Below, in pieces: positions 1 to 18,265 of a DNA stretch of 18,265 bases. Source of the DNA: Armatimonadota bacterium. GTDB lineage: Bacteria; Armatimonadota; Fimbriimonadia; Fimbriimonadales; GBS-DC. The position numbers and the translations under genes are program-made. The stretch is from contig JBBIJY010000037.1 of the NCBI GenBank assembly GCA_037445735.1, positions 1-18,265 of the forward strand, in the 5' to 3' direction. Numbering within the stretch: the stretch's first letter is position 1; each line of letters opens with the position of its first letter. Under the pieces are notes generated by a model that made no database searches, had not been told where the DNA came from, and saw nothing but the letters and a program-made list of their open reading frames with translations.

Positions 1-710
1 ACCAACCCATCACGACCCCCCGTTATCAAACGCCGCGTCGCAGGGTCATACGCCAGCGCCGTCACCGCGCCCCCGTGCGCCCCCGACACCACCACAGGAC
101 TCAAACTCGTCGCATTATAGTCCAGCAACACGATCCGCAGGTTCCCCAAACCATCTCCCGACACCACCAAACGATTATAACGCCGATCCCCACGATCCCC
201 ACGCAACACCAATACCGTACTCAAAGAATATATATCGACAGAAAAAAGCGAATTCCATCCGCTTATCGCCCACTCCTTCGGCGCCTCCAGATAACCCCCC
301 CGAAACGCCAGCGGATCCCGCACCCAGCGCCACATCCGGATGCTGTTCCCATACGACGCCACCACATACTCCTTGTTCGCCTCATCCCGATCCGTGAAAA
401 ACGACACCGCCTGCGGACAATAGTCATAACTCACCAGCGCGTGCCCCTTCGGCGTGGACGGATCCAGCAACTCCTGTGTCCGAAACACCATCGCCAGATA
501 CCCGTCCGCGCTCGCTGCCAGCAAATACGCCCCGTCCTCCGTGAACGCCACGGGCATCACATTAGTCGTCGCCGCCATATGCCACTGCAAGCTGGGACGA
601 TACGGCGGGTCTTGACCCCAAACCGCTCGCGGCGCTGTTCCCATGATCAACGCCGCAATCAAAGCCGCACCGACACCTACCTGATTCAACCGCTTGCTCA
701 TGCGCCTCAT
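1..710 (-). CDS. Secreted WD40/beta-propeller repeat protein (5' part; runs off the window edge)
   Basis: Not in the ORF track because there is no stop inside the window. I translated it by hand: MRRMSKRLNQVGVGAALIAALIMGTAPRAVWGQDPP..., with a signal-peptide-like N-terminus. It contains 'VMPVAFTEDGAYLLAASADG' and a canonical WD40 segment 'GAHGGAVTALAYDPATRRLITGGRDGL'. RBS AAGGAGGT at 716-723 (minus), 5 nt before the ATG at 710. Confidence 0.85.
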   Translation of the reverse strand, partial: MRRMSKRLNQVGVGAALIAALIMGTAPRAVWGQDPPYRPSLQWHMAATTNVMPVAFTEDGAYLLAASADGYLAMVFRTQELLDPSTPKGHALVSYDYCPQAVSFFTDRDEANKEYVVASYGNSIRMWRWVRDPLAFRGGYLEAPKEWAISGWNSLFSVDIYSLSTVLVLRGDRGDRRYNRLVVSGDGLGNLRIVLLDYNATSLSPVVVSGAHGGAVTALAYDPATRRLITGGRDGL

Positions 711-876
711 TGGTGACCTCCTTCCTGATTAGTATGTAAAATTTGGTACAGCTTGGGTACTGCGAAATTGGTGCTGCAGCAAGGTACATCGACTGCGTGG
801 CTGAAGTTTATGCGGAAGAAAGAAGCCCAAAGTGTCCTCTTTCCCACAGCACAAGATCAGCCCTAAACTGCTCCCT

Positions 877-906
877 ATTATACCCCATTTCGGGGGCGTT
901 TGTCAA
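877..906 (-). promoter_or_regulatory. Consensus sigma70 promoter, copy 1
   Basis: Minus strand reads TTGACA-N18-TATAAT (-35 at 901-906, -10 at 877-882), pointing at the WD40 gene. Confidence 0.85.
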
Positions 907-940
907 GGGGTCAGGGCATTTTCCCCCTGATTTGCCCTCT

Positions 941-970
941 ATTATACCCCATTTCGGGGGCGTTTGTCAA
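941..970 (-). promoter_or_regulatory. Consensus sigma70 promoter, copy 2
   Basis: Identical TTGACA-N18-TATAAT, 64 bp upstream of copy 1. Confidence 0.85.
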
Positions 971-977
971 GGGGTCA

Positions 978-1138
978 GGAGGCTGTTCGAAAAATCCAAC
1001 CAGAGGAAAGGCTGCCCCTCACCCCGACCCTCTCCCCAGCGGGGAGAGGGAGTTTATCAGCCGCAGGCGGGGGAGAGGGTGCGGGTGAGGGGGCTTCACT
1101 CAGGTCGATATTATGCCCCGAATTTTCGAACACCCTCC
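978..1138. mobile_element. MITE-like element: 16-bp terminal inverted repeats enclosing a REP doublet
   Basis: ggaggctgttcgaaaa (978-993) and ttttcgaacaccctcc (1123-1138) are inverted repeats at 15/16 positions. There is no transposase, and I could not identify a target-site duplication. Confidence 0.55.
1016..1093. repeat. REP-like palindromic repeats (inverted pair)
   Basis: ccctcaccccgaccctctccccagcggggagaggg (1016-1050) and an inverted partial copy gggggagagggtgcgggtgaggggg (1069-1093). The same family occurs at 5415-5563 and 18080-18265. Confidence 0.85.
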
Positions 1139-1190
1139 AAAACAGGAAGTTTCTGCGGGAAGACGAATGTAGAGAGTGGGGAGACGCTGA

Positions 1191-2183
1191 ATGGCAACCG
1201 TTTACACGGACGCGAATGCGCCGATGGAGATTCTGCAGGGTAAGACCATCGCGCTGATTGGCTACGGCTCGCAGGGTCATGCGCAGGCGCTGAACCTGCG
1301 CGATAGCGGGCTGAATGTGATTATCGGCGTGCGGCAGGGTGGCTCGTGGGAGCGCGCGCAAGCCGATGGCTTCCCTGTCATGAGTGTGCCTGAAGCCGTC
1401 GCTGAAGCCGATGTGATTATGATGCTGATTAATGATGAGCAGCAGCCGCGCGTCTATACCGAATCGATCGCGCCCGCTTTACGCTCTGGCGTTGCGCTCG
1501 GCTTCGCGCACGGGTTCAACATTCACTACGGTCAGATTGTGCCGCCGCCCGATATCGATGTGTTCATGGTCTCGCCGAAAGCGGTTGGTCCCCAGCTGCG
1601 GCGGCTGTTTGTGGCGGGGCACGGCGCACCCTGCCTGATTGCCATCCATCAGGACTACACGGGCAGCGCGAAGGCGATTGCGCTCGCTTACGCGCGGGCG
1701 CTGGGCGGCACGCGCGCGGGCGTCTACGAGACCACCTTCCGCGAGGAGTGCGAGAGCGACCTGTTCGGCGAGCAGGCGGTGCTGTGCGGCGGCGTGCCCG
1801 CGCTGATCAAAGCCGCCTTCGAAACGCTCGTTGAGGCGGGCTACCAGCCCGAAATCGCCTACTTCGAATGCCTGCACGAGCTGAAACTGATTGTCGATCT
1901 CATCTACGAGAGTGGCATCAGCGGCATGCAGTTCGCCATCTCCGACACGGCGCAGTACGGCGCGATGACGCGCGGTCCGCGCCTGATCAGCGACCCGGTG
2001 CGCGCCGAGCTGAGGCGGATTTTAGAGGAGATTCGCACGGGTCAGTTCGCGCGGGAGTGGCTGCTGGAGAATCAGGTTGGTCGCCCCGTGTTTAACGCGC
2101 TCGCCCGCGCCGAAGCGGAACATCCCATCGAACAGGTCGGGCGCGAGGTGCGCAACCGCATGAACGAGCTGAAACAGCAATGA
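1191..2183 (+). CDS. ilvC: Ketol-acid reductoisomerase (NADP+), class I
   Basis: 330 aa with [55 protein letters not shown] and SDTAQYG. Confidence 0.98.
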
Positions 2184-2992
2184 GATACGCGCTTTGCCAC
2201 GAGGTGCTGCGCCACCTGAGCTTCGAATCGGCGTGTCGGCTGATTGCTGAGTCGGGCTATGAGGGGATTGAGCTGGCGCCACTGGTGTTCGCGCCGTCGG
2301 TGGAGCAGATTGACGCCGATACCCGTGCGGCGATTCGGTGCACGGCACAGGCGTTCGGCTTGCAGATTGTGGGGCTGCATATGCTGTTGTGGGGTCGGGA
2401 CGACCTGCATGTGGCGCATCCCGACCCAGAGGTTCGCCGTCGCACGGCGGACTATCTGGTGGAGCTGGTGCATTTTGCGGAGGCGGTTGGCGCGCCGCTG
2501 ATGGTGTTCGGCTCGCCGAAACAGCGACGCACGCTCCCACCTCTCACGCCCACCGATGCGTTGCAACTCTGGCTCGATACACTCCAGCCTGCCCTGCGCG
2601 AGTGCGAGCGCGCCGGGATTATCATCCTGCTGGAGCCGTTGCCGCCGTCCGAGACCGATGTGCTGAACACGCTGGGCGAGGCGGTCGCCCTGCTGGAGCA
2701 GGTGCAGCACCCCGCGCTGGGCACAATGCTCGATGTCAAAAGCGCGCTCGCGGAGACCGACGATGTGCCCGCGCTCATCCGCCGCTACGCGCCCTACCTG
2801 CACCATGTGCATCTGAACGACAGGGATATGCGCGCGCCGGGCTTCGGACCGACCGACTTCGCGCCGATCCTGCAGGCGTTGCGCGAGGTGAACTACGCCG
2901 GCTGGTGTTCGCTGGAGCCGCTCGATTACACGCCCGATCCCGAACGGATTACCCGCGAGTCGATTCGATATCTGCGGAGCGGGTATGATTAA
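2180..2992 (+). CDS. Sugar phosphate isomerase/epimerase family TIM-barrel protein (D-psicose/D-tagatose 3-epimerase-like)
   Basis: 270 aa with [31 protein letters not shown] and SLEP metal-ligand motifs. ATGA overlap with the ilvC stop suggests translational coupling. Confidence 0.85.
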
Positions 2993-3015
2993 CCCATCTA
3001 TCGTGGGCTGTGAGA

Positions 3016-3036
3016 GGGGCGAGGGCGCCTCGCCCC
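3016..3036. terminator. GC-rich hairpin after the ilvC operon (possible terminator or mRNA stabiliser)
   Basis: ggggcgagg-gcg-cctcgcccc, a 9-bp stem with no U-tract. Confidence 0.35.
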
Positions 3037-3067
3037 GGCGCATCTAAAGACCGTGTGCGCCCCAGGT

Positions 3068-3205
3068 CGTGCTGGGGCTATGTCTCAAAAGCGGCTTTTG
3101 AGACGAGTTGGGGGAAGTCCGGTGAGAGTCCGGCGCTGTGCCGCAACGGTAAGCCTCCTGCCGCCCTGAGGGCGCAGAGGGGACAAGCCCGAATGCCCAG
3201 CCACG
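3068..3205 (+). ncRNA. Cobalamin (B12) riboswitch aptamer
   Basis: Conserved core GGGAA-gtcCGGTGAGAGTCCGGcgCTGTgCCGCAACGGTAA (about 3112-3152) and B12-box AAGCCCGAATGCC (3185-3197). P1 pairs cgtg-ctggg with cccag-c-cacg, and there is a perfect hairpin gtctcaaaag/cttttgagac at 3082-3104. Confidence 0.92.
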
Positions 3206-3288
3206 GTCGACCGCGCTCCCTATCGGGAGCAGCCCTGCGAAGCACAGGGTGCGGTCAGGGAAATAGCGCAAATCCGCTTTTTGCCCTG

Positions 3289-3325
3289 AACGCGCCTGAC
3301 CGGGTGTCGGGCGCGTGTTGCTTTT
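3289..3325 (+). terminator. Intrinsic terminator of the riboswitch expression platform
   Basis: Stem cgcgcctgac/gtcgggcgcg followed by tgttgctttt, just upstream of RBS AAGGAGGT (3343-3350). Confidence 0.6.
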
Positions 3326-3356
3326 AAACCCGCACCCACAGAAAGGAGGTCATGTG

Positions 3357-4370
3357 ATGAACGGACGAAGCATCCTGATCGGGCTAACGCTGCTGTGGGT
3401 GCAGCATGCAGGTTCGCAGGTGGCGGGTTATAGCCCGCCGACAGGCTATCGCGCCTTCTCGCTGGAGCTGAGCGGTGGCGTCGTTGCTGTCAGCCCCTCC
3501 GGGCAGCTGGCGGTCGCACGCGGTCGGTTCGGCGGAGGCGCGACAATCACCGTGTATGACCGCATTCGCCCCGATGGGCGCCAGGTGGTCGCCACCATCA
3601 GCGACAGTCGCTGGCAATTTTTCGGTGGGCTTGTCTGGCGCGACGCGAACACGCTGGTCTTCTCCGAGAACGGCGATCTGGACACCGTGCTGGAGTGGCG
3701 CATCGGCACGGGCGTCGCCCCGCTCGCGCCCGAAGGCTCTATCCCAAACGCGGCGGATGTGTTCATCCTGGGCAATCAGGTGCTGGCGCTCGGTGCGGAT
3801 GGACCCGGCGCGAATCGGCTCTATCGTGTGGCGAACGGCGCCGCCAGCGTGATTATCCACGGCTACGGCAACGGCTACGCAAGCGGCGTGAGCCTGCGCG
3901 GCGGCTGGCTCTATCTGGGCGATACGAACGACCCGCTCTTCGCGGGCAATCCGGGTCAGGTGCTGCGCTACGAGCCGCACTTCGACAGCAACGGCTTGCT
4001 GATTGGCGCCACGCTCGTCGCGACGCTCTCCCTCGCAGGCGGAGGCGGCTCCGGACTGGCGGGATTCGCCTTCGATTCGGAGGGCGATTTAATCGCCAGC
4101 ACGGGTCGCACGCTCACGCAGCTGCGCGGGTCGACGGCGACGCCGTTTGGCATCTTCAGCGGCGCGTATCCGTTTCCAGCGAGCCTTGCTTACTTCGGCG
4201 TGCGCTTCGAGCCGTTCAGCGGCGACGGGCTGTTAATCGTGGACGGCAGCTTCACGGAGGTGGGCGGGCTGTTCGCCATCACGCCCGTGCCGGAGCCGGG
4301 CACGCTCGGCATGCTGATGGCGGGGCTGATGGCGCTCGGCTGGCGTCGCCGCAGGGCACACCGCGCCTGA
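3357..4370 (+). CDS. PEP-CTERM sorting-domain surface protein, beta-rich (probable beta-propeller)
   Basis: Signal peptide MNGRSILIGLTLLWVQHAGS. C-terminus VPEPGTLGMLMAGLMALGWRRRR is PEP plus TM plus basic tail. Blade-like segments VAVSPSGQLAV, LVWRDANTLVFS and FAFDSEGDLIAS. The RBS fixes the start at 3357. Confidence 0.85.
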   Translation: MNGRSILIGLTLLWVQHAGSQVAGYSPPTGYRAFSLELSGGVVAVSPSGQLAVARGRFGGGATITVYDRIRPDGRQVVATISDSRWQFFGGLVWRDANTLVFSENGDLDTVLEWRIGTGVAPLAPEGSIPNAADVFILGNQVLALGADGPGANRLYRVANGAASVIIHGYGNGYASGVSLRGGWLYLGDTNDPLFAGNPGQVLRYEPHFDSNGLLIGATLVATLSLAGGGGSGLAGFAFDSEGDLIASTGRTLTQLRGSTATPFGIFSGAYPFPASLAYFGVRFEPFSGDGLLIVDGSFTEVGGLFAITPVPEPGTLGMLMAGLMALGWRRRRAHRA

Positions 4371-4381
4371 CGGGGTGAACC

Positions 4382-5356
4382 ATGCTCGCACGCGGGCTGA
4401 TTGCTATCGGGCTGGCGATCGCTGTCGCGTCGGCGAGCGCCCAGTATCGGGGCAGTTTCACCGAGCGCGATTTCGCCACGCGCGTGTTCGGCTGGAGCGG
4501 TGTCAACGGCGTGCCGGGCTTCAACACCGACCCGACACAGGTGCTGGGCTATCCGCCGCCGAACGCGACGCCAGGCGTGCCCGATAACACTAAGCTCTTC
4601 TCCTTCGGATGGGGCGGTTTCGTCGAGGTGGGCTTCGACCGCCCCATCCAGAACCTGCCCGCAGGGCTTGACCCGCACAATCCCGACGGCTACGACCTGA
4701 TTGTGTTTGGCAACGCCTTCTCTGTGGGCGGCAACCCCTGTCAGGTGTGGGGCGAGCCAGGCTATGTGGAGGTCGGTATCGACCGAAACGGCAACGGCGT
4801 CCCCGATGGTGGCGACGACTGGTACCTGCTGCTGCCGCGCCATCCCGACCCGCGCGATGCAACGGGCGTCCCGCGCTTCCCGCTGCCCGACCAGTGGTTC
4901 GGCTCGCTCAGCGTATGCCCGACGCCAATCGTGGGCTACGCCGACATCACGCCCATTACCAATCAGGGGCATCCGCTCGTGCCCGATGACCCGTTCACGC
5001 CAGGTATTCAGGGTCTCTCGGCGGGCGGGGACGCCTTCCAGCTGGAATGGGCGGTGGACTGGCAGACGGGTCAGCCCGTCGAGATCGATCAGGCGCAGTT
5101 CGTGCGTATCGTGCATGCAGGCAACGCCCCTCTGGGCGCGTTCGGGCGGTCTTCAACGGAGGTCAGCGCGATTGCGCTCGTGCGTCGCTATGGCGATACC
5201 AGCGCCGACGGCTGTGTGGACGACGCCGACCTGCTGACCGTGCTGTTCGAGTTCGGGCAGCACGGCGCCGCGCTCGCAGCCGATGTCAATCGCGACGGCA
5301 TCGTGGACGACGCCGACCTGCTGATTGTGCTGTTCAACTTCGGCAGCGGGTGTTAG
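4382..5356 (+). CDS. Secreted BtuH-like cell-surface protein (putative cobamide-binding) with C-terminal dockerin-like duplicated Ca-binding repeat
   Basis: Signal peptide ending ASA-Q. The motif series SFGWGGFVEVGFD...GYDLIVFGNAF...EPGYVEV...DRNGNGVPD..DDWYLL resembles the Bacteroides BtuH domain as I recall it. The tail is GDTSADGCVDDADLLTVLFEFG...ADVNRDGIVDDADLLIVLFNFG. Confidence 0.75.
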   Translation: MLARGLIAIGLAIAVASASAQYRGSFTERDFATRVFGWSGVNGVPGFNTDPTQVLGYPPPNATPGVPDNTKLFSFGWGGFVEVGFDRPIQNLPAGLDPHNPDGYDLIVFGNAFSVGGNPCQVWGEPGYVEVGIDRNGNGVPDGGDDWYLLLPRHPDPRDATGVPRFPLPDQWFGSLSVCPTPIVGYADITPITNQGHPLVPDDPFTPGIQGLSAGGDAFQLEWAVDWQTGQPVEIDQAQFVRIVHAGNAPLGAFGRSSTEVSAIALVRRYGDTSADGCVDDADLLTVLFEFGQHGAALAADVNRDGIVDDADLLIVLFNFGSGC

Positions 5357-5414
5357 TTTGCCAACACCGCGAGGCTGTGAACCGCGACAGCATCGTGGAC
5401 AGCCGAGCAGGAAA

Positions 5415-5563
5415 CCCCTCACCCCGACCCTCTCCCCAGCGGGAAGAGGGAGTCGTTCGCCCCTCTCCCCCGCGTGCGGGGGAGAGGGTACGGGTGAGGG
5501 GGCTATATACCGCACGCCTGCAGGAAACCCCTCACCCCAACCCTCTCCCCAGAGGGGAGAGGG
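5415..5563. repeat. REP-like cluster (three copies, alternating orientation) between convergent genes
   Basis: Copies at 5415-5450 (+), 5460-5502 (-) and 5528-5563 (+). Both + copies are preceded by gcaggaaa. Confidence 0.9.
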
Positions 5564-5595
5564 AGCCCGGCTCACAGAGCGCCCACACCCCTTTT

Positions 5596-6975
5596 TTACC
5601 ACCCATAGCGTTCGGGACCCCAGTCGCGATAGATGAGTTCCTGTTTGAGCAGCACCAGTTTGCGGCTGGGGATGTCTTCATAGACCACAATGCCTGCGCC
5701 GACGCAGCTGTACGCGCCAATCTTGACGCCGGGCATGGTGATGACATTCACGCCTGTGCGGGAGAAGTCGCCGAAGTAGGTGCCGTTCGCGCCGAACTCC
5801 GGGCGTTCGCGTCGCCCGCGCACCAGATGGATGGTGTCGCCATCGTCGAACCGCAGGGTGCCGCACACGGTCGCCGCGCCGATGTCCACCCGCTGACCCA
5901 CCACGCCCATAATCTCGCAATAGTGGAACAGGAAGGCGCCGTCGAGCATCACGCCGTCCATTTCGGCGTCGTGCCCCACGATGCAGCCGTTGCCGATGAC
6001 GGTCGTGCCGCTGATGAGGCAGTAGTCGCTGATGCGGCTGCGAGCGCCAATCGCGAGGTTGCCCCTGAGAATCGCGCCGTTGGTGATGCGCGTCTGGCGT
6101 CCGATGAAGGCGTTGCCCGCAATCACCACGCGCCTGCCAATCGATGCGCCCTCCTCCACCACGATGCGCCCCTCAATCTCGGCGGAGTCGTCGATCTGCA
6201 CATCCTTGCCGATGCGGTCGGCGTCAAGCTGCTGGGCTTCCCAGTCGAGCCAGCGGGCGTTCGCCTCCCAGATGTGCCACGGCTTGTCGATGTCCACCAG
6301 GAATCCGTCGGGTTCGACGCAGGGGATGTCGTGCCCCTGGCGGAGCAGCATCGGCAGGCACTCGGCGAGTTCGGCTTCGACGGGCGGCATGCCGCCGACG
6401 GGCACGCTGGTCATCAGTCCCGGATGGGCGTTCAGCACGGGCGCGATATGCGGGCTGAAGGCGAACAGTCCGCCCAGCCGATGGGTGGTGTCCGCGCTGT
6501 GCCCCTCTATGCTCATCAGGCGACCCTCACGCACATAGGCGCCAATCCAGTCGCGCGGGTCATGCTCTGGCAGGTAGGGCTGGGCGACGACCGCCGCGAT
6601 TGCCCCTGTGCGCTGGAAGGTCTCCATCAGGCGGCGAACGGTGCCCGGCGGCGTCGCGATATCGCCATACGCCACGAGGAACGGCTCCTCACCGATCAGG
6701 GGCAGCGCGCTCTGTAAGGCGTATGCTGTGCCTGCGGGCGGGTTCTGACGGATGAAGGCGACGGGGCAGGTCAGATCGTGCAGCGACGCCCGCACAGACG
6801 CCTCGAACGCGCCCACCACCACAATCAGCCGCTCGATGCCACCGGCTATCAGGCTCTCGGCGAGTCGGCGCACATTCGGGCGGTTCATCACGGGGATGGC
6901 AACCTTGTTGCGCACCTCGTTGTAGGGCCAGAATCGCCTGCCCTCGCCTGCAGCCATAATCACCGCCGTCTTCAT
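5596..6975 (-). CDS. Bifunctional sugar-1-phosphate nucleotidyltransferase/acetyltransferase (archaeal GlmU-like)
   Basis: N-terminal IMAAGEGRR..P....NK, VAYGD and DIDKPW motifs. C-terminal hexapeptide (LbH) repeats, with GTLRFDD and FGDFSRTGVNVITMPGVKIG. Confidence 0.85.
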   Translation of the reverse strand: MKTAVIMAAGEGRRFWPYNEVRNKVAIPVMNRPNVRRLAESLIAGGIERLIVVVGAFEASVRASLHDLTCPVAFIRQNPPAGTAYALQSALPLIGEEPFLVAYGDIATPPGTVRRLMETFQRTGAIAAVVAQPYLPEHDPRDWIGAYVREGRLMSIEGHSADTTHRLGGLFAFSPHIAPVLNAHPGLMTSVPVGGMPPVEAELAECLPMLLRQGHDIPCVEPDGFLVDIDKPWHIWEANARWLDWEAQQLDADRIGKDVQIDDSAEIEGRIVVEEGASIGRRVVIAGNAFIGRQTRITNGAILRGNLAIGARSRISDYCLISGTTVIGNGCIVGHDAEMDGVMLDGAFLFHYCEIMGVVGQRVDIGAATVCGTLRFDDGDTIHLVRGRRERPEFGANGTYFGDFSRTGVNVITMPGVKIGAYSCVGAGIVVYEDIPSRKLVLLKQELIYRDWGPERYGW

Positions 6976-6987
6976 AGGGCGACCCCT

Positions 6988-7293
6988 TTACGGCAAGCGG
7001 ATTGCGGACTGGTTCTCGCGTGTGGTCTCCAGTGCGCGCACGCGCTCCTGCAGGTTCTCCAGATTTTCCTGCAGGCTCATGTCGTACTCGGTGGAGGTAC
7101 GGCGCAGTTCGGCAAGCTCGCGGCGCAGCGCTTCGATCTGCGCGATCAGCTCCTGGTTTGCCACCGCGCGCCGCTCCAGCTCCATCCGCGCCATGTCCTT
7201 GCGATGCTTCAGCACCATCGCTGTCACCGGGATAATGACAGCAGGTCCGAAGATAAACAGCACAGCGACCAGTCCTGTCAGTTCGCCAATCAT
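6988..7293 (-). CDS. Small single-pass membrane protein with cytoplasmic coiled coil (hypothetical)
   Basis: 101 aa. Hydrophobic LVAVLFIFGPAVIIPVTAMVL is followed by heptad-rich LIAQIEALRRELAELRR...LQERVRALE. ATGA overlap with the upstream gene. Confidence 0.75.
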   Translation of the reverse strand: MIGELTGLVAVLFIFGPAVIIPVTAMVLKHRKDMARMELERRAVANQELIAQIEALRRELAELRRTSTEYDMSLQENLENLQERVRALETTRENQSAIRLP

Positions 7294-8057
7294 TCTTCGT
7301 CCCCCATATAGTATACCTCGCTTTTGTGTGCGCGAGGGTTCACGATTTCGCCGTTGAGTTCCCAGTCGGTTTCACAGCGGGACAGGCGCAGGATGCCCAC
7401 GCCGCGCGCGAAGGGTCTCGCCTGCGCAATCCACACGCGCCCGACGCGCTCTGGCGTCTTCAGCGGCGTGTGTGAGTGCCCACCGATGATCAGATCCAGC
7501 AGTGGGCACGCCTCCGCCAGTTTGCGGTCCTGCTCAACGCCGATGTGGGTGAGCGCAACGAGCAGGTCGACATCGGGGCGCAGGCGGCTCGCCCACTCCT
7601 GCGCGACGCTCAGTGGCGGGTCGAACAGGTACGCGCTGACGGACGCACTGCGCATGTGGGGCGTAATCATCGGCACGGTCAAGCCGATGATGCCGATGCG
7701 CACGCCTGCATGCTCGCCCTGCCAGATGGGTTGCACGGGTAGCGGCGTGTCGGGCTGTTTCGAGCGCAGATTGGCGCACAGCAGCGGGCAGGGCGCGCCC
7801 CGCACCTTCGCCAGAAAGCCTGAGGGCAAAAAGTGAAACTCACGGTTGCCGATCGTCGCGGCGTGATAGCCCGCCTGACGCATAAACTCCCACGCCGATT
7901 CGGGCTTGAGCGGGATGGCGAGGTTGCCCGCGCGGATGCAGTCGCCCGCGTCGAGCAGCAGCGCGTTCAGTTGCTCGCGCAGCTGGCGCAGCGCGTCGGC
8001 GAACGGCTGGCTCCAGCGACCATGCACATCGTTGGTGTGCAGGATGGTGAGCGTCAT
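7290..8057 (-). CDS. Calcineurin-like metallophosphoesterase (5'-nucleotidase N-terminal domain only)
   Basis: ILHTNDVHG, LDAGD, GNREF, LTHIG and IIGGHSHT. The start at 8057 overlaps the trpC stop (ATGA). Confidence 0.88.
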   Translation of the reverse strand: MTLTILHTNDVHGRWSQPFADALRQLREQLNALLLDAGDCIRAGNLAIPLKPESAWEFMRQAGYHAATIGNREFHFLPSGFLAKVRGAPCPLLCANLRSKQPDTPLPVQPIWQGEHAGVRIGIIGLTVPMITPHMRSASVSAYLFDPPLSVAQEWASRLRPDVDLLVALTHIGVEQDRKLAEACPLLDLIIGGHSHTPLKTPERVGRVWIAQARPFARGVGILRLSRCETDWELNGEIVNPRAHKSEVYYMGDEE

Positions 8058-8845
8058 CGGCAGGCTCGCATCCATTCGGCAATCAGCGGGCGCGGGTCAT
8101 CCGCGCGCATCAGCGTCTCACCGACCAGAATCGCCTTCACGCCTGCCTGCTGGAGCGCACGCACCTGTTCAGTGGTCTCGATGCCGCTCTCGCTCACCAG
8201 CAGGCAATCGGCGGGCACGCGCGGCAGCAGGTCGAAGGTGGTCTGCAGGCTGGTCTCGAAGGTGTGCAGGTTGCGGTTGTTGACGCCGATGAGCGTGGCG
8301 CCGCTTGCGAGGGCGCGCTCCAGCTCGCTGGCGGTATGCACCTCCACAAGCGCGTCCAGCCCCAGCGATTCGGCAAGCTCACGCCACTCGCGCAGGGCGG
8401 AATCGCTCTCGATGGCAGCCACAATCAGCAGGATGGCGTCGGCGCCCATCACACGGCTCTCATAAATCTGGTAGGGGTCAACGATGAAGTCCTTGCGCAA
8501 CAGGGGCAGCGGCACCTGCGGGCGGATAAGGTTCAGGAACTCCAGTCGCCCGCCGAAGAACGGCTCGTCGGTCAGCACACTGAGCGCGTCCGCGCCCGCC
8601 TCGTGATAGCGGCGGGCAATCGCGAGCGGGTCGAACTGCGAGCGAATGACGCCTTTGCTGGGCGAAGCGCGTTTCAGTTCAGCAATCAGCGCGATGGGGT
8701 TCGGCGTACGGCGCAGCGCGTTCAGGAACCCGCGCGTGGGCGGCAGGTCGCGCAGCCGCGCCCGCAGCTCCCGCTCGGGCAGCTGCGCCTGGCAAGCCGC
8801 CACCTCCGCCCGCTTCGATTCCAGAATGCGCGCCAGTACCGTCAT
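8054..8845 (-). CDS. trpC: Indole-3-glycerol phosphate synthase
   Basis: IAELKRASPSKG, LSVLTDEPFFGG, LLRKDFI, GVNNRNL, VSESGI and LVGETLM. Start MTVLARIL at 8845. Confidence 0.97.
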   Translation of the reverse strand: MTVLARILESKRAEVAACQAQLPERELRARLRDLPPTRGFLNALRRTPNPIALIAELKRASPSKGVIRSQFDPLAIARRYHEAGADALSVLTDEPFFGGRLEFLNLIRPQVPLPLLRKDFIVDPYQIYESRVMGADAILLIVAAIESDSALREWRELAESLGLDALVEVHTASELERALASGATLIGVNNRNLHTFETSLQTTFDLLPRVPADCLLVSESGIETTEQVRALQQAGVKAILVGETLMRADDPRPLIAEWMRACR

Positions 8846-8967
8846 CGACTGGCGAAAGCATACCCGAATCGCAGGCGAAATAAAGCTGTGAGACGCGCTA
8901 CCCGTGAAATTAACGACCGAATCGGCGCAAAAACCCCAAAAAGTGGTCAGGTAGACAAATGTACCAC

Positions 8968-8996
8968 TTGACAAACGGCTTCATGCGTAGTATATT
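8968..8996 (+). promoter_or_regulatory. sigma70 promoter of the 9078-12345 operon
   Basis: TTGACA (8968-8973), 17 nt, TATATT (8991-8996). Confidence 0.8.
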
Positions 8997-9077
8997 TAAT
9001 TCCCAGTAGCCTGAACAGCCGCATGAGGCTTGGTTTGCAGGCTGCTGATCGAAATTCTGTCAAACGGAGGGTCAGTG

Positions 9078-10430
9078 ATGAATCAACGCAATCGCTGGAT
9101 TGCTGGAGCGAGCGCCTTTACAGTGGTGGCGCTGATAAGCATGTCGTTTGCGCAGTCTGTCAAGGCTCAACCATCCGAGCCTTACGCCCCGTCGATTGTC
9201 GTTCAGGAGCAAGGCCCCGTTGATCTCAATCTGAGCTGGGAGCTGGTTCCACGCGCCCCCATCAAGTTCACCCCGTTTGACATGGTGGACCCGAATACGG
9301 GGAAACCTGTTCGCCCCGATGATTGGATCGAAGTGAACGGTGTCAGAGTAAAGGCGGGCGAGTTTTATCGCCGTTTGAACGAGATGGAGCGCTGGCTTAA
9401 CGAGCGCGGCTACTCTCTCCGCACGGATACCCATTTTGAATACTACTCTCCGGAACTGGAAGCCCAGATCGCCGATTCAGAGCGTCGCCTGCGCGAGTTT
9501 GAGGCGCGGATACCGATAGAGGGCGAACCTGGGGAAGATCAGTTCTATCCCGCCGCCTGTACAGGCGATAGCCGAAGTTTCGACACGAACTGGTATGGAA
9601 ACAGCCTGTGGGGTCTTCGCCTGTATGGTTCTGGAAGTTTTCAAGCTTGCTTCCCAGGCAACAACGGGAGCATCGCCTCTGGCACGGTCAATGGGCAAGC
9701 ACAACTGGACGGGCGATTAGCCAATTTTACCCGAACCATTGCTCAAGCGAATGGTGCTGCCAGCGGCAACCTGCGGATGCAATATGTTGGTGGCAGTCTG
9801 TCAACATACTTAGAGTATAGCTACAACATCAGCGTCAGCGTTTTTGGGAATCAGGTCTGGGGTCCCAGTGGTTCCGGGCAGGTTCCCCTCTCCTATACGC
9901 GCAGCTGGAACTGGCAGATTGCCAGCTTTAACTGGTCTAGTCCAACCATCAAGTTGGGATGCATCTCTATATTGGGCATTCCCATTTGCTTGAATGGGCA
10001 AGTAGGTGTTAGCGGATCTGCATATCTCACAGCATCCGTCGATATTAATCTATTTGCCCAAACTGCTTCTGTGCGCCCCTATGGCTCCGCCAGTGGTTGG
10101 GCGGCTGCTTGGATTGGTGCGAACGCTGGCTTAGCGCGTGTAGAGGCGGGTGTGCGCGGCACACTCAACTTCTTCAACGGCGGCATTGAAGGGCGTGCTA
10201 CTGGCAACCTGAGCATCGCATCTAATTGCGCCCTCTATAACTTTAATGCTCAGCTGAATGCCTCTATTTCCGCTCTAAGTGGTCAAGTGGAAGCCTTCGC
10301 ACGCGGCTGCATCTGGTTCTTCGGCTGGCGATGCGCAGAAGGCTCCATTCGCCTTTTCTCCTGGGACGGTCTGAACTGGAATCAGACAATAGGTCAGTTC
10401 TCCCGAACTTACCCGATCTACTGCTGGTAA
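9078..10430 (+). CDS. Secreted hypothetical protein with small N-terminal domain and long amphipathic beta-sheet C-terminal region
   Basis: RBS GGAGG at 9066-9070 and a signal peptide (…ISMSFA-Q). About 450 aa. The C-terminal two-thirds is G/A/S/N-rich with alternating hydrophobic strands and 8 Cys. Confidence 0.85.
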   Translation: MNQRNRWIAGASAFTVVALISMSFAQSVKAQPSEPYAPSIVVQEQGPVDLNLSWELVPRAPIKFTPFDMVDPNTGKPVRPDDWIEVNGVRVKAGEFYRRLNEMERWLNERGYSLRTDTHFEYYSPELEAQIADSERRLREFEARIPIEGEPGEDQFYPAACTGDSRSFDTNWYGNSLWGLRLYGSGSFQACFPGNNGSIASGTVNGQAQLDGRLANFTRTIAQANGAASGNLRMQYVGGSLSTYLEYSYNISVSVFGNQVWGPSGSGQVPLSYTRSWNWQIASFNWSSPTIKLGCISILGIPICLNGQVGVSGSAYLTASVDINLFAQTASVRPYGSASGWAAAWIGANAGLARVEAGVRGTLNFFNGGIEGRATGNLSIASNCALYNFNAQLNASISALSGQVEAFARGCIWFFGWRCAEGSIRLFSWDGLNWNQTIGQFSRTYPIYCW

Positions 10431-10442
10431 ACCTGGTTATAT

Positions 10443-10470
10443 CCCTCCCACGGGGTTCCCCGTGGGAGGG
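10443..10470. other. Perfect intercistronic inverted repeat (hairpin)
   Basis: ccctcccacgggg-tt-ccccgtgggaggg, ending 3 nt before RBS AAGGAGG (10474-10480). Confidence 0.8.
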
Positions 10471-10485
10471 TCTAAGGAGGTTTCC

Positions 10486-12345
10486 ATGATTCGTCTGATA
10501 GCAATTGCCATCATAGCTATTCTTTCTTCTTATAGTTCCTTCTCGCAGGTAAGAAATCTCGAACTTCACTACAAAGTTGACGGAGAGAGCCGCTCCCACT
10601 TCTGGATGCAAGGGCTTCAGAATCAACCACCCACCCAACAGCCTGAGTGGAGCGCTATTAATCATTTTTCTTATGATATTATCTTGACCTTGCTAAGGGA
10701 GAATCTGTGGCGAATAGATTGGAAAAACTGGCAGATTAATGGCTTCATTCCCGAATCGTTCAAGCCGCTACTGGATTATGTTCAAAAAATCACTCCTATA
10801 TATGTGCATCGCTATTCTGGCGGGCACCTGCAATTTGCATGCCCGCGCATTAAGGAGGTGTGGCAGCGCCAAGCCGTTGGTGGTATACTCTGGTACTTTC
10901 AATTTGTACGCCCATCTCGCAATGCCTCAGAATGGCGCGTGAAGGAGGCACATCCAAGCGGAATGATTATTTGCCGATATCGACTGGTACGCCAGACCAA
11001 AACAGTGCGCATCTACCGCAAAAGTGTTGAGGAGGTTCTGATTCCTGCTACCGAAAAGCAAATGGGTAAACAGCACCGAATAGAGGGGTACTTAACTTAT
11101 GAAATCGACCGCAAAGGTGTCATTATGCGAGTTAGTGGAACCCTCCAGGAGCGTGTGAATCTGTATGGTATTTCAACAACAAATACAAAACAGGCGATTC
11201 GAATCACCCTTCAGAAGCGCCAGCAGCTTGCTTCTTCGCGTTTATTAGTTTTGCGAAGTCAGGTGGAACAGGTTTTTCAGTCTCATCCCCGTTACTCGCT
11301 GTATGCCCCGCCGACCGAAGAGGAGCAAAGCCTTCTTCGAGCACAAAGTATTCTACAAGGCACTCAACCGGAGCAGCTTTTGAAAGAGGTGGTAACACTG
11401 CGCCGAAACCTACCCAGCGATCCTCAGAGGCGTCAGGATTTACTAACGAAACTGGCGCTGCGGCTGGAATCGGCTCTTACCTTGCATCCTGATAAAATGT
11501 TCCCAGCTATTAAAAAAATGCTGGAACAATCTGAAGCGGCTGATGAGTTTTACTGGACTCTTCTGCGGCTTCTGACCGATTCATCCTCAGCGGAAGCGCA
11601 AGCTATTCTGTTGGAACAATTAGGTTCTTCTTCGGAAGAGAAGCGCTTAGCCGCAGCGCGTCAAATCGCTTGGTTGCGCCGACCGTCGCCTGACACCTTC
11701 CAAAAACTCTGGCAGCAAGCGCAAAGTGCCGATGCTGAGATCCGCTCAACACTGGAAATCAGTCTCAGTATCCTTGCTAAATCCCTTCCTGACAGCGCGA
11801 AGAACTTGATCGACCAGTTTGCTACCTGGGCGATGAACAATCTGCAAAGCGCGATCGATGAAAACAACGAGCCGAACCAGATTCACTGGCTGCGCGTGGC
11901 GATTAACCTGGCACATCCTATCTTCTGGGATACTGTAGCGAAGCTGGTGAAAAGTGGTTCGGAACAAGTGCGCTTGCTGGCTGTGGAAGCGCTAAGCAAG
12001 CAAGATATCAAGCGTGCGTTTCCTGTTCTGCGATCGAGTTTCGAAATGGAGCCGTCTCTATCGGTACGCGAGGCAGTTGTGTTCCATGCTGTGCGGCAAG
12101 GCTGGGAACTCTCCGAGGTGCGCGTTTTCATAGAGTGGGCTGCATTTAATGATCCCGAATTGCGTATACGCAAGGCATGCGTACAGGTTCTGCTGGAGCT
12201 GGCGCCGAAAAGTCAGCAGGCTATCAATCTGCTGGCTCAGATTGCGGAGCGGAATTCGATGCCGGCTATTCGGCGCGAAGCGATGATCGCGCTGGCGGCC
12301 CTACATGCCAGCGGTATCAAGGTGCCCGATTTAAAGGGACGCTAA
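10486..12345 (+). CDS. Secreted HEAT-repeat protein with N-terminal beta domain (vitellogenin-N/MTP-like architecture)
   Basis: Signal peptide MIRLIAIAIIAILSSYSSFS. The first ~240 aa are beta-rich, including WRVKEAHPSGMIICRY. HEAT-like repeats follow: EEKRLAAARQIA, EQVRLLAVEALS, LSVREAVV, LRIRKACVQVL, PAIRREAMIALA. Confidence 0.8.
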   Translation: MIRLIAIAIIAILSSYSSFSQVRNLELHYKVDGESRSHFWMQGLQNQPPTQQPEWSAINHFSYDIILTLLRENLWRIDWKNWQINGFIPESFKPLLDYVQKITPIYVHRYSGGHLQFACPRIKEVWQRQAVGGILWYFQFVRPSRNASEWRVKEAHPSGMIICRYRLVRQTKTVRIYRKSVEEVLIPATEKQMGKQHRIEGYLTYEIDRKGVIMRVSGTLQERVNLYGISTTNTKQAIRITLQKRQQLASSRLLVLRSQVEQVFQSHPRYSLYAPPTEEEQSLLRAQSILQGTQPEQLLKEVVTLRRNLPSDPQRRQDLLTKLALRLESALTLHPDKMFPAIKKMLEQSEAADEFYWTLLRLLTDSSSAEAQAILLEQLGSSSEEKRLAAARQIAWLRRPSPDTFQKLWQQAQSADAEIRSTLEISLSILAKSLPDSAKNLIDQFATWAMNNLQSAIDENNEPNQIHWLRVAINLAHPIFWDTVAKLVKSGSEQVRLLAVEALSKQDIKRAFPVLRSSFEMEPSLSVREAVVFHAVRQGWELSEVRVFIEWAAFNDPELRIRKACVQVLLELAPKSQQAINLLAQIAERNSMPAIRREAMIALAALHASGIKVPDLKGR

Positions 12346-12354
12346 GGCGCACCA

Positions 12355-13728
12355 TTAGAACAGGATTGCCTTCGCTACCAGAAAATAGATGAGCAGCCCT
12401 GCAGCGTCTATTAAGGTGGTGATGGCGGGCGCGGACATCACCGCCGGGTCGATATTGAGCCGTTTGGCGAGCAGGGGCAGCATCGCGCCCACCAGCGTCG
12501 CCAGCAGAATAATCAGCATCTGCGCAATGCCAACGGTGAGCGCCAGCCCAAACGCGATAGCGCGATGGCGGGGGTCGATCCATGTCCAGAAGAAGGCGTT
12601 GGCGATGCCGATTAGACCGATAATGGCTCCAAGCAGCAGCCCTGTCAGCGCCTCACGCCCCATCACGCGCAGAATCTGTCCCCAGCGCACCTCACCCAAG
12701 GCGATCGCGCGGGTGACGGTGGTGGTGGTCTGGGCGCCCGCGTTGCCGCCCGTACCAATCAGCAGCGGCACAAACCACGCCAGTGCCGTCACCGCGCTCA
12801 ACTCCTCATCATAGTGGCGCAATACCGTGCCCGTGAGCCGCTCGGCAATAAACAGCAGAATGAGCCAGCGCACCCGCTTGCGCACCAGATCCCACGGCGA
12901 CTGGCTCAGATACGGCTCTTCGGTCGCCTCCACCGCGCCCAGCTTCAGCACATCCTCCGTGCTTTCACTCACCAGAATATCGACCACATCGTCGATGGTT
13001 ACAATCCCCAGCATGCGCCCCAGCTCGTCCACCACTGGCACGGCTAACAGGTCATACTTGGAGAGCAGGTTCGCGACCTCTTCCTGGTCGGTGGCGGGCT
13101 GAACCACCACCAGGTCGGTCTCCATAATCTGCTCGATGCGCTTGCTGGGGTCTGCCAGCACCAGCTCGCGCAGGGAACAGACGCCCACCAGCCGCTGGCG
13201 CGTGTCCACCGCATAAAGATAGTAGATGGTCTCGATGTCGGGTCCGATCTGGCGCAGGTGGTCGAGGGCTTGTTCGACCGTCCATTCGGGTCGCACGCGC
13301 ACATACTGGCGCACCATCAGGCGTCCAGCGGTGTTGGGAGGATATTCGAGCAGCTCGCGCACATCGCGCGCTTCGGGTGGCGCCATCTGCTGGAGCAGGG
13401 CTTCGGCTTTTGGCTCCTCCAGCTCTTCAAGAATCTGGGCGGCGTCGTCGGCGGGCAGAGCCTGCAGCAGGCGGGCGGCTTTGTCCAGCGGGATATGTTC
13501 GAAAATCTCTTCCACCAGCACGGGTTCGAGGTAGTCCAGCACTTCGGCTGCCTGTTCTTCGGGCATCTGGACAAGCACCAGCGCCTGCTGGGCGGGGTCA
13601 TCCAGCAGGGTGAGCGCTTCGGCGATATCCTGTGGCGGGATGTCCTGCACAATCGCAGGGATCAGCCCGTCGGTCGCCTGAAGTTCCTCGCGCAATCGCT
13701 CCGCCAGTGCCTCCACACGCTCCGGCAT
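12355..13728 (-). CDS. mgtE: Magnesium transporter MgtE
   Basis: N-domain, CBS pair (TAGRLM...YYLYAVD...KYDLLAVPVVD...GIVTIDD) and TM domain with GTGGNAGAQ and IDPAVMSAPAITTLID. RBS GGAGGTG at 13734-13740. Confidence 0.96.
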   Translation of the reverse strand: MPERVEALAERLREELQATDGLIPAIVQDIPPQDIAEALTLLDDPAQQALVLVQMPEEQAAEVLDYLEPVLVEEIFEHIPLDKAARLLQALPADDAAQILEELEEPKAEALLQQMAPPEARDVRELLEYPPNTAGRLMVRQYVRVRPEWTVEQALDHLRQIGPDIETIYYLYAVDTRQRLVGVCSLRELVLADPSKRIEQIMETDLVVVQPATDQEEVANLLSKYDLLAVPVVDELGRMLGIVTIDDVVDILVSESTEDVLKLGAVEATEEPYLSQSPWDLVRKRVRWLILLFIAERLTGTVLRHYDEELSAVTALAWFVPLLIGTGGNAGAQTTTTVTRAIALGEVRWGQILRVMGREALTGLLLGAIIGLIGIANAFFWTWIDPRHRAIAFGLALTVGIAQMLIILLATLVGAMLPLLAKRLNIDPAVMSAPAITTLIDAAGLLIYFLVAKAILF

Positions 13729-13764
13729 CCTCTCACCTCCACGCGGGGGAAGATAAACCCATAG

Positions 13765-13788
13765 AGTATACCCCTCTGGAGGTATCCT
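13765..13788. promoter_or_regulatory. Back-to-back -10 elements for divergent mgtE and rarA
   Basis: GGTATACT on minus (TATACT at 13765-13770) and GGTATCCT on plus (TATCCT at 13783-13788). Confidence 0.5.
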
Positions 13789-13796
13789 GATTCGGG

Positions 13797-15122
13797 ATGC
13801 AATCGAGTCTGTTTGGGGAGAATCGGGCGGCGGCGCGGTTGCCGCTGGCGACCCGCATGCGCCCACGCACCTTCGACGAGTTCGTGGGTCAGCAGCACCT
13901 GCTCGCGCCCGGCATGCCTATCCGTCAAGCAATCGAGCAGGGCACGCTGGGGTCGGTGATTCTGTGGGCGCCGCCAGGATGTGGTAAGACCAGCCTCGCC
14001 TACCTGATCGCGCACTATTCGGGCGCGTTTGTGGAAGCGCACAGCGCTGTCAGCGTCGGCATCGCCGAGATTCGTAAGCTGGCAGAACGCGCCCGCCACC
14101 GCCAGCGCACCAGCGGTCAGCCCACCCTGCTGGTGCTGGACGAAATCCACCACTTCAACCGCACCCAGCAGGACGCCCTGCTGGGCTATCTGGAGGACGG
14201 GACCTTCACGCTGGTGGGCGCAACGACCGAGAACCCATTTTTTATCCTCTCTAACGCCCTGCTCTCGCGGGCGCGGGTGCTGACCCTCCAGCCGCTCAGC
14301 GACGAGGAGGTGCGCCTGCTGATCGAACGCGCGCTCCGCGATACCGAGCGCGGGCTGGGCGAGCTGAACCTGCAGATGGAACCCGACGCGCTGAGCCACC
14401 TGATACGGAGCGCGAACGGCGACGCCCGCCTCGCGCTCAATATCCTGGAGACCGCCGCCATGCAAACGCCGCCCGGCGGCACCATCCCGCTCGCGCTGAT
14501 CGAACAGCTCCTGCAGAAACCGATGGTGCGCTACGACCAGCAGGGCGACTATCACTACGACACCATCTCGGCGTTCATCAAGTCGGTTCGGGGCAGCGAC
14601 CCCGACGCCGCCCTGCACTATCTGGCGCGGATGCTGATAGCAGGCGAGGACCCACGCTTCATCATGCGACGGCTGCTGATTCTGGCGAGCGAGGATGTGG
14701 GCAACGCGAACCCGCTGGGGCTGGTGGTGGCATCGGCAGGCGCGCAGGCGGTCGAGCGCGTCGGCATGCCCGAAGCCCAGCTCATTCTGGCGCATGTGAC
14801 GGTCTATCTGGCGACCTCGCCCAAGAGCAACGCCTGCTATCTCGCCCTGCAGCGGGCGCTGCGCGATGTCCAGCAAAAACCTCTGCCGCCCATCCCGTTG
14901 CACCTGCGGAACGCGCCCCATCCCGCGCTCAGAGCGATGGGACATGCGGAAGGCTATCTCTACCCGCACGACTTCCCGCAAGGCTGGGCGCCCCAAACTT
15001 ATCTGCCCGAAGGCGACTGGCAACTGCCCTACTATGAACCCACCGCGCGCGGCGACGAAGCCCGTATCCAGGAATTTCTCAACTATTTACGCCATTTAAA
15101 GAATATTCAGAAAAGCGAATAA
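13797..15122 (+). CDS. rarA: Replication-associated recombination protein A (MgsA/RarA AAA+ ATPase)
   Basis: [61 protein letters not shown] and PLHLRNAP. Confidence 0.96.
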   Translation: MQSSLFGENRAAARLPLATRMRPRTFDEFVGQQHLLAPGMPIRQAIEQGTLGSVILWAPPGCGKTSLAYLIAHYSGAFVEAHSAVSVGIAEIRKLAERARHRQRTSGQPTLLVLDEIHHFNRTQQDALLGYLEDGTFTLVGATTENPFFILSNALLSRARVLTLQPLSDEEVRLLIERALRDTERGLGELNLQMEPDALSHLIRSANGDARLALNILETAAMQTPPGGTIPLALIEQLLQKPMVRYDQQGDYHYDTISAFIKSVRGSDPDAALHYLARMLIAGEDPRFIMRRLLILASEDVGNANPLGLVVASAGAQAVERVGMPEAQLILAHVTVYLATSPKSNACYLALQRALRDVQQKPLPPIPLHLRNAPHPALRAMGHAEGYLYPHDFPQGWAPQTYLPEGDWQLPYYEPTARGDEARIQEFLNYLRHLKNIQKSE

Positions 15123-15196
15123 GGCATAACTCCCACTGCGAACCCGCGGCAACCCTGTAGCCTGTGATGATGGCTGGCATGGGTATACTGTTTCCC

Positions 15197-16006
15197 ATGC
15201 AGACGCGCGTCCTGATTGTGGCGATTGCAGCGGGTCTCTTCGCGCTGGCAGCCGATAACAAGCCGAAAACTTTCACGGAACGCCTGCTCGGCACCACCGT
15301 GCAGTTCGAGATGGTGGAAATCCCGGCGGGCACGATTGAAATGCCCGATCCCGGCGACCCGAACAGAACCCTCACCGTCTCCATCAAACGCTTCTGGATT
15401 GGCAGGACGGAGGTCACCTGGGACGAGTACGGCACCTACGCTTTCAATCAGGAGATTGCGTCGGTGGAAAAGGAGCGCGGCGCCGACGCGATTGCCAAGC
15501 CGAGCAAGCCGTACGGCGCCATCGATCGCGGCTACGGCTATGAGGGCTATCCCGCAATCGGTATGACCTATGTGGCTGCCCAGCGCTACTGTGAATGGCT
15601 CAGCCGCATAACGGGCAAAAAGTATCGCCTGCCAACCGAAGCTGAGTGGGAGTACGCCTGTCGCGCAGGCATGCTGAAACGCGAACCCCTGCCCGCTGAA
15701 CAACTGCAAAAGATGGCGTGGTACAGAGAGAACTCTAACAACAAGCCCCAGCCGGTGGGCAAAAAGACGCCGAATGCGTGGGGCTTGTATGACATGCTGG
15801 GCAATGTGATGGAGTGGTGTCAGGGTCTGGATGGCAAGCCCATCGCCTGCGGCGGCTCCTTCAAAGACCCCGCCGAGAAAGTGCATCCGGGCGCCCGCGA
15901 ACGCCAGACACCCCAGTGGAACATGACCGACCCCCAGTACCCTAAAAGCCGCTGGTGGCTCTCCGATGCGCCCTTCGTGGGTTTCAGGGTTATCTGTGAG
16001 GAGTAG
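15197..16006 (+). CDS. Secreted formylglycine-generating enzyme (FGE-sulfatase/SUMF1) domain protein
   Basis: IGRTEVTWDEY, YRLPTEAEWEYACRAG, PNAWGLYDMLGNVMEWC and GFRVI. Signal peptide MQTRVLIVAIAAGLFALAA. Confidence 0.9.
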   Translation: MQTRVLIVAIAAGLFALAADNKPKTFTERLLGTTVQFEMVEIPAGTIEMPDPGDPNRTLTVSIKRFWIGRTEVTWDEYGTYAFNQEIASVEKERGADAIAKPSKPYGAIDRGYGYEGYPAIGMTYVAAQRYCEWLSRITGKKYRLPTEAEWEYACRAGMLKREPLPAEQLQKMAWYRENSNNKPQPVGKKTPNAWGLYDMLGNVMEWCQGLDGKPIACGGSFKDPAEKVHPGARERQTPQWNMTDPQYPKSRWWLSDAPFVGFRVICEE

Positions 16007-16035
16007 CTTCGCTGGCACTTTTTCAGCCAGCATGC

Positions 16036-16043
16036 GGTATAAT
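16036..16043 (+). promoter_or_regulatory. -10 element of the ftsH promoter
   Basis: GGTATAAT, with TATAAT at 16038-16043. RBS AGGAGG at 16093-16098. Confidence 0.65.
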
Positions 16044-16101
16044 CCTCATGGCACTCTGCCATCATGGAGCGTATGGCTAAATCGGTTTCTACAGGAGGCG
16101 T

Positions 16102-18048
16102 ATGTTGAGCAAGAACGCACGGTCTGTTGTGACCCTGGTGGTGCTGGTGGTGATTGTGCTGCTGGTGATGCAGTACCTGACCCATCTGCAGCCTCACGGT
16201 GCACGCGAGTTGAGCTATACCGAGCTGGTGCGCGAGGTGAGCAGCCGCACCGTGGCGGAGGTGACCGTTCAGGGCACGCGGCTCAACGGCACTTTCAAAG
16301 ATGGCTCCCGCTTCTATGCCACCCTGCCCTCCGAAGGCGAAGCCCGCAACCAGCTCTACAAGCTGATGACCGACGCCAGCGTGCGGCTGAAGTTCTCGGA
16401 AGATAGCCGCATGCCCGATTTTGTGGGGCAGGTGCTGGTGATGTTCTTCGTGCTGGTGCTGGCGGGGCTGCTGTTCTATTTGCTGCTGGTGCGCCCCGCG
16501 CAGGCAGGCAATAATCAGGCATTTTCGTTCGGCAAAGCGCGCGCCCGCCGCTACAACGAGAGCATCCCGCGCGTGACCTTCGACGATGTGGCGGGCGTCG
16601 ACGAAGCAAAACAGGAGCTGGCTGAGATTGTGGACTACCTGAAAAACACGCGCAAGTATCAGGCGCTGGGCGCCAAAATCCCCAAAGGCGTGCTGCTGCT
16701 GGGACCGCCCGGCTGCGGCAAGACGCTGCTGGCGCGGGCAGTGGCAGGCGAGGCGGGTGTGCCCTTCTTCCATATCAGCGGCTCCGACTTCGTGGAGATG
16801 TTCGTCGGCGTGGGCGCTGCCCGTGTGCGCGACCTGTTCGAAAACGCCAAAGCGAACCGACCCGCGCTCATCTTCATCGATGAGATCGACGCCGTCGGAC
16901 GCCTGCGCGGTGCAGGGCTGGGCGGCGGACACGACGAACGCGAGCAAACGCTCAATCAGCTGCTCGTGGAGATGGACGGCTTCGACCCGAACCTCGGCAT
17001 CATTGTGATTGCCGCGACGAACCGCCCCGACATCCTGGACCCCGCCCTGCTGCGACCAGGGCGGTTCGACCGCCATGTGGTCGTGGATCCGCCCGATGTG
17101 GAGGGACGCCGCAAGATTCTGGAGGTTCACACGCGCGGCAAGCCGCTCGGACCCGATGTCGACCTCGACCTGCTGGCGAAGCGCACACCGGGCTTCACAG
17201 GCGCCGACTTAGCCAATCTGGTGAACGAAGCCGCGCTGATCGCCGCCCGACGCAACAAGACCCGCATCACGATGGAAGATTTCGAGGAGGCGACCGACCG
17301 TGTTATCGCCGGTCCCCAGCGGCGCAACCGTGTGATTGACCAGCAGGAGCGCACAATGATCGCCTACCATGAGGTCGGACACGCGATTGTGGGTGAGATG
17401 CTGCCGAACGCCGACCCCGTGCACAAGATTTCGATCCTGCCGCGGGGCATGGCGCTTGGCTACACGGTACAGATGCCCGAGCGCGACCGCTATCTCTACA
17501 CCAGGGCTGCCCTGCTGGATCGAATCACGGCGCTGCTGGGCGGGCGTGTGGCGGAAGAGATTGTGTTCGGCGAGGTGGGCACAGGCGCCCAGGACGACCT
17601 GCGCCGTGCCACCGAAATCGCCCGCGCGATGGTCACCGAGTACGGCATGAGTGAACGGCTCGGACCGCTCACCTTCGGGCGACGGCACGGCAGCCCCTTC
17701 CTGGGACGCGACCTGATGGAAGACCGCAACTACAGCGAGCAAATCGCCTACGAGATCGATCAGGAAGTGCGCCAGATTATTGAGAGCTGCTACGAGCGGG
17801 CGCGGCAAATCCTGCTGGAGAACCGCGAGAAGATGGATCGGATTGCGCAGGCGCTGCTGGAGCAGGAGAGCCTCACGCGCGAAGAGTTCCTCGCGCTGCT
17901 TCAGGGCGAGACGGCGCCCGCTGCGTCGCCAGCGCCCGCTGCGACCGCGCCTGCCGAAACCAGCCCCACTGAACCCGCCGAGAAGGGCGAATCGGCAGAG
18001 GCGTCCCCCACCACCAAGCGCCTCAAGCCACGCACCGCACCCAGCTAA
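16102..18048 (+). CDS. ftsH: ATP-dependent zinc metalloprotease FtsH
   Basis: Two TM helices, Walker A GPPGCGKT, Walker [31 protein letters not shown], zinc motif HEVGH and a low-complexity P/A/E/T tail. Confidence 0.98.
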
Positions 18049-18079
18049 CCGCACGGTTCGCAGCACAAAAGCGACATCT

Positions 18080-18116
18080 AACCCCTCTCCCCCAACAGGG
18101 GAGAGGGGTTTCGTTT
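18080..18116 (+). terminator. Probable intrinsic terminator of ftsH (REP-derived hairpin)
   Basis: aacccctctcccc-caaca-ggggagaggggtt followed by tcgttt. Confidence 0.6.
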
Positions 18117-18118
18117 CT

Positions 18119-18265
18119 CCCGCTCCCCTCTGGGGAGCGGGTTGGGGTGAGGGGTTTTCACAGGTAAGAGCCGCTTTGCCCCCTCACCCGTACCCTCTCC
18201 CCCGCTGGGGGAGAGGGGCTTCAGAAACCCCTCACCCGTACCCTCTCCCCCGCTGGGGGAGAGGG
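18119..18265. repeat. REP-like cluster, including two identical tandem copies
   Basis: An inverted copy at about 18119-18154, then cccctcacccgtaccctctcccccgctgggggagaggg at 18180 and 18228 (48-bp period). It runs to the window edge. Confidence 0.9.

What the first reader, a model, noticed from the sequence alone, without database searches (positions are those of the whole stretch)
9078..12345. Two-gene operon resembling a split vitellogenin/MTP-type large lipid transfer protein
Seen: two co-oriented genes with signal peptides behind one strong promoter. Gene B (10486) has a beta-rich N-terminal ~240 aa with W-x-V-x-E-x3-G-x4-RY followed by YRKS, then a HEAT-like alpha solenoid. Gene A (9078) ends in ~280 aa of long amphipathic G/A/S-rich strands (GQVGVSGSAYLTASV...AGVRGTLNFF...LSGQVEAFA...LFSWDG). 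Known: large lipid transfer proteins (vitellogenin/lipovitellin, MTP, apoB) consist of an N-terminal beta domain, an alpha-helical solenoid, and amphipathic C-terminal sheets that line the lipid cavity. Inference: B supplies the N-sheet and solenoid and A supplies the lipid-binding sheets, forming a secreted heterodimeric lipid carrier or lipoprotein-like particle in a bacterium.
Basis: partly seen in the sequence, partly recalled or inferred. Interest (0 to 1): 0.85.

Follow-up and report, generated by a model that had tools for sequence, protein, structure and literature searches.

The report
Two-gene bacterial vitellogenin/MTP-like lipid carrier
Two neighbouring exported genes of an uncultured Armatimonadota bacterium together look like a split, bacterial version of the animal lipid carriers MTP, vitellogenin and apoB, a protein class so far treated as an animal invention, although lipid binding itself has not been shown.

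Summary
Gene A (9078-10430, 450 aa) and gene B (10486-12345, 619 aa) are co-oriented. Both start with signal-peptide-like N-termini and sit behind one near-consensus promoter.

B is a true relative of the front half of large lipid transfer proteins (LLTPs).
- Its confident model (pLDDT 88.7) has LLTPs as its eight best Foldseek matches (MTP 3e-16).
- The whole chain runs co-linear with lipovitellin residues 19-621 (542 aligned).
- Sequence support is sub-threshold: Pfam Vitellogenin_N 21.4 bits against a cut-off of 24. Several relatives pass.

An A-type gene directly precedes every B-type gene examined (21 of 21 outside the window, across several phyla). No third gene is conserved. The predicted A-B complex scores 0.74 against 0.02 for the best control.

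Most likely this is an exported heterodimer with an MTP-sized hydrophobic pocket. Lipid binding is inferred, not shown.

The locus has low G+C, and its alleles are far older than the flanking genes. Earlier notes of this scan describe similar pairs on other DNA. My six literature searches turned up no paper describing one.

The parts
8968..8996 (+). Promoter-like site TTGACA-17 nt-TATATT upstream of gene A
   Evidence: 11 of 12 consensus matches. The -35 box and most of the -10 box are conserved in the near-identical relative L045. Function not shown.
9066..9071 (+). Shine-Dalgarno GGAGGG of gene A, 6 nt before the ATG
   Evidence: Read from the sequence.
9078..10430 (+). Gene A (450 aa): exported partner protein with signal peptide, conserved N-domain and long-stranded beta region
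   Evidence: ORF and translation. 41 relatives. No Pfam, NCBIfam or PDB sequence match. Model pLDDT 74.6.
9078..9170 (+). Signal-peptide-like N-terminus of A (residues 1 to about 31)
   Evidence: Read from the sequence. The same type of N-terminus, ending ..AQ or ..SQ, appears in 34 of 34 aligned relatives. No predictor was run.
9225..9527 (+). Conserved N-domain of A (residues ~50-150). It is the most invariant part of the family and its fold and role are unknown.
   Evidence: 31 of the 41 invariant columns lie in residues 54-174. It also occurs in longer proteins and in one protein without a B partner. No atlas lead.
9558..10424 (+). Beta region of A (residues 161-449): 14 long amphipathic strands, candidate equivalent of the LLTP C- and A-sheets
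10443..10470 (+). Perfect 12-bp G+C-rich stem-loop between the A stop codon and the Shine-Dalgarno of B
   Evidence: MFE -31.5 kcal/mol, z -3.73, 0 of 200 shuffles fold as well. A stem-loop of different sequence sits at the same place in relatives.
10474..10480 (+). Shine-Dalgarno AAGGAGG of gene B, 5 nt before the ATG
   Evidence: Read from the sequence.
10486..12345 (+). Gene B (619 aa): exported LLTP-type barrel plus helical solenoid
   Evidence: ORF. Model pLDDT 88.7. Foldseek and VIA. Pfam HEAT_2 6.8e-15 and Vitellogenin_N 21.4 bits.
10549..11313 (+). B residues 22-276: N-terminal beta barrel (LLTP N-sheet type)
11314..12342 (+). B residues 277-619: HEAT-like alpha solenoid (LLTP helical domain type). 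Its concave face is predicted to clamp A.
   Evidence: Helices 278-608. Profile match to MTP 344-523, E 8.4e-4. Periodic low-error contacts with A at B 321-325, 357-361, 389-396, 425-429 and 470-474.

Best explanation
A and B are the two halves of a bacterial, MTP-sized member of the large-lipid-transfer-protein architecture. They are made from one transcript and both are exported through the Sec pathway.

B supplies the N-terminal beta barrel and the helical solenoid. These correspond to the 'Vitellogenin_N' module of MTP, lipovitellin and apoB. A supplies a small, highly conserved N-domain and about 290 residues of long amphipathic strands, stapled by probable disulfides.

The strands of A dock into the concave face of B's solenoid and against B's barrel. 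This is how the C- and A-sheets sit in MTP. The result would be a 1:1 heterodimer that encloses a hydrophobic pocket for a few lipid or other hydrophobic molecules. The complex would pick up, hold or hand over such cargo in the periplasm or outside the cell.

Shown here (computationally):
- the genes and their families;
- B's fold relationship to LLTPs;
- strict A-then-B adjacency across phyla;
- a predicted large interface.

Inferred:
- that A is the equivalent of the lipid-binding sheets;
- that the cargo is lipid;
- the compartment;
- that the stem-loop between the genes sets the A:B ratio.
For: B is an LLTP front half.
- Foldseek ranks 1-8 of 39 matches with E <= 0.001 are MTP (3.1e-16), lipovitellin (1.4e-13), bee vitellogenin and apoB. 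Generic HEAT proteins start at 8.2e-5.
- The family profile's best PDB sequence hit is MTP, E 8.4e-4, co-linear.
- 6 of 8 family members hit Vitellogenin_N at E <= 0.01.
- 6 of 10 remote relatives and 7 of 9 partner-locus B proteins pass Pfam's cut-off.

A as the sheets.
- The 2 Foldseek matches with E <= 0.001 are both MTP chains, followed by lipovitellin and vitellogenin.
- MTP is the only match covering the whole beta region at low rmsd: 247 aligned at 5.0 A and 236 at 4.2 A, against chain 373/390..877.
- Eight Cys columns are conserved in 24-33 of 34 members, which fits an exported, non-membrane protein.

Partnership.
- B follows A on the same strand in 13 of 13 informative genome-contig loci. 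A 14th is cut by its contig end.
- The same holds in 8 of 8 distant pairs in 7 genomes of the phylum.
- Only these two families are shared by all 20 loci compared.
- Predicted complex: ipSAE 0.74 (runs 0.73, 0.74, 0.79), best of 3 controls 0.02. The tool's calibration: the mark was reached by 58 of 80 solved complexes and 2 of 110 mismatched pairs. Runs agree in at least 72% of contacts. Partner pLDDT is at least 76.
- MTP Asp361 and Asn479 hold the C-sheet tip (passages of PMC6717300). In the profile alignment they align with B R361 and N474. Both are among the lowest-error contacts to A.
- Interface residues are slightly more conserved than the rest. A: 8 of 90 changed against 56 of 304, Fisher p 0.034. 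B across the family: p 0.039.
Against: - No lipid binding, expression or protein has been observed. No RNA run holds the locus.
- A has no sequence similarity to any LLTP or Pfam family: 0 of 34 close and 0 of 9 distant A proteins.
- A's model is only moderately confident (pLDDT 74.6).
- The window's B scores 21.4 bits, under Pfam's cut-off of 24. The C-terminal part of that profile also hits plain HEAT proteins.
- The barrel disulfide shared by MTP, lipovitellin and apoB has no conserved counterpart. B has a single invariant Cys.
- The complex predictor may reproduce solved single-chain LLTPs from memory. My own alignments were used, so its calibration holds only roughly.
- Gene order is A then B, the reverse of the domain order in LLTPs.
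- The stem-loop after A could mean unequal amounts of A and B.
- One protein carrying A's N-domain has no B neighbour (G012).
Confidence: 0.6

Rival explanations
1. A is a membrane-inserting beta protein, either an outer-membrane barrel or a pore-forming toxin-like protein. B is merely its soluble holder or chaperone, which shields A's amphipathic hairpins until delivery. The LLTP-like front half would have been recruited for protein holding, not lipid holding.
For: - A has long amphipathic Gly/Ala/Ser-rich hairpins.
- Most family members end in an aromatic residue.
- The stem-loop after A may give more A than B.
- Alleles at the locus are unusually divergent, as for exposed or weapon-like proteins.
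Against: - The barrel and pore matches have rmsd 13-23 A and Foldseek E >= 0.12, so there is no real superposition.
- Four probable disulfide pairs are unusual for outer-membrane barrels.
- The C-terminus is not a conserved beta-signal pattern.
- About 360 predicted contacts bury much of A against B, as for an obligate partner.
Confidence: 0.12
2. A and B do form an LLTP-shaped exported complex, but its job is not lipid carriage. It could instead recognise or bind surface polymers or other cells, as vitellogenins bind microbial surfaces, or it could be a structural envelope component.
For: - A's most conserved part is the N-domain, which lies outside the predicted interface. This suggests a conserved external ligand or partner.
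- Longer A versions carry extra domains such as an Ig-like Big_1 (sub-threshold, 25.6 bits against 34.9).
- Divergent alleles in near-identical genomes and a patchy distribution fit an accessory, outward-facing function.
- Vitellogenin's immune roles appear in the abstracts listed.
Against: - The conserved core of the pair is exactly the set of parts that form the lipid cavity in LLTPs.
- A's strands are amphipathic, with one hydrophobic face in several strands.
- No binding domain of known specificity was found in this window's A.
Confidence: 0.15
3. The resemblance of B to LLTPs is convergent: a HEAT solenoid that happens to follow a barrel. A is an unrelated neighbour.
For: - The window's B is under Pfam's cut-off.
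- The Vitellogenin_N profile cross-hits plain HEAT proteins in its last third.
Against: - Only LLTPs align over 480-542 residues spanning both domains in the same order.
- The Pfam match of B starts inside the barrel (residues 157-505 against profile 195-525).
- Adjacency holds in 21 of 21 loci, with a predicted interface.
Confidence: 0.05

Closest known systems
Microsomal triglyceride transfer protein large subunit (MTP; PDB 6I7S, 8EOJ), the smallest LLTP
   Same: - It is the best sequence-profile hit (E 8.4e-4).
- A's beta region (~290 aa) has the size of MTP's C-terminal lipid-binding domain, residues 604-884 (passages of PMC6717300). It gives the best full-length low-rmsd match.
- The predicted docking uses the concave face of the solenoid and the barrel, as described for MTP.
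   Different: - Split over two genes, with the sheet gene first.
- No PDI partner.
- A carries an extra conserved N-domain.
- The barrel disulfide is not conserved.
- Sec-exported in a bacterium instead of resident in the ER.
- Identity is only 6-14%.
Lipovitellin / vitellogenin (PDB 1LSH, 9ENR, 9ENS) and apoB-100 (9BD1, 9BD8)
   Same: - These are also Foldseek hits for A (2.8e-3 and 1.5e-2).
   Different: - They are far larger single chains with funnel-like cavities that hold many lipids, plus further domains (vWD, DUF1943 and others).
- Nothing in the pair suggests a lipoprotein particle.
Pfam PF01347 Vitellogenin_N
   Same: - B matches residues 157-505 to profile positions 195-525.
- 6 of 10 remote relatives reach 29-67 bits. 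7 of 9 partner-locus B proteins reach 34-59 bits.
   Different: - The window's own B scores 21.4 bits, under the 24-bit cut-off.
- The last third of the profile also rings in plain HEAT proteins.
Split LLTP-like pairs noted earlier by this scan in other genomes (e1-5456746, e1-2659600, e1-2878194, e1-3344855)
   Same: They describe the same idea: a vitellogenin-type front-half gene next to a sheet-rich partner.
   Different: - They are on other DNA and in other taxa, and some have extra modules or a third gene.
- They are unchecked notes, not independent evidence.

Membership tests
[quoted passage not shown] | N-terminal beta barrel (N-sheet) of the lipovitellin/apoB/MTP type | tested here: met
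   [not shown]
[quoted passage not shown] | Two-layer helical solenoid directly after the barrel, co-linear with LLTPs | tested here: met
   [not shown]
[quoted passage not shown] | C- and A-sheets that line the lipid cavity, in the same polypeptide after the solenoid | tested here: not met
   B ends with the solenoid at residue 619. A candidate equivalent is encoded by the separate upstream gene A. No fused form appeared among the 106 phmmer hits, where the long hits match only in HEAT repeats. None appeared among longer proteins either, which is weak evidence.
[quoted passage not shown] | Partner A has the fold of the LLTP lipid-binding sheets | tested here: inconclusive
   [not shown]
[quoted passage not shown] | Conserved barrel disulfide (MTP Cys174-Cys194 = lipovitellin Cys156-Cys182 = apoB Cys186-Cys212; passages of PMC6717300) | tested here: not met
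   Only one Cys (C163) is invariant in the 8 aligned B proteins. C118 of the window's B is not conserved. Residue-level equivalence to the LLTP cysteines was not established.
[quoted passage not shown] | Binds or transfers lipid | not testable with these tools
   Needs purified protein, lipidomics and a transfer assay.
Pfam PF01347 Vitellogenin_N | Whole-protein score at or above the curated cut-off (24 bits) | tested here: not met
   The window's B scores 21.4 bits, E 1.1e-4. Relatives pass: 6 of 10 and 7 of 9. 6 of 8 close members hit at E <= 0.01, best 3.2e-7. So B is a divergent member of a family whose other members qualify.
Outer-membrane beta-barrel proteins (considered for A) | Closed transmembrane barrel that superposes on known barrels, with a C-terminal beta-signal | tested here: inconclusive
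   [not shown]

The most novel reading that the evidence does not exclude
This two-gene module belongs to an old, widespread bacterial family that is the prokaryotic sister or ancestor of the animal apoB/MTP/vitellogenin superfamily. On this reading the lipoprotein-forming fold arose in bacteria as a heterodimer, with a barrel-solenoid clamp plus a separate sheet subunit. It would have reached the animal lineage by gene transfer, followed by fusion with a change of order. Bacteria would then have an unrecognised class of exported bulk-lipid carriers.
Probability: 0.3. Interest if true: 0.9.

Novelty: new variant of a known kind. Interest (0 to 1): 0.78.

Why it matters
LLTPs (apoB, MTP, vitellogenin, apolipophorin) underlie lipoprotein assembly and yolk formation. 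The papers I saw treat them as an animal superfamily (abstract of PMC1783640 in the listing).

A conserved bacterial version split into a clamp subunit and a sheet subunit would matter in four ways:
- It gives a tractable, minimal system to test how the fold captures lipid without PDI or apoB.
- It makes the origin of the superfamily testable by phylogeny.
- It adds a new kind of exported lipid-handling protein to bacterial envelope and scavenging biology.
- The divergent alleles and patchy spread hint at an ecological, outward-facing role worth testing.

Tried and rejected
Searches that gave nothing useful:
- Sequence searches of A gave no Pfam, NCBIfam or PDB family. The best PDB hit was a chance-level uL24 match, E 0.94.
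- The protein atlas gave only unnamed bacterial clusters for A and nothing for its N-domain.
- Longer (fused) relatives of A: none at E <= 0.001 among 8000 scored candidates. The tool itself calls this weak evidence.
- Plasmid collection: no tblastn match for A or B.
- Expression: no RNA holder is listed. Only DNA runs of one study hold the stretch, one of which may be the source. I did not lay reads.

Ideas tested and dropped:
- Third conserved gene: none found. The only other shared 'families' were shadow ORFs inside A and B.
- Excess change at the interface: I tested whether the segments that differ most between the window and its close relative are enriched at the predicted interface. They are not. 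Interface residues are, if anything, more conserved.
- Synteny: only the near-identical genome L045 shares the flanks. The other loci share nothing but A and B.

Literature: the listings I read showed no paper on a bacterial LLTP, vitellogenin-like or MTP-like protein. The library lacks most subscription journals, and supplements were not seen.

Tool availability: VIA libraries were busy, and were run later.

- superposing the predicted heterodimer on MTP;
- measuring a cavity;
- folding A's beta region alone.
Full report
**1. What is in the sequence**

The window carries two co-oriented ORFs:
- A at 9078-10430 (450 aa from the ATG);
- B at 10486-12345 (619 aa from the ATG).

Both begin with a short basic stretch, a hydrophobic core and a small-residue cleavage-type region, without a lipobox Cys. 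This is read from the sequence; no predictor was run.

A promoter-like site TTGACA-17-TATATT (11 of 12 matches) lies at 8968-8996. The region as a whole has no excess of such sites (4 found, 3.0 expected). A has a GGAGGG Shine-Dalgarno at 9066-9071 and B has AAGGAGG at 10474-10480.

Between the A stop and B's Shine-Dalgarno lies a perfect 12-bp G+C-rich stem-loop at 10443-10470 (z -3.7; 0 of 200 shuffles fold as well).

The flanking genes are housekeeping:
- ilvC, a sugar-phosphate isomerase-like TIM barrel and a PEP-CTERM protein;
- a GlmU-like transferase and a metallophosphoesterase;
- trpC, divergent from A;
- mgtE, convergent with B and 9 bp away;
- rarA/mgsA and ftsH.

The pair has 54.6% (A) and 50.0% (B) G+C, against 63-64% in the flanks.

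**2. Gene B**

Sequence evidence:
- Pfam gives HEAT_2 (6.8e-15). It also gives a sub-threshold Vitellogenin_N match: 21.4 bits against a cut-off of 24, E 1.1e-4, residues 157-505 on profile positions 195-525.
- The word-indexed search found 7 relatives of 36-41% identity. Two carry a precomputed Vitellogenin_N label and one comes from 'bacterium HR15'.
- 6 of the 8 aligned family members (window included) hit Vitellogenin_N at E <= 0.01, best 3.2e-7.
- The family profile's best hit among PDB sequences is MTP (E 8.4e-4), co-linear over profile 361-533 against MTP 344-523.

Structural evidence:
- AlphaFold2 on the 8-sequence alignment gave a confident model (pLDDT 88.7). It shows a beta barrel to about residue 276, then 16 helices.
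- In Foldseek against the PDB, ranks 1-8 are MTP (3.1e-16), lipovitellin (1.4e-13), bee vitellogenin, apoB-100 and the apoB barrel (5.8e-9). Designed and natural HEAT/ARM proteins follow from 8.2e-5.
- Only LLTPs align across both domains: lipovitellin 542 residues (B 22..597 against 19..621), bee vitellogenin 540, MTP 517, apoB 480.

The wider family:
- An exhaustive phmmer search of 1.84 billion representatives found 106 proteins at E <= 1e-3. Most are 550-740 aa and aligned from the barrel into the solenoid.
- Of ten such remote relatives, six pass Pfam's Vitellogenin_N cut-off at 29-67 bits.

A caveat: the last third of that Pfam profile also matches plain HEAT proteins in this phylum. It matches nothing in 14 control genomes.

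I conclude that B is a divergent member of a bacterial family homologous to the LLTP front half.

**3. Gene A**

A has 41 relatives (37-82% identity) but no Pfam, NCBIfam or PDB sequence match, either singly or as a 34-sequence profile.

The most invariant part is an N-domain at about residues 50-150. Eight Cys columns are conserved in 24-33 of 34 members. Their positions suggest four disulfides (161/191, 295/304, 384/449, 411/419). The pairing is my inference.

The model (pLDDT 74.6) shows two helices and then 14 long strands over residues 161-449.

Foldseek:
- The only 2 matches at E <= 0.001 are the two MTP chains (9.9e-5 and 4.9e-4).
- Next come lipovitellin (2.8e-3) and bee vitellogenin (1.5e-2).
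- Outer-membrane barrels and pore formers start at E 0.12.
- All TM-scores are low, 0.27 at best.

VIA second look:

The Foldseek-free VIA search:

So A is not modelled as a closed membrane barrel. Its best whole-domain likeness is the MTP lipid-binding domain, which has the same size (residues 604-884 in MTP; passages of PMC6717300). On its own, this structural evidence is inconclusive.

**4. The two genes belong together**

- The window's own genome has one copy of each gene.
- In genome contigs, 14 loci encode an A relative. In 13 of them a B relative follows directly on the same strand, and the 14th is cut by its contig end right after A starts. The 13 include MAGs labelled proteobacterium and Blastocatellia.
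- Among 301 sampled genomes of the phylum, an A-profile match occurs in 10.
- Long B-profile matches occur in the window's genome plus seven others.
- In all seven, an A-type gene matching in both the N-domain and the beta region lies immediately upstream of the B-type gene (7 of 7). One of these genomes has a second such pair.
- Across the 20 loci compared, A and B are the only shared families. For that comparison I left out L045, which is near-identical, and L056, which is cut.

Against strict coupling:
- In G012, a protein matching mainly A's N-domain is followed by a GH16 gene and a sugar-kinase-like gene, with no B.
- In G239, the ORF after the A-type gene is cut by the contig end and has no Pfam hit.

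**5. Predicted complex**

ESMFold2 on B 22-619 plus A 50-450, using my own alignments, gave ipSAE 0.73, 0.74 and 0.79 (median 0.74), against 0.02 for the best of 3 controls. The tool's calibration is that the mark was reached by 58 of 80 solved complexes and 2 of 110 mismatched pairs. The three runs share at least 72% of their contacts, partner pLDDT is at least 76, and there are 355-373 contacts. This supports binding but does not show it. Because single-chain LLTP structures are solved, the pass may partly reflect that likeness.

The geometry fits the description of MTP in PMC6717300:
- A touches B's barrel (residues 33-236).
- With roughly 35-residue periodicity, A also touches the concave face of the solenoid (B 321-325, 357-361, 389-396, 425-429, 470-474).

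MTP Asp361 and Asn479 are named in that paper as holding the C-sheet tip. They align with B R361 and N474 in the profile alignment. Both are among the lowest-error contacts to A.

Interface residues are slightly more conserved than the rest. That comparison is confounded by burial.

**6. Further anatomy**

- A stem-loop directly after the A stop is present in the window and in all 11 close loci. The sequences are unrelated. 10 of these 12 have z <= -2.75, while L048 and L050 have only short stems that are not significant. Blastocatellia locus L058 has one too, and proteobacterial locus L057 has no clear one.
- Several of these stems are followed by U-rich stretches (L046, L049, L051, L053). 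I infer a leaky terminator or an mRNA-stabilising element that would favour A over B. This is untested.
- Against near-identical genome L045, the flanking genes are 97-99% identical with dS 0.07-0.10. A is 83% identical (dS 0.59) and B is 90% identical (dS 0.33), with dN/dS 0.14-0.20.
- The alleles are therefore much older than the genomes and remain under purifying selection. Together with the low G+C and the lack of synteny elsewhere, this points to allele exchange at a horizontally acquired two-gene cassette. It was not found on known plasmids.

**7. Mechanism and comparison**

Most likely (0.6) the pair is an exported heterodimer with the LLTP architecture and an MTP-sized hydrophobic pocket. 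B would be the clamp and A the pocket-forming sheets. The cargo (lipid) and the compartment are inferred.

It works like MTP or lipovitellin but is not a canonical member:
- the sheets are on a separate, upstream gene;
- the barrel disulfide is not conserved;
- there is no PDI;
- the window's B is under Pfam's cut-off.

Rivals are a membrane-inserting A held by B (0.12), an LLTP-shaped complex with a non-lipid role (0.15), and convergence (0.05).

**8. Novelty**

Six literature searches listed no paper on a bacterial LLTP-like protein. The library lacks most subscription journals, and supplements were closed.

Earlier notes of this scan describe similar split pairs on other DNA. They are unchecked and are not used as evidence.

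I rate this a new variant of a known kind, of high interest for the origin and the minimal mechanism of the lipoprotein fold.

Noticed in passing
window 9078-12345 compared with L045:5497-9244: Against a near-identical genome, the flanking genes are 97-99% identical with dS 0.07-0.10. A has dS 0.59 (83% identity) and B has dS 0.33 (90% identity), with dN/dS 0.14-0.20. The alleles at this locus are therefore much older than the genomes, which points to allele exchange. A residues 211-277 are the most divergent at 43-67% identity.
   Followed up: partly
window 10443-10470; same position in L045-L055 and L058: A G+C-rich stem-loop directly after the A stop is kept in structure but not in sequence across relatives. 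Some copies have a U-rich tail. It may be a leaky terminator or an mRNA stabiliser that sets the A:B ratio.
   Followed up: partly
window 15107-16033 (- strand): This 308-aa ORF has no family match. Against L045 it shows dN/dS 1.06 (88% identity at dS 0.061), while its neighbours are at 0.05-0.16. It is either a fast-evolving gene or not a real gene in this frame.
   Followed up: no
window 3315-4370 and 4382-5356 (+ strand): A PEP-CTERM sorting-signal protein sits next to a 324-aa protein with a weak GC-type dockerin C-terminus (22.7 bits, under the cut-off of 29). ORFs sharing this C-terminus flank the A-B pair in L046, L048 and L050. This may only reflect a high copy number of that family.
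   Followed up: partly
L067 (G012:C49) 4294-5538; L066 (G239:C172) 4150-7140; L068 (G006:C1) 3443-6709; L063 5578-8409: A's conserved N-domain also occurs in other architectures. These are proteins of 944-1089 aa (one with a sub-threshold Ig-like Big_1 domain) and a 414-aa protein that has no B-type neighbour. It therefore behaves as a separable module of unknown fold.
   Followed up: partly
window 12343-12357: B's stop codon and the stop of the convergent mgtE gene are only 9 bp apart, and no terminator-like site lies between them.
   Followed up: no
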